Shown here: one piece after another, positions 1-64,000 of the stretch | How positions within the stretch are numbered: position 1 is the first letter of the stretch | Layout of the letters: every line of letters begins with the position of its first letter | Source: Escherichia coli | GTDB lineage: Bacteria > Pseudomonadota > Gammaproteobacteria > Enterobacterales > Enterobacteriaceae | DNA: 64,000 nt | NCBI RefSeq assembly: GCF_003334385.1 | Contig: NZ_QOWN01000016.1 | Strand: one strand, 5' to 3' | Made by a program: the position numbers and the translations under genes | Notes under the pieces: model-generated | What the model was told of the DNA's origin: nothing | Databases searched by the model: none | The model's input: only the letters and a program-made list of their open reading frames with translations

Positions 1-72
1 CAGAAGTGAAACGCCGTAGCGCCGATGGTAGTGTGGGGTCTCCCCATGCGAGAGTAGGGAACTGCCAGGCAT
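1..72 (+). rRNA. rrfD: 5S rRNA, 3' portion (gene starts upstream of window); first of two 5S copies at the distal end of an rrnD-type operon
   Basis: Window opens inside the canonical E. coli 5S sequence (...GAAGTGAAACGCCGTAGCGCCGATGGTAGTGTGGGGTCTCCCCATGCGAGAGTAGGGAACTGCCAGGCAT), identical to the complete copy at 198-317. Confidence 0.9.
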
Positions 73-84
73 CAAATTTAGCGT

Positions 85-160
85 GCTGATATGGCTCAGT
101 TGGTAGAGCGCACCCTTGGTAAGGGTGAGGTCCCCAGTTCGACTCTGGGTATCAGCACCA
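85..160 (+). tRNA. thrV: tRNA-Thr (anticodon GGU)
   Basis: 76-nt sequence GCTGATATGGCTCAGTTGGTAGAGCGCACCCTTGGTAAGGGTGAGGTCCCCAGTTCGACTCTGGGTATCAGCACCA with encoded CCA end; lies between two 5S genes as in rrnD. Confidence 0.92.
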
Positions 161-197
161 CTTTTTAGGTTAAAGTTCGGCAGATTAGAAAAGAATT

Positions 198-317
198 TGT
201 CTGGCGGCAGTAGCGCGGTGGTCCCACCTGACCCCATGCCGAACTCAGAAGTGAAACGCCGTAGCGCCGATGGTAGTGTGGGGTCTCCCCATGCGAGAGT
301 AGGGAACTGCCAGGCAT
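198..317 (+). rRNA. rrfF: 5S rRNA, complete 120-nt copy
   Basis: TGTCTGGCGGCAGTAGCGCGGTGGTCCCACCTGACCCCATGCC...GGGAACTGCCAGGCAT; second 5S gene after thrV. Confidence 0.92.
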
Positions 318-322
318 CAAAT

Positions 323-366
323 AAAACGAAAGGCTCAGTCGGAAGACTGGGCCTTTCGTTTTATCT
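323..366 (+). terminator. rrn operon terminator T1 (hairpin plus U-tract)
   Basis: AAACGAAAGGCTCAGTCGGAAGACTGGGCCTTTCGTTTTAT immediately after the 5S gene. Confidence 0.75.
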
Positions 367-496
367 GTTGTTTGTCGGTGAACGCTCTCCTGAGTAGGAC
401 AAATCCGCCGGGAGCGGATTTGAACGTTGCGAAGCAACGGCCCGGAGGGTGGCGGGCAGGACGCCCGCCATAAACTGCCAGACATCAAATCAAGCG

Positions 497-530
497 AAAG
501 GCCATCCGAAAGGATGGCCTTTTTGCTTTT
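497..530 (+). terminator. rrn operon terminator T2-like hairpin plus U-tract
   Basis: AAAGGCCATCC-GAAA-GGATGGCCTTTTTGCTTTT; the stretch between T1 and T2 contains a degenerate 5S 3'-end-like segment (AAACTGCCAGACATCAAAT). Confidence 0.6.
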
Positions 531-545
531 CGAACTAACATTCAA

Positions 546-1304
546 TTAATGGATTACCTGCGATAAAAATGCCCTCGTACGCTCTGATTTAGGATGCGCA
601 AAAAATTCATCAGGTGCAGCTTGCTCCACTATTTCCCCACGATCCATAAAAATTACCCGGTCAGCGACGGTTCGTGCAAACCCCATCTCATGTGTTACAC
701 ACAACATTGTCATACCCGACTGCGCCAGCCCAATCATCGTATCCAGCACCTCTTTCACCATCTCAGGATCGAGCGCCGACGTTGGCTCATCAAACAACAT
801 AATTTTCGGCTTCATACACAGCGAACGCGCAATGGCAACGCGTTGCTGCTGACCACCTGAAATCTGTCCGGGAAACTTATGCGCATGTTCGGCAATTCTC
901 ACCCGCTCTAGGTAATGCACCGCCAGATCTTCAGCCTCTTTCTTAGGCATCTTGCGTACCCAAATCGGTGCCAGGGTACAGTTCTGTAAAACGGTCAGAT
1001 GAGGGAAGAGATTGAAATGCTGAAAGACCATTCCCACTTCCTGCCTGACGCGCTCAATATTGCGGATATCTTCATTAAGTTCGATGCCATCTACCACGAT
1101 CCGTCCCTGTTGATGTTCTTCCAGATGATTAATACAACGAATGGTTGTCGATTTACCGGAACCTGAAGGGCCACACAGAACGATCCGTTCTCCCGGTTGC
1201 ACGGTTAAATTTATATTTTTCAAAACATGGAATTGTCCATACCATTTATTGACGTTTTCCAGCGTAATCATCGCGTTAGCAGGTTGCAGTAAAATTTGGC
1301 TCAT
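546..1304 (-). CDS. yhdZ: amino-acid ABC transporter ATP-binding protein
   Basis: 252 aa; Walker [13 protein letters not shown] signature ISGGQQQR; last gene of yhdWXYZ. Confidence 0.9.
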
Positions 1305-1311
1305 AGTGTCC

Positions 1312-2415
1312 TCAATGCGGTATACGCCCGGTGTTAAAACGTTTTTCCAGATACTGGCTATAGCGCGACATGCTGAAACAGAAGATCCAGTAGATCAGCG
1401 CGGCGAAAACATACCCTTCCGTCGACATACCCAACCAGGCGGGATCAACGGTTGCCTGCTGAACGCTACTGAAAAGATCGAACAACCCGATAATGATCAC
1501 CAGGCTGGTATCTTTGAAGAGTGCGATGATGGTATTTACCAGCCCAGGAATTACCAGCTTCAACGCCTGTGGCAGAATAACCAGCCCCTGAGTTTTCCAG
1601 TAACCCAACGCCAGCGACTCTGCCGCTTCATATTGCCCTTTAGGCAGCGCCTGTAATCCACCTCGCACGACTTCCGCAACATATGCTGACTGAAACAGGA
1701 TCACGCCAACCAGCGCGCGGATCAATTTGTCGATACTGGTGCCTTCTGCCATAAACAACGGCAGCATGACCGAAGACATAAACAGAACGGTAATCAGCGG
1801 CACGCCGCGCCAGAATTCGATAAAAATGACCGATAAGATACGCACAATCGGCATATGGGAGCGGCGACCTAACGCCAGTAAGATCCCCCACGGTAGCGCC
1901 CCCGCAATCCCAACTGATGCAATAATTAAAGTTAGCGTCAGCCCGCCCCATTGCCGGGTTTCAACCCGCTCAAGAGCAAAAAAACCGCCATACATCAGCC
2001 ACCAGACAATCAGTGGGTAAATCACCGCCCAGGCCGCAATATAGCGACCGCGATGCGGGAGTATTTTCCAGAACATTGGTGCGATCGACACAAGCCCAAT
2101 CAGTAATGCGAGGTTAATTCGCCAGCGTTGGTCGTGTGGGTAAAGCCCATACATAAACTGACCAAATCGTTCGTGGATGAAGACCCAACAGGCACCGGCT
2201 TTTGTGCAGTCGGCACGCGGTGAGCCAACCCAGTTAGCCTGCAAAAATGCCCAGTTCAGCAACGGTGGGATCAGTTCCCACATCAACCATATGCAGCCAA
2301 TAGTCAGCAGGCTATTGCTCCAGCTGGAGAACAGATTTTTTCGCACCCACACCATCGCGCGGCTTGAGTTATGGCTCGCCGGGCGCGGGGGATGAGACAG
2401 CAATACTTTTGTCAT
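1312..2415 (-). CDS. yhdY: amino-acid ABC transporter permease
   Basis: Polytopic membrane protein; second ATG chosen (AAGGAG 5 nt upstream) giving 367 aa; ORF track starts one codon earlier. Confidence 0.85.
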
Positions 2416-2424
2416 CATGACTCC

Positions 2425-3606
2425 TTAGCGTTCAACGATCGCGATGCGGCGGTTATAGATATTCATCAGCAGCGAGATAGTCAGGCTGATAATCAGATAG
2501 ACCGACATGGTCATGGCTATCGTCTCGATGGCTTGCCCCGTCTGATTCAGCACGGTGCCGGCAAACAGCGAAACCATATCGGGATAGCCAATAGCGGCGG
2601 CAAGAGAGGAGTTTTTGACGATGTTGAGATACTGGCTGGTTAACGGTGGAATAATCACCCGCAATGCCTGGGGAATAATGACCTGGCGTAGCGTAACCGG
2701 GTTGGGTAATCCCAGTGACCGAGCCGCTTCATGTTGACCATAAGGCACTGCCTGGATCCCAGCGCGGATAATCTCGGCGATAAATGCAGATGTATAAACC
2801 GAAAGTGCCAGCGTTAAGGCTGCCAGTTCAGGAATTAAAACCATCCCGCCGCGGAAGTTAAAGCCTCGTAGGGCTGGGACATCCCAGTGTAGTGCTGCGC
2901 CAAAAAGCCATTGCGCCAGTAAAGGCAAACCAATGATCAACACTGCGGCGATCGGCCAGGTGCGGCGCAGTTGTCCGGTCTTTATCTGGTATGTTTTATT
3001 AAAGCGGAATAGCCCAACAGAAAGGACTATAGCCATAACAACAGCCAGGATAAACGCAATAAATCCGTCTCCCAGCTGCGGTGACGGAATATAAAGCCCA
3101 CGATTGCTCAAAAAGGCCAGATCAAACGCGCTCACAGCCTGGCGTGGTCCGGGCAAATTGCGCAACACGGCAAAGTACCAGAAGAAGATTTGCAGCAGCG
3201 GGGGAATATTACGGAAGATCTCAATATAAATTGTGGAAAGCTTTCGTAGCAGCCAGTTATCCGAAAGTCTCGCCAGACCGATAAAGAAGCCCAAAACAGA
3301 AGCGAACACAATACACAATGCAGAAACCAGTAGCGTATTGAGTAAGCCGACAATAAAAACGCGTCCGTAGGTGTCGCCCTGCTGGTAATCGATCAAATGC
3401 TGGACAATACCGAAGCCAGCGCCGCGATCCAGAAAGGCAAAACCTGAAGTAATGCCACGATTATTGAGATTCGTTACAGTGTTGTGAAATAACCAACCAA
3501 CAATGCCGACAACAGCAACAACGGCAAGGATCTGGAATAACCAGGCGCGAACCGTAGGGTTGGCAAAAGAGAGTGAGCCTTTAACGGTTGAGCGGCGATG
3601 AGACAT
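2425..3606 (-). CDS. yhdX: amino-acid ABC transporter permease
   Basis: Membrane permease; ATG at 3606 with GAGG upstream gives 393 aa; ORF track extends 6 codons further. Confidence 0.85.
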   Translation of the reverse strand: MSHRRSTVKGSLSFANPTVRAWLFQILAVVAVVGIVGWLFHNTVTNLNNRGITSGFAFLDRGAGFGIVQHLIDYQQGDTYGRVFIVGLLNTLLVSALCIVFASVLGFFIGLARLSDNWLLRKLSTIYIEIFRNIPPLLQIFFWYFAVLRNLPGPRQAVSAFDLAFLSNRGLYIPSPQLGDGFIAFILAVVMAIVLSVGLFRFNKTYQIKTGQLRRTWPIAAVLIIGLPLLAQWLFGAALHWDVPALRGFNFRGGMVLIPELAALTLALSVYTSAFIAEIIRAGIQAVPYGQHEAARSLGLPNPVTLRQVIIPQALRVIIPPLTSQYLNIVKNSSLAAAIGYPDMVSLFAGTVLNQTGQAIETIAMTMSVYLIISLTISLLMNIYNRRIAIVER

Positions 3607-3673
3607 AGAAACCTCGGAAAGCATAACGCTGAAGAGAGCGCCGCCGTAGCGACGCTCGTTACCTCACACCGAC

Positions 3674-4699
3674 TTAACGCACGGGCGGTGCGTACTGAAT
3701 ACCGCCGTTATTCCAGAGATTATTTTGCCCACGTTTAATTTTCAGCGGGCTTTCTGAACCTACGTTACGCTCAAAAATTTCCGAGTAGTTACCCACCTGT
3801 TTGATGATGTTATAGGCCCATTTATTATCCAGCTTCAGATCCTTGCCGTAATCGCCTTCTTTACCCAGCAGATGTGCCATATCAGGCGTTGCTGGATTAG
3901 CCGCTTTTTCATCGACGTTCTGGGAATTGATGCCCATCTCTTCAGCATTCAGCATGGCGAAAAGCGTCCAGCGTACAATCGAGAACCATTCATCATCGCC
4001 ACGACGAACTACCGGACCAAGCGGTTCTTTTGAGATAACTTCCGGTAAGACAATCCATTCAGCTGGGTTGCTTAATTTGATGCGCAGGGCATACAGTTGT
4101 GATTGATCCGAGGCCAGCGTATCGCAGCGACCAGATTCCAGTGCCTTCGCTGATTCGTCAGAGCGATCGAAAGTCACCGGTGTGTACTTCATATTGTTTG
4201 CCTTGAAGTAGTCGGCGACGTTGAGTTCGGTATCAGTACCCGCCTGAATACAGACGGTAGCGCCATCCAGTTCTTTCGCGCTTTTTAGCCCCGCTTTATC
4301 GTGCGTCAGGAAGCCAATGCCGTCGTAATAAGTGACGCCGGTAAATGCCATTCCCATCCCGGCATCGCGAGATGAAGTCCAGGTCGTATTACGGGAGAGC
4401 AAATCCACCTCCCCTGACTGTAAAGCGGTGAAGCGTTCTTTTGCAGTGAGCGGGGTATATTTCACTTTCGTGTCGTCACCAAATACAGCAGCGGCAACAC
4501 CACGACAAATATCAACATCAATACCTGAAAACTTACCGTCAGCATCGGCATAAGAGAACCCAGGTAATCCATCACTGATCCCGCATTGCACAAAACCTTT
4601 TTTCTGAACGGCATCAAGCGTCGCGCCAGCATGCGCCTGATTTGCAACGGCAAGCAGCACGCTGGCGGCAGCCAGTGTGGCTATCATCATCTTTTTCAT
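3674..4699 (-). CDS. yhdW: periplasmic amino-acid-binding protein of the ABC system
   Basis: 341 aa, N-terminal signal peptide MKKMMIATLAAASVLLAVANQAHA, solute-binding protein family 3 features. Confidence 0.88.
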   Translation of the reverse strand: MKKMMIATLAAASVLLAVANQAHAGATLDAVQKKGFVQCGISDGLPGFSYADADGKFSGIDVDICRGVAAAVFGDDTKVKYTPLTAKERFTALQSGEVDLLSRNTTWTSSRDAGMGMAFTGVTYYDGIGFLTHDKAGLKSAKELDGATVCIQAGTDTELNVADYFKANNMKYTPVTFDRSDESAKALESGRCDTLASDQSQLYALRIKLSNPAEWIVLPEVISKEPLGPVVRRGDDEWFSIVRWTLFAMLNAEEMGINSQNVDEKAANPATPDMAHLLGKEGDYGKDLKLDNKWAYNIIKQVGNYSEIFERNVGSESPLKIKRGQNNLWNNGGIQYAPPVR

Positions 4700-5129
4700 A
4701 ATGCTTCCTGTGAGGCGAAAATTATCGTTATAGGACGTTTGGGAAACGTCTTTTACCTGTCTGTGGCCATCCTCTTATAAGCAAAAGTAGTGCCAGCTTT
4801 TGCGCACGATTTCGCGTCGCAATAAGCTGAGTGTAGACAGGAAATAATAAAAACAGCGCTCCGCAATGGTGCGAAAATGAAACATGCGCCACATTTTGGC
4901 GCAAAATATTTACGCGTGTTTTACTAAGCAGAATAATGATTGTTAGCGTGAGTATATTTCTGGTGGGAAGTGTGAAAATTAAATTGATGCGTTATTTCGA
5001 AAGCAGCGAAATAACGCGATGTAACATGCTAAATCAGCAGGGAATTACCCAGCAGAATATAGCAATATTTTATCTTATGGAGAGATTCTGTATCGTTAAA
5101 AAGAGCGCGGAACTCCGCGCCCTGTTCAG

Positions 5130-5351
5130 TTATTTCGATAGAGCGATGATCCCCATCGTCAGGCCAGCAACAGCAGCTGCCCCGCCGGCAATAGCCCCAG
5201 CCGTTTCCCAGTTATCCTGAGTCGTGCCTTTCATACAGGTATTGGTGTGAACCAGACGACCCTGATCGTCATAAACCGGAACGCAGGGCGAATCGTGAGC
5301 ACAGCCCGCCAGCAATGCGGTGAGCAATGCCACAGGAATTAATCTTTTCAT
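5130..5351 (-). CDS. yhdV: small lipoprotein
   Basis: 73 aa, lipobox LLAGC after signal peptide, Gly/Ala-rich C-terminus. Confidence 0.75.
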   Translation of the reverse strand: MKRLIPVALLTALLAGCAHDSPCVPVYDDQGRLVHTNTCMKGTTQDNWETAGAIAGGAAAVAGLTMGIIALSK

Positions 5352-5603
5352 GGTGTTACCTCAGTAATAAACGCTAACGCTTAATAAGTTAACTCTCTTA
5401 TTAACGAGCTGAATGCCATTTTATCACCGGAGGTTATAAATCTTGCGGAATGAATAATGACAAATTATGTGAATTGTAAAAATAGTGAAGGGAGCGGGAA
5501 CTATAGAAAGCTTTTAAAGAGTGAGCAGAAGAATATCTTATTAATTTTTATGGGTTTCACTGGAAATAATAAAGGCACCCGAAAGCGCCTTTATGTTTCT
5601 GAT

Positions 5604-8600
5604 TTATCCTTTAAAGCAACGGCGGATCACCACAAAGAACACCGGTACGAAGAAGATTGCCAGCAACGTTGCAGAGACCATTCCTCCCATTACCCCGATA
5701 CCCACAGCGTTCTGCGCGCCACTGCCGGCACCGTTACTGATAGCTAGCGGTAATACGCCGAGAATAAAGGCGAGAGAGGTCATCAGGATAGGACGCAGAC
5801 GCATACGTACTGCCATCAGTGTCGCTTCAACAACACCTTTACCCTCTTTCTCCATGAGATCTTTAGCGAACTCAACGATCAAAATAGCGTTTTTGGCCGA
5901 CAAGCCAATTGTCGTTAGCAAGCCCACCATAAAGTAGACGTCATTTTTTTGATTAAAGAGTGTCGCCGCCAGCAGCACGCCGACAATCCCTAACGGCACT
6001 ACCAACATAACCGAGACAGGAATTGACCAGCTTTCATAGAGTGCAGCAAGGCACAGGAAAACAACCACAAAGGAAATTGCTACCAGAGCGGGAGCCTGGT
6101 TTCCCGATAAGCGTTCCTGATACGACATACCCGTCCAGTCATAACCAATGCCCGCAGGTAATTTTGACGCAAGGTTTTCCATCAACGCCATGGCATCGCC
6201 GGAACTGGTTCCTGGCGCGGCTTCCCCCTGAATCTCCATTGACGGCAGACCGTTGTAGCGTTCCAGTCGCGGAGAGCCATACACCCAATGTGAAGTGGTA
6301 AAGGCCGAGAATGGCACCATTTCGCCGTTGGCGCTGCGGACATAAAGTTTATCGACATCTTCTGGCAGCATACGGAATTTGGCATCCGCCTGAACATACA
6401 ACTTTTTCACGCGACCACGGTCGATGAAGTCGTTAACGTAAGTCCCACCCAGCGCCGTTGAAATGGTCTGATTGATGTCAGAAAGTGAAACACCTAATGC
6501 CTGCGCCTTTTCCTGGTCAACTTCCAGTTTAAACTGCGCGGTGTCTTCCAGGCCATTAGGGCGCACGCTGACTAAGCTGGCAGGATGTTGCGCCGCCATA
6601 CCAAGCAACTGGTTACGGGCCTGGGTTAGGGCATCGTGACCCAGCCCAGCCTGATCAATTAACTCAAAGTCGAAACCCGTTGCCGTGCCCAGTTCAACAA
6701 TGGCTGGCATATTGAATGGAATGACAAAACCGTCGCGGATCTTGCCCAATTCCATTTTGGCACGATGGATTACCGCTTCCGCACTGTTTTCGTCACCATT
6801 ACGCTCTTCCCACGGTTTCAGACTGACGAAGGCCATACCGGCGTTTTGTGCCTGGCCGCTGAAGCTAAAGCCGTTAACCGTAAAGACACTTTCAACGTTC
6901 GCTTTCTCGTTCTTCAGATAGTAATCCGTAACTTGATCCAACACTTTTTGCGTCCGCTCTTGCGTCGCGCCAGCGGGTAACTGAATCATGGTCAGAAAGA
7001 CACCCTGATCCTCTTCAGGTAAGAAGGAAGACGGAAGACGTAAAAACAACACCACCATTCCTGCAACAATCAGCGCATAGATCAGTAAATATCGTCCTGT
7101 GGATCCGAGGATTTTGCCGACGCTGTTGGTGTAGTGGTTAACGCTATGATCGAAGGTGGTATTAAACCAACCGAAGAAACCGCCCTTATTTTCGTGATGC
7201 TCAGCAGAGACGGGTTTAAGCAGCGTTGCACATAACGCAGGGGTAAGAATCAATGCCACCAGAACAGAAAGCGCCATTGCCGAAACGATGGTGATAGAGA
7301 ACTGGCGATAAATTGCCCCAGTAGAACCGCCGAAGAATGCCATCGGAATAAATACCGCTGACAGCACCATCGCGATACCCACCAGTGCGCCCTGAATTTG
7401 CGACATCGATTTTTCCGTCGCTTCTTTTGGCGGGAGCTTATCCTCCATCATCACGCGCTTGACGTTCTCCACCACCACTATCGCATCATCGACGAGCAGC
7501 CCGATGGCAAGCACCATCCCGAACATCGTTAGTGTGTTGATGGAGTAACCAAAAGCGGCGAGGATGGCAAACGTCCCTAACAACACCACGGGTACCGCAA
7601 TGGTGGGGATCAGCGTTGCTCGCATATTCTGCAAGAACAGATACATCACCAGGAACACCAGCATAATGGCTTCGAACAGCGTTTTTACCACTTCGTGAAT
7701 AGAAAGCTGGACGAATGGCGTGGTGTCATAAGGGTAGAGAACCTTCATTCCCTGCGGGAAGAATGGCTGTAATTCCGCCAGTTTTGCCTTAATGGCTTTC
7801 GCGGTATCGAGAGCATTCGCGCCGGTTGCCAGCTTAATCCCCAGGCCCGCCGCCGGTTTTCCGTTGATACGAGCGATAACGTTATAGTTTTCACCGCCAA
7901 GTTCAACCCGTGCGACATCTTTCAGGCGTACCACCGAGCCGTCACTGTTTACGCGCAGGGTCACTTTGCCGAATTCTTCCGGATTTTTAAACCGCGTCTG
8001 AGCAATAATCGAGGCGTTCAATTGTTGCCCTGGTAACGCTGGCGTTCCGCCCAACTGTCCGGCAGCGATCTGATCGTTCTGTACCTTCAACTGGTTAATC
8101 ACATCAACCGGTGTCAGTTTATATTTGTTTAGCAGATCGGCATCCAGCCAGATACGCATCGCATACTGTGCGCCGAAAAGCTGTACGTCACCGACGCCAT
8201 TCAGACGGCTAAGCGTATCTTTAACGTTAGAGGCCACATAGTCCGAGATATCGTCCTGTGTGGTGCCTGGGTTATCAGAGACAAAGCCCGCCACCATCAA
8301 ATAGCTGCTACTGGACTTTTCAACACTGATCCCCTGCTGCTGAACCTCCTGCGGCAGCAACGGCGTGGCGAGCTGGAGTTTGTTCTGCACCTGCACTTGC
8401 GCGATATCAGGATCGGTCCCGGACTGGAAGGTAAGGGTAATTGTCACGCTACCGGCGGAATCGCTGGTGGAGGACATATACATCAGGTTATCGATACCGT
8501 TCATATTCTGTTCGATAACCTGCGTCACCGTATCCTGCACGGTCTGCGCATCAGCGCCCGGATAGTTTGCTGAAACAGAAACCGCAGGCGGTGCAATTGT

Positions 8601-8708
8601 TGGATACTGAGCGACGGGCAATTGTAGGATCGCCAGTGCGCCCGCCATCATCAGAATAATGGCCAGCACCCATGCAAATATCGGTCGTCGAATAAAAAAG
8701 TTTGCCAT
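5604..8708 (-). CDS. acrF: RND multidrug efflux pump, inner-membrane transporter
   Basis: 1034 aa, 12-TM RND architecture, AcrB paralogue; follows acrE with a 12-bp gap. Confidence 0.93.
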
Positions 8709-8719
8709 GTCAGATTACC

Positions 8720-9877
8720 TTACTTCGATGCAGTATCTGCGGGGGTATCGGTAGTGGCTTTAACCTGCTCTCCCGGACGCGCTTTTTGCAGGCCGCTGAC
8801 AATGACTTGATCGCCAGATTTCAGTCCTTCACTAATCAACCATTTATCGCCAATCGCCTGACTGGCAACGACAGGGCGCGCTTCAACCTGACTTTTATCG
8901 TTAACAATCAGCACGGTTGCATCACCACGCGGTGTGCGGCTAACGCCTTGTTGCGGGATAAGAATGGCGTCAGGTTGGACGCCTTCATCAATCCGTGCAC
9001 GCACAAACATACCCGGCAAAAGCGTATGTTGCGGGTTAGGGAAGACAGCACGTAGGGTTATGGAGCCGGTGCTTTCATCAACGGTCACATCGGAGAATTG
9101 CAGCGTACCTTTCAGGGGATAGGTTTGACCGTTTTCCATGACCAACTCTACGTTGCTGGTGGCGTTTTCCTTATGCAAATTTCCTTGCTCTACGGATTGC
9201 TTCAGCCTCATAAAATCGTTGCTGGATTGGGTCACATCAACGTAGATAGGATCGAGCTGCTGGACAGTCGCCAGTTCAGTCGTTTGCCCATTAGTGACAA
9301 GAGCGCCTTCGGTCACAGTCGATTTGCCGATACGTCCGCTAATTGGCGCAGTGACTTTGGTATAAGCAAGATTGATGCGAGCGCTTTCGACTGTGGCTTT
9401 TGCGGCAATCACGGCGGCATCGGCCTGACGAGCATCAGCAATGGCCTGGTCGTACTCCTGCTGGCTGATGTATTTCGTACCCACGAGCGGAACGTAACGT
9501 TTTACCGTCAAATGCGCGATGGCGGCGGCGGCTTCACTTTTCGCCAGTTCGCCTTTCGCGCTGTCATAATTTGCCTGATAGGTCGCGGGATCGATCTGGT
9601 ACAGGGACTGGCCTGCTTGCACATCGCTGCCTTCAGTGAAATTGCGATTCAGTACGATCCCGCTAACCTGTGGGCGAACTTCGGCTATACGATAAGCATT
9701 GGTGCGGCCTGGTAATTCAGTCTTAACTTCTAACGGGGCCGTTTTTACAATATGAACGGTAACCTGCGGTTCACCGACGTGAGCTTTCTCTTCTCCCTTA
9801 TCGTTACAACCGGCGATTAAAGCCGCGGAGATCAGAATAAAGGAGGGCAGGAGGAAAAACCTGGCATGTTTCGTCAT
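8720..9877 (-). CDS. acrE: RND efflux membrane-fusion lipoprotein
   Basis: 385 aa, lipobox LIAGC, HlyD/AcrA-like. Confidence 0.92.
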   Translation of the reverse strand: MTKHARFFLLPSFILISAALIAGCNDKGEEKAHVGEPQVTVHIVKTAPLEVKTELPGRTNAYRIAEVRPQVSGIVLNRNFTEGSDVQAGQSLYQIDPATYQANYDSAKGELAKSEAAAAIAHLTVKRYVPLVGTKYISQQEYDQAIADARQADAAVIAAKATVESARINLAYTKVTAPISGRIGKSTVTEGALVTNGQTTELATVQQLDPIYVDVTQSSNDFMRLKQSVEQGNLHKENATSNVELVMENGQTYPLKGTLQFSDVTVDESTGSITLRAVFPNPQHTLLPGMFVRARIDEGVQPDAILIPQQGVSRTPRGDATVLIVNDKSQVEARPVVASQAIGDKWLISEGLKSGDQVIVSGLQKARPGEQVKATTDTPADTASK

Positions 9878-10275
9878 TACTATTCCTCAAAAAACCAAAA
9901 GCGCGTTATTTACCCAAAAAGGCAACGCGTTAACTCGCAGAAAGAAAAATACAGTTCGCTATCCTACAAATTATCATTCGTCGATGTAAGGAATAGTTAT
10001 GAATACAGGCATCTCAAGGCACATAAACACAAAAAAAGATTAATATTCTACTGTTTTATTTTGACGCGGGTTGAAAGAGGCAGAATTAAAACCTCGTAAA
10101 TTGAAATATATATTGATGTAGTGAATGTATCTTAGGTAAATAATATATATTATTTATTTAACGATTTATAGCAACTCAATATTAGCCTCTCGTATAAATA
10201 CACATTAGGTGATAGATTAACCTTCGCTATTTTCTCACTCTGTGTCGAATATATTTATTTCCTGAATAATTAATC

Positions 10276-10938
10276 ATGGCAAAAAGAACCAAAGCCGAAG
10301 CTCTGAAGACCCGGCAAGAACTGATTGAAACTGCCATCGCCCAGTTTGCGCAGCATGGCGTAAGCAAGACGACGCTCAACGACATTGCCGACGCCGCTAA
10401 CGTTACGCGTGGCGCTATCTACTGGCACTTCGAAAACAAGACTCAACTGTTTAATGAGATGTGGTTGCAACAGCCTTCATTGCGGGAGTTAATCCAGGAA
10501 CACTTGACGGCTGGATTAGAGCATGACCCGTTTCAACAATTGCGTGAAAAATTGATTGTCGGCTTGCAATATATTGCCAAAATTCCCCGCCAGCAGGCGT
10601 TGCTGAAAATCTTATATCACAAATGTGAATTTAATGATGAGATGCTGGCCGAGGGAGTGATACGCGAAAAGATGGGCTTTAATCCGCAGACTCTCCGCGA
10701 AGTATTGCAGGCGTGTCAGCAACAAGGTTGTGTAGCAAATAACCTCGATTTAGATGTTGTGATGATTATTATTGATGGTGCCTTCAGCGGAATTGTTCAA
10801 AACTGGTTAATGAATATGGCGGGTTATGATCTTTATAAACAAGCCCCCGCTCTGGTCGATAACGTATTAAGAATGTTCATGCCAGATGAAAACATAACGA
10901 AATTAATTCATCAAACGAATGAATTAAGTGTCATGTAA
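10276..10938 (+). CDS. acrS: TetR-family repressor of acrEF (AcrS/EnvR)
   Basis: 220 aa, N-terminal TetR HTH (FAQHGVSKTTLNDIADAANVTRGAIYWHF); divergent from acrE across an AT-rich ~400-bp region. Confidence 0.9.
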   Translation: MAKRTKAEALKTRQELIETAIAQFAQHGVSKTTLNDIADAANVTRGAIYWHFENKTQLFNEMWLQQPSLRELIQEHLTAGLEHDPFQQLREKLIVGLQYIAKIPRQQALLKILYHKCEFNDEMLAEGVIREKMGFNPQTLREVLQACQQQGCVANNLDLDVVMIIIDGAFSGIVQNWLMNMAGYDLYKQAPALVDNVLRMFMPDENITKLIHQTNELSVM

Positions 10939-10940
10939 AT

Positions 10941-11120
10941 TCACATTCTGTCCTGAAAATTCAGTTCGTCACAGTTAACCAGTTTTAGTGGATTAACTGA
11001 GTTCATATTGCGGCATTTGTCTGTTTCTGTTGCCAGCAGTTCAATCCACTGCATCAGTAAAGTATCAAACAGAAAAACGAAGACAGCGAAAACGACGAGC
11101 CACCAATACTTGCGAATCAT
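10941..11120 (-). CDS. yhdU: small membrane protein (DUF2556)
   Basis: ATG at 11120 gives 59 aa MIRKYWWLVVFAVFVFLF...; ORF track extends 9 codons upstream. Confidence 0.7.
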   Translation of the reverse strand: MIRKYWWLVVFAVFVFLFDTLLMQWIELLATETDKCRNMNSVNPLKLVNCDELNFQDRM

Positions 11121-11203
11121 TACCTGAGCCTGTGCATGTTTAACCAAGTCTGGCAGGAAATATACACGAAATGAATAATCTGAAAACCAGGCTTACACAT
11201 CCT

Positions 11204-12088
11204 TTACTTTGTAATGAGATCGGGGTCAACTTCGCTTAACCGGCTTCGTTTTGACAGGTTGCCGGTCTTTCTTTTTTTCACTTTCGCCAGTTCTTCCGCA
11301 GAGTAATGCGACGCGACATCCAGCCGTCGAAGCCCCATTTTGATGTACTCGCTGTTGATCTCAATACCAATGAATTTTCGTCCGCTGGCGATGGCTACGG
11401 CACCGGTAGTAAAGCTACCAGCAAACGGGTCGAGAACGATATCGCCTGGGTTGGAAGAGGCGAGAATAATGCGTTTCAGTAAGGCTTCCGGTTTTTGCGT
11501 CGGGTGGTTTTCATATTCATCCATCAAATAACGCACGCGCGGAAAATCCCAAACGTTACCCGGTACTTTTTGATGATTGTAAGGCTGTGGAGGATTTTTG
11601 CGATAATCGATCAACGCGCGCTGCGATCCGGTTTTGGCTTCTACCAGAATAGCATCACCGTTGAATGTGTAGTTCTTTGCGTCTTTCACCATCATCAGGA
11701 TGGGTTCGTACATGGAGCCGTAGTGTTTTTTCGCCTGCACTCCAGAACTGTCATATGACCAGACGATGCGACTTTTGATGGTAAAAAGCTTGCGGCACTG
11801 GAGATCGATAAAGGGCATGTTTTCCGTACTGTTCATGATGTACATGCTGCCCTGCTTTTTCAGAACGCGGTGGCACTCTGCAATCACTTCAAACAGCCAG
11901 TCGATAAACAGATCTTCTTTCCAGGCTTCGATCAGACCATCAAAATTTTTACCGATGTTATATGGTGGGTCGGCAAAGATCAGATCGACACTTTCGGCGG
12001 GGATCTTTTTAAGTTCGGCAAGCGCATCACCGTGAATAATGGTCTTAGCTTCATTACCAAACCGGGTCGGTTCACATCCTGTTCTCAT
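11204..12088 (-). CDS. yhdJ: orphan DNA N6-adenine methyltransferase (beta-class)
   Basis: 294 aa from ATG at 12088; motif IV DPPY (FADPPYNIG) precedes motif I (LDPFAGSFTTG); no restriction enzyme gene adjacent. Confidence 0.88.
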   Translation of the reverse strand: MRTGCEPTRFGNEAKTIIHGDALAELKKIPAESVDLIFADPPYNIGKNFDGLIEAWKEDLFIDWLFEVIAECHRVLKKQGSMYIMNSTENMPFIDLQCRKLFTIKSRIVWSYDSSGVQAKKHYGSMYEPILMMVKDAKNYTFNGDAILVEAKTGSQRALIDYRKNPPQPYNHQKVPGNVWDFPRVRYLMDEYENHPTQKPEALLKRIILASSNPGDIVLDPFAGSFTTGAVAIASGRKFIGIEINSEYIKMGLRRLDVASHYSAEELAKVKKRKTGNLSKRSRLSEVDPDLITK

Positions 12089-12111
12089 GGTCACTCCCTT
12101 TGTGACACCTA

Positions 12112-12150
12112 TAAAAAAGGCGCTTCCCCATGCCGAGTAGCGCCTTTTTA
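12112..12150 (-). terminator. dusB-fis operon terminator (bidirectional hairpin)
   Basis: AAAAAAGGCGCT...AGCGCCTTTTTA hairpin with A-run on one side and T-run on the other, just 3' of fis stop. Confidence 0.6.
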
Positions 12151-12173
12151 ATCAAGCATTTAGCTAACCTGAA

Positions 12174-12470
12174 TTAGTTCATGCCGTATTTTTTCAATTT
12201 TTTACGCAGCGTACCACGGTTGATGCCCATCATCAGCGCAGCACGGGTCTGGTTACCACGGGTGTATTGCATCACCATGTCCAACAGGGGCTGTTCTACT
12301 TCAGCCAGTACCAGCTCATAGAGGTCATTCACATCCTGACCATTCAGTTGAGCAAAATAGTTCTTCAGTGCCTGTTTAACCGAGTCACGCAGGGGTTTTT
12401 GGGTTACCTGATCCTGAGAGTTAACGGTAGAAACGGTCAGTACGTCAGAATTTACGCGTTGTTCGAACAT
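12174..12470 (-). CDS. fis: nucleoid-associated protein Fis
   Basis: 98 aa, C-terminal HTH ...[27 protein letters not shown]. Confidence 0.95.
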
Positions 12471-12495
12471 AGTTCTGTCAGCTCTTTATTTCTGT

Positions 12496-13461
12496 TTACG
12501 CAAAATTTTCGAAGTATGCCTCCAACGCCTCCAGCTGTTCGCTGGCATCCTCAATGGCGTTGAATGTGCGCCGAAACTGGTCATTTGGAGCGTGTTCCTG
12601 GAGATACCAGGAAACGTGTTTACGTGCAATTCGGTACCCTTTTGCCGGACCATAAAAGTCATGCAGTTCCCGAACGTGCGCGCAAAGCAAGCGCTTAACC
12701 TCTGCCAAAGGCAGCGGGGGCAGCAACTCCCCAGTGTCCAGATAATGCTGGATTTCCCGAAAGATCCAGGGTCTTCCCTGAGCTGCGCGGCCTATCATCA
12801 GGGCATCCGCCCCTGTATAGTCGAGCACAGCTCTGGCTTTAAGCGGGTCAGTAATGTCGCCATTCGCGATAACCGGAATGGAAACTTTCTGCTTAACTGC
12901 CCGAATACTGTCGTACTCAGCTTCTCCATTGAACAAACAGGCGCGTGTACGGCCATGAATGGTCAGAGCCTGAATGCCACAGTCTTCAGCCAGTTGGGCA
13001 ATCTCTTCGCAGTTACGGTGTTCCGGTGCCCAGCCGGTGCGAATCTTCAGGGTAACAGGAACGTCCACTGCATTGACGACCTCGGTAAGGATCGATTTAA
13101 CGACATCCGGGTACTGCAAGAGGGCTGAACCTGCGAGCTTGCGATTCACTTTTTTAGCCGGGCAACCCATATTGATATCAATAATCTGGGCACCGCTTTC
13201 CACGTTAATACGTGCTGCATCTGCCATTTCTTTCGGATCGCTACCAGCAATTTGCACGGTGCGAATACCGGGTTCATCAATGTGCACCATCCGTAAACGA
13301 GATTTGTCGCTTTCCCAAACCTGTGGGTTAGAAGACATCATCTCGGATACTGTCAATCCGGCTCCCATCTCGTAGCACAACGTCCGAAAAGGTCTGTCTG
13401 TAATGCCAGCCATGGGCGCTGCGATCAGGCGATTTCTGAGCTGATATTGTCCGATGCGCAT
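12496..13461 (-). CDS. dusB: tRNA-dihydrouridine synthase B
   Basis: 321 aa, Dus family TIM-barrel; upstream gene of the fis operon. Confidence 0.93.
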
Positions 13462-13494
13462 GAGTTAAGAAATGACCATACTGTGACTGCAAGG

Positions 13495-13530
13495 CGGCGT
13501 ATATTACGCATTTTTTGCACGAGATGAAAG
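13495..13530 (-). promoter_or_regulatory. fis operon promoter (-35 TTCATC, -10 TAATAT, GC-rich discriminator)
   Basis: Minus strand reads TTTCATCTCGTGCAAAAAATGCGTAATATACGCCGCCTTGCAG upstream of dusB; -10 hexamer is at 13501-13506 and -35 at 13523-13528 in + coordinates. Confidence 0.6.
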
Positions 13531-13789
13531 GCCAAACTTTGACCAATCCTCTGAGATGGATCAAAGAATTGCATTTAAAATGAGCGTGGTGCGATAATTA
13601 CTCATAAAAATCATCATATTAGAAAATAGTGACTAAAATTTACACTCAAAGAAATTTGAGTAAGTTCTCAATTTTTCTTTATGAATGAAAATTTTGGCAC
13701 GCAAATTTGCGTAAATAATCGGCAAATTTACGTGCCTTTTGTGAGCTTGCTCGCACTTCGCCCCGCGTCACCCTACGGCGATGCGAAGG

Positions 13790-14671
13790 TTAATTCTTAC
13801 GACCGGTAATACGGCACCACTCTTCTTTTTCCACGACCGGGTCCAGTGCGAAGCTATCGGCATAAGCTTCACAAACGCTCTCTGCCTGGCTTGCCAGAAT
13901 ACCGGAAAGGCCCAGCAAACCGCCTGAAACCGGCAGGACGCTGATTAACGGTGCCAGTTCACGTAATGGGCCTGCAAGGATGTTAGCGACCACCACGTCG
14001 GCTTTCATTTCTTCTGGCTGATCTTTCGGTAAGTAGAGTTCCAGACGGTCAGAAACGCCATTACGTTCGGCGTTATCGCGGCTGGCCTGAATCGCCTGCG
14101 GATCGATATCAATACCAATGGCTTTTGCTGCACCCAGTTTCAGCGCCGCGATCGCCAGAATGCCGGAACCACAGCCAAAGTCGATGACTGTTTTACCGGT
14201 TAAATCGAGGCTGTCGAGCCATTGCAGGCACAGAGAGGTGGTTGGATGGGTACCCGTACCAAACGCCAGCCCTGGATCTAACATCACGTTGACGGCGTTT
14301 TCGTCCGGCACATCACGCCAGCTAGGGCAGATCCACAGTCGTTCACCAAAGCGCATCGGGTGGAAATTATCCATCCATTCGCGCTCCCAGTCTTTATCTT
14401 CTAGTTGTTCGATTTTATGCGCGAAGCCTGCGCCGAGCAGCGGATGGTTTTCCAGAATCGCCACCACGTCGTTCATATCGGTTTCAGCGTCGAACAGACC
14501 AATCACATCGGTGTCGCCCCACAGGCGCGTTTCGCCCGGCAGCGGTTCAAATACTGGCGTATCGTGGGTATCCTGAAAAGTGATAGAAACGGCACCCGCT
14601 TCCATCAGCGCATCGCTAAGATCTTCCGCGTTCGCGCCGGTGGTGTTCAGTTTCAGTTGGATCCAAGGCAT
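13790..14671 (-). CDS. prmA: ribosomal protein L11 methyltransferase
   Basis: 293 aa; SAM-binding motif [15 protein letters not shown]. Confidence 0.93.
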
Positions 14672-14682
14672 GGCAAAACTCT

Positions 14683-16134
14683 TTATTTATCAGTAGTCAA
14701 AACGGTAGCTTGCGGGACGGATGTACCGAAACGGTTTCCGACCAGGAAAGCCAGCAAACTTAGTAGTAACGAGGGCACGATAGGGTGGAAGCCCAGGTAC
14801 TGAATATTCAGCGTCGCGAGTACGGCATACAGCACGCCGCCAACGATCATCGCACTTAGCGCGCCTTTGGCGTTGGCGCGTTCCCAGTAAAGACCCAGCA
14901 CCAGCGGCCACAGGAAAACGGCTTCCAGCCCACCGAAGGCCAACAAATTCAGCCAGATGATCATTTCTGGCGGCTTCCAGGCGGCAAGCAGCAGCAACGC
15001 GCCGAGAACTAACGTAATTACCGCCGACATCCGCTTCAGACGCGTCTCGTTTTGCATTTGATCCGGACGGATATTCAGATAGAGATCTTTAATGATCGTA
15101 GCGGAACTTTGCAGCAGTTGGGCGTTAATTGTCGACATGATCGCAGCCATCGGTGCAGCCAGGAAGATCCCGGCAGCAAACGGTGGCAGCACTTTTACCA
15201 TTAACGTTGGGATCACCAGGTCCGGTACGGTGAGATCGGGGATCACCGCCCGACCTAACGCTCCGGCCAGGTGCATACCGAACATCAGAATTGCGACCAC
15301 AATCGTACCGATGATGATCCCCCGATGTACGGCTTTGCTGTCTTTATAAGAGATACAGCGCACCGCAGTATGCGGCAGGCCAATCACGCCAAAACACACC
15401 AGTACCCAGAACGACGTCATAAAGGCAGGCGACAGAATATCGTCAGCGCCTTGTGGCGTAACCAGTTGCGGATCGATGGTTTGCAAGGTCTGTACTGCGT
15501 TACTTAAGCCGCCAGCGGCATGTACTACGCCAATAAGCAGCACAACGGTGCCAATCAGCATCACAAGCCCTTGCATGGTGTCGTTCAGCACGCTGGCGCG
15601 AAAGCCACCAAAGGCGGTATATAACGCAATGCTGATACCAAAAATCAGCAGCCCGGTTTCATAAGGAATACCCGCCGCGGTTTCCAGCAGGCGCGCACCG
15701 CCGATAAACTGCACGGTCATCGCACCAACGAACGCAACCAGCAAACTCAAACTCGCCAGCCACACCAGAAGACGACTCTGGTAGCGGGCAAACAGCATAT
15801 CGTTCAGCGTCACTGCATTGTAGCGGCGCGCAAGAATCGCAAACTTCTTGCCGAGAATACCGAGTGAAAGCCAGACTGCAGGAAGCTGAATCATCGCCAG
15901 CAATACCCAGCCCAGCCCGTATTTATAAGCAGCTCCTGGCCCGCCGATAAACGAACTGGCACTGATATAGGTCGCGGTGAGCGTCATCGCCAGCACAATA
16001 CCGCCCATAGAGCGGCTGCCGAGGAAATACTCATTAAGGAAGGTGCCGGTGCTCCGTTTACGCATCGCATAAACCGAGATACCGAACACCACCACCAGAT
16101 AGGCGACCAGCGGTAGAATTACTTCAAGCTGCAT
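14683..16134 (-). CDS. panF: sodium/pantothenate symporter (SSS family)
   Basis: 483 aa from ATG at 16134 ([13 protein letters not shown]...); polytopic. Confidence 0.92.
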
Positions 16135-16366
16135 CGTCATCCTCCAGTGGGATATCGCGATAGATAAATTTCACCATCGCCCAGCACAGTCCAATAAACA
16201 GCAGCGGCGTCAGGATGCAGGCCATCTCAAACCAGCGCGGAAAGCCGGTAAAACCGGGGGCAACGCCAGATAAGTAAGCGGCTACTAACCAAACTGCCAG
16301 ATACAAAAGGGTCAGCCCCAGCGCCCAGCGCGCCTCTTTATGGGCCTGAACAAAACGAGTGTCCAT
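16124..16366 (-). CDS. yhdT: small membrane protein (DUF997), overlaps panF start
   Basis: 80 aa, two hydrophobic helices; stop overlaps the panF start region by about 11 nt. Confidence 0.8.
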   Translation of the reverse strand: MDTRFVQAHKEARWALGLTLLYLAVWLVAAYLSGVAPGFTGFPRWFEMACILTPLLFIGLCWAMVKFIYRDIPLEDDDAA

Positions 16367-16431
16367 TTTTTGTCCCTGATGGGTGAAGAAAGCGGGGATT
16401 GTACCTTATGGGGGTTGTCGATCCCCAGTAA

Positions 16432-16460
16432 TAAAAAAGGCCGGAAAATCCGGCCTTTTG
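16432..16460 (-). terminator. accBC operon terminator
   Basis: AAAAGGCCGG-AAAAT-CCGGCCTTTT hairpin; read on the minus strand it is followed by a T-run, 15 nt after accC stop. Confidence 0.7.
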
Positions 16461-16474
16461 ACGCTTTAGCAGTC

Positions 16475-17824
16475 TTATTTTTCCTGAAGACCGAGTTTTT
16501 TCTCCAGATAGTGGATGTTAGTGCCACCATGCTGGAAGTTCTCGTCATTCATGATGCGGATCTGCAGATCAACGTTGGTTTTGATACCGTCGATGATCAG
16601 CTCCTGCAGCGCATTCTTCATGCGGGCAATCGCCACGTCACGGTTTTCACCGTAGCAAATCAGCTTACCGATCATTGAGTCATAGTACGGCGGTACGGTG
16701 TAGCCCGCGTAGATATGAGACTCCCAACGTACGCCAAAACCGCCAGGTGCGTGGAAACGGGTGATTTTGCCCGGACTTGGCAGGAAGGTGTTCGGATCTT
16801 CGGCGTTGATACGACATTCCACCGCATGGCCGCGAATGTGAACTTCTTCTTGCTTGATCGACAGCGGTTGACCGGCAGCGATACGCAGCTGTTCTTTGAT
16901 CAGGTCAACGCCGGTGATCATTTCTGTAACCGGGTGTTCTACCTGAATACGGGTGTTCATTTCGATGAAATAGAACTCGCCGTTTTCGAACAGGAACTCG
17001 AAAGTACCTGCACCGCGATAGCCGATATCAACACACGCTTTAGCGCAACGTTCGCCGATGTAGCGACGCAGTTCCGGGGTAATGCCCGGTGCTGGCGCTT
17101 CTTCGACCACTTTCTGGTGGCGGCGTTGCATGGAGCAGTCACGTTCCGCCAGATAGATAGCGTTGCCCTGACCGTCAGCCAGTACCTGAATCTCGACGTG
17201 GCGAGGATTTTCCAGGTATTTCTCCATGTAAACCATATCGTTGCTGAAAGCAGCTTTCGCTTCCGCACGGGTCATGGAGATGGATTGTGCCAGTTCAGCG
17301 TCGCCGCGCACTACGCGCATACCGCGACCGCCGCCGCCGCCGGAGGCTTTGATAATCACCGGATAACCAATGCGTTTAGCAATGGCACGGTTTTTATCCA
17401 TATCGTCGCCCAGCGGGCCGTCAGAACCCGGTACGCAAGGGACGCCCGCTTTTTTCATCGCCGCGATTGCGGATACTTTGTCGCCCATCAGGCGAATGGT
17501 TTCTGCTTTCGGGCCAATGAAGATAAAGCCGGAGCGTTCAACCTGCTCGGCAAAGTTGGCGTTCTCGGAGAGGAAGCCGTAACCCGGATGGATTGCTACT
17601 GCGCCGGTGATTTCAGCGGCGCTGATGATTGCCGGGATGTTCAGATAACTTTTTACTGACGGAGCAGGGCCAATACAGACCGTTTCATCTGCCAGTAATA
17701 CGTGTTTTAGATCGCGATCCGCGCTGGAGTGCACAGCGACAGTCTTGATGCCCAGTTCTTTACAGGCACGAAGAATACGCAATGCAATCTCGCCGCGGTT
17801 GGCAATAACAATTTTATCCAGCAT
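16475..17824 (-). CDS. accC: biotin carboxylase subunit of acetyl-CoA carboxylase
   Basis: 449 aa from ATG at 17824 ([16 protein letters not shown]...); ATP-grasp; ORF track adds 13 codons upstream. Confidence 0.95.
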
Positions 17825-17834
17825 GTTCGCCTCG

Positions 17835-18305
17835 TTACTCGATGACGACCAGCGGCTCGTCAAATTCTACCGGTTGTCCACTTTCGACCAGAATTGCTTT
17901 CACGGTACCGGATTTGTCCGCTTCGATCTGGTTCATCATTTTCATGGCTTCAACGATGCACAGGGTATCGCCCACGTTGACTTTCTGACCCACTTCGATG
18001 AACGCTTTTGCGTCCGGGCTTGGGGTGCGGTAGAAAGTACCAACCATCGGGGAACGTACGATGTGACCACTGATTTCCGCTGCTGCTGGCGCTTCCATGG
18101 AAGGAACGGTCGCCGGAGCGGCTGCGTTAGATTGAGCTGGCTGCTGCATCATTGGTGCAGCGTAAGCTTGTTGCATCACAGGGAAACTTGCGGCAGGAGC
18201 TGCACGGCTAATGCGTACTGACTCTTCGCCTTCAGAAATTTCCAGTTCGGAGATGCCTGATTCTTCAACCAGCTCGATCAGTTTTTTAATCTTACGAATA
18301 TCCAT
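17835..18305 (-). CDS. accB: biotin carboxyl carrier protein
   Basis: 156 aa; biotinylation motif EAMKMMN; Pro/Ala-rich linker. Confidence 0.95.
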
Positions 18306-19282
18306 GAGTGGGTTCCGTACTCTTTGTTTAGTGTGATTGTGACAGGCGTTTCACCGCCGTCTGTAAAGCGTATGCCCCGACAGCTGTATGCATAGCGATA
18401 AATTCCAGCAGGCCGGGACGCCGGTCTATTTTGCCCCAGAGTGTCAATGTTAGACTTGACGGACATTGTGCAGCGATCTGCTGCTATCCTCCGGCAAAAA
18501 ACAAAATATACCTTCGTTGCGCCAATGTCACCTTTTCCGCAGCGCAAAAACTGCGTCAGGGAGGACGAGGTCGCACATTATAACGATTTCGTAGCAATTG
18601 GCAGCTAAATACTGGTCTTATCAGGGAAGATAATCAACAGCTAACATGTAAATAACCTTCAACACCGTGTAATTTGCAACAAGCCGCACAATTCACGAAA
18701 TTAGCGCCATCATCGACGGAACTTCTTATAACGTAAGGTGAAAAGCTGAAAAGCCAGCCCTGCGAAGATGAGGGGCTGCAATGAGATAATCTTCACAGAC
18801 CACAAATAATGTAGGGATGCCAGGATCGCGACAAGATAGACGACATTACGCAGCGGTTGCTGGGGATTACCCAATTTTCACTGCATCGTCTGGATAGATG
18901 TGAATGCTAAAGCACGCAAAATTAACCGATTGACAATGCTCAGCATTAAATAGGTTCGAGTGATTAATTTGTAGTCAAACAAAATCAGATTATTCACCCC
19001 ATGGTACCAGAAATAAGTAAGGGGCTAAGCGTAGCGTCGCCCAGGCAAAGCACCATAAACCTAACAGGCGACGGAGGCGTATCAATAATAGCTGTTTAGT
19101 GGAGTATCAATGCGCATCAATTTGTGGTCAGTCGAAATCATGACTTTCCAGTTTGGATGATGTTGTATAACTTCCTGACCAAGGTGTTCGACGAAAGCTG
19201 TCCGGCTAACCGCTTTTCCCGTTAACCGATTGAATAATGATTTCAAAATGAGTTCCCTCTCTTATTATTCCCTGCTAAATGG

Positions 19283-20257
19283 TTAGTTAACCTTCACCAG
19301 CGTGCGACCCTGGATCTGGTTATTAATGATGGCCTCGGCAAAGTTCGGTGCCTCTGACAGAGATATCTCTTTTGCCGCCTGGGTATAGAATGATTCCGGT
19401 AAATCGGCGACCAGTCGCTGCCAGGCTTGTGCGCGGCGTTCTGGTGGCGTCATTACTGAATCCACCCCTTGCAAACGGACATTACGCAGAATAAATGGCA
19501 TGACCGTGGTTGGCAGAGTAAAACCACCCGCCAGACCACAGGCCGCCACGCAGCCGCCGTAATTCATTTGCGCCAGCACTTTTGCCAGCACTTTGTCGCC
19601 AACGGTGTCAATTGCCCCAGCCCAGACTTGTTTTTCCAGAGGACGGGATTCGGCAAACTCATCACGAGGGAGAACACGGCTAGCACCTAAACTTTTCAGA
19701 TATTCATGGGTACTTTCGCGACCGGAAACGGCAACGACCTGATAACCCAACTTATGCAGCAGCGCCACGGCGGTACTGCCGACGCCACCACTGGCACCCG
19801 TCACGACAATCTCCCCGTCCTGCGGGCGAACACCGGCATCTTCCAGCGCCATCACACACAGCATGGCGGTAAAACCGGCAGTACCGATAATCATTGCTTT
19901 ACGCGCGTCCAGCCCTTGCGGCATGGCAACCAGCCAGTCACCTTTCACTCGCGCCTGCTCCGCCAGCCCACCCCAGTGGTTTTCACCAACGCCCCAGCCA
20001 GTGAGTAACACCTCCTGACCGGCATGAAAACGCGGATCTTCGCTGGTGCGTACAGTTCCGGCAAAATCGATCCCAGGAATCATCGGAAAATTACGGATGA
20101 TTTTTCCCTTACCGGTAATCGCCAGCGCATCTTTATAGTTCAGGCTCGACCAGTGAACATCGACCGTGACATCGCCCTCCGGCAGGCGACTTTCGTCCAG
20201 AGTCTGTACTGATGCGAGAGTTTTGCCGTCCTGCTGTTCTAAAAGTAACGCCTGCAT
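19283..20257 (-). CDS. acuI: acrylyl-CoA reductase, MDR superfamily (YhdH)
   Basis: 324 aa, quinone oxidoreductase-like, GxGxxG NAD(P)-binding (VTGASGGVGS). Confidence 0.9.
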   Translation of the reverse strand: MQALLLEQQDGKTLASVQTLDESRLPEGDVTVDVHWSSLNYKDALAITGKGKIIRNFPMIPGIDFAGTVRTSEDPRFHAGQEVLLTGWGVGENHWGGLAEQARVKGDWLVAMPQGLDARKAMIIGTAGFTAMLCVMALEDAGVRPQDGEIVVTGASGGVGSTAVALLHKLGYQVVAVSGRESTHEYLKSLGASRVLPRDEFAESRPLEKQVWAGAIDTVGDKVLAKVLAQMNYGGCVAACGLAGGFTLPTTVMPFILRNVRLQGVDSVMTPPERRAQAWQRLVADLPESFYTQAAKEISLSEAPNFAEAIINNQIQGRTLVKVN

Positions 20258-20408
20258 AAGTGGTCCTCATGTGCATGATGGATTGGAAAATAATTTCTGA
20301 AGACTATACTCGCTAATGGAAAAGCAAAGCCGATGAAGCGCAATAAATTGCGAGATAAATCTGATTTGCTAGTATGCCCGCTTCCTCACTATCGGAGTTA
20401 ACACAAGG

Positions 20409-22349
20409 ATGAGATTAACGACGAAATTTTCGGCCTTTGTTACGCTGCTCACCGGGTTAACAATTTTTGTGACTTTGCTGGGCTGTTCGCTAAGTTTCTA
20501 CAACGCCATTCAGTATAAGTTTAGTCATCGCGTTCAGGCGGTGGCGACGGCGATTGATACCCACCTTGTGTCGAATGACTTCAGCGTATTAAGGCCACAA
20601 ATTACCGAATTAATGATGTCGGCAGATATCGTTCGTGTAGACCTGCTCCATGGTGATAAACAGGTTTATACCCTGGCCAGAAATGGTAGTTATCGTCCAG
20701 TTGGCTCCAGCGATCTGTTTCGCGAACTGAGCGTTCCGTTGATAAAGCATCCGGGGATGTCGTTGCGTCTGGTTTATCAGGATCCGATGGGCAACTATTT
20801 CCATTCGTTGATGACCACCGCGCCGCTCACGGGGGCGATTGGCTTTATCATTGTTATGCTCTTCCTGGCGGTACGCTGGTTACAACGGCAACTTGCCGGG
20901 CAAGAATTGCTGGAAACCCGGGCTACTCGTATCTTAAACGGTGAGCGTGGCTCTAATGTGTTGGGAACCATCTATGAATGGCCGCCCAGAACCAGCAGTG
21001 CGCTGGATACGCTGCTTCGTGAAATTCAGAACGCACGCGAACAACACAGCCGTCTTGATACGCTGATCCGCTCTTATGCCGCCCAGGACGTGAAAACCGG
21101 CCTCAATAACCGACTCTTTTTCGATAATCAGTTAGCAACGTTACTGGAAGATCAGGAGAAAGTAGGTACCCACGGGATCGTGATGATGATTCGTCTGCCG
21201 GATTTCAATATGTTGAGCGATACCTGGGGGCACAGCCAGGTTGAAGAACAGTTCTTCACTCTGACGAATCTGCTGTCGACATTTATGATGCGCTACCCTG
21301 GCGCACTGCTGGCGCGTTACCACCGCAGTGATTTTGCTGCGCTGTTACCGCACCGGACGTTAAAAGAGGCAGAGAGCATCGCCGGTCAGTTAATCAAAGC
21401 CGTTGATACCTTGCCGAACAATAAAATGCTCGATCGCGACGATATGATCCACATTGGTATCTGCGCCTGGCGTAGTGGTCAGGATACCGAGCAGGTAATG
21501 GAACATGCAGAGTCTGCCACGCGTAATGCGGGATTGCAGGGCGGCAATAGCTGGGCTATTTACGATGACTCGTTGCCTGAAAAAGGACGCGGTAATGTTC
21601 GCTGGCGTACGCTTATCGAGCAAATGCTCAGTCGCGGCGGCCCGCGCCTTTATCAAAAACCGGCGGTTACTCGCGAAGGTCAGGTTCATCATCGCGAACT
21701 CATGTGCCGCATCTTCGATGGTAATGAAGAGGTTAGCTCGGCGGAGTATATGCCGATGGTCTTGCAGTTTGGCTTATCGGAAGAGTATGACCGTCTGCAA
21801 ATCAGCCGTCTTATTCCACTATTGCGTTACTGGCCAGAGGAAAATCTGGCGATTCAGGTTACCGTTGAGTCGCTGATTCGCCCGCGTTTTCAGCGTTGGC
21901 TGCGCGATACGTTAATGCAATGTGAAAAATCACAACGAAAACGCATAATTATTGAACTTGCAGAGGCCGATGTAGGTCAACATATCAGTCGTTTACAACC
22001 TGTTATTCGTTTAGTGAATGCTTTAGGGGTACGGGTAGCCGTCAACCAGGCTGGTTTGACGCTGGTAAGTACCAGTTGGATCAAAGAACTTAATGTTGAG
22101 TTACTCAAGCTCCATCCGGGGCTGGTCAGAAACATTGAGAAGCGAACGGAGAACCAGCTGCTGGTTCAAAGCCTGGTGGAAGCCTGCTCCGGGACCAGCA
22201 CCCAGGTTTACGCCACCGGCGTGCGTTCGCGAAGCGAGTGGCAGACCCTGATTCAGCGCGGTGTTACAGGCGGGCAAGGGGATTTTTTCGCGTCCTCACA
22301 GCCACTTGATACTAACGTGAAAAAATATTCACAAAGATACTCGGTTTAA
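20409..22349 (+). CDS. csrD: RNase E specificity factor CsrD (degenerate GGDEF-EAL protein)
   Basis: 646 aa, N-terminal TM segments followed by GGDEF-like and EAL-like regions. Confidence 0.9.
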   Translation: MRLTTKFSAFVTLLTGLTIFVTLLGCSLSFYNAIQYKFSHRVQAVATAIDTHLVSNDFSVLRPQITELMMSADIVRVDLLHGDKQVYTLARNGSYRPVGSSDLFRELSVPLIKHPGMSLRLVYQDPMGNYFHSLMTTAPLTGAIGFIIVMLFLAVRWLQRQLAGQELLETRATRILNGERGSNVLGTIYEWPPRTSSALDTLLREIQNAREQHSRLDTLIRSYAAQDVKTGLNNRLFFDNQLATLLEDQEKVGTHGIVMMIRLPDFNMLSDTWGHSQVEEQFFTLTNLLSTFMMRYPGALLARYHRSDFAALLPHRTLKEAESIAGQLIKAVDTLPNNKMLDRDDMIHIGICAWRSGQDTEQVMEHAESATRNAGLQGGNSWAIYDDSLPEKGRGNVRWRTLIEQMLSRGGPRLYQKPAVTREGQVHHRELMCRIFDGNEEVSSAEYMPMVLQFGLSEEYDRLQISRLIPLLRYWPEENLAIQVTVESLIRPRFQRWLRDTLMQCEKSQRKRIIIELAEADVGQHISRLQPVIRLVNALGVRVAVNQAGLTLVSTSWIKELNVELLKLHPGLVRNIEKRTENQLLVQSLVEACSGTSTQVYATGVRSRSEWQTLIQRGVTGGQGDFFASSQPLDTNVKKYSQRYSV

Positions 22350-22527
22350 CCTGCCGTTTAATCCGTTTTCACGTAGAATAACGCGCGCTGCGTCTCATGG
22401 GAGTGTGCTTGTCTGCTCGCCAGATTGTTGCAGCACATATGCAGATGAATGACCTTACGCGGTTGCAAACAGGCGAGGAATGCTGCTGATGCATTAAGCC
22501 TTTCTGGACTCAGGCAGAGATTTGTAA

Positions 22528-23697
<1,170 letters not shown>

Positions 23698-23762
23698 TCG
23701 GATGCAGGCAGGGGAAGTGTCTGTTTACCCTGCCTGGTCTGATACGAGAATACGCATAACTT

Positions 23763-25354
<1,592 letters not shown>

Positions 25355-25362
25355 AGGTTTCT

Positions 25363-25956
25363 ATGACTTCTCTGTATTTAGCTTCCGGTTCTCCGCGTCG
25401 TCAGGAGTTACTTGCGCAACTTGGCGTGACCTTTGAACGTATTGTTACGGGCATTGAGGAGCAGCGTCAGCCGCAGGAGAGCGCGCAGCAGTATGTTGTG
25501 CGTCTGGCGCGCGAGAAAGCACGGGCAGGTGTCGCGCAAACGGCGAAGGATCTCCCGGTGCTGGGTGCGGATACTATCGTTATCCTGAACGGAGAAGTGC
25601 TGGAGAAACCGCGCGACGCAGAGCATGCGGCGCAGATGTTGCGCAAATTATCGGGTCAGACCCATCAGGTGATGACAGCAGTGGCGTTGGCCGACAGCCA
25701 GCACATTCTCGATTGCCTGGTGGTCACCGATGTGACTTTCAGAACGTTAACAGACGAAGACATCGCGGGCTATGTCGCCAGCGATGAACCGTTAGATAAA
25801 GCAGGTGCATACGGTATTCAGGGGCTGGGTGGCTGTTTTGTCAGGAAGATAAATGGCAGCTATCACGCCGTAGTCGGCTTACCGCTGGTTGAAACGTATG
25901 AATTATTAAGTAATTTTAACGCACTGCGTGAGAAAAGGGATAAACATGACGGCTGA
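25363..25956 (+). CDS. yhdE: Maf-family dTTP/UTP pyrophosphatase
   Basis: 197 aa from [17 protein letters not shown]; ORF track adds 20 upstream codons. Confidence 0.9.
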
Positions 25957-27415
25957 ATTGTTAGTAAACGTAACGCCTTCGGAAACGCGAGTGGCGTATA
26001 TTGATGGCGGTATTCTGCAGGAAATTCATATTGAACGTGAGGCGCGACGCGGAATAGTAGGCAATATCTACAAGGGTCGTGTAAGTCGTGTACTTCCGGG
26101 TATGCAGGCGGCTTTTGTAGATATTGGGCTGGATAAAGCCGCGTTTCTTCATGCATCCGACATCATGCCGCACACCGAATGTGTGGCGGGTGAAGAACAA
26201 AAGCAATTCACGGTGCGCGACATCTCGGAACTGGTTCGTCAGGGGCAAGATCTGATGGTGCAGGTGGTGAAAGATCCGCTTGGCACTAAAGGTGCGCGCC
26301 TGACCACCGATATCACGCTCCCTTCTCGCTATCTGGTGTTTATGCCAGGGGCTTCTCACGTTGGGGTTTCCCAACGTATTGAAAGCGAATCAGAACGTGA
26401 ACGCCTGAAAAAAGTGGTCGCAGAGTATTGCGACGAGCAGGGCGGGTTTATCATCCGTACCGCAGCGGAAGGGGTTGGCGAGGCTGAACTGGCCTCCGAT
26501 GCCGCTTATCTGAAACGCGTCTGGACCAAAGTTATGGAGCGTAAAAAACGCCCGCAGACCCGTTATCAGCTGTACGGCGAACTGGCGCTGGCGCAGCGTG
26601 TTCTGCGTGATTTCGCCGATGCCGAACTGGACCGCATTCGCGTTGACTCACGCCTGACTTACGAAGCGTTACTTGAGTTCACCTCGGAGTACATTCCCGA
26701 GATGACAAGCAAGCTGGAGCATTACACAGGACGCCAGCCGATTTTCGATCTCTTTGATGTCGAAAACGAAATCCAGCGAGCGCTGGAACGCAAAGTAGAA
26801 CTGAAATCCGGTGGTTATCTCATTATCGACCAGACCGAAGCGATGACCACCGTGGACATCAATACCGGAGCGTTTGTCGGTCATCGCAATCTGGACGACA
26901 CCATTTTCAATACCAATATTGAAGCGACGCAGGCTATCGCTCGCCAGTTACGGTTGCGTAATCTGGGCGGGATTATCATTATTGATTTCATCGATATGAA
27001 TAATGAAGATCACCGCCGCCGAGTGCTGCACTCGCTGGAGCAGGCGTTGAGCAAAGACCGGGTGAAAACCAGCGTTAATGGTTTTTCGGCGCTGGGGCTG
27101 GTGGAGATGACGCGTAAACGCACCCGCGAAAGCATTGAGCACGTACTGTGTAACGAATGCCCAACCTGCCACGGTCGCGGAACGGTGAAAACCGTGGAAA
27201 CGGTATGCTATGAAATCATGCGCGAGATTGTTCGTGTCCACCATGCTTACGACTCCGACCGTTTCCTGGTCTATGCTTCTCCGGCAGTAGCTGAAGCCTT
27301 GAAAGGCGAAGAGTCACACTCGCTGGCGGAAGTGGAAATTTTCGTTGGCAAACAGGTTAAAGTACAAATTGAACCGCTCTATAACCAGGAGCAGTTTGAC
27401 GTCGTAATGATGTAA
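25946..27415 (+). CDS. rng: ribonuclease G
   Basis: 489 aa from [17 protein letters not shown]; S1 domain and RNase E/G catalytic core; overlaps yhdE end. Confidence 0.93.
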
Positions 27416-27482
27416 ACAGATGCTGGGCCGCCATCCGGCAAAGGGTTTTTGAGTCACATTTTTAGCAGACAAGGAGTGACGG

Positions 27483-30400
27483 GTGAGGCGATTGCCGGGG
27501 ATTTTACTGCTTACTGGAGCCGCGCTCGTTGTGATCGCTGCCCTGCTGGTTAGCGGCCTGCGTATTGCTTTACCGCATCTTGACGCCTGGCGTCCGGAAA
27601 TCCTCAACAAAATAGAATCCGCGACTGGCATGCCGGTAGAAGCCAGTCAGCTCTCAGCCAGCTGGCAGAATTTTGGCCCGACGCTTGAAGCACACGACAT
27701 CCGTGCAGAACTAAAAGATGGCGGCGAATTTTCGGTTAAACGCGTTACTCTGGCGCTGGATGTCTGGCAGAGCCTGTTACATATGCGCTGGCAGTTTCGC
27801 GACCTCACTTTCTGGCAGCTGCGCTTTCGCACCAACACTCCTATCACCAGCGGTGGTAGTGATGACAGTCTGGAAGCCAGTCACATCAGCGATCTGTTTC
27901 TTCGTCAATTTGACCATTTCGATCTTCGCGACAGTGAAGTCAGTTTCCTGACGCCATCCGGTCAGCGCGCCGAGCTGGCGATCCCACAACTCACCTGGCT
28001 GAACGATCCACGTCGACACCGTGCGGAAGGCCTGGTAAGCCTCTCCAGCCTTACCGGACAGCACGGCGTGATGCAGGTGCGCATGGATTTGCGCGATGAT
28101 GAGGGGTTGTTAAGCAATGGTCGCGTCTGGCTCCAGGCGGATGACATCGACCTGAAGCCGTGGCTCGGTAAATGGATGCAGGACAATATTGCGCTGGAAA
28201 CGGCACAGTTCTCCCTTGAAGGCTGGATGACGATCGACAAAGGCGATGTAACCGGCGGTGACGTCTGGCTGAAACAGGGCGGTGCCAGCTGGTTGGGCGA
28301 GAAGCAAACGCATACGCTGTCGGTGGATAATCTGACCGCGCATATTACGCGTGAAAATCCGGGCTGGCAGTTCTCTATTCCCGATACACGGATCACGATG
28401 GACGGCAAACCCTGGCCGAGCGGAGCATTGACGCTGGCCTGGATACCGGAACAGGACGTTGGCGGCAAAGACAATAAACGCAGTGACGAACTCCGGATTC
28501 GCGCCAGTAATCTGGAGCTGGCAGGCCTGGAGGGCATACGCCCGCTGGCCGCGAAACTTTCACCTGCACTGGGTGATGTTTGGCGCTCCACACAACCGAG
28601 CGGCAAGATTAACACTCTGGCGCTGGATATCCCGCTTCAGGCGGCAGACAAGACCCGTTTTCAGGCATCGTGGAGCGATCTGGCCTGGAAGCAATGGAAA
28701 TTATTACCGGGTGCGGAACACTTCTCCGGGACGCTTTCCGGCAGCGTTGAAAATGGTTTGCTTACCGCGTCGATGAAGCAGGCAAAGATGCCTTACGAAA
28801 CGGTATTCCGTGCGCCACTAGAAATCGCCGACGGCCAGGCAACTATAAGCTGGCTGAACAATAACAAAGGTTTCCAGCTGGATGGGCGTAATATTGACGT
28901 TAAAGCCAAAGCCGTCCATGCGCGCGGCGGTTTTCGTTACCTGCAACCTGCTAACGATGAACCCTGGCTGGGTATTCTGGCTGGCATCAGTACCGATGAT
29001 GGTTCACAAGCCTGGCGCTATTTCCCGGAAAACTTGATGGGTAAAGACCTGGTTGATTACTTAAGTGGCGCGATTCAGGGCGGTGAAGCGGATAACGCGA
29101 CGCTGGTTTATGGTGGCAATCCGCAACTCTTCCCCTATAAACACAACGAAGGTCAGTTTGAAGTGCTGGTGCCGCTGCGCAACGCGAAGTTTGCCTTCCA
29201 GCCGGACTGGCCTGCATTAACTAACCTTGATATTGAACTGGACTTTATTAACGACGGTTTATGGATGAAAACCGATGGCGTTAATCTGGGCGGCGTGCGC
29301 GCGAGTAATCTTACCGCAGTGATCCCTGACTACTCAAAAGAAAAACTGCTGATTGACGCTGACATTAAAGGTCCGGGTAAAGCCGTTGGCCCTTACTTTG
29401 ATGAGACACCGCTGAAAGATTCTCTGGGTGCGACCCTGCAAGAACTCCAGCTCGACGGCGATGTGAATGCTCGCTTACATCTTGATATCCCGCTGAACGG
29501 CGAACTGGTAACCGCGAAAGGTGAAGTGACGCTGCGTAATAACAGTCTGTTTATCAAACCACTCGACAGCACCCTGAAAAATTTGAGCGGTAAATTCAGC
29601 TTTATCAATAGCGATCTGCAAAGTGAACCACTGACAGCAAGCTGGTTTAATCAGCCGTTGAACGTGGATTTTTCCACCAAAGAAGGGGCAAAAGCCTACC
29701 AGGTAGCGGTAAACCTCAACGGTAACTGGCAACCGGCGAAAACCGGCGTTCTGCCTGAAGCGGTGAACGAAGCATTGAGTGGCAGCGTGGCGTGGGATGG
29801 TAAAGTGGGCATTGATCTGCCTTATCATGCTGGTGCGACCTATAACATAGAGCTGAACGGCGATCTAAAGAATGTGAGCAGTCACTTACCTTCACCGTTA
29901 GCCAAACCTGCGGGTGAACCACTAGCGGTAAACGTTAAGGTTGATGGCAATCTCAACAGCTTTGAATTAACCGGACAGGCTGGTGCGGATAATCATTTCA
30001 ATAGCCGCTGGTTGCTCGGTCAAAAGCTGACGCTCGATCGTGCTATTTGGGCGGCAGACAGTAAAACGCTCCCGCCGTTGCCGGAACAAAGTGGCGTTGA
30101 ACTCAATATGCCGCCGATGAATGGTGCCGAGTGGCTGGCCCTGTTCCAGAAAGGCGCTGCGGAGAGTGTCGGTGGTGCAGCGAGTTTCCCACAACACATA
30201 ACGTTACGTACGCCTATGTTGTCACTGGGAAATCAGCAATGGAATAACCTGAGTATTGTTTCGCAACCGACGGCAAATGGCACCCTGGTTGAAGCGCAAG
30301 GGCGTGAAATCAACGCCACGCTAGCGATGCGTAATAACGCGCCGTGGCTGGCGAATATCAAATATCTTTATTACAACCCGAGCGTGGCGAAAACTCGTGG

Positions 30401-31283
30401 TGATTCAACGCCGTCATCACCTTTCCCGACAACGGAGCGCATTAACTTCCGTGGCTGGCCGGACGCCCAAATACGATGCACAGAGTGCTGGTTCTGGGGG
30501 CAAAAATTCGGTCGCATTGACAGTGATATCACCATTTCTGGCGATACGTTAACGCTGACCAATGGACTGATTGATACTGGTTTCTCGCGGCTTACTGCCG
30601 ATGGTGAATGGGTTAATAATCCGGGGAATGAACGTACCTCGCTGAAAGGAAAACTGCGCGGGCAGAAAATTGATGCCGCCGCAGAATTTTTTGGTGTCAC
30701 GACGCCCATACGCCAGTCGTCATTTAATGTGGATTACGATTTACACTGGCGCAAAGCACCCTGGCAGCCAGATGAAGCGACGTTGAATGGCATCATTCAT
30801 ACTCAACTGGGTAAAGGCGAAATTACCGAAATCAATACCGGACATGCCGGGCAATTGCTGCGCTTATTGAGCGTAGATGCCCTGATGCGTAAGCTGCGTT
30901 TTGATTTCAGAGACACTTTTGGCGAAGGGTTCTATTTTGACTCCATTCGCAGCACCGCGTGGATTAAAGACGGCGTTATGCACACCGACGACACGCTGGT
31001 GGATGGCCTGGAGGCGGATATCGCCATGAAAGGGTCGGTAAATCTGGTACGTCGCGACCTGAATATGGAAGCGGTTGTCGCACCAGAGATTTCTGCGACG
31101 GTGGGCGTGGCTGCGGCTTTTGCGGTTAACCCCATTGTTGGCGCGGCAGTGTTTGCCGCCAGTAAAGTGCTGGGGCCGCTGTGGAGCAAAGTCTCCATTT
31201 TGCGCTATCACATTTCGGGTCCGCTGGACGATCCGCAAATCAACGAAGTGTTGCGCCAACCGCGTAAAGAAAAAGCGCAATGA
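27483..31283 (+). CDS. yhdP: large AsmA-like envelope protein YhdP
   Basis: 1266 aa, N-terminal TM anchor then long beta-rich periplasmic region. Confidence 0.9.
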   Translation: MRRLPGILLLTGAALVVIAALLVSGLRIALPHLDAWRPEILNKIESATGMPVEASQLSASWQNFGPTLEAHDIRAELKDGGEFSVKRVTLALDVWQSLLHMRWQFRDLTFWQLRFRTNTPITSGGSDDSLEASHISDLFLRQFDHFDLRDSEVSFLTPSGQRAELAIPQLTWLNDPRRHRAEGLVSLSSLTGQHGVMQVRMDLRDDEGLLSNGRVWLQADDIDLKPWLGKWMQDNIALETAQFSLEGWMTIDKGDVTGGDVWLKQGGASWLGEKQTHTLSVDNLTAHITRENPGWQFSIPDTRITMDGKPWPSGALTLAWIPEQDVGGKDNKRSDELRIRASNLELAGLEGIRPLAAKLSPALGDVWRSTQPSGKINTLALDIPLQAADKTRFQASWSDLAWKQWKLLPGAEHFSGTLSGSVENGLLTASMKQAKMPYETVFRAPLEIADGQATISWLNNNKGFQLDGRNIDVKAKAVHARGGFRYLQPANDEPWLGILAGISTDDGSQAWRYFPENLMGKDLVDYLSGAIQGGEADNATLVYGGNPQLFPYKHNEGQFEVLVPLRNAKFAFQPDWPALTNLDIELDFINDGLWMKTDGVNLGGVRASNLTAVIPDYSKEKLLIDADIKGPGKAVGPYFDETPLKDSLGATLQELQLDGDVNARLHLDIPLNGELVTAKGEVTLRNNSLFIKPLDSTLKNLSGKFSFINSDLQSEPLTASWFNQPLNVDFSTKEGAKAYQVAVNLNGNWQPAKTGVLPEAVNEALSGSVAWDGKVGIDLPYHAGATYNIELNGDLKNVSSHLPSPLAKPAGEPLAVNVKVDGNLNSFELTGQAGADNHFNSRWLLGQKLTLDRAIWAADSKTLPPLPEQSGVELNMPPMNGAEWLALFQKGAAESVGGAASFPQHITLRTPMLSLGNQQWNNLSIVSQPTANGTLVEAQGREINATLAMRNNAPWLANIKYLYYNPSVAKTRGDSTPSSPFPTTERINFRGWPDAQIRCTECWFWGQKFGRIDSDITISGDTLTLTNGLIDTGFSRLTADGEWVNNPGNERTSLKGKLRGQKIDAAAEFFGVTTPIRQSSFNVDYDLHWRKAPWQPDEATLNGIIHTQLGKGEITEINTGHAGQLLRLLSVDALMRKLRFDFRDTFGEGFYFDSIRSTAWIKDGVMHTDDTLVDGLEADIAMKGSVNLVRRDLNMEAVVAPEISATVGVAAAFAVNPIVGAAVFAASKVLGPLWSKVSILRYHISGPLDDPQINEVLRQPRKEKAQ

Positions 31284-31357
31284 TTTGACGAGGGCGCGTA
31301 ATTGCCCCAATCTCATAGGATAATCGTTGCCAAAGGCCAACGAGCCAGAACATAACC

Positions 31358-31391
31358 GTAGGTCGGATAGGGCGTTCACGCCGCATCCGGC
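31358..31391. repeat. REP (repetitive extragenic palindrome, PU type)
   Basis: GTAGGTCGGATAGGGCGTTCACGCCGCATCCGGC, reverse complement of the REP consensus GCCGGATGCGGCGTGAACGCC...; between yhdP and tldD. Confidence 0.8.
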
Positions 31392-31423
31392 AGCCGTAAA
31401 AAATCCTCTACTGCAGTAACTAA

Positions 31424-32884
<1,461 letters not shown>

Positions 32885-32933
32885 TAATTTCACTATTTTC
32901 AGAAGGATAATTAATCTTTCTACGTGCACGAAC

Positions 32934-32977
32934 GGTCCCCTCGCCCCTTTGGGGTGAGGGTTAGGGTGAGGGGAACC
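32934..32977. repeat. GC-rich palindromic intergenic element (CCCCTCGCCCC...GGGGTGAGGG type)
   Basis: GGTCCCCTCGCCCCTTTGGGGTGAGGGTTAGGGTGAGGGGAACC; related copy at 50788-50823. Confidence 0.55.
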
Positions 32978-33017
32978 CGTTGGCACAGGTTTGTACAACG
33001 TAACAGTACAATATGAA

Positions 33018-33947
33018 TTACTTCTCTTTCCCGCGCCCGTGCATCTCCTGAAACAATTTACCGACCTCAACAAAATAATCCGTCAGCGAGTTGATCACGA
33101 CCTGTACCTTCAGCGGCAGCTTATCTTTTTCGGTATATAACGCATAAACCGGGCGTGGATCTGACTGGTAACGCGGCAGCAGGATCTCCAGCTCCCCACG
33201 ATTGATCTCGTTGATCACCCACATCAGCGGCACGTAGGCGATCCCGGCACCCGCCGTCAGCCAGCGCACCAGCGTCATCGGATCATTAGTCACAAATCTT
33301 CCTTGTGGGATCAGGCGAGTCGAGATCCCTTCCGGTGCGATCAGTTCAAATTCATTGTCGGGCCGCACGCTGTATTCAAGCCATGAATGACTACTCAAAT
33401 CGGCGGGTTTTTCCGGTATGCCGTATTGTGTGAGATAGCTTTTCGCGGCGCACACCACCATTGGCATCGCGCCCAGACGGCGGGAAAACAGGCTGGAATC
33501 CTGCAACGCGCCGACGCGGATCACCACATCCAGACCGTCGGCAATCAGGTCGGGGGCTGGAATTCCGGTAACCAGATTGACGCTCAAACCTGGGTATTCT
33601 TTCAGCATTTTGGCTGTCAGCCCGGCGAGAACATTTTGTGCCATAGTTGAAGAACAGCCAATGCGTAGCGTCCCGATGGGGGTGTTATTGAAGGCATACA
33701 GTTGCTCATGAACATCCTGCACTTCATGAAGCATACGACGGCAGCCCTGGTAGTAAATTCTACCGGCTTCGGTCAGGCCAATGCTGCGTGTGCTACGGTT
33801 TAACAGCTTTACCTGCAACTCATCTTCCAGTTTTGATACCGTCTGACTGATGGACGAAACGCTCATCTGTAGCTGTCTGGCGGCGGCGGTAAAAGAGCCA
33901 AATTCAACTACTTTGGCAAACACCGACATGCGTTTTAGTCGTTCCAT
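33018..33947 (-). CDS. aaeR: LysR-family activator AaeR
   Basis: 309 aa, N-terminal HTH, divergent from aaeXAB. Confidence 0.9.
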   Translation of the reverse strand: MERLKRMSVFAKVVEFGSFTAAARQLQMSVSSISQTVSKLEDELQVKLLNRSTRSIGLTEAGRIYYQGCRRMLHEVQDVHEQLYAFNNTPIGTLRIGCSSTMAQNVLAGLTAKMLKEYPGLSVNLVTGIPAPDLIADGLDVVIRVGALQDSSLFSRRLGAMPMVVCAAKSYLTQYGIPEKPADLSSHSWLEYSVRPDNEFELIAPEGISTRLIPQGRFVTNDPMTLVRWLTAGAGIAYVPLMWVINEINRGELEILLPRYQSDPRPVYALYTEKDKLPLKVQVVINSLTDYFVEVGKLFQEMHGRGKEK

Positions 33948-34129
33948 TATTCACTCTGACTTAAAAGTGATTTAGATCACATAATATAGATAACAGCATA
34001 ACAGTTACGCTAATATATTAAATATCAATCTACAGCAATGTTGCTCTCGCCCGGCTTTCCATGCCCTTCTCTGCGGCGACAGATGCTGAAAATAATAACG
34101 CCTGCTCTCTCTTTACAACCAAGGTCAAC

Positions 34130-34333
34130 ATGAGTCTGTTTCCCGTTATCGTGGTGTTTGGGCTGTCCTTCCCACCGATATTTTTTGAATTGCTTTTATC
34201 ACTGGCGATTTTCTGGCTGGTGCGCCGGGTACTTGTGCCAACAGGTATCTACGACTTTGTCTGGCATCCGGCGTTGTTCAACACCGCGCTCTATTGCTGC
34301 TTGTTTTATTTGATATCGCGACTGTTCGTTTGA
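34130..34333 (+). CDS. aaeX: small membrane protein AaeX
   Basis: 67 aa from [12 protein letters not shown]...; ORF track adds 23 upstream codons. Confidence 0.8.
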
Positions 34334-34340
34334 GGTTGAA

Positions 34341-35273
34341 GTGAAAACACTAATAAGAAAATTCTCCCGTACGGCCATCACGGTCGTATTAGTCATTCTG
34401 GCCTTCATCGCAATTTTTAATGCCTGGGTCTATTACACCGAATCCCCCTGGACGCGTGACGCGCGCTTTAGCGCTGACGTCGTTGCGATCGCGCCGGACG
34501 TTTCTGGACTCATTACCCAGGTGAATGTTCATGATAACCAGCTGGTGAAAAAAGGACAGATACTGTTCACCATCGACCAGCCGCGCTATCAAAAGGCGCT
34601 TGAGGAAGCGCAAGCCGATGTTGCTTATTATCAGGTACTGGCACAGGAGAAACGCCAGGAGGCCGGACGTCGTAACCGTCTCGGTGTGCAGGCGATGTCT
34701 CGCGAAGAGATCGACCAGGCCAACAACGTACTACAAACGGTTCTGCATCAGTTAGCGAAAGCGCAGGCGACCCGCGATCTGGCAAAACTGGATCTTGAAC
34801 GCACGGTGATCCGCGCGCCAGCAGATGGCTGGGTGACCAACCTCAACGTCTATACCGGTGAGTTTATTACTCGAGGATCAACGGCGGTTGCGCTGGTGAA
34901 ACAGAACTCCTTCTATGTACTGGCCTATATGGAAGAAACTAAGCTGGAAGGGGTGCGTCCGGGGTATCGTGCAGAGATCACGCCGCTTGGCAGTAACAAA
35001 GTGCTGAAAGGGACTGTTGATAGTGTTGCCGCAGGGGTCACCAACGCCAGCAGCACGCGTGACGACAAAGGGATGGCGACTATAGACTCTAACCTTGAAT
35101 GGGTGCGTCTTGCGCAACGTGTTCCGGTTCGTATTCGTCTCGACAACCAGCAAGAGAACATCTGGCCTGCGGGCACCACTGCTACAGTGGTGGTCACTGG
35201 CAAACAAGATCGCGACGAAAGCCAGGATTCGTTCTTCCGTAAAATGGCCCATCGCCTGCGTGAGTTTGGTTAA
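34341..35273 (+). CDS. aaeA: aromatic carboxylic acid efflux pump, membrane-fusion subunit
   Basis: 310 aa, HlyD-like, single N-terminal TM. Confidence 0.9.
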
Positions 35274-35278
35274 TCACG

Positions 35279-37246
35279 ATGGGTATTTTCTCCATTGCTA
35301 ACCAACATATTCGCTTTGCGGTAAAACTGGCGACCGCCATTGTACTGGCGCTGTTTGTTGGCTTTCACTTCCAGCTGGAAACGCCACGCTGGGCGGTACT
35401 GACAGCGGCGATTGTTGCCGCCGGTCCGGCCTTTGCTGCGGGAGGTGAACCGTATTCTGGCGCTATTCGCTATCGTGGCTTTTTGCGCATCATCGGCACA
35501 TTTATTGGCTGTATTGCCGGACTGGTGATCATCATTGCGATGATCCGCGCACCATTATTGATGATTCTGGTGTGCTGTATCTGGGCCGGTTTTTGTACCT
35601 GGATATCCTCGCTGGTACGAATAGAAAACTCGTATGCGTGGGGGCTGGCCGGTTATACCGCGCTGATCATTGTGATCACCATTCAGCCGGAACCATTGCT
35701 TACGCCGCAGTTTGCCGTCGAACGTTGTAGCGAGATCGTTATCGGTATTGTGTGTGCGATTATGGCGGATTTGCTCTTTTCTCCGCGATCGATCAAACAA
35801 GAAGTGGATCGAGAGCTGGAAAGTTTGCTGGTCGCGCAATATCAATTAATGCAACTCTGTATCAAGCATGGCGATGGTGAAGTTGTCGATAAAGCCTGGG
35901 GCGACCTGGTGCGACGCACCACGGCGCTACAAGGCATGCGCAGCAACCTGAATATGGAATCTTCCCGCTGGGCGCGGGCCAATCGACGTTTAAAAGCGAT
36001 CAATACGCTATCGCTGACGCTGATTACCCAATCCTGCGAAACTTATCTTATTCAGAATACGCGCCCGGAATTGATCACTGATACTTTCCGCGAATTTTTT
36101 GACACGCCGGTAGAAACCGCGCAGGACGTCCACAAGCAGCTCAAACGCCTGCGGAGAGTTATCGCCTGGACCGGGGAACGGGAAACGCCTGTCACCATTT
36201 ATAGCTGGGTCGCGGCGGCAACGCGTTATCAGCTTCTCAAGCGCGGCGTTATCAGTAACACAAAAATCAACGCCACCGAAGAAGAGATCCTGCAAGGCGA
36301 ACCGGAAGTAAAAGTAGAGTCAGCCGAACGTCATCATGCAATGGTTAACTTCTGGCGAACCACACTTTCCTGCATTCTGGGCACGCTTTTCTGGCTGTGG
36401 ACGGGCTGGACTTCCGGCAGTGGTGCAATGGTGATGATTGCGGTAGTGACGTCACTGGCAATGCGTTTGCCGAATCCACGCATGGTGGCGATCGACTTTA
36501 TCTACGGGACGCTGGCCGCGCTGCCGTTAGGGCTGCTCTACTTTTTGGTGATTATCCCTAATACCCAACAGAGCATGTTGCTGCTGTGCATTAGCCTGGC
36601 AGTGCTGGGATTCTTCCTCGGTATAGAAGTACAGAAACGGCGACTGGGCTCGATGGGGGCACTGGCCAGCACCATAAATATTATCGTGCTGGATAACCCG
36701 ATGACTTTCCATTTCAGTCAGTTTCTCGACAGCGCATTAGGGCAAATCGTCGGCTGTGTGCTCGCGTTCACCGTTATTTTGCTGGTGCGGGATAAATCGC
36801 GCGACAGGACCGGACGTGTACTGCTTAATCAGTTTGTTTCTGCCGCTGTTTCCGCGATGACTACCAATGTGGCACGTCGTAAAGAGAACCACCTCCCGGC
36901 ACTTTATCAGCAGCTGTTTTTGCTGATGAATAAGTTCCCAGGGGATTTGCCGAAATTTCGCCTGGCGCTGACGATGATTATCGCGCACCAGCGCCTGCGT
37001 GATGCACCGATCCCGGTTAACGAGGATTTATCGGCGTTTCACCGACAAATGCGCCGCACAGCAGACCATGTGATATCTGCCCGTAGCGATGATAAACGTC
37101 GTCGGTACTTTGGCCAGTTGCTGGAAGAACTGGAAATCTACCAGGAAAAGCTACGCATCTGGCAAGCGCCACCGCAGGTGACGGAACCGGTAAATCGGCT
37201 GGCGGGGATGCTCCATAAGTATCAACATGCGTTGACCGATAGTTAA
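35279..37246 (+). CDS. aaeB: aromatic carboxylic acid efflux pump, FUSC-family transporter
   Basis: 655 aa, two hydrophobic blocks separated by a soluble domain. Confidence 0.9.
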
Positions 37247-37249
37247 GTC

Positions 37250-37279
37250 AAAACCGACGCCAAAAGCGTCGGTTTTTTC
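37250..37279 (+). terminator. aaeXAB terminator
   Basis: AAAACCGACGC-CAAAA-GCGTCGGTTTTTTC directly after aaeB stop. Confidence 0.75.
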
Positions 37280-37337
37280 ATGGCTATACTTAGCGATGCA
37301 CGGCAGAACTCGCCGCGAAACGTGACGGTGGCAACAG

Positions 37338-37610
37338 ATGAATATTTATACCTTTGATTTTGATGAGATTGAGAGTCAGGAGGATTTTTATCGTGACTTT
37401 AGCCAAACCTTTGGTCTGGCGAAAGATAAGGTACGCGATCTCGACTCACTATGGGATGTGTTAATGAACGATGTCCTGCCGCTACCACTTGAGATTGAAT
37501 TTGTTCATCTGGGAGAGAAAACGCGTCGCCGTTTTGGCGCGTTAATATTGCTGTTTGATGAGGCAGAGGAAGAGCTGGAAGGGCATTTGCGTTTTAATGT
37601 TCGTCATTAG
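37338..37610 (+). CDS. yhcO: barstar-like protein (putative RNase inhibitor)
   Basis: 90 aa acidic protein; recognised as YhcO; no barnase-like partner in this window. Confidence 0.8.
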
Positions 37611-37611
37611 C

Positions 37612-37640
37612 GCAAAAAAAAGCCCCCGAACCGGGGGCAA
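37612..37640 (-). terminator. yhcN terminator hairpin between convergent yhcO and yhcN
   Basis: AAAAAAAAGCCCCCGAACCGGGGGC; on the minus strand the hairpin is followed by a T-run. Confidence 0.6.
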
Positions 37641-37665
37641 TATCGTCGGACAAGACGATGAGGGT

Positions 37666-37929
37666 TTATTTGTACAGTTCAGCCGTAGCGTGCCAGGTGT
37701 CACCGCTACGAGCTTCAGTAATCTGGTAGGCCGTTGCGCCTTTCTCTTCCGCTTTTTTGTTCAGCATTTCACGCATATCCATTGGCGAAGACGCCACACC
37801 ACTTACGGATACGGTCCCGATTGCTTCACGATTTTGTGCTTGTGCAGCATCAATGGAGTCGGCAGCGAATGCACCGAAAGAGAGAACAGAAAGTACGCTT
37901 AATGCAGCAACAGTGGTTTTGATTTTCAT
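37666..37929 (-). CDS. yhcN: small periplasmic stress protein (DUF1471, BhsA/YdgH-like)
   Basis: 87 aa from MKIKTTVAALSVLSVLSFGAFA (signal peptide); ORF track adds 17 codons. Confidence 0.82.
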   Translation of the reverse strand: MKIKTTVAALSVLSVLSFGAFAADSIDAAQAQNREAIGTVSVSGVASSPMDMREMLNKKAEEKGATAYQITEARSGDTWHATAELYK

Positions 37930-38293
37930 GATTTTTACCTCGACATAATCTTTTAGCTGGGCCTTTGTTTCGTGACCCATATCACAAAATCAAGTATACA
38001 CTAATTATTGAGCTAATTAATACCGCGCTAACTGTTTCAGTTGATACTAAGTGTTAAAAATGTGAATTTTAATAACAAAAAAGAATTAAAAATACGGTTA
38101 TTTATCGTTAATTCTAGTTTTTTCAATTAGATAATGAATTTTGCATAATGTGCTTTTTTTACCTTATGTATTCATTGTGTGAATGACATGTCGCAGTAAA
38201 ACGCACTATTCGTTAAATTAATCGCAGGGGAAAGCAGGGGGTTGAGAGGGATAAGCAACATTTTCCCCGCCGTCAGAAACGACGGGGCAGAGA

Positions 38294-38767
<474 letters not shown>

Positions 38768-38800
38768 TCACCCGATATGGTGGTTGATACAACATTATTG

Positions 38801-38830
38801 TGCATACAGATGAATTTTTATGCAAACAGT
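38801..38830. promoter_or_regulatory. candidate ARG-box-like palindrome in the argR promoter region
   Basis: TGCATACAGATGAATTTTTATGCAAACAGT contains TGAAT-AT-rich-ATGCA half-sites about 40 bp upstream of argR start; assignment by resemblance only. Confidence 0.3.
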
Positions 38831-39123
38831 CAGCCCTGAAGAAGGCTGAAATAATGTTATGAAAGAGTGGGATTTTATCAAATTTCGTTATTGAGAAACA
38901 TGCCTGCGTCACGGCATGCAAATTCTGCTTAAAAGTAAATTAATTGTTATCAAATTGATGTTGTTTTGGCTGAACGGTAGGGTATATTGTCACCACCTGT
39001 TGGAATGTTGCGCTAATGCATAAGCGACTGTTAATTACGTAAGTTAGGTTCCTGATTACGGCAATTAAATGCATAAACGCTAAACTTGCGTGACTACACA
39101 TTCTTGAGATGTGGTCATTGTAA

Positions 39124-40137
<1,014 letters not shown>

Positions 40138-40152
40138 TTGATTAGCGGATAA

Positions 40153-40188
40153 TAAAAAACCGGAGCACAGACTCCGGTTTTTTGTTTT
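40153..40188. terminator. bidirectional terminator between convergent mdh and degS
   Basis: AAAAAACCGGAG-CACAGA-CTCCGGTTTTTTGTTTT with A-run and T-run flanks. Confidence 0.8.
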
Positions 40189-40199
40189 GAGCGCACGAC

Positions 40200-41267
40200 T
40201 TAATTGGTTGCCGGATATTCCTGAATGGTGACCTGCAGCGTTAACTGCTTATCATCACGCATCACTACTACAGGGATCACCGAACCAGGGCGAATTTCCG
40301 CCACCTGATCCATCGTCTCCAGAGCAGAGATGGCCGGTTTGTTATCCACCGAAATAATCAGATCGTTGACCTGAATACCCGCATTCGCCGCCGGGCCGTC
40401 AGGTGACACTTCATTAACCACGATCCCTTGCAGTTGATCTATACCACCGCCCTGCGCGTGCAGTGGTGCGATCTCACGTCCGCCGATACCAATGTAGCCG
40501 CGGATCACGCGACCATCGCGGATCAGCTTATCCATAATTTTGGTTGCTAACTGGAAAGGAATCGCAAAGCCGATACCTTCCGGCGTTTCGCCATCGTTAC
40601 TCTTATCAAACGACAGCGTATTAATGCCCATCAGTTCGCCCAGCGAGTTCACCAGCGCGCCGCCAGAGTTACCGTGGTTAATGGAAGCATCGGTTTGGAG
40701 GAAGTTTTGCCGCCCGGTCGGGTTCAGACCGATTCGACCCGTGGCACTAATAATCCCCTGGGTAATGGTCTGCCCGAGGTTGTACGGGTTACCGATCGCC
40801 AGTACTACGTCGCCAATGTGCGGTACGCGACGTGCATTAATTGGAATGGTAGGTAAACCGCCAGTGGCATTAATTTTAAGTACCGCCAGATCGGTTAGAG
40901 AGTCAGATCCCACCAGCAATGCTTCAAATACACGTCCATCCTGTAAGGCGACGATGATCTGATCGGCGTCGTTGATGACGTGTTTATTGGTGATGATATA
41001 ACCGTGTTGATCCATGATTACACCGGATCCCAGGGTGCGGATCTCAAGCTGGTTGTGAGAGTTGGTGTTCAAACCACGGTTGTAAACGTTAACCACCGCT
41101 GGCGCGGCGCGGCGAACCGCCAGATTATAGCTGGCAGGCGTCTCATCGGTACTGTCAAATTGCGGAGTGGAAAGCGGGTTAAGGCTGCGCAGCGAAGGCA
41201 TGGCAACCAGCAGAATAGCGCCGACAATTAATCCAATCGCAACGGAACGTAAGAGCTTCACAAACAT
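40200..41267 (-). CDS. degS: periplasmic serine endoprotease DegS
   Basis: 355 aa, N-terminal TM anchor, trypsin-like core with GNSGGAL, one PDZ. Confidence 0.93.
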   Translation of the reverse strand: MFVKLLRSVAIGLIVGAILLVAMPSLRSLNPLSTPQFDSTDETPASYNLAVRRAAPAVVNVYNRGLNTNSHNQLEIRTLGSGVIMDQHGYIITNKHVINDADQIIVALQDGRVFEALLVGSDSLTDLAVLKINATGGLPTIPINARRVPHIGDVVLAIGNPYNLGQTITQGIISATGRIGLNPTGRQNFLQTDASINHGNSGGALVNSLGELMGINTLSFDKSNDGETPEGIGFAIPFQLATKIMDKLIRDGRVIRGYIGIGGREIAPLHAQGGGIDQLQGIVVNEVSPDGPAANAGIQVNDLIISVDNKPAISALETMDQVAEIRPGSVIPVVVMRDDKQLTLQVTIQEYPATN

Positions 41268-41356
41268 GATGGAGGCGTCATTAAAAAAGGGAACGGCAGC
41301 AGCATACCACGAGTTAACCGGACATCACACGTAAGCCTGATGCCCGGTTTACGACA

Positions 41357-42724
41357 TTAACGCATCAGCAGATAGATGCTTTCATTGCCGCGTACAATTT
41401 GCAGGGCGATGATGGCCGGTTTTGCCGCCAGCACTTTACGCATTTCAGCAATCGAGTTCACCCGATCGCGGTTGACGCCAATGATCACATCGTCTTTTTG
41501 CAAGCCAGCCTGAGCAGCTGGGCTTCCTTTGACAACTTCATCGATTTTAATACCTTTGCCGCCATCTTTTAGCTGACCATCGCTCAACGTTGCACCTTCC
41601 AGCGCTGGCGTGATCATTTCAGCGCTGGCCGACGAAGAGGTGCTGGTATCGAGCGTCACTTCTACTTCCAGTGGTTTGCCGTTACGCAGCAGGCCAAGCT
41701 TCACTTTCGTGCCCGGCTCGGTGGTCGCGATACGAGAGCGCAACTCAGCAAAGCTATTCAGCGGTTTGCCGTTGAGGCTGGTAATAATATCGCCCGCTTT
41801 GACGCCCGCTTTTGCCGAGCCAGAACCTGGCAACACTTCGCTGACAAACGCGCCACGCTGCACGTCAAGGTTGAAGGCTTTGGCGATATCGGCACTCATC
41901 TCGGTGCCTTTGATGCCTAACAAACCGCGTTTGATTTCACCAAAGTCGATAAGCTGCTGCGCCAGTGTTCGCGCCATATTACTGGGGATGGCAAATCCAA
42001 TCCCGACGCTCCCGCCGCCAGGCGCAAGGATTGCAGTGTTGATGCCAATTAACTCACCGTTAAGGTTTAATAGTGCACCGCCGGAGTTACCGCGGTTAAT
42101 GGAAGCATCTGTCTGGATAAAGTTTTCCAGACCTTCAAGATTCAACCCGCTGCGGCCTAATGCGGAAACAATGCCAGAGGTGGCGGTTTGCCCAAGGCCA
42201 AATGGGTTACCGACCGCTACGGCAAAATCACCGACGCGCAATTTATCGGAGTCGGCAATAGCGATTTGCGTTAATTTGCTCGGGTTTTGAATTTGTAACA
42301 GGGCGATATCGCTCTGGTCATCGCTACCAATCAGTTTTGCATCAAACTCGCGCCCATCATTGAGCTGAATACTGATTTTCTGTGCCTGATTAATCACATG
42401 GTTGTTGGTCAGCACATAGCCTTTACTGGCGTTGATGATGACACCGGAGCCTAAACCTTCGAAGGGTTGTGCAGGTTGATCCGGTAAATCATCACCAAAA
42501 AACTTTTTGAATTCTTCCGGGATTTTCTGTCCCTGACTGGCCGTTCCTTCCACCCGTACGCTCACCACTGCCGGAAGCACTTTTTCCAGCATTGGAGCCA
42601 GACTGGGGAGAGGGGCCTGATCGGCAACCTGGCCTGGAATCGACGCGACGGCCTGAAATGACGCCGAGAGAGTTAACCCGACACTTAACGCTAATGCACT
42701 CAACAGCTGGGTTTGTTTTTTCAT
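41357..42724 (-). CDS. degQ: periplasmic serine endoprotease DegQ
   Basis: 455 aa from MKKQTQLLSALALSVGLTLSASFQAVA; GNSGGAL; two PDZ domains. Confidence 0.93.
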   Translation of the reverse strand: MKKQTQLLSALALSVGLTLSASFQAVASIPGQVADQAPLPSLAPMLEKVLPAVVSVRVEGTASQGQKIPEEFKKFFGDDLPDQPAQPFEGLGSGVIINASKGYVLTNNHVINQAQKISIQLNDGREFDAKLIGSDDQSDIALLQIQNPSKLTQIAIADSDKLRVGDFAVAVGNPFGLGQTATSGIVSALGRSGLNLEGLENFIQTDASINRGNSGGALLNLNGELIGINTAILAPGGGSVGIGFAIPSNMARTLAQQLIDFGEIKRGLLGIKGTEMSADIAKAFNLDVQRGAFVSEVLPGSGSAKAGVKAGDIITSLNGKPLNSFAELRSRIATTEPGTKVKLGLLRNGKPLEVEVTLDTSTSSSASAEMITPALEGATLSDGQLKDGGKGIKIDEVVKGSPAAQAGLQKDDVIIGVNRDRVNSIAEMRKVLAAKPAIIALQIVRGNESIYLLMR

Positions 42725-42877
42725 TATTCCTGCTCTCGTACCTGAATGATAAGAAAAGAGATTCAAAACAGTTTGATGTTATTGAATTTTCAGACGGCTA
42801 ACAATGAGACACCAGATTAAATGATAGTCGGGGAGGGAGAGAAGAGGAGGGCGCAATGGCTGCGCCCGAAAAATAAA

Positions 42878-43276
42878 TTAGTCGCGCTTCGCGCCAGTAC
42901 GCAGCAGGCCGGATGCGCCTTCAGAATAGTCGCGAGGCATCTGCACCGGTGCCTGATCGTTGCTGGCTTCAGACTCTGCCAGACGATTACGGAACGGGTT
43001 TGCTTCAGCAGACAGTTCCGGCAGCAGGCTGCTGGAGCTTTTTGCCATGTGCTGATACAGCTGGCGATAGTCGTGCGCCATGGTATCCAGTAATTCCGCG
43101 CTGCGGGCAAAGTGGCTAACCAGCTCTTCGCGATACTCGTCCAGTTCAGCTTTATTCTTTTCCAGTTCGTACTGCAACGCCTGTTGCTGGCGTAGTTTAC
43201 GATTACCAAAACGCATGGCCACAGCACCAATAATGATGCCGACGACTAACCCAATTAGCGCATATTCCCAGGTCAT
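42878..43276 (-). CDS. zapG: inner-membrane cell-division protein ZapG (YhcB)
   Basis: 132 aa from MTWEYALIGLVVGIIIG; N-terminal TM then coiled coil. Confidence 0.88.
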   Translation of the reverse strand: MTWEYALIGLVVGIIIGAVAMRFGNRKLRQQQALQYELEKNKAELDEYREELVSHFARSAELLDTMAHDYRQLYQHMAKSSSSLLPELSAEANPFRNRLAESEASNDQAPVQMPRDYSEGASGLLRTGAKRD

Positions 43277-43469
43277 GAACATCTCCCGTTGTCTTTTGTT
43301 TCCGTAGGGTGTTGGCTTCAGGCTCCATGCCTGCGGCTGATTATGCCACTATAACCGTTAATTCCACAGAAGTGGAATCCCGACTGCATATCGCGTAGTG
43401 TAGAACGGCCTTTTTTTCGTCAACCGTGAACAACGGCGCACCGATTATTCAAGGAATAACAATAAGATC

Positions 43470-44597
43470 ATGCAAAGCGTTACCCCAACATCGCAATACC
43501 TGAAGGCGCTTAATGAAGGCAGCCATCAACCCGACGACGTTCAAAAAGAGGCCGTCAGCCGCCTGGAAATTATTTATCAGGAACTCATCAATAGCACGCC
43601 ACCAGCCCCCAGGACGAGTGGGCTAATGGCGCGGGTCGGTAAGCTGTGGGGTAAACGCGAAGACATAAAGCATACGCCAGTGCGTGGCTTATATATGTGG
43701 GGCGGTGTAGGACGCGGGAAAACCTGGCTGATGGACCTTTTCTATCAAAGCCTGCCGGGAGAGCGGAAACAGCGCCTGCACTTTCACCGTTTTATGCTGC
43801 GGGTGCATGAAGAGCTAACTGCCTTACAGGGGCAGACCGATCCGCTGGAAATTATTGCCGATCGCTTTAAAGCCGAAACTGACGTGCTCTGTTTTGACGA
43901 ATTTTTTGTTTCTGATATTACCGATGCCATGCTACTTGGCGGTCTGATGAAAGCCCTGTTCGCTCGCGGTATTACCCTGGTAGCGACGTCAAATATTCCG
44001 CCGGATGAACTTTATCGAAATGGCCTGCAACGTGCGCGTTTTCTGCCTGCAATCGATGCCATTAAACAGCATTGTGATGTAATGAACGTGGACGCTGGTG
44101 TTGATTATCGTCTGCGTACACTCACTCAGGCGCATCTGTGGCTTTCGCCACTTCACGATGAAACCCGGGCGCAAATGGATAAACTATGGTTGGCGCTGGC
44201 GGGGGGGAAACGAGAAAATTCACCGACGTTAGAAATCAACCATCGGCCATTAGCAACAATGGGCGTCGAGAACCAGACGCTGGCGGTCTCTTTTACTACG
44301 CTGTGCGTCGACGCCCGCAGTCAGCATGACTATATTGCGCTCTCACGTCTCTTTCATACGGTCATGTTGTTTGATGTACCAGTTATGACGCGGTTGATGG
44401 AGAGCGAAGCGCGGCGCTTTATTGCGCTGGTGGATGAGTTTTACGAGCGCCATGTCAAATTAGTGGTGAGTGCAGAAGTGCCGCTGTATGAAATTTATCA
44501 GGGCGATCGGCTGAAGTTTGAGTTCCAGCGTTGCCTGTCACGTCTGCAAGAGATGCAAAGCGAAGAGTATCTGAAGCGCGAGCATTTGGCGGGTTAA
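43470..44597 (+). CDS. zapE: AAA-family ATPase ZapE (YhcM)
   Basis: 375 aa; Walker A GGVGRGKT; Walker B CFDEF. Confidence 0.9.
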   Translation: MQSVTPTSQYLKALNEGSHQPDDVQKEAVSRLEIIYQELINSTPPAPRTSGLMARVGKLWGKREDIKHTPVRGLYMWGGVGRGKTWLMDLFYQSLPGERKQRLHFHRFMLRVHEELTALQGQTDPLEIIADRFKAETDVLCFDEFFVSDITDAMLLGGLMKALFARGITLVATSNIPPDELYRNGLQRARFLPAIDAIKQHCDVMNVDAGVDYRLRTLTQAHLWLSPLHDETRAQMDKLWLALAGGKRENSPTLEINHRPLATMGVENQTLAVSFTTLCVDARSQHDYIALSRLFHTVMLFDVPVMTRLMESEARRFIALVDEFYERHVKLVVSAEVPLYEIYQGDRLKFEFQRCLSRLQEMQSEEYLKREHLAG

Positions 44598-44728
44598 AAC
44601 CTGTCACAAATCACAAAAAGGGGTCGATCTTTGACCCCGACTTCTCTATAATCCTGCGACCCCACGTTACAAGAAAGTTTTTTTCCCAAAACTTTTTGTG
44701 TGCTGGCATAGGCTATTCGAAGGGGTAG

Positions 44729-45244
<516 letters not shown>

Positions 45245-45256
45245 TCGGGATTATAG

Positions 45257-45652
<396 letters not shown>

Positions 45653-45684
45653 TTGGCTTCTGCTCCGGCAGAAAACAATTTTCG

Positions 45685-45711
45685 AAAAAACCCGCTTCGG
45701 CGGGTTTTTTT
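45685..45711 (+). terminator. rplM-rpsI operon terminator
   Basis: AAAAAACCCGC-TTCG-GCGGGTTTTTTT. Confidence 0.8.
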
Positions 45712-46046
45712 ATAGCTAAAATCTGAATCAGCGTAAAAACTGGAAAGTTGCTTTTTGCTGCCACCTGACAGACAGGTAAAACAAAAACCACATCGCCAAT
45801 AAGGGACTAAGTCAACTATTTCAGACTAAAGCGCATCTCTTTTTCCCCATTTCCGGCATCGACTCACCACAATGGTCGCAAAATCTGGTAAACTATCATC
45901 CAATTTTCTGCCCAAATGTCGGGTATTGCTCATTTTTTGTTTGATTTTCGAACAAAGAGAGTCGTTCCTTATTGGGTAACACAACTTCTGACTGGCCACC
46001 TGGTGGCTGGTAGCAGTAAAAATTCTGACTATACCTGGAGGTTTTC

Positions 46047-46685
46047 ATGGCTGTCGCTGCCAACAAACGTTCGGTAATGACGCTGTTTTCCGGTCCTACT
46101 GACATCTATAGCCATCAGGTCCGCATTGTGCTGGCTGAGAAAGGTGTAAGTTTCGAGATCGAACACGTGGAAAAGGACAATCCGCCTCAGGATCTGATTG
46201 ACCTCAACCCGAATCAGAGCGTTCCGACCCTGGTGGATCGTGAGCTGACCCTGTGGGAATCTCGCATCATTATGGAATATCTGGATGAGCGTTTCCCGCA
46301 TCCGCCACTGATGCCTGTTTACCCGGTAGCTCGCGGTGAAAGCCGTCTGTACATGCATCGCATCGAAAAAGACTGGTACACGCTGATGAACACCATCATC
46401 AACGGTTCAGCTTCTGAAGCAGATGCCGCACGTAAGCAACTGCGCGAAGAACTGCTGGCGATTGCGCCGGTCTTCGGTCAGAAGCCGTACTTCCTGAGCG
46501 ATGAGTTCAGCCTGGTCGATTGCTATCTTGCTCCGCTGCTGTGGCGTCTGCCGCAACTGGGCATCGAGTTCAGCGGCCCGGGTGCGAAAGAGCTGAAAGG
46601 CTATATGACCCGCGTCTTTGAGCGTGACTCTTTCCTTGCTTCTTTAACTGAAGCAGAACGTGAAATGCGTCTGGGCCGGAGTTAA
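46047..46685 (+). CDS. sspA: stringent starvation protein A (GST-like)
   Basis: 212 aa. Confidence 0.95.
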   Translation: MAVAANKRSVMTLFSGPTDIYSHQVRIVLAEKGVSFEIEHVEKDNPPQDLIDLNPNQSVPTLVDRELTLWESRIIMEYLDERFPHPPLMPVYPVARGESRLYMHRIEKDWYTLMNTIINGSASEADAARKQLREELLAIAPVFGQKPYFLSDEFSLVDCYLAPLLWRLPQLGIEFSGPGAKELKGYMTRVFERDSFLASLTEAEREMRLGRS

Positions 46686-46690
46686 TCTGT

Positions 46691-47188
46691 ATGGATTTGT
46701 CACAGCTAACACCACGTCGTCCCTATCTGCTGCGTGCATTCTATGAGTGGTTGCTGGATAACCAGCTCACGCCGCACCTGGTGGTGGATGTGACGCTCCC
46801 TGGCGTGCAGGTTCCTATGGAATATGCGCGTGACGGGCAAATCGTACTCAACATTGCGCCGCGTGCTGTCGGCAATCTGGAACTGGCGAATGATGAGGTG
46901 CGCTTTAACGCGCGCTTTGGTGGCATTCCGCGTCAGGTTTCTGTGCCGCTGGCTGCCGTGCTGGCTATCTACGCCCGTGAAAATGGCGCAGGCACGATGT
47001 TTGAGCCTGAAGCTGCCTACGATGAAGATACCAACATCATGAATGATGAAGAGGCATCGGCAGACAACGAAACCGTTATGTCGGTTATTGATGGCGACAA
47101 GCCAGATCACGATGATGACACTCATCCTGACGATGAACCTCCGCAGCCACCACGCGGTGGTCGACCGGCATTACGCGTTGTGAAGTAA
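46691..47188 (+). CDS. sspB: ClpXP adaptor SspB
   Basis: 165 aa, acidic tail ending ...GGRPALRVVK (ClpX-binding). Confidence 0.95.
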   Translation: MDLSQLTPRRPYLLRAFYEWLLDNQLTPHLVVDVTLPGVQVPMEYARDGQIVLNIAPRAVGNLELANDEVRFNARFGGIPRQVSVPLAAVLAIYARENGAGTMFEPEAAYDEDTNIMNDEEASADNETVMSVIDGDKPDHDDDTHPDDEPPQPPRGGRPALRVVK

Positions 47189-47191
47189 TAC

Positions 47192-47222
47192 AAAACAGGC
47201 CCAGGCGGCCTGTTTTGTCTTT
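47192..47222. terminator. bidirectional terminator between convergent sspB and dcuD
   Basis: AAAACAGGCC-CAGGC-GGCCTGTTTTGTCTTTTT. Confidence 0.8.
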
Positions 47223-47230
47223 TTAATGAC

Positions 47231-48598
47231 TTAATAAAATAGCGTGATTGTGGCAATCATATTCACCACGAAACCGACTGCCATGGGGATCGCTGTCCGC
47301 TTCACCACCGCAAAAGGCGAAACGCCTGCAATTCCTGACGTAACGACCACCACCGCAGTAATCGGCGAAACCGCGCGCGCTAGCGTCGTGGCAAAATGCA
47401 TCGGCATAATCATTACAACCGCTGGTACATGTAGTCCGGCTGCGATATTCGGAATAAGACTGGCAAATGACATAAACGGCGCATTGCCAGAGCCCATCAC
47501 AATGGCACAAATGGCAATGACCAGCGCCATAATAATCATCACGCCAATACCGCCCAGACCAGAATGCTCCGCCCCCCTGATAACCGCATCGACAGTGCCA
47601 ATCGTCGTTAAGCCTTTCGCAAATATTTCACCCGCGACCACCAGCGTTACCACGTTGGCAAACTGCGTACCCATGCCGTCAAAAAACGCCTGCACATCGT
47701 CCATTGTTTCGCGCAAGTTATGCTTGCGGAAGAACTCAACAAACATCGTCACAGTCAAACTCAGTAACATCACCACCACCAGATGCAGTTCTGACTGCAT
47801 CAGCCCGACGTGGGCGAGGAACAGCGAGCCGAGCATCAGGATTAACGGCATCACAGGTAAAATGGCGTAATAGAGCGGCGGGACATTATCGAGAGCTTTT
47901 TGCTCTGCCTGTTCGTGATTGATATTTTTATCTTTTTTGTCAAAAGCGCGTTGCACGAAAAAGTGGGAGATCGCCACCGAGATAATGACGCAAGAGGCGA
48001 CCGGAAGCTGGTAGTGGAAGAAGTATGTGGCAATTTTCATTCCCGCTACCTGGGCAGCAAAAATGGAGTTCGTTTCCAGAATCCCCCACTCAATGGACAT
48101 CGTGGTTGCGATAACTGCCACCGCAGAGAGACGACTTACTCCCAGACTCACCAGCGTCGGAAATAAGGTGACCATCAGCAACATACCCAGACCGGAGGCG
48201 CTGGTAATAAACTGCGCCATGATTTGGCCGATGACGTAAGTTGCCGACAGAATAATATACGGCGAGCGAATGAGTTTTAACGGGCGGCTTAACAAGCTCA
48301 CCATCGCGCGACTGGCCCCTATGCGCTCCATGTAGCGGGCATAACCGCCCACCGCCATAATCGACAGCCCCAATCCGGCAATGCGGTTGGACAGCATGCG
48401 CAGGATTTCATTATAAATATCGACGATCAAGTAGCCGCTGCTTTTGGTGGGATCGAGTACACCACCGAACCCTAACCAGACACCGCACATCATCAGGAAG
48501 ATACCTGCGGCAGCCAGCACCACCTGAGGTTTGTAGTTTTTCAGGATCAAATAGCCCATCGTAATTAATACGATGACAGATATAATTATGCCGAACAT
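47231..48598 (-). CDS. dcuD: DcuC-family anaerobic C4-dicarboxylate transporter
   Basis: 455 aa from [23 protein letters not shown]; polytopic. Confidence 0.88.
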
Positions 48599-48977
48599 TG
48601 TTGAACTCCGTGTCAAAAGAAAACGGTCAATCCCATAAACGGCAGATTGAAAACAACGATGTTATATTTTTTGCAAGGCTATTTATGGTGCGGATGTCGT
48701 GTTTTTAATTGTAGGTGAGGTGATTTTTCATTAAAAAATATGCGCTTATGATTATTTTGTAAGAACACATTCATAATATTCATAATGCTCGTGAATAGTC
48801 TTATAAATAATTCAAACGGGATGTTTTTATCTGCGTTACATTAATTTTTCGCAATAGTTAATTATTCCGTTAATTATGGTAATGATGAGGCACAAAGAGA
48901 AAACCCTGCCATTTTCCCCTACTTTCAATCCTGTGATAGGATGTCACTGATGATGTTAATCACACTGACCTTACAGA

Positions 48978-49769
48978 ATGGGCCTTATGAACGCATTTGA
49001 TTCGCAAACCGAAGATTCTTCACCTGCAATTGGTCGCAACTTGCGTAGCCGCCCGCTGGCGCGTAAAAAACTCTCCGAAATGGTGGAAGAAGAGCTGGAA
49101 CAGATGATCCGCCGTCGTGAATTTGGCGAAGGTGAACAATTACCGTCTGAACGCGAACTGATGGCGTTCTTTAACGTCGGGCGTCCTTCGGTGCGTGAAG
49201 CGCTGGCAGCGTTAAAACGCAAAGGTCTGGTGCAAATAAACAACGGCGAACGCGCTCGCGTCTCGCGTCCTTCTGCGGACACTATCATCGGTGAGCTTTC
49301 CGGCATGGCGAAAGATTTCCTTTCTCATCCCGGTGGGATTGCCCATTTCGAACAATTACGTCTGTTCTTTGAATCCAGTCTGGTGCGCTATGCGGCTGAA
49401 CATGCCACCGATGAGCAAATCGATTTGCTGGCAAAAGCACTGGAAATCAACAGTCAGTCGCTGGATAACAACGCGGCATTCATTCGTTCAGACGTTGATT
49501 TCCACCGCGTGCTGGCGGAGATCCCCGGTAACCCAATCTTCATGGCGATCCACGTTGCCCTGCTCGACTGGCTTATTGCCGCACGCCCAACGGTTACCGA
49601 TCAGGCACTGCACGAACATAACAACGTTAGTTATCAACAGCATATTGCGATCGTTGATGCGATCCGCCGTCATGATCCTGACGAAGCCGATCGTGCGTTG
49701 CAATCGCATCTCAACAGCGTCTCTGCTACCTGGCACGCTTTCGGTCAGACCACCAACAAAAAGAAATAA
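48978..49769 (+). CDS. nanR: GntR/FadR-family repressor NanR
   Basis: 263 aa, N-terminal winged HTH ([22 protein letters not shown]). Confidence 0.93.
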
Positions 49770-49832
49770 TGCCACTTTAGTGAAGCAGATCGCATTATAA
49801 GCTTTCTGTATGGGGTGTTGCTTAATTGATCT

Positions 49833-49855
49833 GGTATAACAGGTATAAAGGTATA
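49833..49855 (+). promoter_or_regulatory. NanR operator: three tandem GGTATA repeats in the nanA promoter
   Basis: CTGGTATAACAGGTATAAAGGTATATCG, 35 bp upstream of nanA start. Confidence 0.75.
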
Positions 49856-49890
49856 TCGTTTATCAGACAAGCATCACTTCAGAGGTATTT

Positions 49891-50784
49891 ATGGCAACGA
49901 ATTTACGTGGCGTAATGGCTGCACTCCTGACTCCTTTTGACCAACAACAAGCACTGGATAAAGCGAGTCTGCGTCGCCTGGTTCAGTTCAATATTCAGCA
50001 GGGCATCGACGGTTTATACGTGGGTGGTTCGACCGGCGAGGCCTTTGTACAAAGCCTTTCCGAGCGTGAACAGGTACTGGAAATCGTCGCCGAAGAGGCG
50101 AAAGGTAAGATTAAACTCATCGCCCACGTCGGTTGCGTCAGCACCGCCGAAAGCCAACAACTTGCGGCATCGGCTAAACGTTATGGCTTCGATGCCGTCT
50201 CCGCCGTCACGCCGTTCTACTATCCTTTCAGCTTTGAAGAACACTGCGATCACTATCGGGCAATTATTGATTCGGCGGATGGTTTGCCGATGGTGGTGTA
50301 CAACATTCCAGCCCTGAGTGGGGTAAAACTGACCCTGGATCAGATCAACACACTTGTTACATTGCCTGGCGTAGGTGCGCTGAAACAGACCTCTGGCGAT
50401 CTCTATCAGATGGAGCAGATCCGTCGTGAACATCCTGATCTTGTGCTCTATAACGGTTACGACGAAATCTTCGCCTCTGGTCTGCTGGCGGGCGCTGATG
50501 GTGGTATCGGCAGTACCTACAACATCATGGGCTGGCGCTATCAGGGGATCGTTAAGGCGCTGAAAGAAGGCGATATCCAGACCGCGCAGAAACTGCAAAC
50601 TGAATGCAATAAAGTCATTGATTTACTGATCAAAACGGGCGTATTCCGCGGCCTGAAAACTGTCCTCCATTATATGGATGTCGTTTCTGTGCCGCTGTGC
50701 CGCAAACCGTTTGGACCGGTAGATGAAAAATATCTGCCAGAACTGAAGGCGCTGGCCCAGCAGTTGATGCAAGAGCGCGGGTGA
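49891..50784 (+). CDS. nanA: N-acetylneuraminate lyase
   Basis: 297 aa, DHDPS/NAL family. Confidence 0.95.
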
Positions 50785-50787
50785 GTT

Positions 50788-50823
50788 GTTTCCCCTCGCT
50801 CGCCCCTACCGGGTGAGGGGAAA
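50788..50823. repeat. GC-rich palindromic intergenic element, second copy
   Basis: TTTCCCCTCGCTCGCCCCTACCGGGTGAGGGGAAA between nanA and nanT; related to 32934-32977. Confidence 0.5.
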
Positions 50824-50892
50824 TAAACGCATCTGTACCCTACAATTTTCATACCAAAGCGTGTGGGCATCGCCCACCGCGGGAGACTCACA

Positions 50893-52383
50893 ATGAGTAC
50901 TACAACCCAGAATATCCCGTGGTATCGCCATCTCAACCGTGCACAATGGCGCGCATTTTCCGCTGCCTGGTTGGGATATCTGCTTGACGGTTTTGATTTC
51001 GTTTTAATCGCCCTGGTACTCACCGAAGTACAAGGTGAATTCGGGCTGACGACGGTGCAGGCGGCAAGTCTGATCTCTGCAGCCTTTATCTCTCGCTGGT
51101 TCGGCGGCCTGATGCTCGGCGCTATGGGTGACCGCTACGGGCGTCGTCTGGCAATGGTCACCAGCATCGTTCTCTTCTCGGCCGGGACGCTGGCCTGCGG
51201 CTTTGCGCCAGGCTACATCACCATGTTTATCGCTCGTCTGGTCATCGGCATGGGGATGGCGGGTGAATACGGTTCCAGCGCCACCTATGTCATTGAAAGC
51301 TGGCCAAAACATCTGCGTAACAAAGCCAGTGGTTTTTTGATTTCAGGCTTCTCTGTGGGGGCCGTCGTTGCCGCTCAGGTCTATAGCCTGGTGGTTCCGG
51401 TCTGGGGCTGGCGTGCGCTGTTCTTTATCGGCATTTTGCCAATCATCTTTGCTCTCTGGCTGCGTAAAAACATCCCGGAAGCGGAAGACTGGAAAGAGAA
51501 ACACGCAGGTAAAGCACCAGTACGCACAATGGTGGATATTCTCTACCGTGGTGAACATCGCATTGCCAATATCGTAATGACACTGGCGGCGGCTACTGCG
51601 CTGTGGTTCTGCTTCGCCGGTAACCTGCAAAATGCCGCGATCGTCGCTGTTCTTGGGCTGTTATGCGCCGCAATCTTTATCAGCTTTATGGTGCAGAGTA
51701 CAGGCAAACGCTGGCCAACGGGCGTAATGCTGATGGTGGTCGTGTTGTTTGCTTTCCTCTACTCATGGCCGATTCAGGCGCTGCTGCCAACGTATCTGAA
51801 AACCGATCTGGCTTATAACCCGCATACTGTAGCCAATGTGCTGTTCTTTAGTGGCTTTGGCGCGGCGGTGGGATGCTGCGTAGGTGGCTTCCTCGGTGAC
51901 TGGCTGGGAACCCGCAAAGCGTACGTTTGTAGCCTGCTGGCCTCGCAGCTGCTGATTATTCCGGTATTTGCGATTGGCGGCGCAAACGTCTGGGTGCTCG
52001 GTCTGTTACTGTTCTTCCAGCAAATGCTTGGACAAGGGATCGCCGGGATCTTACCAAAACTGATTGGCGGTTATTTCGATACCGACCAGCGTGCAGCGGG
52101 CCTGGGCTTTACCTACAACGTTGGCGCATTGGGCGGTGCACTGGCCCCAATCATCGGCGCGTTGATCGCTCAACGTCTGGATCTGGGTACTGCGCTGGCA
52201 TCGCTCTCGTTCAGTCTGACGTTCGTGGTGATCCTGCTGATTGGGCTGGATATGCCTTCTCGCGTTCAGCGTTGGTTGCGCCCGGAAGCGTTGCGTACTC
52301 ATGACGCTATCGACGGTAAACCATTCAGCGGTGCCGTGCCGTTTGGCAGCGCCAAAAACGATTTAGTCAAAACCAAAAGTTAA
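50893..52383 (+). CDS. nanT: sialic acid MFS transporter
   Basis: 496 aa from [15 protein letters not shown]; MFS with central insertion. Confidence 0.93.
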
Positions 52384-52430
52384 TCCTGTTGCCCGGTCTA
52401 TGTACCGGGCCTTTCGCTAAGGGAAGATGT

Positions 52431-53116
52431 ATGTCGTTACTTGCACAACTGGATCAAAAAATCGCTGCTAACGGTGGCCTGATTGTCTCCTGCCAGCCGG
52501 TTCCGGACAGCCCGCTCGATAAACCCGAAATCGTCGCCGCCATGGCATTAGCGGCAGAACAGGCGGGCGCGGTTGCCATTCGCATTGAAGGTGTGGCAAA
52601 TCTGCAAGCCACGCGTGCGGTGGTGAGCGTGCCGATTATTGGAATTGTGAAACGCGATCTGGAGGATTCTCCGGTACGCATCACGGCCTATATTGAAGAT
52701 GTTGATGCGCTGGCGCAGGCGGGCGCGGACATTATCGCCATTGACGGCACCGACCGCCCGCGTCCGGTGCCTGTTGAAACGCTGCTGGCACGTATTCACC
52801 ATCACGGTTTACTGGCGATGACCGACTGCTCAACGCCGGAAGACGGCCTGGCATGCCAAAAGCTGGGAGCCGAAATTATTGGCACTACGCTTTCTGGCTA
52901 TACCACGCCTGAAACGCCAGAAGAGCCGGATCTGGCGCTGGTGAAAACGTTGAGCGACGCCGGATGTCGGGTGATTGCCGAAGGGCGTTACAACACGCCT
53001 GCTCAGGCGGCGGATGCGATGCGCCACGGCGCGTGGGCGGTGACGGTCGGTTCTGCAATCACGCGTCTTGAGCACATTTGTCAGTGGTACAACACAGCGA
53101 TGAAAAAGGCGGTGCT

Positions 53117-53120
<4 letters not shown>
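52431..53120 (+). CDS. nanE: N-acetylmannosamine-6-phosphate 2-epimerase
   Basis: 229 aa from [23 protein letters not shown]. Confidence 0.93.
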
Positions 53121-54453
<1,333 letters not shown>

Positions 54454-54472
54454 AACTTAGTTCGTTTTAAAG

Positions 54473-54497
54473 ATTCTGCAGACACTGTCTGCAGAAT
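54473..54497. repeat. perfect palindrome ATTCTGCAGAC-ACT-GTCTGCAGAAT between convergent nanQ and yhcG stops
   Basis: 11-bp perfect arms around core CAGAC-N3-GTCTG; same family as three copies inside yhcG and one after gltD. Confidence 0.85.
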
Positions 54498-54512
54498 TCG
54501 AAACCGCTGAAA

Positions 54513-55640
54513 TTAACGGCGTCTATAGCCTTCCTCTAGCACCGCCTGTGTTCGAACGAGTTCATCTGCGAGTCGTTTCTCATCAGGTAGTTGCATCTTA
54601 TATTCGCTTGCCAGAACGGTGTTAGGCAAACCTGCCAGAGCATAATGCGCTTCTCCGGCTCCTTTCTCTGCACAGAGAACCAGACCGATGGGCGGATTTT
54701 CATCCGGTAGCGTCCAGTGCTCTTTGGCGTAGTTGAGATACATATTCATCTGTCCGGCATCGCTATAGCTGAATTTGCCCACTTTTAGATCGACGATTAG
54801 CAGGCAGCGTAAACGGCGGTGGAAAAACAGCAGATCGACACGAAACCAGTTGTCATCAATGCGTAACCTTCGCTGCCGACCAACAAAGGCAAAATCATCC
54901 CCAAGTTCCAGCATGAAATCCATCAGGTGGTTGATCAGCGCCTCCTCAAAATCGGATTCTGAATATTCATCTTTCAATTCCAGAAATTCGAGCACAAAGG
55001 GATCGCGTATCGCCTGTTGCGGAAGAATATGCGTCTCGGCAGGAGCGTGTTGTTGCAGCATGGCTGATTTGTCATGTGACAGTAGTGTCCGCTCATAAAA
55101 CTGGGTCGCAATTTGCCGCTCTAGCTGGCGAACAGACCAGCCACAGCGGAGCGTCTCTTTTTCATAAAAGCTGCGGGCGTCAGCGTTTTTAACGGAAAGT
55201 AAACGGACGTAGGTGGACCTGGGCAAGGGGAAAGATTTGGCAGACAGCGTCTGCCAAATCTTTGCCGATGGGAATTCTGCAGACGGTGTCTGCGGAATTC
55301 CCAATGGTGTTAATTCGCCAGACATTGTCTGGCGAATTTCAACATGTTGAAAAAAGAGGTAAAAAAGCCTCATTTGGCGTAAGTTTTTTGCAGAGAACCC
55401 ACGCTTATACCTTAGACATAAATCCTTTGATAGTCGCTTGATTAGCTGCGCACCATACGCAGCCCTGGCCTCGCCACCTTGTTCAAATTCGACAATTCGT
55501 CGGCCAATTTCCTGGTACGTCGCGGTCATTAACGCGTTAACGCTACGTACCGTTTCCGTCCGGGCGCTATCGACCAGATGAATAATACCGTCGTGGATTT
55601 GCTGGTAGCCTGCTGTGGTTCCTTCTGAGAGCGATTCCAT
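54513..55640 (-). CDS. yhcG: DUF1016 / PD-(D/E)XK nuclease-like protein
   Basis: 375 aa; C-terminal region carries a D...D-L-K arrangement (FRVDLLFF...LLIVDLKVGKF) compatible with a restriction-endonuclease fold; linker has three in-frame palindromic DNA units. Confidence 0.85.
   Translation of the reverse strand: MESLSEGTTAGYQQIHDGIIHLVDSARTETVRSVNALMTATYQEIGRRIVEFEQGGEARAAYGAQLIKRLSKDLCLRYKRGFSAKNLRQMRLFYLFFQHVEIRQTMSGELTPLGIPQTPSAEFPSAKIWQTLSAKSFPLPRSTYVRLLSVKNADARSFYEKETLRCGWSVRQLERQIATQFYERTLLSHDKSAMLQQHAPAETHILPQQAIRDPFVLEFLELKDEYSESDFEEALINHLMDFMLELGDDFAFVGRQRRLRIDDNWFRVDLLFFHRRLRCLLIVDLKVGKFSYSDAGQMNMYLNYAKEHWTLPDENPPIGLVLCAEKGAGEAHYALAGLPNTVLASEYKMQLPDEKRLADELVRTQAVLEEGYRRR
55231..55338. 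repeat. three tandem palindromes (CAGAC-N3-GTCTG cores) embedded in-frame in yhcG
   Basis: 55231-55263 AAAGATTTGGCAGAC-AGC-GTCTGCCAAATCTTT (15-bp perfect arms); 55270-55302 GGGAATTCTGCAGAC-GGT-GTCTGCGGAATTCCC (1 mismatch); 55312-55338 AATTCGCCAGAC-ATT-GTCTGGCGAATT (12-bp perfect arms); encode EIRQTMSGE / IPQTPSAEF / KIWQTLSAK. Confidence 0.85.
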
Positions 55641-55824
55641 TATCTGTCCCTTTATATGGAGCTAAGTTGAATAATGGAATGAGCTATACTCTGGGGGGTG
55701 AGCACTGAACAATTAAGAACAGCGTATTACATTTACTTTCCCCAAGATATGCGAAGAGCTTTCCTGAAACATTAACCGATCGTATAAAACGAATGCCTGA
55801 TAGTACTCCTGTCCGGCATTGTTA

Positions 55825-56541
55825 TCACAAGTAGACTACGCTTATCACAGCTTTCCCATCAAGTTCGATTTTTTCTGAACCGCCTAAATCATTCGCGATA
55901 GATGCGCTCACCTGAAGCGGTATAATGGCGTTCGTTACAGGAGTTGGGGTTGTTTCACCTGGTTTTACAAAGGTGTAATAATAGCTTTGATCGACTGCAA
56001 GCGGATAAGCGGTGAGCGTTTGCCATGCTCTTTTTTGCCCTGTTATGACGGCATCTGCACCTGCTATTGATACAGCTAACGTCTGGCTACCATTGCTGGC
56101 ACTAATGTTGTTGCTATCAATTAACACGGCATAACTACCGATATTTTTATTATCTTTTGTTTTCCCTAAGCCGAATAAGCGCGTTGTCTGGCTAATATAA
56201 CCTCCGCCATTTAAGGTATATTTTACACCACTCTGACCCCCACTATCTTTTCCGGTGGTCATACTATCCATTCGTGTATCACGAGCGGTAATCGCAATGC
56301 TGGTAGCGGATTCGCAAGTTATAGTCATATTAATATTACGTGTTCCAATCTGTGTGTAGTGCTGCGTTGAAAGTCTATTGACTGAATGACTACCGAAGTT
56401 AACAACTCCGCCGTTGCTTAGTATTGGAGTACAAGCTGCAGCTTCCAGAGTCACCTTAACGTCAATTGATACTCTATCAGCGGCTTGCGCTGACATGGCA
56501 AAAAAGGCACTTCCGGCAATCAGTAATTTTACATTGTTCAT
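55825..56541 (-). CDS. yhcF: DUF1120 fimbrial-like periplasmic protein
   Basis: 238 aa, signal peptide; clear paralogue of GltF (ACTPILSNGGVVNFGSH vs ACTPVVTGGGIVDYGKH; C-terminal EKIELDGKAVISVVYL vs ETIKLDGNVTISVQYL). Confidence 0.85.
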   Translation of the reverse strand: MNNVKLLIAGSAFFAMSAQAADRVSIDVKVTLEAAACTPILSNGGVVNFGSHSVNRLSTQHYTQIGTRNINMTITCESATSIAITARDTRMDSMTTGKDSGGQSGVKYTLNGGGYISQTTRLFGLGKTKDNKNIGSYAVLIDSNNISASNGSQTLAVSIAGADAVITGQKRAWQTLTAYPLAVDQSYYYTFVKPGETTPTPVTNAIIPLQVSASIANDLGGSEKIELDGKAVISVVYL

Positions 56542-57083
56542 TTTGCCTCCACCAGGACCGTCAGATTGCCTGTAATATCTGTCATGTCGGTTAGTTCCCC
56601 TTCATCCTTAAAAGCTGGAGCCATTGTCAGTGTGAGGCTAACGCTTTTACCGCTATCAATTACCACTTCTTGACCATTTTGCATAAACACCAGCCAATTA
56701 TTGGGGGAAGTACTAATTGATGCTGTTCCTGTGCTGCCCGGATTGTCATTTTTGCCACTGGCTAACGCCAGGTCGAGATTGTTACTACCTGAAAATGCAT
56801 CGCTGGCGATCAGATTTAATGAACCATTCGGGCCAAATCCAAATCCGTTGTTGGAAATATTAGCGGTATTCAACTGAACACGAATATGAGCGTCCTGATC
56901 GCATTGCATTACCAGCGTGATTGTTCTGTCTGCTAATTGTGTTGTTTTACCCCGGTCAACTTGGCGCATGGCAGCACTTCGTTTGCCATAGTCGATATTT
57001 TGTATGCTACTGGAGATATTACACTCTGCCTGAGCGGCCATGGCGAAGTTCAGCAGCAGGCATCCTGTTATTATCCGTTTCAT
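56538..57083 (-). CDS. yhcE: fimbrial-like protein, intact
   Basis: about 181 aa from ATG at 57083 (MKRIITGCLLLNFAMAAQA signal peptide); ATGA overlaps with yhcD stop and yhcF start; uninterrupted here. Confidence 0.75.
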   Translation of the reverse strand: MKRIITGCLLLNFAMAAQAECNISSSIQNIDYGKRSAAMRQVDRGKTTQLADRTITLVMQCDQDAHIRVQLNTANISNNGFGFGPNGSLNLIASDAFSGSNNLDLALASGKNDNPGSTGTASISTSPNNWLVFMQNGQEVVIDSGKSVSLTLTMAPAFKDEGELTDMTDITGNLTVLVEAK

Positions 57084-59461
57084 TGGCACTCTCCTGTTGC
57101 TGTCTCATAGAACACATCTTTTGGTGCATCTTCTGGGAATGTAAGGTGAATACGGCATGATTGCTGCTCATCTTTTATATCTAGCACCATGTCCGGTTTG
57201 ATGTTATTGAGGAATACAACACCGTCATCCACTGATGTTGTCAGATAGTTGCCTTCACTATCTTCAATCGCAACGCCTCTGGGCAGTTTTTTGCCGTCGG
57301 AAAGTGTGATATTGAGTAATGCACGGCGTTGTGTTATCGCACTGAATCCGACTTTCCCTACTGCACCACGGCCTTGTTTGATCATTTTTGTGCCGTTACC
57401 GATATCGACATTTTTTGGCAAGCTGGCGGTATCGATCTCAACTCCTGATGTTCGCCACGACTGGATTGATGGAATGACGGCATTACCCCGAAAATCTGTC
57501 CATACTGGGCCTGCCTGAGATGTAATTCTGACACCTGCAATATTGTTATCCATTTTTGCGATGGCGAAAGTGTCATTGATAGTCCACGGTGAAAAGGTCA
57601 CTCCCTGATCATGTACGGCAATACCACCTGACATCGTACCGTTGTAAGTACGGCTATCACTGCCGCTTGCTCCTGCGGCAAGGCTGACTTGGGTGTAATG
57701 GAGATTGGAACTGATACTGCCGTTCAAGCTCGTTTCACGTTCGTCGTGATCTCGTTCAGCATTCACATAGTAGGACATCTCATCTGAGACGACTCCCATG
57801 ACACCAGTACCATAGTGGGTTTTATGATCGTCATGGCGAGTATACAGTGTGGCGGTGTTTGATCTGCCAAATGGAATACTGATGTTGACGTAGAACAGAT
57901 CACCATCGTCTTCATTATTTTCTGAAGCACTAAGTTGATGCTGCCAGTTGACGGAAACCGTGGCGTGTTTGAACGCTTTGTTCCAGTTAATATTAAGGTT
58001 GCTTGAGTCATTGTCACCGTCGTAACTATATGTTTTATAGCCACTGATGTTGAAACCACCCAGAATGGAGTTAGACCAGTTTAAACCAAGCGCATAAGTG
58101 CTTTTAGTCGGATCGGTATAATCATCATCAATCGCTTCAGACAGTTCGCGATAATGGCGATCAGATCGAGTGAGGCTGGTTGTTAGCCCAAGTGAAAATG
58201 GGAGATTGTAGTTCGCGTCAAGACGATATTTCTGTCCTTGCAGTGAGTCTTTCGTATCCTGCGATGTACTAATTTGGCTGCTCACTGTTAAATCGGGCAG
58301 GGGAACCAGACTCGACCGGATTGATGCCGCCTGATAATTTTCTGCTACGATAACGCCGCCGTTCATTGCACTCCAGCGTGTCAGATTCCATCCGCTCGAT
58401 GCACTAATTACCCAAGGTGATTCGTCATAGTCATCGTCTACCCGCCCTATCGCGAAGCGATAACCCTGGAAGCTTTCTACATGCTGATTAAACAGGGTGG
58501 AGGGAACAATATAGTTGTGCGAACTACCGTCTGTTTCGACAACGGTGACATTAAGATCACTATTACCATTGCGAACAGGTACATCAGGGATAGTGAATGC
58601 GCCCGCAGGAACCAGAATGGAATGAATTAAAACTCCTTGTTGACGAATCTCGACACGAGCCTGAGAGGTGTTGGCTATACCAGTAACTTGCACACCACTG
58701 CCGCTGGTTTGCAATGCGTTGTCCGGTGCGATTTCGATACCGTAAATACTGGCTCCTTCCAACACGCTATTATTGAGGTTAACTTCACCTGCTCGCATGA
58801 GTGTTTTAAGATCTGTAAAGGTACGTTGAAGGTAGGTTGACGAGTTCTGGTTACTGAATGTGCCATTTGTTTGTGTAAGGAACTGATGGCTGCGTAACAT
58901 CCAGTCATTAATATTAATCCCGCCTTCAAGTGCAGCCTGGGAGTAGTCCGAACTCCCATTAGAAAATTCTGCACGGCTGCTCATCAGAGAGTAGTTTAGC
59001 AGCGCAGCTGTTCCACCAGTTGCTGCGTTTGTGAGATCCAACCCTATGGGAATGATCGCCTGTGGTGAAACGATAATATCTAACGCTTCCTGGTTAGGTA
59101 ATGGTGTGATTGTGGTACCCGGGTAGGACAATATATAGTCGTAACAGCCATTTTTTTCTTCAGAAGGAATTTTTAAACCGGCTTGTTGCAGAAATGCCTG
59201 ATCAAGACAAATGTCGCCATTTTCATCAAAGCGCGTAGCAATGTTGCCTTTTTTTTCGCCATTTACTGATACTATCAGTGAATATTCACCTGGCAAAAAA
59301 CGGGCTGAACGGGAAAAATAATGCGATATATTAGGATCTACACCTAGTGATTTTAATGTTTCCCGATCAAAATCAACAGCGGCAATCTCTATACCATCTG
59401 CATTGGCTGGGGGAGAAAAGGCAAAACCAATGGTGTAGGCCAGTAACGTTTTTTTTAACAT
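57080..59461 (-). CDS. yhcD: fimbrial outer-membrane usher
   Basis: 793 aa from ATG at 59461 (MLKKTLLAYTIGFAF...); usher-sized beta-barrel protein; ORF track opens at an upstream TTG. Confidence 0.88.
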   Translation of the reverse strand: MLKKTLLAYTIGFAFSPPANADGIEIAAVDFDRETLKSLGVDPNISHYFSRSARFLPGEYSLIVSVNGEKKGNIATRFDENGDICLDQAFLQQAGLKIPSEEKNGCYDYILSYPGTTITPLPNQEALDIIVSPQAIIPIGLDLTNAATGGTAALLNYSLMSSRAEFSNGSSDYSQAALEGGININDWMLRSHQFLTQTNGTFSNQNSSTYLQRTFTDLKTLMRAGEVNLNNSVLEGASIYGIEIAPDNALQTSGSGVQVTGIANTSQARVEIRQQGVLIHSILVPAGAFTIPDVPVRNGNSDLNVTVVETDGSSHNYIVPSTLFNQHVESFQGYRFAIGRVDDDYDESPWVISASSGWNLTRWSAMNGGVIVAENYQAASIRSSLVPLPDLTVSSQISTSQDTKDSLQGQKYRLDANYNLPFSLGLTTSLTRSDRHYRELSEAIDDDYTDPTKSTYALGLNWSNSILGGFNISGYKTYSYDGDNDSSNLNINWNKAFKHATVSVNWQHQLSASENNEDDGDLFYVNISIPFGRSNTATLYTRHDDHKTHYGTGVMGVVSDEMSYYVNAERDHDERETSLNGSISSNLHYTQVSLAAGASGSDSRTYNGTMSGGIAVHDQGVTFSPWTINDTFAIAKMDNNIAGVRITSQAGPVWTDFRGNAVIPSIQSWRTSGVEIDTASLPKNVDIGNGTKMIKQGRGAVGKVGFSAITQRRALLNITLSDGKKLPRGVAIEDSEGNYLTTSVDDGVVFLNNIKPDMVLDIKDEQQSCRIHLTFPEDAPKDVFYETATGECQ

Positions 59462-59481
59462 CCTTGTCGCTCCAGGCAAAG

Positions 59482-60156
59482 TTATTTTAAGTCAGTGACA
59501 TATTTATTACCGCGATAACCATATCGGCTGGCTGGGTAAAACTCGACTTTTGTATCCGTAGCGTTTGTTAATGCAGTAGTTGTACTGGTGTGTGGTAGAA
59601 AATAGGTCTTATTTATAGCCCCCGTTTTTCCTGAAGGGAGCGTTTTAAATTGTAAGGTCATACGAACGACATAATTACTGGGGTTGCTAATCTCAATTTG
59701 GTCGCCATTTTTACGCCATTCCAGGAATTTCCAGGTCTCTCGCTCTTCCGGCAGGGAAGCCGGGTGGATCAGTACAGGTAGATCCTGACGAATTGAAACA
59801 GTAACTCTGCTGCTCTTGTCATCTTTTGGTGGAATACCTTCGAACGTTACGCGTTTCAGCTCTTCTGATTGCAGAGGAACAGTCGCCTGAAGTAAAAATC
59901 GAACCTGTTGTACTTGACCGGCTTCAACACGAATAACGGGCTGAGTCGGGATTAAACGAATTGATTTATTGCTTTCAGGCAAATCAACAATGGTGGTGTA
60001 AAGCAATGAAGGATGATCATCTGTATTCTTAATATTAATACTAGCTTCACCACGCTTTTCATCAACCAGCAATACTGATGTTTCAGGAACCATCCCTGTG
60101 GCTAAGGTATTCATTGATGTTGTTATAAATACAGTGAATGTAATGTGTCTGAGCAT
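59482..60156 (-). CDS. yhcA: fimbrial periplasmic chaperone (PapD-like)
   Basis: 224 aa, signal peptide, chaperone-sized; immediately upstream of the usher. Confidence 0.88.
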   Translation of the reverse strand: MLRHITFTVFITTSMNTLATGMVPETSVLLVDEKRGEASINIKNTDDHPSLLYTTIVDLPESNKSIRLIPTQPVIRVEAGQVQQVRFLLQATVPLQSEELKRVTFEGIPPKDDKSSRVTVSIRQDLPVLIHPASLPEERETWKFLEWRKNGDQIEISNPSNYVVRMTLQFKTLPSGKTGAINKTYFLPHTSTTTALTNATDTKVEFYPASRYGYRGNKYVTDLK

Positions 60157-60327
60157 TTAAATTAAAACTCCTGTAATAATGATAAATAACGCAGAAACAT
60201 ATTGTTAATATATGTTATGCACTGTTTGCGATGAGATTGATTAAGACAGACCATGTCATAGGGCATAATCTGTCCGAGTTATAGCTAACTGGTTAATGCG
60301 TAAAAATAAAAACTGTATTACAAGTTC

Positions 60328-61092
60328 TTATAAATACTGAACGCTGATAGTGACGTTACCATCCAGTTTGATCGTTTCATCAGAACCAAGAATAGTATTG
60401 TCATTTACCGCAGCATCAATCAGTAACGGGAAGGTGACCGCTGTAATGGCAACAGGTGTCAGTTCCCCTGTTTTTGCAACAGAATAACCGCGCTCGATTG
60501 CTGAGCAACTTGTCAGCGAGCAGAATGCGCCATTAGATGAGGCTTTCCATGTGGGGGTCGCTGCTGACCAGTGGTCAGTTTGAATCAGGTCGACAGGAAT
60601 TTCACCTGTATCGTCCGCCGCGTGAATCCCACCATTAGACCTGTCAATACCAATGGATGCAGCGCCAATTTTTTGTCCATTAGGCGCAGAACCTAAACCA
60701 AAGGCGTTTTTCGTTCCCTTCATATCTACGAGAGTATCATAAGCTTTTTCAATATAGGATGTGTCGTTTAACGCTACAATGGTCGACTGACGGTTATCCT
60801 TGGAGGTTACAGCAATTAGCGTTGGTGCTGTGCAGGTTATATTTAATGTGCTGTTTTTGCGGCCCAGTTGAACCAGTTTATTACTTTTACCGGTCGGATT
60901 CAGCGCACTGTTATGATGTTTCCCATAGTCAACAATGCCGCCGCCCGTAACAACTGGGGTACATGCACCAGGGGTATACTCGCCGATGATAGTTAATTCT
61001 GTATCAGTTGAATCTGTTGCCATGGCACTGAATGCTGCAACAGAAAGTGCTGCACAAATAGCAGCTGTTGTGAGGTTCTTTTTGAAAAACAT
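60328..61092 (-). CDS. gltF: DUF1120 periplasmic protein GltF
   Basis: 254 aa, signal peptide MFFKKNLTTAAICAALSVAAFSAMA; paralogue of YhcF. Confidence 0.88.
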   Translation of the reverse strand: MFFKKNLTTAAICAALSVAAFSAMATDSTDTELTIIGEYTPGACTPVVTGGGIVDYGKHHNSALNPTGKSNKLVQLGRKNSTLNITCTAPTLIAVTSKDNRQSTIVALNDTSYIEKAYDTLVDMKGTKNAFGLGSAPNGQKIGAASIGIDRSNGGIHAADDTGEIPVDLIQTDHWSAATPTWKASSNGAFCSLTSCSAIERGYSVAKTGELTPVAITAVTFPLLIDAAVNDNTILGSDETIKLDGNVTISVQYL

Positions 61093-61611
61093 ATGAACAT
61101 ATCCTTAATAACAAATTTATTTTTTAAAATAAAAAGCTGAAGCAGTATATATATCTGTTTGTGAATGTAAATAAATAACTCGTTCAGAAATAGCCAACTT
61201 GCTGGGATGTATTTATTTAATGAATTTTATAGTTACGATCATGTGAATAATAAGGTGCTGGTGAGGTGGTTTGTGGTGATAATTATTCATTACATGAATG
61301 TTTGCGCTGAAAAATAGGAAAATATATAGATAATTAAGGATAATATATTGGTTTTTTATATTCATATTTTGTATATTAATATCGAGACAATTTACATGGA
61401 ATGAAAAGACTGAATAGCTTGCAGAATCGGTATTGTCAGAGGTGTTAACAAGTAATTGAGACGGATTGTAAATGAGAAATTGCTTGATGTGCTTCACTCA
61501 TCAGACTTGGTGAACAAAGCACAATTTATTGAAAATTATCCCTATTATAGGAAAGGTCAAACGCTCATGCCGCATTTGCCAGAAAACAACGCGCACTTCG
61601 TCAGTAATTTG

Positions 61612-61636
61612 ATTCGCCAGACACAGTCTGGCGAAT
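61612..61636. repeat. perfect palindrome ATTCGCCAGAC-ACA-GTCTGGCGAAT just 3' of gltD
   Basis: 11-bp perfect arms; arm sequence identical to the yhcG-internal unit at 55312-55338; 16 bp from the gltD stop codon. Confidence 0.85.
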
Positions 61637-61651
61637 TCATTGTTACCTCGC

Positions 61652-63082
<1,431 letters not shown>

Positions 63083-64000
63083 TTACTGCGCCTGCACGCG
63101 CAACTCAGCTGCGCTACGACTACGGTGACCCAGCAGTGCTTTTACATCACTGGACTTCGGTTTAACCAGCGCAAATTTAGTGGCGAAGGTTGACCAGTTC
63201 GCCAGAATCTCTTCACCGCGCTGAGAGCCGGTATGCTGCACATGCTCGGTGATAAGACCACGCAGATGCTCTTCATGGATCGCCAGAGCGTCAACGCTTA
63301 AGACCTCGACCAGTTCCGGGTTAACGCGTTTGCGGAAATCGCCGCTTTCATCGAGAACGTAAGCGAAACCGCCGGTCATGCCCGCACCGAAGTTAACGCC
63401 GGTTTTACCCAGAATGCAGACGATACCACCCGTCATATATTCACAACCGTTGTCGCCAATGCCTTCTACCACGGTGATAGCACCGGAGTTACGCACGCCG
63501 AAACGTTCACCCGCGCGGCCTGCGGCATACAGACGACCACCGGTCGCGCCATACAGGCAGGTGTTGCCGATAATGCTTGCTTCATGGCTGCGGAAGGCGG
63601 AACCAACCGGAGGACGAATGGCGATTAAGCCGCCCGCCATGCCTTTACCGACATAGTCGTTGGCATCACCGGTCAGGTACAGTTCCACGCCGCCCGCGTT
63701 CCACACGCCGAAGCTCTGGCCTGCGGTGCCGTTGAAGTACGCTTTGATAGGATCGGCTGCCAGCCCCTGATCGCCGTGCGTCTGGGCGATATAGCCTGAA
63801 AGCGACGCGCCGACAGAACGGTCGGTGTTGCGAATATCGAACCAGAAGGTTTTGCTCTGGCGCTCATCGACAAACGGTTTCGCCTGTTGCAGCAACTGCG
63901 CGTTCAGCAGGCCGTTATCAAACGGCGGGTTGTTTTCGGTGCAGTAGAGTGCCTTACCTGGATGCGGTTCGGCAGTCTCCAGCAGCTTCGACAGCGCCAG
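63083..64000 (-). CDS. gltB: glutamate synthase large subunit, C-terminal portion (gene continues beyond window end)
   Basis: Open frame runs to the window edge and ends ...AAELRVQAQ; Gly-rich GXGXG-type repeats of the GltB C-terminal domain; 12-bp gap to gltD. Confidence 0.9.
   Translation of the reverse strand: MALSKLLETAEPHPGKALYCTENNPPFDNGLLNAQLLQQAKPFVDERQSKTFWFDIRNTDRSVGASLSGYIAQTHGDQGLAADPIKAYFNGTAGQSFGVWNAGGVELYLTGDANDYVGKGMAGGLIAIRPPVGSAFRSHEASIIGNTCLYGATGGRLYAAGRAGERFGVRNSGAITVVEGIGDNGCEYMTGGIVCILGKTGVNFGAGMTGGFAYVLDESGDFRKRVNPELVEVLSVDALAIHEEHLRGLITEHVQHTGSQRGEEILANWSTFATKFALVKPKSSDVKALLGHRSRSAAELRVQAQ

Follow-up and report, generated by a model that had tools for sequence, protein, structure and literature searches.

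The distal end of rrnD in an Escherichia coli genome carries the rrF small RNA cassette between two copies of the 5S rRNA 3´ end

The first 545 nt of the window (the whole stretch of Escherichia coli DNA that was analysed, 64 kb) contain the distal end of the rrnD operon. Positions 305–533 very probably represent a 168-bp cassette, which consists of terminator T1 and the small RNA gene rrF between two 18-mers and is followed by the definitive terminator T2; the 18-mer would be a retained functional boundary and not debris. The end of an rrn operon is a textbook locus, and its T1–T2 region is present in countless plasmids. By sequence comparison, the piece at 473–490 is the terminal repeat of rrF, which has already been described, and nothing at the locus is new. 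An earlier note on this DNA had expected largely known biology, which holds true for a locus already published as rrF. The features are summarized in Table 1.

Table 1. Features of the rrnD distal end in the window.
Feature	Coordinates	Strand	Basis
rrfD 3´ part, first 5S gene	1–72	+	Rfam 5S match 1–70, 5´-truncated by the window start; MG1655 annotation
thrV, tRNA-Thr(GGU), anticodon GGT	85–160	+	ARAGORN; Rfam tRNA 70.7 bits; MG1655 annotation
rrfF, complete second 5S gene of rrnD	198–317	+	Rfam 5S 89.1 bits at 200–315; limits from MG1655 rrfF annotation
First copy of the 18-nt direct repeat (13 nt from the end of 5S, then CAAAT)	305–322	+	Sequence self-comparison
Terminator T1, 20-bp hairpin (321–364) and T-rich tail	321–374	+	Hairpin search, fold
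RrF transcript, 173 nt, approximate span	321–493	+	Mapped RrB ends (PMC8144298), transferred
rrF 5´ arm, predicted to pair with 474–487 as a 5S-helix-I-like closing stem	366–379	+	MFE fold
Hairpin A, loop CGGGA (GGA motif)	400–422	+	MFE fold; covariation
Conserved TLR core GAACGTTGCGAAGCAACGGCCCGGAGGGTG; hairpin B (425–439) and mini-hairpin B´ (440–450, loop GGA)	421–452	+	RtT alignment
Hairpin C, GGCGGGC-AGGAC-GCCCGCC, GGA in loop	451–469	+	MFE fold; covariation
Second copy of the 18-nt direct repeat (3´ side of the closing stem; putative second RNase E signal)	473–490	+	17/18 vs 305–322
Terminator T2, hairpin (496–523) and TTTTTGCTTTT	496–533	+	Hairpin search, fold
yhdZ, ABC transporter ATPase, convergent with rrnD	546–1304	−	ORF list, MG1655 annotation

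The sequences between T1 and T2 of rrnA, rrnB and rrnD have been described as rrA, rrB and rrF, respectively (Stenum et al., 2021; PMC8144298). E. coli K-12 has 22 'tRNA-linked repeats' (TLRs), to which they belong; for these, that study cites Egan and Landy, 1978 and Rudd, 1999, and their hallmark is a final 18–19 bp identical to the 3´ end of the preceding tRNA or rRNA gene (PMC8144298). The RrA, RrB and RrF RNAs arise by read-through of T1 and occur as species of ~173 nt and ~115 nt, the half-life of which is about 2.5 min (PMC8144298). They bind CsrA and co-purify with Hfq; for RrB, the binding of Hfq and CsrA was detected by pull-down and in vitro (PMC8144298). The phenotypes of rrA/rrB/rrF deletion are modest, deletion and overexpression have similar effects, and a strain lacking all 22 TLRs is among those of the study (PMC8144298). 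Because the phenotypes are modest and deletion resembles overexpression, the role of RrA/B/F in CsrA titration is weakly established.

The element in the window belongs to the RrA/B/F group: 305–490 is identical to MG1655 rrnA at 185 of 186 positions and to rrnB at 184 of 186 (>98% identity to rrA and rrB), and T1 and T2 flank it. It also has the properties of a TLR. The element (321–490) lies directly after rrfF and before T2, its 3´ repeat matches at 17 of 18 positions (18 of 18 in MG1655), and its core (421–452) aligns with the RtT unit of tyrT(-tyrV) with 28 identities over 32 columns (z about 10). The Rfam RtT model (RF00391) matches the four units at the MG1655 tyrT locus with about 135 bits; in the window it reaches 17 bits at 404–447, at model positions 42–89 only, compared with a gathering threshold of 45, and rrF is a relative of RF00391 and not a member. 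The RNA of 321–493 would be transcribed by read-through, processed to ~173 nt and ~115 nt, and bound by Hfq and CsrA in the manner of K-12 RrB.

The locus is assigned to rrnD because yhdZ, as convergent neighbour, marks this operon. The order in the window is that annotated for MG1655 rrnD (rrfD-thrV-rrfF-yhdZ), and the 5S-tRNA-Thr-5S order is found at rrnD only among the seven MG1655 operons; the element order, yhdZ and the MG1655 annotation together confirm the proposal of the earlier note that the stretch is an rrnD operon end. As read from the sequence, mature rrfD ends at 72, and 1–77 is identical to 246–322. rrfF differs from its MG1655 counterpart at position 314 only, and 318–560 shares 100% identity with E. 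coli strains such as TOP10 and J53. Three open reading frames (116–397 (+), 165–545 (−) and 427–549 (+)) were dismissed as mechanical ORFs across RNA genes.

Between the terminators, a 5S-like string (ATAAACTGCCAGACATCAAAT) occupies 470–490, the 5S-derived part of which is AACTGCCAGACATCAAAT (473–490). This 18-mer is identical at 17 of 18 positions both to 305–322 and to 60–77. The copies at 60, 305 and 473 are the three in the 64 kb, compared with a chance expectation of 0.01 matches (≤2 mismatches), and three were reached in 0 of 100 shuffles; the observation of a 5S-end copy therefore stands. The copy between the terminators that had been proposed earlier is thus real, and its identity as a 5S 3´ end is supported by the 17/18 match and the shuffle test, although it spans 473–490 and not 455–490; positions 451–469 form a GC hairpin that is unrelated to 5S. 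Here, the two rrnD 18-mers differ at one base (G314 vs A482), whereas they are identical (18/18) in MG1655. The similarity runs on into the starts of the terminators (305–334 vs 473–502, 27 of 30 identical). An RNase E site is located just after mature 5S, where the 5´ end of RrB lies (3 nt past mature 5S), and the repeated 18-mer has been proposed by the authors as a second RNase E signal (PMC8144298).

T1 (321–364) contains 20 pairs with the tail CTGTTGTTTG and TTTTAT inside the stem end, and T2 (496–523) contains 12 pairs with the tail TGCTTTTCGA. Both are predicted intrinsic (rho-independent) terminators, each with a GC-rich hairpin and, on the transcribed strand, a U tract behind it, and the fold of 318–535 has a z of −9.75. 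The earlier calls of T1 at 323–366 and of a T2-like hairpin at 497–530 were correct as to the presence of both, while their limits are shifted. On the minus strand, too, T2 can form a hairpin, which faces yhdZ and lies 23 nt from the yhdZ stop. T1 and T2 can be aligned past the 18-mer (CGAAAGGC...GCCTTT; global score 8 vs −11.4 ± 4.1, 0 of 5000 shuffles); T2 is, on this alignment, paralogous to T1. For rrnB, T1 is leaky, with 87% termination measured compared with 100% at T2, and the authors describe the dual rrn terminators as long puzzling (PMC8144298). Rfam matches to Phe_leader, MicC, RNAI and miRNA families in 316–540 were rejected as terminator-hairpin look-alikes far below threshold. 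The T1 stem also resembles the D-arm of tRNA-Thr (332–359 vs 93–120, 20 of 28), which is treated as probable chance.

The 103 nt between T1 and the second 18-mer show no detectable similarity to the 5S body. An alignment of 367–472 (106 nt) to the 5S body (198–304) scored 14, which is below the shuffle mean of 15.3, and the 5S covariance model has no match in 318–540 at E ≤ 10, even when 225 nt were searched alone. The dissimilar body and the absent covariance-model match rule out a whole decayed 5S gene or 5S pseudogene. The 'decayed' footprint read into this region by the earlier note is therefore not borne out, as the body is unlike 5S, carries instead a core common to TLRs of other operons and genera, and is the published sRNA gene rrF. 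A past duplication is nevertheless plausible from the T1/T2 similarity and the helix-I-like 5´ strand, whereas a mere relic is not.

The MFE fold of 366–490 (−56.1 kcal/mol, z = −4.3) places GGA in three loops; the GGA loops are common to the rrF of the window and rrA/rrB. Its closing stem (366–379/474–487) keeps nine of the ten helix-I pairs in 5S numbering, and among the kept pairs U371-A482 replaces C3-G117 of 5S. The rrF 5´ arm and the 5S 5´ end are identical at 8 of 12 positions, a similarity that has no significance by itself; from the 5´ arm to the 18-mer there are 117 nt (120 nt in 5S), and GAGTAGG is common to rrF and 5S positions 100–106. The closing-stem complementarity was also compared across hosts with duplexfold. 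The tRNA-Arg closing stem reached −17.0 kcal/mol with its own host compared with −10 to −15 with other hosts, and the value for tRNA-Tyr was −16.3; the own-host preference is weak for Lys, and none is separable for 5S and Pro. Since duplexfold does not discriminate for 5S, the 5S case is based on the explicit helix-I register and the MFE fold. rrF may be viewed as a 5S 'shell' (helix I, the 3´ processing context and a terminator copy) around a different conserved module, and a duplication of 5S with its terminator would be a reasonable origin of this shell.

In the proposed mechanism, most rrnD transcripts would end at T1 and a minority would read through, as has been seen for rrnB in the literature. 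The read-through RNA is predicted to fold into a compact multi-hairpin domain, the closing stem of which imitates 5S helix I and takes the copied 5S end as its 3´ strand. Since the processing signal of the true 5S 3´ end is also present in the 18-mer, RNase E would cut after both copies to release the ~173-nt RNA, which would later be trimmed to ~115 nt; the ends were mapped for RrB, and the RNase E role was inferred by the authors (PMC8144298). The GGA loops of hairpins A, B´ and C may bind CsrA, and the RNA may also bind Hfq, as reported for RrB, such that the level of a short-lived RNA would report rRNA transcription. Selection and concerted evolution (gene conversion and unequal exchange) would keep the 18-mer identical to the 5S end, and the 18-bp repeats would permit clean loss of the cassette. 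The widely used rrnB T1–T2 cassette of expression vectors is the same DNA as rrA/rrB/rrF, in the order T1, structured RNA, 18-bp 5S-end repeat and T2. This standard terminator cassette is accordingly not inert, as it encodes a structured RNA that binds CsrA and Hfq, and its discoverers already warn of this (PMC8144298).

A comparison with all seven rrn ends, which the earlier note had suggested, was carried out on the operons of MG1655. rrnA, rrnB and rrnD share a 168-bp period (18-mer, T1, about 103 nt, 18-mer, T2), and the other ends differ. In rrnG, 5S is joined directly to a T2-type terminator, and the sequence past that terminator is shared with rrnA. rrnC and rrnH have TTAAGCAG after 5S, which is equal to the octamer behind the second 18-mer in rrnA and rrnB, and rrnE has a terminator of its own. 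From this comparison, the second 18-mer with its following sequence resembles a genuine 5S-to-downstream junction, and the 168 bp that precede it look like a unit that was added here or lost elsewhere. The full arrangement is found at rrnD in 3241 of 5426 complete E. coli genomes; the cassette is missing at rrnD in about 40% and is therefore dispensable there. In strains such as F11 and D10, precisely the 168 bp are gone, and rrfF, which ends in CCAGACAT, runs directly into T2. In Citrobacter youngae, the cassette of one locus follows the second 5S at a 5S-tRNA-Thr-5S operon end that shows this CCAGACAT variant too, so the empty E. coli alleles are more simply explained as deletions. It is simpler to assume that an exchange between the two 18-bp repeats removed the cassette, although the direction of this change is inferred. 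A Yersinia MLVA marker is a tRNA-Arg TLR array, in which repeats drive copy-number change in the same way.

To survey the wider family, species-representative genomes were scanned with the pattern GTTGC-N3-7-GCAACGNCCCGNAGGG (matched in the window at 426–449), which yielded at least 171 matches at at least 120 loci. The sample is thus pattern-selected, and the figures given here hold among the matches listed. At least 115 matches, in other Gammaproteobacteria, lie 40–260 nt past a 5S gene or a gene for tRNA-Arg, Lys, Pro, Tyr or Ser, and in most of these host-linked cases the last 17–19 nt of the host gene recur exactly about 20 nt further on. The copies of tRNA hosts usually begin at position 58 or 59 in the T-loop, whereas 5S copies consist of the last 13 nt and CAAAT. 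As read from the sequence, the leader of the tRNA-Arg unit (GCACCAGGGAGGAT) reproduces the acceptor and T-stem 5´ strands, which gives a minihelix-like shell.

Two types of 5S-linked units can be distinguished. Type I units, as in E. coli, contain T1 and GGA loops with a period of 167–170 and occur, among the matches listed, at 5S ends of Citrobacter, Enterobacter, Pectobacterium, Pseudescherichia and an Escherichia sp. Type II units have a period of 136–139, contain neither T1 nor GGA loops, and are placed between 5S and tRNA-Thr or tRNA-Asp or ahead of a terminator. Since the type II units have no GGA loops, CsrA binding cannot be the function of the whole family. Free-standing matches, defined by no nearby stable-RNA gene according to ARAGORN, nhmmer and Rfam, are listed from Pectobacterium, Brenneria, Pseudomonas, Marinobacter, Alcanivorax/Alloalcanivorax and Stenotrophomonas. 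They are intergenic, sometimes form tandem 74-nt arrays, and consist of hairpin A (loop CCGGGAGC), AAC, hairpin B, GGCCCGNAGGG, hairpin C (loop CA[GTA]GGAUG) and an A-run, with GGA motifs in loops; rrF has the same A-B-C layout at 400–472. The free-standing units match no Rfam family at threshold (best RtT 21 bits and RsmY 14 bits), and none of three of their sequence strings turned up in open-access full text. Six loci of the family scan are on viral contigs. At five, there are TLR units matching tRNA 3´ ends (one of these loci has an annotated tRNA-Tyr), the sixth looks like a chance match in a coding-like stretch, and these six loci gave no sign of phage carriage.

Covariation was evaluated by an explicit structure count over 27 homologous units (pattern-selected, among the matches listed). 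Compensatory changes are present at eight of nine pairs of hairpin A and six of seven of hairpin C (together 14 of 16), and the covariation score of A and C is 0.267; shuffles gave 0.128 (0 of 500), and slid partners did not exceed 0.118. Hairpins B and B´ carry no covariation evidence because the search pattern fixed their sequence. RNAalifold on a MAFFT alignment missed hairpin C because of register shifts; in an ungapped-stem strand comparison, many tRNA-linked C hairpins have tandem G-A mismatches, which a simple scorer treats as broken. G-U pairs (e.g. 48-58, GU in 19 of 27) favour the transcribed strand. The TLR family extends further and is more modular than would be expected from the literature, which centres on E. 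coli. We tentatively propose, at somewhat less than even confidence, that the core (hairpin B, CCCGNAGGG and hairpin C, usually preceded by hairpin A) is an old modular gammaproteobacterial RNA element, which is either free-standing or grafted into a partial copy of a tRNA (T-loop, minihelix-like shell) or 5S (helix-I shell), ~18 nt before the 3´ end of that copy. If true, the processing enzymes of the host would excise the grafted unit, and TLRs would be 'processing-signal mimics' with a shared cargo.

Like the tRNA-linked TLR/RtT units, rrF lies directly downstream of a stable-RNA gene and ends with the 3´-terminal 18–19 nt of that gene, and the core (AACGTTGC..GCAACGGCCCGNAGGG) and a closing stem between the leader and the copied 3´ end are common to both. 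In contrast, the host of rrF is 5S and not a tRNA, the T1 terminator lies within its leader, and its hairpins A and C are unlike the tRNA-linked versions and resemble those of free-standing units. Like 3´ETS-leuZ and other sRNAs that are excised from stable-RNA precursors, the rrF RNA is a by-product of rRNA/tRNA operon transcription, which the processing RNases would free and which would serve as a binder or sponge. The two are unrelated in sequence, however, and 3´ETS-leuZ captures sRNAs through base pairing, while the proposed partner of RrA/B/F is the protein CsrA. CsrB/CsrC and RsmY/RsmZ present GGA in hairpin loops as rrF does, and CsrA binding is reported for RrB, but rrF differs from these sponges in having just three GGA loops. 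No Csr/Rsm family of Rfam was matched at threshold, the best being RsmY with 14 bits on a free-standing relative.

Three other explanations of the cassette were weighed. The 18-mer could be the last piece of a third 5S gene, which decayed without a role after a tandem duplication of 5S and terminator. The match to the 5S end, the paralogy of T1 and T2, the 5S-like span with its helix-I-like stem and the shared GAGTAGG agree with such a relic, and yet the body falls below the shuffle mean and has no 5S covariance-model match, and the interior is a conserved module that also occurs beside tRNA genes and free-standing. Near identity in three operons and maintenance across genera with compensatory changes are also unlike a neutral relic, and a processed RNA has been detected (PMC8144298). 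Decay is thus improbable and, as a complete explanation, already largely refuted. It is very improbable that the region is a mere spacer of a fail-safe double terminator, the T1–T2 geometry of which stops antiterminated polymerases and insulates yhdZ without any RNA function. Two strong terminator hairpins, the minus-strand competence of T2 so close to the yhdZ stop and the authors' long puzzlement over dual terminators (PMC8144298) would accord with a spacer, but one terminator suffices in four of the seven operons (rrnG has the T2 type only), the covariation falls in hairpins unrelated to termination, and homologous elements are found outside terminator pairs, e.g. between 5S and tRNA-Thr or tRNA-Asp.

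We give as little credence to the idea that the cassette represents, or is derived from, a small mobile element inserting ~18 nt from the 3´ ends of stable-RNA genes, with the 18-bp repeats as a target-site or att duplication. Such an insertion could account for the exact 168-bp presence/absence polymorphism with flanking 18-bp repeats, for the position of the core ~20 nt upstream of an exact 17–19-nt 3´-end copy in six host gene types (from 58/59 in the T-loop for tRNAs), and for dispersed free-standing copies in Alcanivorax, Pseudomonas, Pectobacterium and others. However, the host-linked copies lie downstream of the cognate gene, often in VNTR-like tandem arrays, a pattern that unequal exchange explains; parts of the host (5´ strands of helix I or the T-arm) are copied in the leader too, and a simple insertion would not produce this; T1/T2 is duplicated as well; the analyses run identified no recombinase; and the Citrobacter youngae cassette makes the empty E. 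coli alleles more simply deletions. A retained cassette with the 18-mer as its functional boundary is the reading that we prefer.

The rrF allele in the window also bears on exchange among the operon ends. Over 63 kb, the window is 99.95% identical to MG1655 with 23 scattered substitutions, and five further differences are clustered in 314–391 (78 bp); at each of them, the window has the base of MG1655 rrnA in place of that of MG1655 rrnD. Four are located in rrF (328, 357, 384 and 391) and one in rrfF (314); 328 and 357 form a compensatory pair in the T1 stem. Against an expectation of about 0.03 substitutions per 78 bp, these five mark a conversion tract in either of the two lineages, and the gene conversion among rrn ends suspected in the earlier note is supported by this cluster. 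Because the allele is identical to rrA at the differing sites, RrF-short would here equal RrA/RrB-short. The haplotype of MG1655 and that of the window are both in circulation. The ends of rrn operons thus vary within E. coli through cassette loss and conversion-shuffled alleles, which is relevant to their use as markers or integration sites. Among the haplotype records, the MG1655 type is ≥99% identical in 1868 and the window type in 460.

The minus strand of the T2 hairpin (window 496-546) also scores as a terminator-like hairpin. The convergent gene yhdZ has its stop codon at 546, and the hairpin lies 23 nt past that stop. This position, together with the minus-strand score, indicates that T2 may be a bidirectional terminator, serving both rrnD and the yhdWXYZ operon.

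Upstream of T2, the two 18-mers that flank the cassette correspond to the 5S end. In the rrfF of the window strain, the 5S helix-I pair 3-117 is U-G (window 314); MG1655 rrfF has U-A instead, as does the closing stem of the TLR (window 482). CCAGACAT is also the end of the cassette-less rrnD alleles in strains F11 and D10. Sequence evidently passes between the two 18-mers. Within the cassette, the T1 stem (332-359, GGCTCAGTCGGAAGAC...) is identical to the thrV D-arm region (93-120, GGCTCAGTTGGTAGAGC...) at 20 of 28 positions, a likeness that is probably due to chance.

Most tRNA-linked TLRs at loci in other genomes (L016, L025, L064 and others) carry a conserved CGAG...GAGU that frames hairpin C and would give tandem G-A mismatches at the base of its stem. 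This frame is missing in rrF and in the free-standing units. The contig with the label E. coli SCPM-O-B-8794 (L109) carries at one end a type-II 5S-linked TLR, which lacks the GGA loops. A T2-type terminator follows the 5S-end copy of this TLR, an arrangement absent from all seven operon ends of MG1655. One tyrT-type TLR unit, located where a predicted provirus contig ends (L132; IMGVR_UViG_2660238126_000002, ~4573-4598), is truncated at the 5´ end and abuts unrelated sequence, a junction that may represent an element integrated within or beside a TLR.

The A-B-C unit also forms intergenic tandem 74-nt arrays (L066, 3277-3448; L082; L121, 6388-6489), as exemplified by Pectobacterium betavasculorum, in which an array lies between a TerC-family gene and sstT. 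The hairpin-C loops of these arrays have the sequence ACAAGGAUGU, which resembles the CsrA binding consensus. A search of these three loci against Rfam returned no family at threshold.

Beyond rrnD, the differences between the window and MG1655 include the following. yhdW is annotated as a pseudogene in MG1655, and a 1-bp indel at window 4632 separates that sequence from the ORF of the window. yhcE is split by IS5R in MG1655; the window has no IS5R insertion at ~56713-56716, where the alignment of the two sequences jumps by ~1.2 kb. The tldD-yhdP intergenic region (window ~31334-31400) is longer by ~270 bp in MG1655, which suggests repeat copy-number variation, because the BLAST pieces overlap in this region with six clustered mismatches.

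Position and state of yhdW in the window
Feature	Coordinates	Strand	Description
yhdW	3674-4699	minus	intact ORF, 341 aa

Follow-up and report, generated by a model that had tools for sequence, protein, structure and literature searches.

What keeps the acrEF multidrug-efflux operon of Escherichia coli almost silent, and in which state is its control region in the strain studied here? The question concerns the DNA between acrE and the divergently oriented acrS (envR), which occupies positions 9878–10275 of the 64-kb stretch (64,000 nucleotides) that we analysed as a whole and call the window. On the left, acrE (8720–9877, minus strand) is a 385-aa open reading frame (WP_000160334.1; b3265) for the periplasmic adaptor of the AcrEF-TolC RND efflux pump, and its product passes the TIGR01730 RND_mfp profile. 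The second gene of the operon, acrF (5604–8708, minus strand), is also controlled from the spacer and encodes the RND permease as an intact 1034-aa frame, which differs from the MG1655 gene by two SNPs. On the right, acrS (10276–10938, plus strand; 220 aa, RefSeq annotation) is the gene for a TetR-family repressor, whose product scored 434 bits against the NCBIfam model NF007430 ('acrEF/envCD operon transcriptional regulator'; cut-off 274). The start codons of acrE and acrS form the two edges. Thus, the divergent region of roughly 400 bp described in the initial annotation is exactly a 398-bp spacer, as defined by the ends of the open reading frames, the composition, the identity with MG1655 and the RefSeq annotation.

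The spacer agrees in 398 of 398 bases with positions 3413466–3413863 of MG1655, and the window corresponds to the reverse complement of roughly 3.358–3.424 Mb of that chromosome with ~99.94% identity. A 598-bp query spanning the spacer also matched RefSeq E. coli chromosomes with 100% identity, and in these the flanks are annotated as acrE and acrS; in MG1655 they are named acrE (b3265) and envR (b3264), and acrF comes next. With regard to the spacer, the flanking genes and the synteny, the acrS(envR)-acrEF locus (b3264–b3266) of K-12 MG1655 is the same as here, whereas the two strains differ elsewhere: in the present one yhdW is intact, yhcE lacks an IS5 and the tldD-yhdP spacer is shorter. 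Because the control region is K-12 sequence base for base, experiments performed in K-12 apply to it directly. It is colinear with the uninterrupted MG1655 reference and so is not an insertion-activated allele, in agreement with the initial annotation, and sequences of IS1, IS2, IS3, IS5, IS30 and IS186 were absent from the entire 64-kb window. We conclude that the region is very probably the intact wild-type control region of the cryptic acrEF multidrug-efflux operon and of acrS (envR).

The spacer contains 30.7% GC against 50.5% in the window. Only 0.34% of all 398-bp windows in the 64 kb are as AT-rich, which bears out its earlier description as markedly AT-rich, and it ranks second from the bottom in GC among the non-overlapping 398-bp stretches; other AT-rich stretches lie at 61076–61473 (26.9% GC) and at 48562–48959 and 37825–38222 (32.4% each). 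The GC trough is asymmetric, with 34–36% in the acrE-proximal 200 bp and 23–29% over 10028–10277. Its AT-richest core, at 10078–10227 (23–26% GC per 100 bp), is on the acrS side, 200–350 bp from acrE and away from the promoter-proximal end of that gene. The many A/T tracts that had also been pointed out are there, as nine runs of at least four A or T, twice the window average (4.05 per 398 bp), but they are not in excess of what the base composition gives: composition-preserving shuffles of the spacer contained 7.5 ± 2.4 such runs, so that the runs can be taken as a consequence of composition. Neither are the tracts in helical phase, since no autocorrelation was detected at 10–11 or 21 bp, and classical intrinsic curvature is thus unsupported. 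The longest run of only A and T (25 bp, 10137–10161) exceeded the shuffles (p about 0.007), and TpA steps were enriched 2.7-fold (12.6 per 100 bp in the spacer, 4.7 in the window). The high-affinity H-NS motif TCGWTWAATT gave one match with one mismatch in the spacer (10155–10164) and was not enriched in the 64-kb window (23 observed vs 17 expected), which makes the motif uninformative.

Published work on the identical K-12 sequence supports the reading of this region as silenced by H-NS. Genomic SELEX flagged an H-NS site inside the envR/acrE spacer, and the RpoD holoenzyme was also found to bind this spacer in vitro (Shimada et al., 2014; PMC3946193). In wild-type K-12, acrEF is barely expressed (PMC4462101, PMC6599122, PMC10202319, PMC6790063), which fits its designation as typically cryptic, and deletion of hns derepresses it, according to citations of Nishino and Yamaguchi (2004) in PMC4462101, PMC6599122 and PMC10202319. 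The AT-richest core at 10078–10227 is the likely platform for H-NS; for the core itself, specific binding is extrapolated from the SELEX site, which was reported at the level of the spacer. In these respects, acrEF resembles the bgl operon and fucAO, which are silenced by H-NS and activated by insertion sequences and share with it AT-rich upstream DNA, low basal expression and derepression in hns mutants. Activation by upstream IS1, IS2 or IS5 is likewise a feature that the acrEF locus shares with this class, and its spacer is a natural IS target as well (see below). Unlike the IS-activated alleles of such H-NS-silenced genes, the window carries no insertion sequence.

For the comparison across genera, one genome of each species was scanned for orthologues with a degenerate DNA pattern that stands for an AcrS peptide. 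Most of the hits were unrelated TetR regulators of other proteobacteria; a real AcrS orthologue was present at 13 enterobacterial loci, 11 of which contained both genes and were used as spacers (E. albertii, E. whittamii, three further Escherichia lineages, Salmonella enterica subsp. arizonae and subsp. diarizonae, three Citrobacter and Pseudocitrobacter). Together with the window, they made up a comparison set of 12 spacers from four genera. The AcrS protein diverges much faster than AcrE: the identities of AcrE and AcrS are 96% vs 83% in E. albertii and 87% vs 69% in S. arizonae.

The spacers of Escherichia, Salmonella, Citrobacter and Pseudocitrobacter are 376–413 bp long with 30–34% GC, and their two halves are kept in different ways. 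Identity to the window amounts to 78% in the acrE-proximal half (68% in the non-Escherichia genera) and to 58% in the acrS-proximal half (45% in the same genera). Nevertheless, the acrS-proximal half contains only 26.5–32.4% GC in all 12 spacers. That AT-richness is retained in spite of the sequence divergence speaks for a constraint on composition, and composition, as read by H-NS, would be what matters in this half. The Salmonella enterica envR-acrEF locus has the same layout, with a 410-bp spacer of 31.5–33.9% GC that is 59% identical to the window overall and diverged in the acrS-proximal half. Repression of the Salmonella operon by H-NS and its activation by IS1 or IS10 have been described, as far as the citations of Nishino (2009) and Olliver (2005), including those in PMC10202319, report them. 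Only five runs of five or more bases are invariant in the 12 spacers, namely TTCCT, AAACC, TATCCTACAAAT (9960–9971), ATGTAAG (9984–9990) and GGCAC (10018–10022). The first of them (9883–9887, plus strand) is the complement of the acrE Shine-Dalgarno region, which reads GAGGAA at 9883–9889 on the minus strand.

Two of the other runs hold a candidate for a weak sigma-70 promoter of acrE, CTTACA-18-TAGGAT (9961–9990, minus strand), with the putative −35 at 9990–9985 and −10 at 9966–9961. The hexamers sit in TATCCTACAAAT and ATGTAAG and are therefore invariant in 12/12 spacers. They score only 8 of 12 against consensus, under the reporting threshold of the scanner. Adaptive evolution of acrB-null K-12 has given precise positions of activating changes upstream of acrE (PMC9783932), and a published position −N corresponds to 9877+N in the window. 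The selected SNP G>A at −86 falls on 9963 and would turn TAGGAT into TAGAAT. The 5-bp target GTAGG (9963–9967, minus strand, as mapped onto our sequence), which was duplicated by laboratory-selected IS2 insertions at −86/−90 (PMC9783932), is immediately upstream of TAGGAT and overlaps it. Moreover, IS2/acrEF has been grouped with the fusion promoters, in which the insertion sequence contributes the −35 and the target DNA the −10 (PMC9330008). At its right end, IS2 has TGGAAA 16 nt from the tip, and an IS2 copy with this end facing acrE, an orientation that we assume, would give TGGAAA-17-TAGGAT. The candidate thus accommodates the SNP, the insertion hotspot and the fusion-promoter class, and we would put the chance that it is the acrE promoter at about even.

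A different acrE promoter has been predicted in the literature, TTGAGT-19-AATAAT at 10149–10179 on the minus strand (Shimada et al., 2014; PMC3946193, Table 1). It lies about 190 bp further upstream than CTTACA-18-TAGGAT, in a stretch that is poorly conserved (30–48% identity in the non-Escherichia genera). For acrS, a consensus scan found the promoter-like site TTAAAA-17-TATATT (10086–10114, plus strand), and the same hexamers had been picked for envR by Shimada et al. (2014; PMC3946193). Its −10 block GAAATATATATT is partly kept across genera and its −35 is not.

Activation of acrEF by insertion elements in some strains, mentioned in the initial annotation, is documented in detail. IS1 or IS2 upstream of the operon activates it, as Kobayashi (2001) and Jellen-Ritter and Kern (2001) are cited in PMC4462101 and PMC6599122. 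The acrB-null lines carried IS1 at −138, IS2 at −86/−90 and IS5 at −94 and −163, in addition to the SNPs T>G at −92 and G>A at −86, and the same paper quotes −90 and −187 as the IS sites of Kobayashi (PMC9783932). Taken together, the published activating insertions of IS1, IS2 and IS5 are 86–187 bp upstream of acrE (PMC9783932), and the insertion and SNP sites map to 9963–10064 of the window. Both the provision of fusion or outward promoters by the insertion sequence and the relief from H-NS are plausible as the cause of acrEF activation.

We then carried out the strain comparison that had been proposed for this locus, using the complete E. coli genomes. The region was matched in 5242 of 5426 genomes, with 95.7–100% identity in all but one, and was uninterrupted in 5218 of the 5242. 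Interruption within the 598-bp query therefore concerns at most 24 genomes (<0.5%). The interrupted genomes were listed by means of a chimeric query, in which the acrE 5′ end was combined with the ends of IS1, IS2 and IS5 so that genomes with an insertion sequence beside acrE rank top. At least 17 genomes contain IS1 or IS5 in the spacer. Their junctions, either mapped by BLAST or estimated from match spans, are at 9940, 9974, ~9987, ~10015, 10043, 10103, ~10123, ~10211 and 10247. BLAST placed IS5 in the laboratory-evolved strain AML001_ev01, with 9971–9974 duplicated, and in the human isolate N1024 (10040–10043), and the spans of N780, N779 and strain 124 are equal or nearly equal to that of N1024. 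It also placed IS1 in XJ55 (9932–9940), in NT1N31 (10095–10103; identical span in NT1N34) and, just upstream of the acrS start, in 2017.11.01CC (10238–10247; identical span in PSS-10). Match spans point to further IS1 copies near 9987, 10015, 10123 and 10211. No IS2 was found beside acrE in the complete genomes, in a search that covered IS1, IS2 and IS5.

The IS5 sites at 9971–9974 and 10040–10043 and the IS1 site at ~10015 coincide with the laboratory sites −94, −163 and −138, respectively. The natural insertions as a whole are scattered over the entire spacer, and acrF is a pseudogene in two of the lineages that carry IS1. This spread and these pseudogenes leave room for the view that the insertions reflect a preference of insertion sequences for AT-rich DNA and not selection for activation. 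Natural insertions need not be activating, and IS1 and IS5 may simply be drawn to the AT-rich spacer. Two IS-associated deletions were also found: in GN25 it removes 9819–11003, that is, the acrE 5′ end, the spacer, acrS and part of yhdU, and in strain C1 it removes 10349–10923 within acrS.

These results can be brought together in a scheme of two modules. The acrE-proximal ~150–190 bp would be a module conserved in sequence, which holds a weak, non-consensus acrE promoter, and the acrS-proximal ~200 bp (~27% GC) would be a module conserved in composition, which holds the acrS promoter or promoters and the H-NS platform. H-NS polymerised on the AT-rich DNA would, together with the weakness of the promoter, keep acrEF almost silent, and its removal would allow expression. 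IS1, IS2 or IS5 landing 55–190 bp upstream of acrE would likewise lead to expression, because the inserted element would bring or create a promoter and would separate acrE from the AT-rich platform. Since neither an insertion sequence nor any other such change is present in the window, acrEF is expected to be silent in this strain. Within this scheme, we infer the promoter hexamers, the point of H-NS nucleation and the relative weight of silencing and promoter weakness. As a tentative generalization, this arrangement may be a device kept in Escherichia, Salmonella, Citrobacter and Pseudocitrobacter, in which a weak invariant promoter, perhaps with GGCAC-N7-CAAA as an activator box, is coupled to a composition-selected H-NS platform and maybe to an AcrS operator, so that a backup pump stays one mutation away from expression, be it the insertion of an IS or a single base change in the −10.

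It is also possible, though we consider it rather unlikely, that acrEF is silent mainly through a weak promoter awaiting an activator of the MarA/SoxS/Rob/RamA type or SdiA, with AT-rich DNA and H-NS in a secondary role. The poor match to consensus of CTTACA and TAGGAT, the only invariant promoter-like hexamers, is in line with this, and so is the selection in acrB-null lines of the single G>A change, which improves the −10 (PMC9783932). SdiA is listed among the regulators of acrEF (PMC4462101), and a conserved box is available about 35 bp upstream of the −35. This box, GGCAC-N7-CAAA (10016–10034, plus strand), resembles a marbox core that is backward relative to acrE; its GGCAC is invariant and is followed 7 nt on by CAAA or TAAA in 12/12 spacers. 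We regard it as a weak lead. It departs from the marbox consensus AYnGCACnnWnnRYYAAAY by more than three mismatches and so does not qualify as a mar/sox/rob promoter element, and the consensus itself occurs in the 64-kb window at chance frequency (117 observed vs 139 expected). Moreover, deletion of hns alone is reported to raise AcrEF, as far as PMC4462101 and PMC6599122 cite it. The dependence on promoter weakness is compatible with the two-module scheme and does not exclude it.

A third possibility, which appears improbable, is a TetR-type switch in which AcrS, bound to a palindromic operator, acts as the chief local repressor of both acrEF and its own gene, and the AT-richness is incidental. 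The layout, with the gene of a TetR-type regulator divergent from an RND operon, speaks for it, and EnvR has been stated to be a local regulator of acrEF (PMC6790063). An imperfect inverted repeat, AATATATATTGA-tgtag-TGAATGTATCTT (10103–10131), covers the −10/start region of acrS and is a possible TetR-type (AcrS) operator. In E. albertii it is perfect (12/12, equalled by 0 of 300 shuffles), in Escherichia sp. MOD1-EC7003 it is 10/12, and it includes GTGAATGTAT (10121–10130), a 10-mer of the AcrR operator that is common to the control regions of acrR-acrAB and acrS-acrEF. However, the repeat is complementary in only 9 of 12 positions in the window, which is not above shuffles, and is degenerate in Salmonella and Citrobacter. 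The full AcrR operator has no counterpart in the spacer, where the best match is 14/24, a score reached by 82% of shuffles. The paralogous acrR-acrAB control region is similar in that the gene of a TetR-family repressor diverges from an operon for an RND adaptor and pump, and AcrS scores 181.5 bits against the AcrR model. In other respects the two control regions differ: the acrA-acrR spacer is 141 bp long with 35.5% GC and a perfect 24-bp operator, whereas the acrE-acrS spacer is 398 bp long with 30.7% GC, is without a full operator match and is reported to be bound by H-NS, and acrAB is constitutively expressed whereas acrEF is not. The two spacers showed no local homology beyond 12 nt. Furthermore, the repeat lies over the acrS promoter and the conserved acrE hexamers are ~140 bp downstream of it, a position that at most suggests autoregulation; acrS is deleted in the natural isolate C1. 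The repeat could be an autoregulatory operator of AcrS.

It is very unlikely that the AT-richness has no regulatory meaning and merely reflects what is usual in a long intergenic region or what a past horizontal transfer left behind. Intergenic DNA is generally richer in AT, and similar spacers occur elsewhere in the window. However, the length and the 30–34% GC are kept in four genera despite an identity as low as 45%, and the locus is syntenic across these genera and so is not a recent acquisition. H-NS and RNA polymerase are reported to bind in the spacer (PMC3946193), and the reported H-NS site and the hns-dependent expression refute this explanation. A small gene or small RNA hidden in the spacer is hardly credible: a 77-aa open reading frame (9866–10099, plus strand) could be taken for one, but one-base indels of Escherichia spacers fall within it with no codon-like conservation, MG1655 has no annotated feature between envR and acrE, and an Rfam search at E ≤ 1 found no family in the spacer, its sole match being sub-threshold and inside the acrE coding sequence.

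Both the initial observation and its interpretation as an H-NS-silenced promoter region are supported and were already known for this locus, and our study offers nothing new in kind. The small additions are the population counts, the numbers across genera and the promoter candidate. In practical terms, they provide a coordinate map of activating insertions and point mutations, a candidate promoter that is directly testable, and an estimate that the spacer is interrupted in <0.5% of complete E. coli genomes, and they reveal IS1 and IS5 sites that are common to laboratory evolution and natural isolates. If AcrAB is lost or inhibited, AcrEF is the main reserve pump through which multidrug and solvent resistance is restored, and the state of the spacer thus predicts whether the pump is already expressed in a strain. 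As the spacer is of the wild type here, the AcrEF pump of this strain should be silent.

In some complete E. coli genomes, the acrE gene itself carries an insertion. A search with the acrE 5' end and IS ends showed the acrE 5' region (window positions 9478-9900) to be split in at least 16 complete genomes, where the match overlies an annotated transposase of the IS903B family; therefore, acrE is disrupted rather than activated in these genomes. Many of the genomes with split acrE are from human clinical isolates, for example, WCHEC005784, AR_0137 and the MRSN3463xx series. IS1 within acrE was found in one lettuce isolate, Ec1120. Moreover, insertion sequences are associated with two natural deletions at the locus. 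In strain GN25, IS1 stands in place of the acrE 5' end, the entire acrE-acrS spacer, acrS and part of yhdU (9819-11003 relative to the window), and in strain C1, an ISKpn26-like element stands in place of most of acrS (10349-10923).

With regard to base composition, low GC (35-42% over 10600-11200) continues past the 398-bp intergenic region into the 3' half of acrS and on across the region of yhdU, and thus the AT-rich patch is about 1.3 kb, larger than the intergenic region. The window has four further strongly AT-rich stretches (26.9-32.7% GC), which are located in the gltD-gltF spacer (61076-61473), the gltF-yhcA spacer extending into yhcA (59951-60348), the nanR-dcuD spacer (48562-48959) and the argR-yhcN spacer (37825-38222). 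The last one, like the envR (acrS)/acrE spacer, was marked as H-NS-bound (Shimada et al., 2014; PMC3946193).

The products of the two divergent genes were compared between the window (acrS, 10276-10938; acrE, 8720-9877) and orthologous enterobacterial loci (L017, L065, L038, L043 and L116). Identity to the window proteins was 83% for AcrS versus 96% for AcrE in E. albertii, 69% versus 87% in Salmonella arizonae, and 63-70% versus 83-87% in Citrobacter and Pseudocitrobacter. Judging from these protein identities, AcrS evolves much faster than AcrE. In addition, a sub-threshold Rfam match to Bcj14 (Burkholderia RNA 14; 39.8 bits against the gathering score of 59, E = 4e-5) covers the full model length on the minus strand at 9591-9778, entirely inside the acrE ORF. 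This Rfam family may overlap an RND adaptor gene.

The window is K-12-like, not K-12. Its yhdW is intact owing to an extra base at 4632, whereas in K-12 that gene is a pseudogene with a frameshift. Unlike K-12, the window has no IS5 in yhcE (56713-56716), and its tldD-yhdP spacer (31334-31397) is missing about 270 bp of repeat-flanked sequence found in MG1655. Its acrF differs from that of MG1655 by two SNPs, a third-position change at 6414 and a G>A change at 7460 in the first position of codon 417, the latter of which is predicted to give E417K (VENVKRVMM in the window protein).

The acrF gene is intact in the window and frameshifted in the strain ER1709 record. In the IS1-carrying lineages NT1N31 and XJ55, the annotation marks it as a pseudogene that contains an internal stop, and in ST11/O157:H7 it was reported to be inactivated by a 45-bp insertion (PMC10202319). 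Decay of the acrEF operon seems to be common. Of the complete E. coli genomes, 184 of the 5426 gave no megablast match to the 598-bp query of the spacer with the adjoining acrE and acrS ends, which suggests that the locus is lost or strongly diverged in about 3% of them.

Follow-up and report, generated by a model that had tools for sequence, protein, structure and literature searches.

Why a DNA methyltransferase that is an orphan and silent in K-12 should be retained by almost all E. coli, Salmonella and Citrobacter is the puzzle posed by the gene at positions 11204-12088 (minus strand) of the window, the whole 64,000-nucleotide stretch of E. coli DNA analyzed here. The open reading frame marked there by the initial annotation (294 codons plus a stop; ATG at 12086-12088, TAA at 11204-11206) coincides with the RefSeq coding sequence WP_001258895.1 of MG1655, to which its DNA is 100% identical, and it is therefore yhdJ, encoding the beta-class N6-adenine DNA methyltransferase M.EcoKII. 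Over the surrounding interval (10900-12500), the DNA likewise has 100% identity with MG1655 as well as several further K-12 strains, and all 5426 of the 5426 complete E. coli genomes contain a match. In this case the gene and the locus are the same as those of the K-12 YhdJ of Broadbent et al. 2007 (M.EcoKII in REBASE), without any difference. The observation was thus correct and its identity as M.EcoKII is confirmed as an already known feature; the gene has been characterized since 2007, features in all E. coli methylome papers and contributes little by itself. With high confidence, we read this interval as yhdJ/M.EcoKII, an S-adenosylmethionine (SAM)-dependent ATGCAT methyltransferase that is a solitary relative of the EcoT22I/AvaIII type, was fixed behind fis, and in K-12 would be limited in its transcription to read-through.

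On the minus strand, the genes are arranged in the order prmA, dusB, fis, yhdJ and yhdU, with acrS convergent to these and followed by acrEF. The upstream neighbor of yhdJ, fis (12174-12470, minus strand), is the last gene of the dusB-fis operon. The downstream neighbor, yhdU (10941-11120, minus strand), is annotated as encoding a 59-residue DUF2556 membrane protein (PF10831) rather than an endonuclease, and it had no similarity to the endonuclease-family profile described below. The next neighbor, acrS (10276-10938, plus strand), is annotated as a TetR-family repressor and lies outside any restriction-modification (R-M) system. The gene had been described as flanked by fis and yhdU/acrS with no restriction partner on either side, and both the annotation and the endonuclease-profile search agree with that description.

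The protein belongs to the N6_N4_Mtase family (PF01555), which matches residues 34-251 (E = 3e-64, model positions 1-218 of 221), and to the YhdJ equivalog of NCBIfam (NF008572; 589.5 bits against a cutoff of 292, positions 1-294 of 294). Its best PADLOC model is MTase_II PDLC03299 (E = 3.7e-156). Motif IV, the catalytic loop responsible for binding the flipped adenine, was read from the sequence as DPPY (residues 40-43; 11960-11971, minus strand), and motif I, the SAM-binding loop, as FAGSFTTG (residues 222-229; 11402-11425, minus strand); these align with the DPPY and the FFGVGTTG of CcrM (PDB 6pbd), respectively. Motif IV is thus N-terminal to motif I and the target-recognition region falls in between, the motif order of the beta class, as the initial annotation had proposed from the same two motifs and as the residues, the PF01555 match and the CcrM alignment now bear out. 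On careful alignment the catalytic motifs are not lost, since they align with those of CcrM and are kept in the homologues: DPPY is invariant in 80 of the 80 full-length homologues among the matches listed. In the SAM loop (FAGSF), the last glycine of the canonical FxGxG is replaced by phenylalanine. This FxGxF variant was considered as an inactivating change and rejected, because it is common to all 80 homologues among the matches listed, including those linked to an endonuclease, and because the enzyme is reported to be active; it is therefore a trait of the family and not a defect.

Overexpressed YhdJ methylates the second adenine of ATGCAT, giving ATGC(m6A)T, and protects DNA from NsiI, according to Broadbent et al. 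2007 (J Bacteriol 189:4325; PMC1913422) as cited in later papers. The protein is called "CcrM-like" in that work, and the gene is nonessential, its deletion in K-12 giving no phenotype. By SMRT sequencing, ATGCAT methylation is absent from K-12 derivatives with an intact yhdJ, and the authors of the ER2796 paper suggested that YhdJ is perhaps activated under conditions still to be identified. The check put forward with the initial annotation, methylome sequencing with overexpression, has thus already been largely carried out in published work, which gave ATGC(m6A)T as the product and a silent native gene in K-12. In S. Typhimurium, YhdJ is natively active, with 513 ATGCAT sites methylated, and deletion of the gene did not reduce fitness in mice. 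A regulatory role, which had been entertained for a solitary methyltransferase, is minimal in Salmonella, where the deletion changed 12 transcripts in LB and 0 in SPI-2 medium. A 2026 preprint on Salmonella describes a higher number of methylated ATGCAT sites during mid-exponential growth than during late stationary phase, with no link to expression changes. The window contains 9 ATGCAT sites relative to 10.7 expected under a Markov model, which is no signal of avoidance in a stretch of 64 kb that is too small to be informative.

The silence of yhdJ in K-12 may be related to the region upstream of its start codon. From the fis stop codon (12174-12176) to the yhdJ ATG (12088) there are 85 nt, within which folding places the intrinsic terminator of the dusB-fis operon (12113-12149, minus strand), a hairpin and a run of six T with a dG of -19.2 kcal/mol. 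The hairpin itself (12114-12149, minus strand) has an 11 + 3 bp stem ahead of the T run and ends 24-25 nt before the yhdJ ATG. A 101-nt fold that includes the terminator has a z-score of -3.1 relative to shuffled sequences. A fis terminator hairpin just upstream of yhdJ on the same strand had been noticed before, and the fold confirms it. A simple terminator scanner with a loop limit of 8 nt missed this terminator, likely because an internal mismatch interrupts the stem, so that the contiguous outer stem encloses a loop of more than 8 nt. Between the terminator and the start codon lies a 24-nt leader (12089-12112, minus strand) with the Shine-Dalgarno sequence AGGGAG (12094-12099), which the fold assigns to the loop and the 3' side of a weak hairpin of 5 bp (dG -5.3 kcal/mol). 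The sequence of this leader varies between genera, and it is too short to hold a sigma-70 promoter. A crude consensus-match scan of the minus strand from 12089 to 12600 found no sigma-70-like promoter, and the same crude scan found none ahead of Salmonella yhdJ.

With no recognizable promoter of its own and a start codon 25 nt past a strong intrinsic terminator, yhdJ in K-12 would be transcribed by read-through from the dusB-fis operon only, as we infer from the lack of a promoter match combined with the position of the terminator. This model fits a K-12 enzyme that works when overexpressed and natively gives no detectable methylation. Since fis is expressed mainly in early exponential growth, the higher mid-exponential methylation in Salmonella fits read-through as well. 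The terminator alone cannot explain the silence in K-12, because an identical hairpin stands ahead of the natively active yhdJ of Salmonella. The same terminator with different activity means that another difference is needed, for example in the leader, in translation, in protein stability or in a promoter that is not recognized as such, and the 24-nt leaders and the proteins of K-12 and Salmonella do differ. An identical terminator in a host where the enzyme is active therefore offers one experimental handle on the puzzle.

Alternatively, yhdJ may have its own promoter within fis or the intergenic region, either conditional or served by another sigma factor, which is switched on under special conditions and makes read-through irrelevant. 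We regard such a promoter as a possibility of some weight, though unlikely on balance. Native methylation in Salmonella despite the same terminator agrees with it, as does the activation under unidentified conditions proposed by the ER2796 authors, but the consensus scans found no sigma-70-like site upstream of the gene in either E. coli or Salmonella, and the ATG follows the terminator after just 24 nt. One study also found that deletion of dusB-fis left yhdJ expression without significant change, which is what an independent promoter would predict; that result is not conclusive because the comparison strain had a cat cassette between fis and yhdJ. Methylation in Salmonella is, moreover, higher in mid-exponential phase, when fis is transcribed, which fits read-through rather than a separate promoter.

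Conservation of the fis terminator exceeds what termination needs. The 36-nt hairpin, 14-nt inner region and loop included, is identical in 22 of 25 Escherichia, Citrobacter and Salmonella sequences, with that of S. enterica the same as that of K-12, and the remaining three, all from Citrobacter, show a single base change or a single indel. The bases that flank the hairpin in the fis-yhdJ intergenic region vary among the same 25 sequences. A genome that has no yhdJ and encodes an identical Fis keeps the hairpin with changes in the inner stem, and a near-identical terminator in a genome without yhdJ argues that the terminator is independent of yhdJ.

The last 15 nt of fis (12174-12188, minus strand; TACGGCATGAACTAA) are the published identity block at which "fis PICI" satellites integrate, and this site is unoccupied in the window. 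The block can extend into the terminator and, where it does, may contribute to the conservation of the latter. A small RNA in the fis 3' UTR was considered as well and rejected. The Rfam match to Salmonella STnc40 scored 25.6 bits against a gathering threshold of 45, and it was treated as a chance match because the Salmonella locus itself gives no such match.

Relatives of YhdJ suggest where the gene may have come from. In a homologue scan that used one genome per species, orthologues with at least 75% identity were found, among the matches listed, in Escherichia, Citrobacter and Salmonella only, and always right after fis. Synteny of fis and yhdJ holds at 24 of 24 enteric loci among the matches listed, and Fis is 100% identical at 23 of these, with 97.9% identity over 94 residues at the remaining one (L018). 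Homologues at 58-72% identity are found, again among the matches listed, in cyanobacteria, marine gammaproteobacteria, Pseudomonas, Bacteroidota and Clostridia. At 45 of the 56 non-enteric loci among these matches, a conserved gene encoding a protein of about 350-380 residues directly adjoins the methyltransferase gene at its 3' end, convergent to it in proteobacteria and cyanobacteria and, in Bacteroidota, transcribed in the same direction. The product of this partner gene had no match in Pfam or NCBIfam and matches the PADLOC Type II REase model (REase_II) over its full length (E = 5e-70).

EcoT22I has ATGCAT as its target, and is an isoschizomer of AvaIII. A relative search identified an E. 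coli relative of the partner endonuclease that is 99.4% identical to an ORF of pEC22, a plasmid described as "coding for MR.EcoT22I", on which an HTH gene is followed by the endonuclease-family ORF and then by a convergent yhdJ-like gene. YhdJ and the pEC22 methyltransferase share 76% identity over 267 residues, about as much as YhdJ shares with its Salmonella counterpart (79%), and the two have the same motifs, including FxGxF. M.EcoT22I is part of a Type II R-M system (Elhai et al. 1994) in which the methyltransferase gene is convergent with and overlaps the endonuclease gene, an HTH controller precedes the endonuclease, and the plasmid is mobilizable; YhdJ, unlike it, stands alone on the chromosome, and about 27 residues at its C-terminal end are left unaligned. 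Modules of endonuclease, yhdJ-like and HTH genes are also present on mobilizable plasmids of 4-6 kb in E. coli, Klebsiella and Enterobacter. Among the complete E. coli genomes, 3 of 5426 carry the endonuclease module, and it is always plasmid-borne. The relationship with a complete module of the EcoT22I type, carried by enteric plasmids, provides a concrete experimental handle on why yhdJ has been kept.

A profile built from 22 members of the endonuclease family, run unfiltered in six frames against the 64-kb window and the 24 enteric loci, found no remnant of the endonuclease (best E > 6). A remnant downstream of yhdJ, with yhdU included, was rejected as a candidate, the family profile having no match there. 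No HTH controller gene is annotated between prmA and acrE, as judged by reading the annotation only. In a neighbor-joining tree, which carries no support values, the enteric orphans form a monophyletic clade that is nested among endonuclease-linked relatives. YhdJ is the solitary chromosomal relative of the EcoT22I/AvaIII-type methyltransferases of small enteric plasmids, with the same target, whose endonuclease and controller genes appear to be absent from the yhdJ locus without trace. From the sequences we infer that the gene arrived once behind fis and then descended vertically, the endonuclease having either been missing from the start or been lost later. One copy was fixed right behind fis in the ancestral lineage of Escherichia, Salmonella and Citrobacter, and purifying selection has kept it since.

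One role that could account for this retention is that of a "molecular vaccine", in which methylation of ATGCAT in advance blunts the killing caused when EcoT22I/NsiI-type R-M plasmids enter a cell or are lost from it. The literature offers a precedent in Dcm of E. coli, for which such a role against EcoRII has been proposed. Like YhdJ, Dcm is a core-genome orphan that has a close homologue of equal specificity, M.EcoRII, in a plasmid-borne R-M system, although it produces m5C and is constitutively active, whereas YhdJ produces m6A and is silent in K-12. The 76% identity between YhdJ and M.EcoT22I, the complete controller-endonuclease-methyltransferase modules that small mobilizable plasmids carry in E. 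coli, Klebsiella and Enterobacter, and the purifying selection on yhdJ are all consistent with such a role, but K-12 has no native ATGCAT methylation, and an endonuclease present in so few of the complete E. coli genomes is rarely met. In addition, laboratories routinely supply K-12 hosts with M.EcoT22I on a helper plasmid in order to shield DNA from AvaIII, which suggests that the chromosomal yhdJ does not protect and counts against a vaccine. Overall, we consider this role doubtful. Slightly less probable again is its more specific form, in which YhdJ would act as standing protection against EcoT22I/NsiI-type plasmids, dosed by read-through of the invariant fis terminator. If that were true, the level of ATGCAT methylation would track Fis and the phase of growth and not a dedicated regulator.

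The gene evolves fast for a core gene yet is clearly constrained, judging by substitution rates. Its dN/dS within Escherichia is 0.05-0.15, and it is full length in 5388 of the 5426 complete E. coli genomes. In a comparison of E. coli with Salmonella, yhdJ has diverged far more than the genes next to it: pS is 0.76 and dN 0.155 for yhdJ, compared with 0.27 and 0.019 for dusB (12496-13461) and 0.07 and 0 for fis; dN/dS is not computable for yhdJ in this comparison because its synonymous sites are saturated (pS 0.76).

Loss of yhdJ is tolerated, as evident in strain LR-25 (L092, 5001-5912), where IS1 follows the first 198 nt of the gene. The rest of yhdJ is missing from this strain together with yhdU, acrS and acrEF, up to the gene that precedes the yhdW-type ABC transporter gene. 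The remaining stump is labeled "RsmD family RNA methyltransferase" in RefSeq. One further E. coli assembly (L091, 3383-4240) has a yhdJ allele with a 285-residue product, shortened at the C-terminus. In L086, whose Fis is that of E. coli, three genes on the opposite strand (3410-6297; products of 72, 765 and more than 314 residues) take the place of yhdJ. No Pfam match is on record for any of the three, and the 72- and 765-residue products had no PADLOC match.

These losses raise the alternative that yhdJ is an inert relic that decays neutrally, which we consider very improbable. Its silence in K-12, the lack of a phenotype upon deletion, the tolerated IS1-mediated deletion in LR-25 and the truncated allele carried by most S. 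Paratyphi A strains would all be expected of a relic, but neutral decay is hard to combine with a gene that is full length in nearly all complete E. coli genomes and whose motifs are invariant among the 80 homologues listed. The dN/dS values, together with the reported activity of the cloned enzyme, largely refute it.

The closest solved structures to YhdJ are the beta-class enzymes CcrM (E = 3.6e-33), M.MboIIA and M.RsrI. CcrM of Caulobacter (PDB 6pbd) resembles YhdJ in its beta-class fold, its motif order and its orphan status, and the alignment of the two keeps DPPY, HPTQKP and the SAM loop. Unlike YhdJ, CcrM has GANTC as its target and an extra C-terminal domain, is essential, and is cell-cycle regulated. 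The alignment ends at CcrM residue 267 of 366, so YhdJ is without the C-terminal domain. There is next to no chance that YhdJ is an orthologue of this cell-cycle methyltransferase, for although CcrM is its best solved relative and the original paper calls it "CcrM-like", its score against NCBIfam NF050803 (135.4 bits against a cutoff of 830) and its different target refute orthology, the alignment covers CcrM residues 11-267 of 366 only, and the gene is nonessential, with ATGCAT and not GANTC as the target of its product.

Two minor observations concern the downstream neighbor. YhdU (59 residues; 10944-11120, minus strand) has a weak PADLOC match to KwaA (E = 0.0047), which is probably a similarity of transmembrane segments only. 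Between yhdJ and yhdU there is a promoter-like site (11159-11186, minus strand) composed of TTTTCA and TATATT with a spacing of 16 nt, and the same two hexamers are found at the corresponding place in Salmonella (L084, 4285-4312, plus strand). The site in the window may be the promoter of yhdU.

Follow-up and report, generated by a model that had tools for sequence, protein, structure and literature searches.

YhdT, a small membrane protein whose gene lies directly upstream of panF and overlaps it, is proposed here to be a physically associated small subunit (beta-subunit) of the sodium/pantothenate symporter PanF, a reading that is considered moderately probable. The gene pair is found in the window, that is, the whole 64,000-nucleotide stretch of Escherichia coli DNA that was analysed, and a preliminary description made from its letters had put YhdT forward as a candidate accessory subunit of the transporter. 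That relationship is now supported as a hypothesis by the co-occurrence of the two genes, which was followed in both directions. In the proposed mechanism, yhdT and panF would form one translation unit, in which ribosomes terminating on yhdT would be handed to the Shine-Dalgarno sequence and start codon of panF; such coupled translation would yield YhdT and PanF jointly and at a constant ratio. YhdT would insert into the membrane as an N-in/C-in helical hairpin, with its invariant GxPxWF turn in the periplasm and its FKDxPL(D/E)-acidic tail in the cytoplasm, and would pack on the outer edge of the LeuT-fold core of PanF, which has 13 helices. There it would most probably stabilise PanF or be needed for its activity. 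A stronger form of the proposal, in which YhdT is strictly required as an obligatory beta-subunit, PanF is unstable or inactive without it, and a two-helix small subunit is ancestral and general in bacterial SSS symporters, is offered tentatively and is regarded as doubtful.

All of the features described here lie on the minus strand of the window, where the gene order is accB-accC and then yhdT-panF-prmA-dusB-fis. The yhdT coding sequence (16124-16366) specifies 80 amino acids followed by a TGA stop codon; its product belongs to the DUF997/YhdT family and is predicted to be an N-in/C-in two-helix hairpin of the inner membrane. The panF coding sequence (14683-16134) specifies 483 amino acids and a stop codon, encodes a sodium/pantothenate symporter of the SSS family, and starts at the second of two in-frame ATG codons. 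Its product was found to score 758.2 bits against TIGR02119, the PanF equivalog model, for which the cutoff is 328. In the RefSeq annotation of E. coli the same two genes appear as 'yhdT: YhdT family protein' and then 'panF: sodium/pantothenate symporter'. An intrinsic-terminator-like hairpin with a T-run (16435-16459), located 3' of accC, sets accBC apart from yhdT-panF. A promoter scan detected no consensus sigma-70 promoter between this hairpin and yhdT, and a search of Rfam families with the 68-nt yhdT leader and the yhdT/panF junction gave no match near any gathering score. A likely Shine-Dalgarno sequence of yhdT, AGGGA, is read at 16373-16377, 6 nt 5' of the yhdT ATG. At the other end of the pair, prmA (13790-14671) begins 11 nt 3' of panF on the same strand and is probably contained in one transcription unit with yhdT-panF in Enterobacterales. 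This link of prmA to the pair was observed not to be kept outside Enterobacterales when the neighbourhoods of distant loci were compared.

The junction of the two genes is compact, and on the coding strand it reads ...CTG GAG GAT GAC GAT GCA GCT TGA. Two in-frame ATG codons are available to panF, at 16140 and 16134, and a Shine-Dalgarno sequence GGAGG (16141-16145), which falls within the Leu74-Glu75-Asp76 codons of yhdT, abuts the first and lies 6 nt 5' of the second. A contig scan with an alignment restricted to YhdT of Enterobacterales, which recovers close relatives only and was used here for the conservation of the overlap, provided 80 loci. The start at 16134 was found to be kept across these Enterobacterales loci (ATG in 77, GTG in 2), whereas the equivalent of the upstream ATG at 16140 is frequently missing. 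Because only the second ATG is conserved, the start of panF is placed at 16134, giving a 483-residue protein beginning MQLEV. The yhdT stop codon TGA occupies 16126-16124, so that the overlap, ATGCAGCTTGA (16124-16134, from the panF start codon to the yhdT stop codon), is exactly 11 nt, in precise agreement with the preliminary description, in which yhdT was said to end about 11 nt inside the start of panF on the same strand. If the mechanical open-reading-frame start of panF is taken instead, the overlap becomes 17 nt.

An identical 11-nt overlap (ATGnnnnnTGA) was observed in 79 of the 80 Enterobacterales loci, a conservation far beyond chance. Among 16 distant lineages, 12 have an overlap of 1-14 nt, with types that include ATGA, 8 nt and 11 nt, and the other four have a gap of 3-43 nt. 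In most lineages the Glu and Asp codons of the acidic YhdT tail (GAG GAG GAA and the like) contain the Shine-Dalgarno sequence of panF. As read from its letters, the junction has a layout that is classic for coupled translation and for synthesis in a fixed ratio, which suggests that panF is translated in this way. Part of the conservation of the C-terminal, acidic end of YhdT may reflect the embedded Shine-Dalgarno sequence, and so act at the nucleotide level and not on protein function. As for measured synthesis or abundance, PanF is entered as undetected in the supplements of Mori 2021, from which YhdT is absent, and neither protein is present in the acid-stress Ribo-seq supplements.

Evidence for the proposal comes from the association of the two families across bacteria. 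In the direction from DUF997 to PanF, 11 distant representatives of DUF997 clusters, which share 25-50% identity with E. coli YhdT, were traced to their contigs. A same-strand SSF gene was found directly downstream of the DUF997 gene in all ten distant lineages with downstream DNA; the eleventh contig stops at the DUF997 stop codon. The best match of all ten downstream products is TIGR02119 panF and not another SSS subfamily, and the four full-length products score 463-703 bits, relative to the cutoff of 328. The genes flanking these distant pairs are wholly unlike one another, and include MetJ/pirin, glucokinase/TRAP, aminotransferase/DapB-like and P-type ATPase genes, among others. In one genome, the DUF997 gene adjoins a panF that is split into three fragments.

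In the opposite direction, PanF was searched by tblastn against PLSDB, a collection that includes some mislabelled chromosomes, and 18 records were retained at E<=1e-40. A DUF997 open reading frame is located directly upstream of the PanF orthologue in 18/18 of these records, which belong to the Pseudomonadota, Bacillota and Fusobacteriota and to the genera Escherichia, Salmonella, Klebsiella, Proteus, Aeromonas, Bacillus, Cytobacillus, Fusobacterium and Cetobacterium. Thirteen of the 18 also match the E. coli YhdT query; in the other five (Cytobacillus, Bacillus, Fusobacterium and two Cetobacterium records), the upstream DUF997 gene was recognized by its annotation as 'YhdT family protein' or by a profile of the family alignment. 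The phylogenetic co-occurrence of DUF997 genes with SSS transporters, which the preliminary description had named as a check, was thus run both ways and gave no exception (10/10 and 18/18). The pairing is unanimous in both directions in Pseudomonadota, Bacillota, Fusobacteriota and several unclassified metagenomic lineages, in a sample of about 15-20 independent lineages that is not a census. Natural fusions of DUF997 with SSF were looked for in 163 representative clusters and in the best 120 PanF matches, and none was found. Three apparent fusion candidates were rejected, as they consist of repeat junk (P0172), a PanF-PrmA read-through (P0275) and an over-long PanF (P0267).

YhdT is a conserved protein in its own right. 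Residues 7-77 of 80 match Pfam DUF997 (PF06196; E=4.5e-28), all 80 residues match NCBIfam NF007918 (YhdT family) with 165.8 bits (cutoff 107), and a yhdT match is present in 5426/5426 complete E. coli genomes. In Pfam, NCBIfam and RefSeq, members are named 'DUF997', 'hypothetical protein' or 'YhdT family protein', and in neither Pfam nor NCBIfam is the family named a subunit. The family is small: only 163 clusters, many of them frameshifted fragments, came out of a profile search that covered 1.84 billion representatives exhaustively. The earlier characterization of YhdT as an 80-residue two-helix membrane protein holds for both the 80-codon open reading frame and the AlphaFold2 model, in which the helices span residues 3-32 and 44-67 with pLDDT 92-98. 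Counted over the DUF997 family, Lys and Arg residues average 3.3 ahead of the first transmembrane helix and 1.1 beyond the second, with 0.6 in the intervening loop. Because Lys and Arg are rich before helix 1 and poor in the inter-helix loop, the hairpin is predicted to be N-in/C-in, which would put the GxPxWF turn on the periplasmic side.

Conservation was examined by aligning 68 full-length DUF997 members of diverse origin, 25-53% identical to E. coli YhdT, all of which match the Pfam model. P43 and W45 are invariant in 68/68 and E11 is present in 67/68, and G41, F46, S49, C50 and W26 are strongly conserved. The signature G41-x-P43-x-W45-F46, encoded at 16229-16246, is located at the predicted periplasmic start of helix 2. 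Near the C-terminus, a motif F-(K/R)-D-(I/M)-(P/S)-L-(D/E) is likewise strongly conserved, with L74 near-invariant; its codons, (F/Y)(K/R)D(I/M)(P/S)L(D/E) in the wider form of the motif, occupy 16142-16162, and the motif is predicted to be cytoplasmic and is followed by the acidic tail. Pairwise comparison with 14 Enterobacterales orthologues, the overlap region being left out, gave dN/dS values of 0.12-0.29 for yhdT. YhdT is thus under purifying selection.

The association of the two proteins was modelled by applying AlphaFold2 to a PanF-(GGGGS)6-YhdT fusion, in which the predicted cytoplasmic C-terminus of PanF is joined to the predicted cytoplasmic N-terminus of YhdT, with an alignment of 21 truly paired rows together with unpaired PanF and DUF997 rows. 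The fusion was predicted with pTM 0.87, mean pLDDT 87.0 and a disordered linker. PanF makes up 483 of the 593 residues (81%), and an undocked arrangement would have a pTM ceiling of about 0.8, so the value of 0.87 suggests that YhdT is confidently placed on PanF. In the model YhdT thus appears to be docked on PanF, as judged from pTM alone. A control fusion, PanF-(GGGGS)6-YjcH, gave pTM 0.69 with YjcH pLDDT 54-73, in line with the undocked arithmetic, and is not a matched control, as the YjcH alignment is shallow (at least 76% identity), PanF rows are fewer and PanF pLDDT is lower too. A fold search with the model returned the SSS/LeuT fold for its PanF part, with SGLT2-MAP17 and SGLT1-MAP17 at the top and with SiaT, NIS and vSGLT also matched.

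The preliminary description had called the role of YhdT with PanF not well characterised, and the libraries searched bear this out. No paper on the function of YhdT was found among the 8 million papers and preprints searched, and no solved structure of YhdT or PanF was found in a structure database search. A 2025 review of CoA metabolism presents PanF as a single stand-alone permease, and in older work cited there PanF was characterized as the product of one gene (Jackowski and Alix, 1990). Genetic data are available from synthetic lethality crosses of Keio strains, in which the yhdT and panF deletions were both found to be synthetically lethal with panB, panC, panD and panZ (Cote et al., 2016; PMC5120140). 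No other transport-related mutants were lethal with all four of these genes; recA and recC mutants also scored in the pantothenate-gene crosses, as conjugation/recombination artefacts (PMC5120140). The lethality of the yhdT deletion was ascribed by Cote et al. to disruption of panF through the gene overlap (PMC5120140). The phenotype is compatible with either a real requirement for YhdT or polarity on panF. Keio deletions reportedly leave the final 21 nt of the deleted gene in place. A yhdT deletion of this kind would presumably keep the panF ATG and GAGG and lose the upstream translation.

This polarity explanation would also fit the reading in which yhdT is only a cis-acting leader open reading frame, whose translation opens or feeds the ribosome-binding site of panF and whose peptide is irrelevant. 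The Shine-Dalgarno sequence and start codon of panF do lie inside yhdT, and in many lineages the codons of the acidic tail double as a purine-rich Shine-Dalgarno sequence. However, the amino acids of YhdT are conserved far from the junction, with dN/dS values of 0.12-0.29; even among members 25-53% identical, P43 and W45 never vary and E11, G41, F46, C50 and L74 hardly do; and the four lineages with gaps of 3-43 nt still keep the protein. A leader function is thus held to be very improbable. An own membrane function of YhdT, co-regulated with pantothenate uptake but without contact with PanF, is less improbable than this and is still thought unlikely. Co-transcription alone is no proof of interaction, and in Enterobacterales prmA, which is no transporter subunit, is likewise packed beside panF. 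Unlike prmA, however, DUF997 remains adjacent to panF through full turnover of the neighbourhood and in both directions of search, and it adjoins panF even where panF is broken into three fragments. In addition, an 80-residue hairpin with short acidic soluble tails leaves little capacity for a function of its own.

The alternative closest to the favoured reading is that YhdT acts on PanF without being a stable stoichiometric subunit, either as an insertion or assembly factor or as a regulator of activity or turnover, for example via its acidic tail. The exclusive gene pairing would be equally expected in this case, and the lack of DUF997-SSF fusions among the 163 clusters and the best 120 PanF matches also counts in its favour, as does the precedent of AcrZ, MgtS and SgrT, small membrane proteins of E. 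coli that are modulators rather than core subunits. Three observations argue for a stable subunit instead: the tight overlap is a rule of the family and favours fixed-ratio synthesis, the AlphaFold2 fusion acts like a confidently packed complex, and DUF485 and DUF4212, the analogues for which genetics is available, act as components that are needed. An action on PanF of this looser kind is given a small chance, slightly above that of a function independent of PanF, and the reading of YhdT as a physically associated small subunit is preferred.

PanF is the textbook bacterial system for uptake of pantothenate (vitamin B5), is always presented as one protein, and is the sole route to CoA in pathogens without pantothenate synthesis. 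The TIGR02119 model was reportedly built for species lacking pantothenate synthesis. If YhdT is a required subunit, heterologous PanF expression, transport assays, structures and metabolic-model annotation should include both genes. In the same case, the DUF997 family, whose members are about 80 residues long, would gain a function, and an emerging rule of tiny membrane partners of SSS/SLC5 transporters would gain a third independent family. The evidence supports the hypothesis that YhdT represents a third small-partner family of sodium:solute symporters, one that is specific to PanF-clade transporters. No concept would be overturned, as the small-subunit principle is already established for DUF485 and DUF4212; standard annotation already shows the yhdT-panF pair, and the surprise is moderate.

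How does YhdT compare with the small partners of transporters already described? Small membrane proteins encoded immediately upstream of sodium-solute symporters had been said in the preliminary description to recur in other loci, and this is well founded for yjcH/actP, which overlap by 4 nt in E. coli, and in the fitness data for DUF485 and DUF4212. Transposon fitness data showed DUF485 (YjcH) and DUF4212 to be needed for the adjacent SSS permeases, in a study in which DUF997 goes unmentioned (Price et al., bioRxiv 10.1101/072470). Like YhdT, the DUF485 protein YjcH is a two-helix inner-membrane protein, of about 100 residues, whose gene is directly upstream of and overlaps an SSS gene. Cofitness of YjcH/DUF485 with the permease was observed without polar effects (bioRxiv 10.1101/072470), so that YjcH has genetic support, whereas YhdT has an ambiguous deletion phenotype. 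The two proteins differ in family (PF04341 for YjcH, PF06196 for YhdT) and in partner, which for YjcH is a 549-residue ActP-type transporter and not PanF; in the AlphaFold2 fusions, where the control was not matched, YjcH did not dock on PanF and the pTM was higher for YhdT. DUF4212/TIGR03647 proteins, which accompany TIGR03648 (VC_2705 family) symporters, resemble YhdT as hairpins of about 80 residues encoded upstream of an SSS gene. The DUF4212 small subunit was first predicted from hydrophobicity and gene context, and fitness on D-alanine and lactate was later found to be supportive (bioRxiv 10.1101/072470). DUF4212 is, however, a separate family from that of YhdT, and pairs with a different SSS subfamily.

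Relationship at the sequence level is sub-threshold in both cases. Pfam DUF4212 matches E. coli YhdT with E=8, and 5/68 DUF997 members at E<=0.1 (best 1.1e-3); Pfam DUF485 reaches E<=0.1 in 2/68. An hhalign comparison of DUF997 with DUF485 returned a 'probability 99.7' that is an artefact, since its score of 135.5 is within the 130-137 obtained for shuffled, reversed and PanF-window controls. The commonest weak Pfam cross-match is DctQ (14/68 members at E<=0.1), and these matches probably reflect transmembrane composition. DctQ (TRAP) is itself, with KdpF, AcrZ, CydX and MgtS, one of the small hydrophobic proteins that stabilise or modulate large transporters, as is proposed for YhdT, but these are unrelated systems and folds and none of them partners an SSS transporter. 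A partner of this transporter class is found in MAP17 (PDZK1IP1), a small membrane protein that accompanies human SGLT1/SGLT2 (SLC5, the branch of this transporter family found in eukaryotes) and is resolved with each of them in solved structures. MAP17 is a single-pass eukaryotic protein that has no sequence relationship to YhdT and whose gene lies away from those of its partners, and the likeness is one of analogy only. By the comparison with DUF485 and DUF4212, YhdT looks like the same kind of system in function and architecture, and it is placed in neither family. Overall, YhdT would work with PanF as DUF485/YjcH does with ActP-type and DUF4212 with VC_2705-type symporters, in parallel to MAP17 with SGLT1/SGLT2.

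The C-terminal tail of YhdT homologues is rich in Glu and Asp and is encoded by runs of GAG, GAA and GAT codons, and the same runs form the purine-rich Shine-Dalgarno sequence for panF, both in the window (16141-16162) and at the junctions of distant homologues. Since these codons serve both purposes, protein-level and RNA-level constraints are confounded over approximately the last eight codons.

A 421-nt query, running from the accC terminator through the leader and coding sequence of yhdT to the start of panF, was matched in all 5426 E. coli genomes, with at least 80% of its length aligned in only 4004 of them. Such partial alignment suggests a variable or indel-bearing segment, which probably lies in the accC-yhdT intergenic region (window 16367-16470). 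No consensus sigma-70 promoter was found in window 16367-16470.

In CP028897.1 (GCA_003072645.1; locus L098, 3501-5200), a whole DUF997 ORF lies upstream of a panF split into three called fragments of 238, 101 and 160 aa, and this panF is apparently a pseudogene or else carries a sequencing frameshift. In one NCBI genome, a 781-aa product (P0275) is predicted as PanF fused to PrmA-like methyltransferase domains. This product is probably not a true fusion, being attributable to frameshift read-through across the 11-nt gap between panF and prmA, or to an annotation error.

An FprA-type flavodiiron protein gene, with Lactamase_B, ODP and flavodoxin domains, was found to directly adjoin the yhdT-panF pair in four of the compared loci (L102, 930-2141; L106, 1-1106; L094, 4494-5723; L097, 696-1922). 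The two Cetobacterium somerae records and one metagenomic contig carry it upstream of the pair; a further contig has it on the downstream side. The flavodiiron gene is a repeated third neighbour of yhdT-panF in some anaerobes.

Among the weak cross-matches obtained in a Pfam scan of 68 DUF997 members, DctQ was the most common, exceeding both DUF4212 and DUF485; it was matched by 14 members at E ≤ 0.1 and by 2 at E ≤ 0.001. DctQ is the small membrane subunit of TRAP transporters, and its matches to DUF997 probably reflect transmembrane-helix composition. In E. coli, the stop of yjcH (DUF485; locus L099, 2900-3214, corresponding to NC_000913.3 4284899-4285213) overlaps the start of actP by 4 nt. 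Like yhdT-panF, yjcH-actP pairs a small protein with an SSS symporter, in the same genome and in the same coupled layout.

Follow-up and report, generated by a model that had tools for sequence, protein, structure and literature searches.

The promoter and leader of accBC in Escherichia coli have reportedly been known since the early 1990s, and Li and Cronan (1992/1993) are said to have described this leader as unusually long and as containing an open reading frame (ORF). The dehydroquinase of E. coli comes from aroD (type I), and yrdE has already been used by geneticists as a neutral insertion site. Expression of accBC responds to growth rate and is subject to autoregulation (PMC3896788), the acc operons have been "suggested" to be controlled by FadR (PMC11602165), and yrdF and yrdE are pseudogenes according to a paper in J Bacteriol (PMC7648144). 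In relatives of E. coli the same promoter precedes aroQ, which encodes a type II dehydroquinase of 150 aa and ends 21 nt before accB. The gene order there is csrD-acuI-msrP-msrQ-aroQ-accB-accC in Pseudescherichia vulneris, Klebsiella aerogenes and Atlantibacter; Buttiauxella likewise has msrP-msrQ-aroQ-accB-accC, without acuI, and the msrQ-aroQ-accB synteny is seen in four genera. Citrobacter enshiensis has mreB-csrD-acuI-msrP-msrQ-(393 bp)-accB-accC-yhdT-panF. Klebsiella, Enterobacter, Kluyvera, Yokenella and Cronobacter commonly have AroQ homologs, and none of the best 120 named AroQ hits comes from Escherichia, Salmonella or Citrobacter.

We analysed the gap between acuI and accB in a window of E. 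coli DNA, that is, the whole 64-kb stretch under study, to which all coordinates refer unless K-12 is named. The gap spans 18306..19282, exactly 977 bp, and its boundaries agree base for base with the RefSeq annotation of K-12 MG1655, with which the window is collinear in reversed orientation (a K-12 coordinate x becomes the window coordinate w = 19283 + 3404458 - x); 976 of the 977 bases are identical to K-12, and no indels occur. A homologue of the gap is present in all 5,426 complete E. coli genomes of the collection searched, nearly always as a single copy, and in at least one strain IS1 has inserted into it. A preliminary description, made from the letters alone, had called the interval unusually long and apparently non-coding. 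Its length is confirmed, as is the lack of any ORF of at least 60 aa other than an 89-aa frame at 18278..18547 (-) overlapping the accB start, and no intact gene is found; the gap is not unannotated, however, since the K-12 RefSeq pseudogene features yrdF (b4697) and yrdE (b4646) cover 19246..18710, or 537 of the 977 bp. The same description had guessed at a long accBC leader with its promoter and at a decayed gene remnant, and rightly on both counts: 18306..~18640 contains a sigma-70-type promoter, followed by a leader predicted to be about 266 nt long, and not one but three remnants were found (yrdF', msrQ'/yrdE' and aroQ'), the leader itself being one of them. It is proposed, with high confidence, that in the gap three lost genes (yrdF, msrQ and aroQ) survive as wrecks around a live accBC promoter and leader (Table 1). 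This account builds on homologies, synteny, lesions, allele frequencies and a polymorphism contrast observed at the locus.

Table 1. Features of the acuI-accB gap and its flanks, in window coordinates.
Feature	Position	Strand	Basis or remark
accB	17835..18305	-	
Ancestral aroQ-accB spacer with the accB ribosome-binding region	18306..18327	-	Alignment
aroQ' relic	18328..18466	-	MAFFT against intact aroQ loci, and tblastn
5' part of the leader, ancestral aroQ 5' UTR	18467..18571	-	Aligned to five aroQ-bearing taxa
Core promoter of (aroQ-)accBC	18577..18604	-	Consensus scan and conservation
FadR-operator-like palindrome CTGATAAGACCAG	18612..18624	-	Pattern match; just upstream of the -35 hexamer
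yrdE' pseudogene (whole)	18710..19103	-	K-12 feature b4646, 3404638..3405031
yrdE' 3' part, MsrQ residues 101-195 and native stop	18710..19000	-	tblastn with K-12 MsrQ
+1 frameshift in yrdE'	19001..19007	-	Two HSPs 7 nt apart, against 2 codons expected
yrdE' 5' part, MsrQ residues 69-98, frame shifted relative to the rest	19008..19103	-	tblastn with K-12 MsrQ
yrdF' pseudogene	19104..19246	-	K-12 feature b4697, 3404495..3404637, maps here
acuI-yrdF spacer with the yrdF Shine-Dalgarno-like GAGG	19247..19282	-	Read directly from the sequence
acuI/yhdH	19283..20257	-	
csrD	20409..22349	+	

The pseudogene yrdE' is a broken msrQ. In a tblastn search with K-12 MsrQ (211 aa), residues 69-98 matched 19097..19008 (23/30 identical) and residues 101-195 matched 19000..18716 (64/95 identical), with a joint E-value of 7e-40 for the two collinear matches. 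An in-frame TGA at 18880..18878 (-) replaces Arg141; His91 and His151, which we take to be haem ligands of MsrQ (out of three such histidines in total), are both replaced by Arg in the alignment, and His164 is retained. The last 54 aa match the NCBIfam MsrQ equivalog NF003831 with E = 2.4e-10, at a score of 40 bits that lies below the 130-bit cut-off. A complete MsrQ frame of 199-211 aa is no longer there: only residues 69-195 are left, interrupted by the frameshift and the stop, and the first 68 residues are lost. Judged by these lesions, yrdE' cannot make MsrQ. Database homologs of yrdE' number 1,374 at E<=1e-10, the named ones being annotated as MsrQ or YedZ, and in other strains PGAP places a YedZ ("sulfoxide reductase heme-binding subunit") or MsrQ pseudogene at this site. 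No similarity to msrP was found in the gap of the window (best E=0.6). K-12 has its working msrPQ at 2.04 Mb, adjoining hiuH and hprRS. Because intact msrPQ stands upstream of accB at this locus in the relatives, the piece in E. coli would be what remains of the original msrQ. At the nucleotide level yrdE' is closer to the working K-12 msrQ (76% identity) than to the syntenic msrQ genes of the other genera (63-68%), a pattern that fits a duplication of msrPQ inside the Escherichia lineage, with the original copy decaying afterwards.

The other annotated pseudogene, yrdF', comprises the first 47 codons (143 bp) of a 276-aa DUF1444-like protein, after which the sequence diverges: in the window the gene breaks off at the end of codon 47 and continues into msrQ from about its codon 69, and an ORF of 54 aa (19082..19246 (-)) consists of the stump plus seven foreign codons. 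With 47 codons kept, the window copy falls far short of a full-length YrdF of about 276 aa. Such a full-length yrdF looks present, as traced by an 856-bp segment, in 670 of the 5,426 complete E. coli genomes (12%), where it carries no pseudogene flag in the records inspected, and it occurs also in E. albertii and in a metagenomic contig (L010). Full-length YrdF matches Pfam DUF1444 (PF07285) weakly (i-Evalue 6e-3) and NCBIfam NF010189/PRK13668 weakly as well (E=5e-5, 23 bits against a 221-bit cut-off), both matches covering nearly the full length. The family is very small, with 11 clusters among 5.8 billion. On contig L010, whose YrdF is 76% identical, the order is acuI-yrdF-msrP, msrP being recognised by its MsrP Tat signal sequence, and therefore yrdF appears to have once sat between acuI and msrP. 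Another homolog (63% identical) sits among genes of mobile-element type (KfrA_N, Aca2). The idea that E. coli MsrQ took its C-terminal extension of 12 aa (LRSLFNRL...) from the YrdF N-terminus (LKSLFNRL...) was also considered and rejected, the nucleotide similarity being at chance level, with 44 of 200 shuffles as good.

Two alleles of this region occur within E. coli. The window carries the K-12-type allele (type A); in strain TW08637 (type B), 19003..19103 (101 bp) is replaced by 856 bp according to blastn, making the locus a net 755 bp longer and giving a 276-aa ORF after acuI. The junction between the types, 19002|19003, coincides with the +1 frameshift in yrdE', and the type B junction is shared with E. 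albertii. Type A keeps MsrQ residues 69-98, which are missing from type B, whereas full-length yrdF and scraps of msrP survive in type B but not in type A; in type B msrQ' resumes at about residue 97-101, and a terminator-like hairpin is present. The MsrP-like stretches are short and weak (7/11 identical, not significant alone), and are backed by their position and by the 72% nucleotide identity to the yrdF-msrP region of L010. On the segments compared, no single deletion would turn one allele into the other; since each holds segments that the other lacks, the deletion history is probably more tangled than a simple scheme would have it. A recent gene conversion of 19003..19103 from the working msrQ was considered and rejected, as its identity of 76-82% lies within the range of the rest of yrdE'.

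Downstream of the pseudogenes lies the promoter that would drive accBC. Its -35 hexamer CTGCCA (18604..18599) and -10 hexamer TATAAT (18582..18577) are separated by a 16-nt spacer and match the consensus at 10 of 12 positions, with a predicted transcription start near 18571. We aligned eight taxa (E. coli, E. albertii, Citrobacter, P. vulneris, Buttiauxella, K. aerogenes, Atlantibacter and a metagenomic relative, L014): both hexamers are invariant in seven, with one change in each in Atlantibacter, and a promoter block of about 65 nt is identical across all eight apart from one or two Atlantibacter substitutions. The predicted start gives a leader of about 266 nt, against a start reportedly placed "about 300 bp upstream" by Li and Cronan (1992/93). 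The palindrome CTGATAAGACCAG was scored against what we take to be the FadR operator consensus, a palindrome of the CTGGT...ACCAG type; nothing else in the 64-kb window fits the pattern, for which 0.11 matches would be expected by chance, and the palindrome is invariant in the eight taxa. It is a candidate FadR site.

The leader itself appears to descend from aroQ. Its 5' part corresponds, on alignment, to the aroQ 5' UTR in P. vulneris, Buttiauxella, K. aerogenes, Atlantibacter and L014, and is followed by the aroQ start codon at 18466 and the first ~15-20 codons (18466..~18415), then by a poorly alignable scrap (~18414..18376), and finally by the last 15 codons (18375..18331) and a TAA stop (18330..18328). 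These last 15 codons match residues 136-150 of P. vulneris AroQ with 13/15 identical (tblastn, E=1e-6). Because the middle of the relic aligns so weakly, the number of aroQ deletions is uncertain. About 315 of the 453 bp of aroQ are absent from E. coli; no open aroQ frame exists, and the intact 150-aa catalytic domain is gone. The aroQ Shine-Dalgarno (SD) sequence GGAG is intact in all five aroQ-bearing taxa and mutated in all three that lack aroQ (GCAG, GCAA and GAAG), E. coli having GCAG. The spacer between aroQ and accB is identical in E. coli, E. albertii and Citrobacter, with a 1-nt indel in P. vulneris and Buttiauxella, and the leader architecture is common to E. coli, Citrobacter and E. 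albertii. The 89-aa ORF and a 39-aa ORF (18328..18447) are fossil frames of the aroQ start and end; dismissal of the former as spurious was correct as far as a gene is concerned, but its last 62 codons begin at the relic aroQ ATG and are a fossil rather than the product of chance. Neither in the RefSeq annotation nor in the literature that could be searched did we find the leader described as a relic of aroQ.

Polymorphism divides the gap in two. Among nine type A E. coli strains, segregating sites amount to 9.9-13.9% in yrdE' and 7.7% in yrdF', compared with 10.2% and 5.8% at the third codon positions of acuI and accB, respectively; the 404 bp adjoining accB have 1.0% (4 sites), and the aroQ relic plus spacer has a single segregating site in 161. 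Relative to E. albertii, the promoter block is 98.6% identical, the aroQ relic 96.4% and the 3' part of yrdE' 83.7%. The constraint stops at the msrQ' stop codon, diversity rising to 8-14% upstream of 18710. It follows from the polymorphism and the E. albertii contrast that the pseudogene part evolves neutrally and the accB-proximal part is constrained; a conservation profile was among the checks that the preliminary description had proposed. The low diversity of the aroQ relic, as gauged from these alignments, is a sign of constraint, whatever its purpose. The relic, which is non-coding and yet almost invariant in E. coli and 96% identical to E. albertii, may conceivably have taken on a regulatory role as the leader of accBC, either as an RNA or DNA target of AccB autoregulation or through the 62-codon ORF; we regard such a recruitment as rather doubtful.

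The remnants might, as a first alternative, still encode one or more functional small proteins, the candidates being YrdF' (54 aa, 19246..19082), an MsrQ fragment (54 aa, 18874..18710) and the 62-codon leader ORF (from 18466), which runs 28 nt into accB; we consider this improbable. It is true that yrdF' keeps a start codon (TTG at 19246) 36 bp past acuI, with the SD-like GAGG lying 9 nt before it, and that PGAP calls a 54-aa hypothetical protein there in some strains. Its tail, however, is a product of the deletion junction, the 12% of strains with full-length yrdF lack it, and a Pfam/NCBIfam profile search gave no family match for the 54-aa peptide. The MsrQ fragment would have to start at TTG (18874) without an SD sequence and has lost two of the three presumed haem-ligand histidines, and the pseudogene segments vary at the neutral rate. 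The leader ORF, on which Li and Cronan (1993) reportedly remarked, is open in E. coli, and in E. albertii it is open through two compensating 1-nt indels; yet it has lost its SD sequence (GGAG changed to GCAG), and in Citrobacter the frame ends after 9 codons. A scan for small ORFs (>=10 aa, both strands, SD scoring) yielded no new ORF with a convincing ribosome-binding site, the yrdF' start alone having an SD-like match of more than 4 nt.

A second alternative, an independent sRNA or antisense transcript in the pseudogene stretch that annotation has missed, would find room in the ~540 bp without an intact gene and possible starts at two promoter-like sites on the plus strand (18781..18810 and 19061..19089), and might be suggested by a weak Rfam match to Ysr190, a Yersinia sRNA. 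Apart from the accBC promoter, however, promoter-like sites are at chance level (4 found against 2.2 +/- 1.6 expected), the promoter/terminator scan detected no terminator-like site in the gap, and diversity across yrdF'/yrdE' is at the neutral level. The Ysr190 match (18503..18602 (-)) was the only one obtained when 17500..20600 was searched at a permissive E-value, in which no family attained its gathering threshold; it scores 25.3 bits against 66 (E=0.61) and sits on the promoter and 5' UTR, outside the pseudogenes, being driven by the conserved promoter sequence. Inverted repeats have only short, chance-like arms, the leader folds no better than its shuffles (z = -1.2), and the consensus fold of the eight taxa is weak (-7.9 kcal/mol, few compensatory pairs), too little for claiming a structured element. 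We therefore judge this alternative highly improbable on the points just set against it, and the small protein or sRNA that the preliminary description had also entertained is not supported. That the whole 977 bp is regulatory DNA of accBC (an extended control region plus leader) to which the protein similarities are irrelevant accords with the growth-rate regulation and autoregulation of the operon (PMC3896788) and with the near invariance of the accB-proximal 404 bp, but is almost certainly wrong, given that constraint ends at the msrQ' stop, with 8-14% diversity upstream of 18710, that 12% of strains carry an alternative allele in which 101 bp become 856 bp and at least one has IS1 in the gap, and that intact msrPQ occupies the corresponding DNA in relatives.

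We accordingly return to the three wrecks around a live promoter and propose the following route, whose order of events we infer from the relatives and the lesions. The ancestral order would have been csrD / acuI - (yrdF) - msrP - msrQ - promoter - aroQ - accB - accC. An internal deletion would have gutted aroQ and left behind the promoter, the 5' UTR, the first codons, the last 15 codons and the spacer, so that the remains of aroQ would now form the promoter and the predicted leader of accBC. A second copy of msrPQ, the one beside hiuH and hprRS, would have become the working one, after which the original copy at the accB locus decayed. In the K-12-type allele, a deletion would then have fused codon 47 of yrdF to about codon 69 of the dead msrQ, giving yrdF' and yrdE', which would now drift neutrally and have no function of their own. 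The sigma-70-type promoter, with the FadR-like box just upstream, would drive accBC through the relic leader.

The gap is thus of an ordinary kind, mostly annotated already, and a poor candidate for a new gene or sRNA. Tracing the leader to aroQ adds a little to a known picture in which the promoter, the leader and the pseudogenes already had their place. A gutted aroQ would nevertheless explain in a simple way where the "unusually long leader with an ORF" of accBC, noted long ago, came from, and in work on accBC autoregulation and growth-rate control the ancestral 5' UTR can now be told apart from dead coding sequence within the leader. The msrPQ pair would be a clear case, on a small scale, of genes that relocated while the original copy fell into decay, and the locus has two old deletion alleles segregating within one species. 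The neutral-level diversity of yrdE' also supports the use of yrdE as a neutral insertion site.

When set beside the systems described so far, the gap proves to be the same DNA, at the same mapped coordinates, as the K-12 pseudogenes yrdF (b4697) and yrdE (b4646), without any difference; what is added to the K-12 annotation is the origin of both pieces, their lesions and the second allele with full-length yrdF in 12% of genomes. With MsrQ/YedZ (PF01794, NF003831), yrdE' shares residues 69-195 at 67-77% amino acid identity, an end at the point where the 199-aa enterobacterial MsrQ ends, and a syntenic location between acuI and the accB promoter; it differs in lacking the N-terminal 68 residues and msrP, in its one frameshift and one stop, and in the replacement of His91 and His151. 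The accBC leader as reportedly described by Li and Cronan is similar in having its promoter a few hundred bp upstream of accB and an ORF inside the leader. With the aroQ-accB-accC operon of other Enterobacteriaceae (PF01220), E. coli shares the promoter block and 5' UTR, a start codon in the same position, the last 15 codons and their stop, and a spacer of 21-22 nt before accB, whereas its aroQ is gutted, with the SD sequence mutated, and would persist only as the untranslated leader of accBC.

The gap between accB and acuI, at 18306-19282 in the window, exists in E. coli as two old structural alleles. In type A, carried by the window, by K-12 and by about 88% of genomes, the yrdF stump (yrdF') is joined to MsrQ residue ~69; in type B, present in 670 of the 5,426 E. 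coli genomes and also in E. albertii, yrdF is full length, there are weak msrP-like scraps and a terminator-like hairpin, and msrQ' begins at residue ~97. A single deletion cannot turn type A into type B, nor type B into type A, and the type A frameshift and the type B junction lie only a few nucleotides apart. Further variation is seen in strain 14EC017, which has an IS1-like element annotated somewhere inside its match to query 18200-19400, and in strain 2452, where the same query is matched as two pieces with ~32 bp extra. No terminator was predicted in the window from acuI to the accB promoter; read-through from acuI into the accBC promoter region is therefore possible.

Coordinates of the features compared at the acuI-accB locus and related loci
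Feature	Window	Other sequences	Remarks
YrdF, full length, and homolog		L003 2472-3302; L008 3898-4731	
Type A/type B junction	19002/19003	L003 2303/2304; L007 (E. albertii) 6998/6999	
K-12 msrQ		L004 4484-5119	compared with window 18710-19103 (yrdE')
E. coli-like patch	~18843..18567 (equivalent)	L014 302-577; L015 480-904	gut-metagenome contigs
aroQ Shine-Dalgarno	18480-18476	alignment A3 (aroQ 5' region), columns ~173-181	
62-codon ORF	18278-18466 (-)	L007 (E. albertii) 7533-7721	

Full-length YrdF is a protein of 276 aa that shows only weak likeness to DUF1444, and the family it represents is tiny, numbering 11 clusters in a database of 5.8 billion clusters. A homolog with 63% identity is surrounded by plasmid- or phage-type genes (KfrA_N, Aca2, ResIII), a hint that yrdF came into the acuI-msrP spacer by horizontal transfer.

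The working MsrQ has 211 aa in E. coli and E. albertii; the pseudogene remnant yrdE' ends at the 199-aa position, as do most other enterobacterial MsrQ proteins. At the nucleotide level yrdE' shares 76% identity with the msrQ that works in E. coli and less, 63-68%, with msrQ at the syntenic position in other genera, suggesting that the hiuH-linked copy is a duplicate derived from the acuI-accB locus. An intact msrQ of 196 aa followed by aroQ was found on two independent gut-metagenome contigs. Both carry a patch of ~276 bp, spanning the msrQ 3' end through the -10 box, that is identical to E. coli at 275 of 276 positions; identity in its flanks is just 70-80%. Either the patch came recently from E. 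coli by recombination, or the assemblies are chimeric.

All five taxa that carry aroQ keep its Shine-Dalgarno motif GGAG unchanged, and the motif is differently mutated in E. coli (GCAG), E. albertii (GCAA) and Citrobacter (GAAG), a tidy mark of relaxed selection once aroQ was lost. The 62-codon ORF opens at the ATG of the relic aroQ, and its last 28 nt lie within accB. Its E. albertii equivalent likewise has 62 codons, though -1 and +1 indels sit 27 nt apart, and the Citrobacter leader ORF is closed after 9 codons; the equal length in E. coli and E. albertii is probably due to chance. This comparison bears on the leader ORF that Li and Cronan reportedly mention. Among known RNAs in Rfam, the Yersinia sRNA Ysr190 gave a sub-threshold match (18503-18602, minus strand; 25 bits, E=0.61) that begins within the promoter and takes in ~70 nt at the 5' end of the leader; what it picks up is probably the promoter and 5' UTR of aroQ/accB, conserved in Yersinia, and not an sRNA gene in its own right.

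Follow-up and report, generated by a model that had tools for sequence, protein, structure and literature searches.

The orphan gene yhcO of Escherichia coli, a conserved barstar-family core gene that probably descends from a ribonuclease-inhibitor pair

Barstar of Bacillus amyloliquefaciens (PF01337; structures 1BRS and 1B27) shares about 20 % identity with the protein YhcO of Escherichia coli. The barstar contacts Tyr29/Tyr30/Gly31/Asn33 and Thr42/Gly43/Trp44 are not kept in YhcO, and unlike the Bacillus gene yhcO has no barnase gene beside it. In the barnase literature E. coli is said to have no barstar gene. Barnase is toxic in E. coli or not expressible there unless barstar is co-expressed (PMC8403359); it is thus toxic despite the presence of yhcO, and the chromosomal gene does not neutralise barnase under laboratory conditions. 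The second described group are the Imm-Barstar immunity genes of polymorphic toxin systems (Zhang et al. 2012, PMC3482391), which belong to the same family as YhcO and include, likewise, immunity-type genes without a toxin. Orphan immunity genes of polymorphic toxins are typically strain-variable, evolve fast and lie beside toxin cassettes or mobile elements (PMC3482391), whereas yhcO belongs to the syntenic core of two families, as a single gene under strong purifying selection. The closest relatives outside the YhcO clade are ribonuclease-linked barstars of Enterobacterales, e.g., those of Proteus mirabilis (locus L090), of the loci L001, L005, L086 and L094, and of Pantoea (L098). They have the same length as YhcO and a common framework, FDF...FY...LD(A/S)LWD...LP...EA.EEL.G, but each follows a secreted barnase orthologue at a distance of -8 to +21 bp and carries a P-x-[YW]-F-G-x-N loop; YhcO has neither. 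YPO3690 of Yersinia pestis was grouped with them from its annotation string 'probable ribonuclease inhibitor YPO3690' alone.

The analysed window, a stretch of 64,000 nucleotides of E. coli DNA, carries yhcO on the plus strand at 37338..37610, with an ATG start and 90 codons plus stop for a product of barstar fold. It is a K-12-type chromosome segment, with 100 % identity over 1.2 kb to MG1655 and to many further strains. The gene, its annotation and the crystal structure are already known; new are the likely origin of yhcO, the evidence for selection and the shift of constraint. The initial annotation had described a 90-residue acidic protein of the barstar type, and this description was borne out by the composition, 21 acidic versus 10 basic residues with a pI of 4.48, by a profile match to Pfam Barstar PF01337 (i-Evalue 2.4e-9, score 37.5, residues 1-81 on model positions 1-85 of 96) and by 100 % identity to PDB entry 2CX6, entitled 'ribonuclease inhibitor Barstar'. 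Barstar was the only domain detected in YhcO by the Pfam profile search, and the RefSeq name is 'barstar family protein'. An AF2 model of YhcO (pLDDT 95.7) reached TM values of 0.99 against 2CX6 and about 0.8 against barstar; the barstar fold, an alpha/beta structure of three parallel strands and four helices, is present. By profile, fold and core motif, YhcO is a genuine barstar-family protein. The PADLOC, PHROGs and NCBIfam libraries gave zero matches to YhcO, and an Rfam scan of 33-41 kb of the window had no matches either. In the literature neither a biochemical or functional study of YhcO nor a report linking yhcO to barstar was found; as citation of 2CX6 we found just one modelling paper on an unrelated subject.

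Upstream, the aaeXAB operon (34061-37246) is separated from yhcO by a 91-bp spacer between the aaeB stop codon and the yhcO ATG, which contains a terminator and a promoter-like element only. The intrinsic aaeB terminator (37251..37279, plus strand), a 10-bp GC-rich hairpin followed by a U-run, lies just upstream of the yhcO promoter region. RNA folding yielded a dG of -18.4 kcal/mol and a z of -5.6, and 0 of 200 shuffled sequences folded equally well; the hairpin is kept in Escherichia, Klebsiella and Pseudocitrobacter. The position of yhcO behind an aaeXAB terminator, as initially annotated, is thereby supported. Between this terminator and the yhcO ATG, the context gGCTATACTTAg at 37283-37292 includes CTATACT, a predicted sigma-S-type -10 element (37284..37290, plus strand, 48-54 nt upstream of the ATG). 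We take gGCTATACTTAg to fit the sigma-S -10 consensus including the C at -13. GCTATACTTA has one occurrence in the window versus 0.02 expected by chance. A promoter scan revealed no sigma-70-type -35/-10 pair upstream of yhcO. CTATACT is kept in all Escherichia loci, in K. pneumoniae and in Pseudocitrobacter, the genera with yhcO directly after aaeB, and is the predicted yhcO promoter. A putative Shine-Dalgarno sequence, GGTGG, was read at 37327..37331 (plus strand), 6 nt before the ATG, and GGTGGC-like motifs occur at the equivalent place in many other genera. The spacer holds no conserved small ORF: a 25-aa ORF present there is restricted to Escherichia, and the small-ORF scan upstream of yhcO revealed no toxin.

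Downstream, yhcN (37666-37980, minus strand) is convergent with yhcO, as the initial annotation had it. The 55-bp spacer contains two hairpins, with z of -3.8 and -3.1 in RNA folds of both strands. The terminator scan placed one at 37622-37638 with T8 on the minus strand, the yhcN terminator, and the other at 37641-37660 with a T-rich tail on the plus strand, the probable yhcO terminator. In the window yhcO is monocistronic with a terminator on either side. The longest yhcN ORF of 104 aa is probably too long at its start; a signal-peptide-like MKIKTT... start would give 87 aa.

Published expression data list yhcO as RpoS-dependent in E. coli O157:H7 EDL933 (PMC2907692). A shift to acid raises yhcO along with dps, gadB, osmC, yhcN and RpoS-type genes (PMC2270276). 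LldR was reported to activate yhcO (PMC10272880). The two LldR boxes proposed in that study (37409-37425 and 37474-37490, minus strand, 8/14 matches each) both lie inside the yhcO CDS and not upstream of it, thus the site behind the reported activation is uncertain.

The initial annotation had also called yhcO an orphan with no cognate nuclease nearby. This was confirmed on a larger scale by tblastn with two enterobacterial barnase-type RNases: no PF00545-like or barnase-like sequence was present in the 64-kb window, and none of 78 Enterobacteriaceae and Erwiniaceae loci had a barnase-type RNase within 8 kb of yhcO. The gene was found in 5426 of 5426 complete E. coli genomes at a coverage of at least 80 %, always with at least 90 % and in 5418 genomes with at least 95 % nucleotide identity. 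A scan of one genome per species yielded 80 yhcO loci of 61-99 % protein identity, all in Enterobacteriaceae or Erwiniaceae apart from two tiny contamination-like contigs. Of the yhcO fragments on these contigs, L051 (Corynebacterium lipophiloflavum, 241 bp) and L074 (Hydrogenophaga intermedia, 422 bp), one has 100 % identity to E. coli and the other matches Klebsiella; contamination of the assemblies is almost certainly the source of both. An intact ORF of 88-94 codons was present in 78 of 78 full-length loci.

Gene order was mapped by tblastn on the window and 85 loci. Every locus of sufficient length showed the order yhdP-tldD-aaeR-aaeXAB-yhcO-yhcN-argR-mdh, with aaeR, yhcN and argR on the minus strand and one (Escherichia) to three (many Erwiniaceae) yhcN-like genes of the YdgH/BhsA family between yhcO and argR. 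In the window, tldD (31439..32884, plus strand) serves as synteny anchor; it lies on the same strand as yhcO, with only aaeR (33018-33947, minus strand) and aaeXAB, about 4.4 kb, in between. Most Enterobacteriaceae and all Erwiniaceae loci have an aldehyde-dehydrogenase gene inserted between aaeB and yhcO, succinate-semialdehyde-dehydrogenase-like and above the cut-off of the NCBIfam SSADH subfamily. In L004 it occupies 2506-3960, and in most of L012-L085 the ~1.6-kb interval that separates aaeB from yhcO; it stops 30-60 bp short of yhcO. This insert is lacking in Escherichia, K. pneumoniae and Pseudocitrobacter, where the aaeB terminator and CTATACT directly precede yhcO. The loci mapped showed neither toxin cassettes nor Rhs, CdiA or mobile elements near yhcO. 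Matches to yhcO in plasmid and phage collections were chromosome-like records only: PLSDB contains 'plasmids' of 4-5 Mb that are evidently chromosomes, namely NZ_OL790811.1 and NZ_OL790812.1 of Proteus mirabilis and NZ_OL790696.1, NZ_CP134663.1 and NZ_CP141089.1 of E. coli, and such records account for the matches of yhcO or of the tldD-linked RNase in the plasmid collection. Overall, yhcO is a single-copy syntenic core gene without linked RNase.

Two assignments to known classes of toxin-related genes were rejected. Against an orphan immunity gene of polymorphic toxins stand the aaeXAB and yhcN-argR-mdh flanks in every locus and the presence in 5426 of 5426 genomes; against an antitoxin of a type II toxin-antitoxin system stand the monocistronic organisation, Barstar as the only domain and the spacer free of a conserved small ORF.

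The protein is well conserved. The dN/dS of yhcO was 0.04 in comparison to E. albertii and E. whittamii, with a median of 0.17 over 428 species pairs (dS 0.1-1.5), and fell to 0.057 for residues 35-41 plus 62-87. These two blocks, LDSLWD in the first and starting with RRR[FY] in the second, had column entropies of 0.19 and 0.27 bits, versus 1.2-1.5 bits elsewhere. Although synonymous change was saturated, 34 positions showed at least 97 % conservation, and at the invariant residues every synonymous codon was in use. Hence the protein and not the DNA is conserved, which argues against an overlapping element as source of the conservation. D36, W39, D40, E75 and E79 of YhcO align with D35, W38, D39, E76 and E80 of barstar and were invariant in 77 unique YhcO orthologues. 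The gene is not decaying; it is under strong purifying selection.

An exhaustive search with YhcO by phmmer (HMMER) in 1.84 billion representative proteins retrieved 112 relatives at E<=1e-3. All eight distant relatives examined, with 34-48 % identity to YhcO, had a PF00545 RNase gene directly upstream on the same strand, at a distance of -8 to +21 bp, and all 12 barstar genes examined outside the YhcO clade were beside a PF00545-like RNase gene. In five of the eight the order was yhdP-CN_hydrolase-tldD-(0-2 genes)-RNase-barstar-darP-pmbA, with darP on the minus strand. In P. mirabilis H63 (L090, a chromosome filed as plasmid), tldD, RNase and barstar follow each other in a darP-pmbA-type neighbourhood; NCBIfam identified TldD and Pfam the RNase (E 1e-13), and the RNase-linked barstar (5336-5617) is 36 % identical to YhcO. 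The loci L001-L003, L005, L086 and L094-L096 show the same tldD-RNase-barstar order; from their accession numbers we take L001 to be Xenorhabdus and L094-L096 to be Pragia fontium. The linked RNases share 52-56 % identity with barnase, carry a hydrophobic N-terminal leader and have K27, R59, E73, R83, R87, H102 and Y103 invariant; judged by this identity, the leader and the invariant residues, they are genuine secreted barnase orthologues. Another relative, the metagenomic P0096 (255 aa), has the barstar domain at 173-251 fused to an N-terminal region of ~170 residues.

In a neighbour-joining tree the YhcO clade was monophyletic on a long stem, with the tldD-linked barstars as nearest neighbours; the tree is built on proteins of 90 residues and its resolution is weak. 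The downstream neighbours differ, yhcN-argR-mdh for yhcO versus darP-pmbA for the tldD-linked pairs. Since the synteny is one-sided and the tree weakly resolved, orthology of yhcO to the tldD-linked barstars is likely, short of proof. The RNase linkage of the relatives, together with the common tldD neighbourhood, suggests as the probable origin of yhcO an ancestral RNase-inhibitor pair from which the RNase disappeared. The initial annotation had considered a remnant of a lost toxin system: the origin it implied is supported, with relatives that are RNase-paired and mostly located by tldD, but a decaying or strain-variable remnant does not agree with a core gene under purifying selection. A CN_hydrolase gene between yhdP and tldD, present in L001, L005, L090 and L094, is missing in the window (31283-31439) and likewise from the Enterobacteriaceae and Erwiniaceae loci, thus more than one gene was lost in the tldD neighbourhood.

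Constraints were compared between 77 unique YhcO-clade proteins and 43 other full-length relatives. The equivalents of barstar D35, W38, D39, E76 and E80 are kept in both sets. YhcO lacks the contact loop of barstar, Tyr29-Tyr30-Gly31-x-Asn33, which precedes helix 2, and Thr42-Gly43. At the position of Y29 the 43 relatives have Y (57 %) or W (12 %) and the YhcO clade a variable E/K; at Y30 F (88 %) is opposed to a variable Q/K, at G31 G (86 %) to V/I, at N33 N (97 %) to D (87 %), and at T42 the frequency of T is 79 % versus 40 %. Tyr29 of barstar is reportedly a hot spot of barnase binding, where it packs against the catalytic His102. Conversely, R64, R65, G67, E77, E78 and N87 are invariant in the YhcO clade only. 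The YhcO clade is the shallower sample; conservation of the loop was lost nevertheless, which makes this robust evidence that the constraint was relaxed or altered, whereas the clade-specific invariant residues are for the same reason weaker evidence than the lost loop.

Barnase-type RNases are frequent in the sister families. Among the best 120 of 852 matches in a protein search with the Proteus RNase were the Morganellaceae Proteus, Providencia, Morganella, Xenorhabdus and Photorhabdus, also Yersinia and Leminorella, and the Erwiniaceae Pantoea, Erwinia and Tatumella; the names Escherichia, Salmonella, Enterobacter and Citrobacter did not occur among these 120. A blastn comparison of Proteus and Pantoea-like RNase-barstar DNA to 5426 E. 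coli genomes gave no match, a weak test at the DNA level that a divergent protein homologue would escape. By tblastn, no barnase-type RNase was present on Enterobacteriaceae plasmids among 72,556 plasmids; the plasmid matches belonged to Bacillus, Clostridium and a few other Gram-positives, plus the Proteus chromosomes filed as plasmids. Some Erwiniaceae have both genes. Pantoea sp. BAV 3049 has on one 5.17-Mb contig a gene of the YhcO type (L060) and, at another place beside srfB/srfC, an RNase-barstar pair (L098, 6001-6802), and its YhcO is only 35 % identical to the RNase-linked barstar. Further Erwiniaceae-type pairs at this second locus were found in L099 and L100 (6001-6775) and L101 (3145-3874); the second pair adjoins either virulence-factor genes resembling srfB/srfC or a gene for a periplasmic binding protein. 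The context of L101, a 5.3-kb contig labelled K. pneumoniae, resembles that of Pantoea, which points to a possible contaminant or mislabel. Erwinia sp. JUb26 has YhcO (L079), and an RNase is also named from JUb26. The coexistence in Pantoea and Erwinia means that YhcO, with the same invariant residues, is maintained beside a dedicated inhibitor of the cell's own RNase. When the Proteus RNase domain, a (G4S)5 linker and YhcO were modelled as fused chain by AF2, both domains were confident but the pTM was 0.55, with no confident docking; made without a control, the model is uninformative on binding.

On these patterns in the sequences we tentatively propose, with somewhat less than even confidence, that YhcO acts as a solitary inhibitor under sigma-S control and no longer targets a barnase-type RNase but something else. 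The starting point would have been a chromosomal pair of a secreted barnase-type RNase and its barstar, located shortly behind tldD. The ancestor shared by Enterobacteriaceae and Erwiniaceae would have lost the RNase gene and retained the inhibitor gene, which would have become in present-day E. coli a presumably monocistronic stationary-phase gene, arranged as aaeB terminator, sigma-S-type -10, yhcO and terminator. The acidic 'plug', formed by the N-terminus of helix 2 (D36/W39/D40) and by helix 4 (E75/E79), appears retained, thus YhcO would most likely still be a stoichiometric inhibitor that occludes a basic phosphate-binding site. The barstar-type contact loop and Thr42 would have been given up, while R64, R65, G67, E77, E78 and N87 became newly invariant; loop loss and new invariants together suggest that the target is no longer a barnase-type RNase. 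The present target may be another conserved partner, probably endogenous, probably RNA-binding and acting in stationary phase. The more specific version, that after loss of the barnase-type partner YhcO was exapted as sigma-S-controlled RNA/phosphate-mimic inhibitor of a different conserved endogenous protein, is possible and somewhat doubtful; candidate targets are another ribonuclease or an mRNA interferase of the barnase fold (BECR, RelE/YoeB-type).

A change of target is favoured by the loss of the contact loop in the YhcO clade, by the coexistence with a dedicated RNase-barstar pair in Pantoea, by the status of yhcO as a core syntenic gene of the sigma-S regulon and by the dependence of barnase expression in E. 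coli on co-expressed barstar (PMC8403359). Yet it is drawn from sequence patterns, and the invariant equivalents of D35, W38, D39, E76 and E80 fit a continued inhibition of barnase-type RNases equally well. This is the basis of the second live reading, rather less likely than not and also considered in the initial annotation, in which YhcO still inhibits barnase-type RNases (N1/T1 family) as a stand-alone cytoplasmic safeguard against the RNases or polymorphic toxin domains of neighbours, with Proteus, Yersinia, Pantoea and Bacillus as named sources. These five hot-spot equivalents are unchanged in 77 orthologues, and on the side of the RNase K27, R59, R83, R87 and H102 are invariant in the enterobacterial enzymes and barnase, thus one inhibitor could cover many RNases. 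Such RNases are common in sister families and some Erwiniaceae (best 120 of 852 matches), and Imm-Barstar is an immunity family specifically tied to barnase-like toxin domains (PMC3482391). The Y29-F30-G31-x-N33 loop, near-invariant in the RNase-linked relatives, is however lost or variable in the YhcO clade, and YhcO is unchanged in a Pantoea genome that already owns an RNase-linked barstar. Barnase kills E. coli without plasmid-borne barstar (PMC8403359), a lethality that could also reflect a low level of YhcO in growing cells from a single-copy sigma-S gene and then would not speak for a changed target. None of the Enterobacteriaceae plasmids among 72,556 carried a barnase-type RNase, and two enterobacterial RNase genes had no DNA-level match in 5426 E. 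coli genomes. Secreted RNases normally stay out of the cytoplasm of Gram-negative cells, and the universal syntenic core conservation is unlike that of strain-variable orphan immunity genes.

The loss of an RNase is itself open to another explanation, which we regard as improbable: yhcO could have arisen as an old paralogue or have come by horizontal transfer as a solitary barstar, with its place a few genes from tldD due to chance, and no RNase would have been lost here. The synteny is indeed confined to the upstream side (yhdP-tldD), with the about 4.4 kb of aaeR-aaeXAB in between, a second RNase-linked barstar elsewhere in some Erwiniaceae demonstrates that paralogues exist, and in a weakly resolved tree a long stem leads to the YhcO clade; the one-sided tldD synteny and the poor resolution of a tree of 90 residues weigh against the origin assumed for the retargeted inhibitor as well. 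Nevertheless, the closest non-YhcO relatives by phmmer score and tree are the tldD-linked ones, the gene lies on the same side of tldD and in the same orientation in both arrangements, and the Erwiniaceae pair groups with other RNase-linked barstars and not with YhcO. It is very improbable that yhcO is a drifting leftover of a toxin-immunity pair with no present role. No cognate RNase is nearby, and the function of yhcO 'remains unknown' as of 2023 (PMC10272880), with none reported in the literature, but 78 of 78 ORFs are intact across two families and 5426 of 5426 E. coli genomes have the gene, the dN/dS is 0.04-0.17 with 34 positions conserved to at least 97 % in the face of saturated synonymous change, and the expression is regulated by RpoS, acid and LldR. 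A relic without function is effectively refuted by the selection data.

The finding that yhcO is an orphan barstar gene is correct yet essentially ordinary, and the modest question it raises is the present target of YhcO. Every E. coli strain and two whole families keep, under RpoS, a barstar with a perfectly conserved binding face and no barnase. If YhcO still inhibits barnase-type RNases, it would be a rare case of a long-lived orphan immunity gene in the core genome. If it has a new target, it would document the exaptation of an antitoxin-like inhibitor for host physiology and could reveal an unrecognised control of stationary-phase RNA turnover; YhcO would then serve not immunity but the chromosomally encoded regulation of RNA decay in stationary phase.

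Follow-up and report, generated by a model that had tools for sequence, protein, structure and literature searches.

The nan operon, which matters in gut colonisation, allows Escherichia coli and related bacteria to use host sialic acid as a food source. On the + strand of the 64,000-nucleotide stretch of E. coli DNA analysed here (the window), nanATEK-nanQ, the E. coli sialic-acid catabolic operon, carries a short GC-rich hairpin in the spacer between nanT and nanE. What kind of element is this hairpin, and what might it do to the nan message?

Position and folding of the hairpin

The genes of the locus and the parts of the nanT-nanE junction are listed in Table 1. The spacer between the two genes shows no difference between the window and E. 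coli K-12 MG1655. The nanE start was placed at the ATG at 52431 (not 52432), in frame with the NanE protein. A longer nanE beginning at TTG 52389, as proposed by a mechanical open reading frame call, was rejected: the RefSeq start is the ATG, and the longer version was discarded because loop indels of 1-2 nt, found among strains and species, break its frame.

Table 1. Features of the nan locus (window coordinates, except where MG1655 is named) and the evidence for each
Feature	Position	Strand	Evidence or remark
nanR	48978-49769	+	NCBIfam equivalog-level match; RefSeq annotation of same DNA
nanA	49891-50784	+	NCBIfam equivalog-level match; RefSeq annotation of same DNA
nanT (sialic acid:H+ symporter)	50893-52383	+	NCBIfam NF003024, 948 bits; RefSeq, identical DNA
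nanT stop TAA	52381-52383	+	
nanT stop-to-stem spacer UCCUGUU, 7 nt	52384-52390	+	
Hairpin 5' arm GCCCGGU (DNA GCCCGGT)	52391-52397	+	inverted-repeat finder, fold
Hairpin loop CUAUGU, 6 nt	52398-52403	+	inverted-repeat finder, fold
Hairpin 3' arm ACCGGGC	52404-52410	+	inverted-repeat finder, fold, alignment
nanT 3' terminus zone	52411-52418, dominant 52415	+	Term-seq, coordinates converted
nanE Shine-Dalgarno (SD) region AAGGGAAG	52419-52426	+	AGG/GAGG core kept in all junctions
nanE (ManNAc-6-P 2-epimerase)	52431-53120	+	NCBIfam NF002231, 340 bits; RefSeq annotation
nanK	53117-53992	+	NCBIfam equivalog-level match; RefSeq annotation of same DNA
nanQ (yhcH)	53989-54453	+	NCBIfam equivalog-level match; RefSeq annotation of same DNA
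nanA terminus	MG1655 3372582 (range 3372579-3372589)	-	signal 0.94; alternative primary in TU
nanT terminus	MG1655 3371052 (range 3371049-3371056)	-	signal 0.61; alternative primary in TU
nanQ terminus	MG1655 3368963 (range 3368962-3368970)	-	signal 0.77; primary

The sequence GCCCGGTCTATGTACCGGGC was located at 52391-52410 in the nanT-nanE spacer, where the first-pass annotation of the window had placed a hairpin, and an inverted-repeat finder returned a perfect repeat there, with two 7-nt arms that are 100% complementary and lie 6 nt apart. The stem, originally given as 6 bp, had to be extended to 7 bp (six G-C pairs and a closing U-A pair). Its placement just past the nanT stop and 20 nt before the nanE start agrees with measurement: 7 nt separate the nanT stop from the stem, and 20 nt separate the stem from the nanE ATG.

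Folding of the spacer (47-48 nt) gave -17.6 kcal/mol, with z = -2.1 relative to shuffled sequences; the main hairpin by itself contributes a fold of -12.5 kcal/mol, and its pair probabilities are 0.88-1.0 in a 160-nt context. Perfect GC-rich 7-bp hairpins are expected by chance about 2.3 times per 64 kb, and 8 overlapping hits (~6 distinct) were seen in the window. A chance hairpin within one given 47-nt spacer is thus unlikely, yet this improbability is not decisive on its own. A weak 5-bp helix (CUUUC/GGAAG; 52411-52415 with 52422-52426) stacks on the main hairpin and overlaps the nanE SD; it occurs in Escherichia only and is missing from the consensus fold.

Conservation and covariation across Enterobacteriaceae

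Orthologous nanT-nanE junctions came from three sources: species-representative genomes, contigs with a gene for a NanE homologue, and E. coli strains. The hairpin was present in seven genera (Escherichia, Salmonella, Citrobacter, Klebsiella, Raoultella, Kluyvera and Pseudocitrobacter), with Escherichia represented by E. coli, E. albertii, E. whittamii and the cryptic clades, and Klebsiella by K. quasipneumoniae. It is shortened to 5 bp in Tenebrionibacter, and a degenerate copy was found in one Klebsiella-like MAG.

Mean column identity was ~0.90 in the stem against ~0.6 in the neighbouring columns. The stem equals the SD and the start codon in conservation, in surroundings (loop, stop-to-stem spacer and stem-to-SD spacer) that are largely scrambled. 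Loop sequence and loop length (3-6 nt) differ between species. Klebsiella and Raoultella have a stop-to-stem spacer of ~5-6 nt, against ~7 nt in Escherichia, Citrobacter, Kluyvera and Pseudocitrobacter.

Standard pairs filled 96.3% of the stem cells in an alignment of 27 sequences, compared with 21-48% when the 3' arm was slid by 1-3 columns. Compensatory double changes were observed in three of the seven stem pairs of this alignment, and a covariation score as high as the observed one was reached in none of 500 column shuffles; a set of 21 sequences gave the same picture. All 27 orthologous junctions keep the central CCCG of the 5' arm unchanged, and covariation is seen in the outer and the inner pairs. 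At the innermost pair, E. coli, E. albertii, C. sedlakii and Salmonella have U-A, and C-G is found in the remaining clades of Escherichia and in most Citrobacter and Klebsiella; C. braakii shows the U·G intermediate. At the outermost pair, E. coli E69 and C. sedlakii have A-U, E. albertii and K. quasipneumoniae have G·U, and pair 6 can be followed stepwise from G-C through G·U (Kluyvera cryocrescens) to A-U (K. intermedia). Such changes in the stem arose repeatedly and independently. Two variants were seen within E. coli, a common loop SNP (A52400C) and C52405T, which converts a G-C pair to G·U in some strains.

Read on the + strand, all six single-site intermediates found in intact hairpins are wobbles (G·U or U·G), which would become C·A mismatches on the other strand; the structured molecule is therefore the mRNA. 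Because it is conserved with covariation, the hairpin is more than a chance fold: it is a selectively maintained helix of the sense RNA. It was missing from Leclercia and two other Enterobacteriaceae contigs, in which the nanT-nanE spacers are 25, 9 and 4 nt long. Since such hairpin-free lineages exist, the element is dispensable and is a feature of one enterobacterial group.

Two further observations were made on individual junctions. In Salmonella, a homopolymeric C run abuts the hairpin on the 5' side and runs into its 5' arm (L030:1956-1968 versus L031:941-956); the run has 8 C in one assembly and 11 C in the other, which reflects either a slippage-prone tract or an assembly difference. 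On a K. aerogenes-type contig (L033), a lone nanE lies directly after sspB and its intrinsic terminator; nanA, nanT, nanK and nanQ are missing from this locus, gltD follows on the opposite strand, and the nan locus looks like a remnant or a rearrangement.

Copy number and comparison with element families

With up to 3 mismatches allowed, the hairpin is single-copy in the window, and with a 90-nt query 5410 E. coli genomes gave one nanT-nanE site each. A second copy of the junction was seen on a plasmid of one E. coli genome, and the junction was unmatched in 16 of 5426 complete E. coli genomes.

With a permissive threshold, Rfam models matched nowhere in the spacer and gave two chance-level hits (E ~8) elsewhere in 48500-56500, and the MG1655 record has no RNA or regulatory feature annotated at the nanT-nanE spacer. 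Membership of the REP/BIME class was rejected: the element is 20 nt long and not a ~35-nt imperfect palindrome, it does not contain the REP consensus, and it is single-copy, on which ground membership of a repeat family was likewise rejected. An operator that sequesters the SD was also rejected, the stem ending 8 nt before the SD and the conserved helix containing neither SD nor AUG. Lacking their testable defining features, the hairpin is therefore not assigned to REP elements, intrinsic terminators (see below), Rfam families or SD-sequestering operators.

Terminator features

The hairpin has a GC-rich stem-loop within the ~5-12-bp range of intrinsic terminators (7 bp, -12.5 kcal/mol), and it is not followed by a conserved U-rich tract (~≥5 U of 8). 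The tail after the stem in the window, CUUUCGCU, contains 4 U of 8. Escherichia tails (CUUUCGCU, CUUUUGCU and CUUUUGUU) contain 4-6 U of 8, and those outside Escherichia 1-4 U of 8, with 1-3 in Citrobacter, Salmonella, Kluyvera and Raoultella. No A-tract was found 5' of the hairpin.

A scan for consensus terminators and promoters did not flag the hairpin. We also computed a rough version of the d'Aubenton-Carafa-type discriminant (positive control: the neighbouring sspB terminator), which was -31 in the window, negative in 27/27 sequences (-6 to -69, and -6 to -63 among those with the hairpin) and +7.5 for the sspB terminator. With the U-tract weak in Escherichia and absent elsewhere, the hairpin is not a canonical intrinsic terminator. 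The original statement that it has no U-tract and is unlikely to be a terminator was broadly right, with the qualification that 4 of the 8 tail positions in the window are U; the scan and the discriminant were both negative.

RNA 3' ends mapped in the nan operon

Published termini were taken from the TRS re-analysis of the Dar & Sorek Term-seq data for E. coli in LB (PMC10687069, Suppl. Data 2); file order and column format were used to attribute the row to the Dar & Sorek sheet. Coordinates were converted by w = 3423467 - g (MG1655 nanE ATG 3371036, nanT stop 3371084), with the sspB terminator as a check of the conversion.

For the nanT terminus, the adjusted p-values of the three replicates are 2.7e-9, 1 and 2.4e-8, two of them significant; among the accessible datasets it is listed in one, from LB cells uninduced for nan. 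The RNA that it defines terminates ...ACCGGGCCUUUC-3', 5 nt past the stem, and the peak is 8 nt wide, covering 1-8 nt past the stem. The nanA terminus, significant in 3/3 replicates, corresponds to window position 50885, 8 nt past a hairpin at 50863-50877 and 8 nt before the nanT ATG. The nanQ terminus corresponds to 54504, 7 nt past an 11-bp hairpin. None of the three nan hairpins at these mapped termini (nanA, nanT, nanQ) has a U-tract. The 3' end mapped after the nanT-nanE hairpin stops 3 nt short of the nanE SD, and the one at the nanA-nanT junction falls within the nanT SD.

The nanT terminus is absent from the Term-seq tables of Adams et al., in which the nan entry is a nanA-internal end only, and the SMRT-Cappable-seq tables hold no nan entries. 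The nanA-internal end (Adams et al. 2021) is an ORF-internal 3' end at window position 49936 (MG1655 3373531, - strand), ~45 nt into nanA, and was classed there as not Rho-dependent; it could be a premature termination or a processing site near the operon start.

A processing or stability element that closes off a nanA-nanT RNA should leave a 3' end shortly past the stem, as mapped here at 5 nt. The first-pass suggestion of such an element is partly supported, by a conserved sense-RNA structure with a 3' terminus 5 nt downstream of it; processing with trimming could make this end, and so could weak termination.

Hairpins at the nanA-nanT junction and the nanQ end

Within the nanA-nanT spacer (50785-50892), 15 nt ahead of the nanT ATG, lies another GC hairpin, GTGGGC-AUC-GCCCAC (50863-50877). 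The nanA terminus, whose signal of 0.94 is stronger than that of the nanT terminus, falls inside the nanT SD, GGGAGA. This hairpin and the following CGCGGGAGACUCAC are kept in Escherichia, Kluyvera, Pseudocitrobacter, Tenebrionibacter, Raoultella and Leclercia, and the changes in it are compensatory and G·U. Directly past the nanA stop lies a 9-bp helix with a 17-nt loop, UUUCCCCUC/GAGGGGAAA (50789-50797/50815-50823), which is conserved within Escherichia.

The nanA-nanT spacers of Citrobacter, Salmonella and Klebsiella (loci L008-L010, L012, L014, L015, L030 and L032) hold palindromes that we read as REP-like, e.g. TAGGCCGGATAAGGCG...GCCGCCATCCGGCA, so that in those genera the junction is filled by another kind of stable hairpin. 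In Pseudocitrobacter (L011, L013, L016) the spacer measures 175-403 nt and contains 1-4 tandem repeats of ~80 nt built on CCCTCTCCC...GGGAGAGGG palindromes, by which it is expanded to as much as 403 nt. At the other end of the operon, a perfect 11-bp hairpin (54473-54497) lies between the convergent nanQ and yhcG, with no U-tract on the nan strand and a discriminant of -44.5.

Proposed role and alternative explanations

The reading that we favour, with a probability of about 0.5, is that the hairpin is a U-tract-less stem-loop that blocks 3'-5' exonucleases, defines the end of a sub-operonic nanA-nanT RNA and lowers nanE-nanK-nanQ relative to nanA-nanT. The nan mRNA would be cut endonucleolytically in the nanE ribosome-binding region, or would have ended within nanE-nanK-nanQ; 3'-to-5' exonucleases would then trim such RNA back to the base of the hairpin. 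A stable RNA with nanA and nanT would remain, and the detached or missing distal part would be lost. By sealing the nanA-nanT RNA in this manner, the hairpin would cause the steady-state nanA-nanT message (lyase, transporter) to exceed the nanE-nanK-nanQ message. What we infer in this proposal is that exonucleases are blocked, how the 3' end arises, and that expression ratios are affected. Any barrier to distal expression is probably modest at most, because an evolution experiment that selected for more NanK reported no mutation in the nanT-nanE spacer (bioRxiv 10.64898/2026.02.02.703383), and because no rut-like skew of C over G was found 3' of the hairpin (C = 25 and G = 26 in 100 nt, unremarkable within the operon).

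The nearest competitor would be a weak intrinsic terminator or attenuator at which some RNA polymerases stop after nanT, lowering transcription of nanE-nanK-nanQ. The GC-rich stem-loop with its folding energy, the 4-6 U of 8 in the Escherichia tails and a mapped 3' end that lies inside the tail make this plausible within Escherichia. Against it, the stem is kept in genera whose tails hold 1-3 U of 8 (Citrobacter, Salmonella, Kluyvera and Raoultella), the discriminant is negative where that of sspB is positive, the consensus scan is negative and an upstream A-tract is lacking. The 3' ends of intrinsic terminators usually lie 7-9 nt past the stem, and the nanT end, at 5 nt, is nearer. Weak termination would leave the conservation of the stem without the tail unexplained, and we regard it as unlikely. 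A role in nanE translation (delimiting the ribosome-binding site on its 5' side, stabilising a processed nanEKQ RNA from its 5' end, or uncoupling nanE initiation from ribosomes that terminate on nanT) would account for a stem-to-ATG distance that is near-constant (20-21 nt; 24 in Klebsiella and Raoultella) across intervening sequence that has almost fully diverged. From the known ribosome footprint, a ribosome terminating 7 nt before the stem should have to melt the hairpin, and in the hairpin-free lineages nanT and nanE lie 4-25 nt apart, as if the two arrangements were alternatives. The predicted accessibility of the nanE SD-AUG region is nevertheless 0.42 with the hairpin and 0.40-0.43 with either arm mutated or the hairpin deleted; the hairpin excludes the SD and the AUG, the helix that does involve the SD is confined to Escherichia, the constant spacing may simply mean that indels are absent between lineages this closely related, and what was mapped is a 3' rather than a 5' end. 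A translational function thus appears decidedly unlikely.

Two explanations would deny the RNA any function, and we consider both very improbable. If the element were a DNA-level palindrome (a protein-binding site, a recombination site or a REP-like relic), its perfect symmetry, its invariant CCCGG/CCGGG core and the REP-like elements in the adjacent nanA-nanT spacer of other genera would be explained; an arm spacing that varies from 3 to 6 nt is ill-suited to a dimeric binding site, the element is single-copy in the window and per E. coli genome, its 20 nt lack the REP consensus, and the changes are compensatory, with intermediates that are in every case G·U in the sense strand and that DNA or the complementary strand would present as C·A mismatches. 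That a neutral, functionless hairpin has been kept by chance or mutation bias is suggested by the frequency of short GC hairpins (about two per 64 kb by chance) and by the Enterobacteriaceae that do without one. Such a hairpin would hardly be conserved like an SD or a start codon amid a scrambled spacer, covary beyond all 500 shuffles and all slid controls, or coincide with a mapped RNA 3' end.

A reading of the operon as a whole, which we put forward as speculation and think improbable, is that the nan operon may be a segmented message, in which conserved GC hairpins shortly upstream of the next ribosome-binding site at both internal junctions seal the proximal part, a ribosome or an sRNA (Spot 42 at nanT) on the next ribosome-binding site gates cutting or termination, initiation on each cistron decides whether the distal part survives, and the 20-21 nt spacing is itself functional.

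Significance

Cytoplasmic build-up of Neu5Ac has been reported to be toxic (bioRxiv 10.64898/2026.02.02.703383), which makes the levels of lyase and transporter relative to those of epimerase and kinase a reasonable question. A conserved RNA element between nanT and nanE with a mapped 3' end offers an easily mutated handle on these expression ratios. It also gives a phylogenetically supported case to the class of U-less protective stem-loops, for which knowledge has come mostly from genome-wide statistics and less from single conserved instances. No general principle is changed, and the result should be useful to workers on nan regulation and unsurprising to specialists. The hairpin is a known kind of element that had not been described before at the nanT-nanE junction: within the accessible literature, our search found no paper that discusses it and no half-life, Northern or mutant results for it, and Vimr's 2013 review mentions no hairpin, terminator or polarity.

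Comparison with known systems

Canonical Rho-independent terminators share with the hairpin a GC-rich stem-loop of similar size and energy. The hairpin differs from them in having neither a conserved U-tract nor an A-tract, in its negative discriminant, and in that the genes 3' of it belong to the same operon and pathway.

REP (BIME) elements, reportedly recognised as intercistronic stabilisers by Newbury, Higgins and co-workers in 1987 (e.g. at malE-malF), raise the mRNA of upstream genes relative to that of downstream genes. The nanT-nanE element resembles the malE-malF type in being a stable intercistronic hairpin with no terminator function, and is unlike it in its 20-nt length, 7-bp stem, lack of the REP consensus and single copy.

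The gal operon is said to form 3' termini at its cistron ends (mE1/mT1/mK1; Lim, Adhya and co-workers), and the origin of each, by Rho termination, RNase E cleavage or exonuclease trimming, has reportedly been worked out experimentally. The nan operon can be likened to it in that sub-operonic mRNAs end at stem-loops near cistron junctions, with natural polarity. The two differ in that the origins of the gal ends are experimentally resolved; for the nan end, trimming and weak termination are both candidates. Both operons are targets of the sRNA Spot 42, nanT being listed as such (PMC12612679).

The hairpin also fits the class of stem-loops of Dar & Sorek 2018 (PMC6061677), which are stable and U-poor, mark precise steady-state 3' ends in E. 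coli and, on the evidence of that study, protect RNA from PNPase and RNase II. That class consists mainly of the ends of Rho-dependent transcripts, whereas the nanT end is intra-operonic, 16 nt before the nanE ATG. The hairpin also differs in the absence of a C>G skew downstream, an enrichment that is a mild statistical tendency of the class and not a strict requirement (PMC6061677). What the two share is a stable stem-loop, few U residues after it and a sharply defined Term-seq 3' end right past the stem (one dataset, 2/3 replicates), and the nanT terminus is itself drawn from that study's own data, as re-analysed in PMC10687069.
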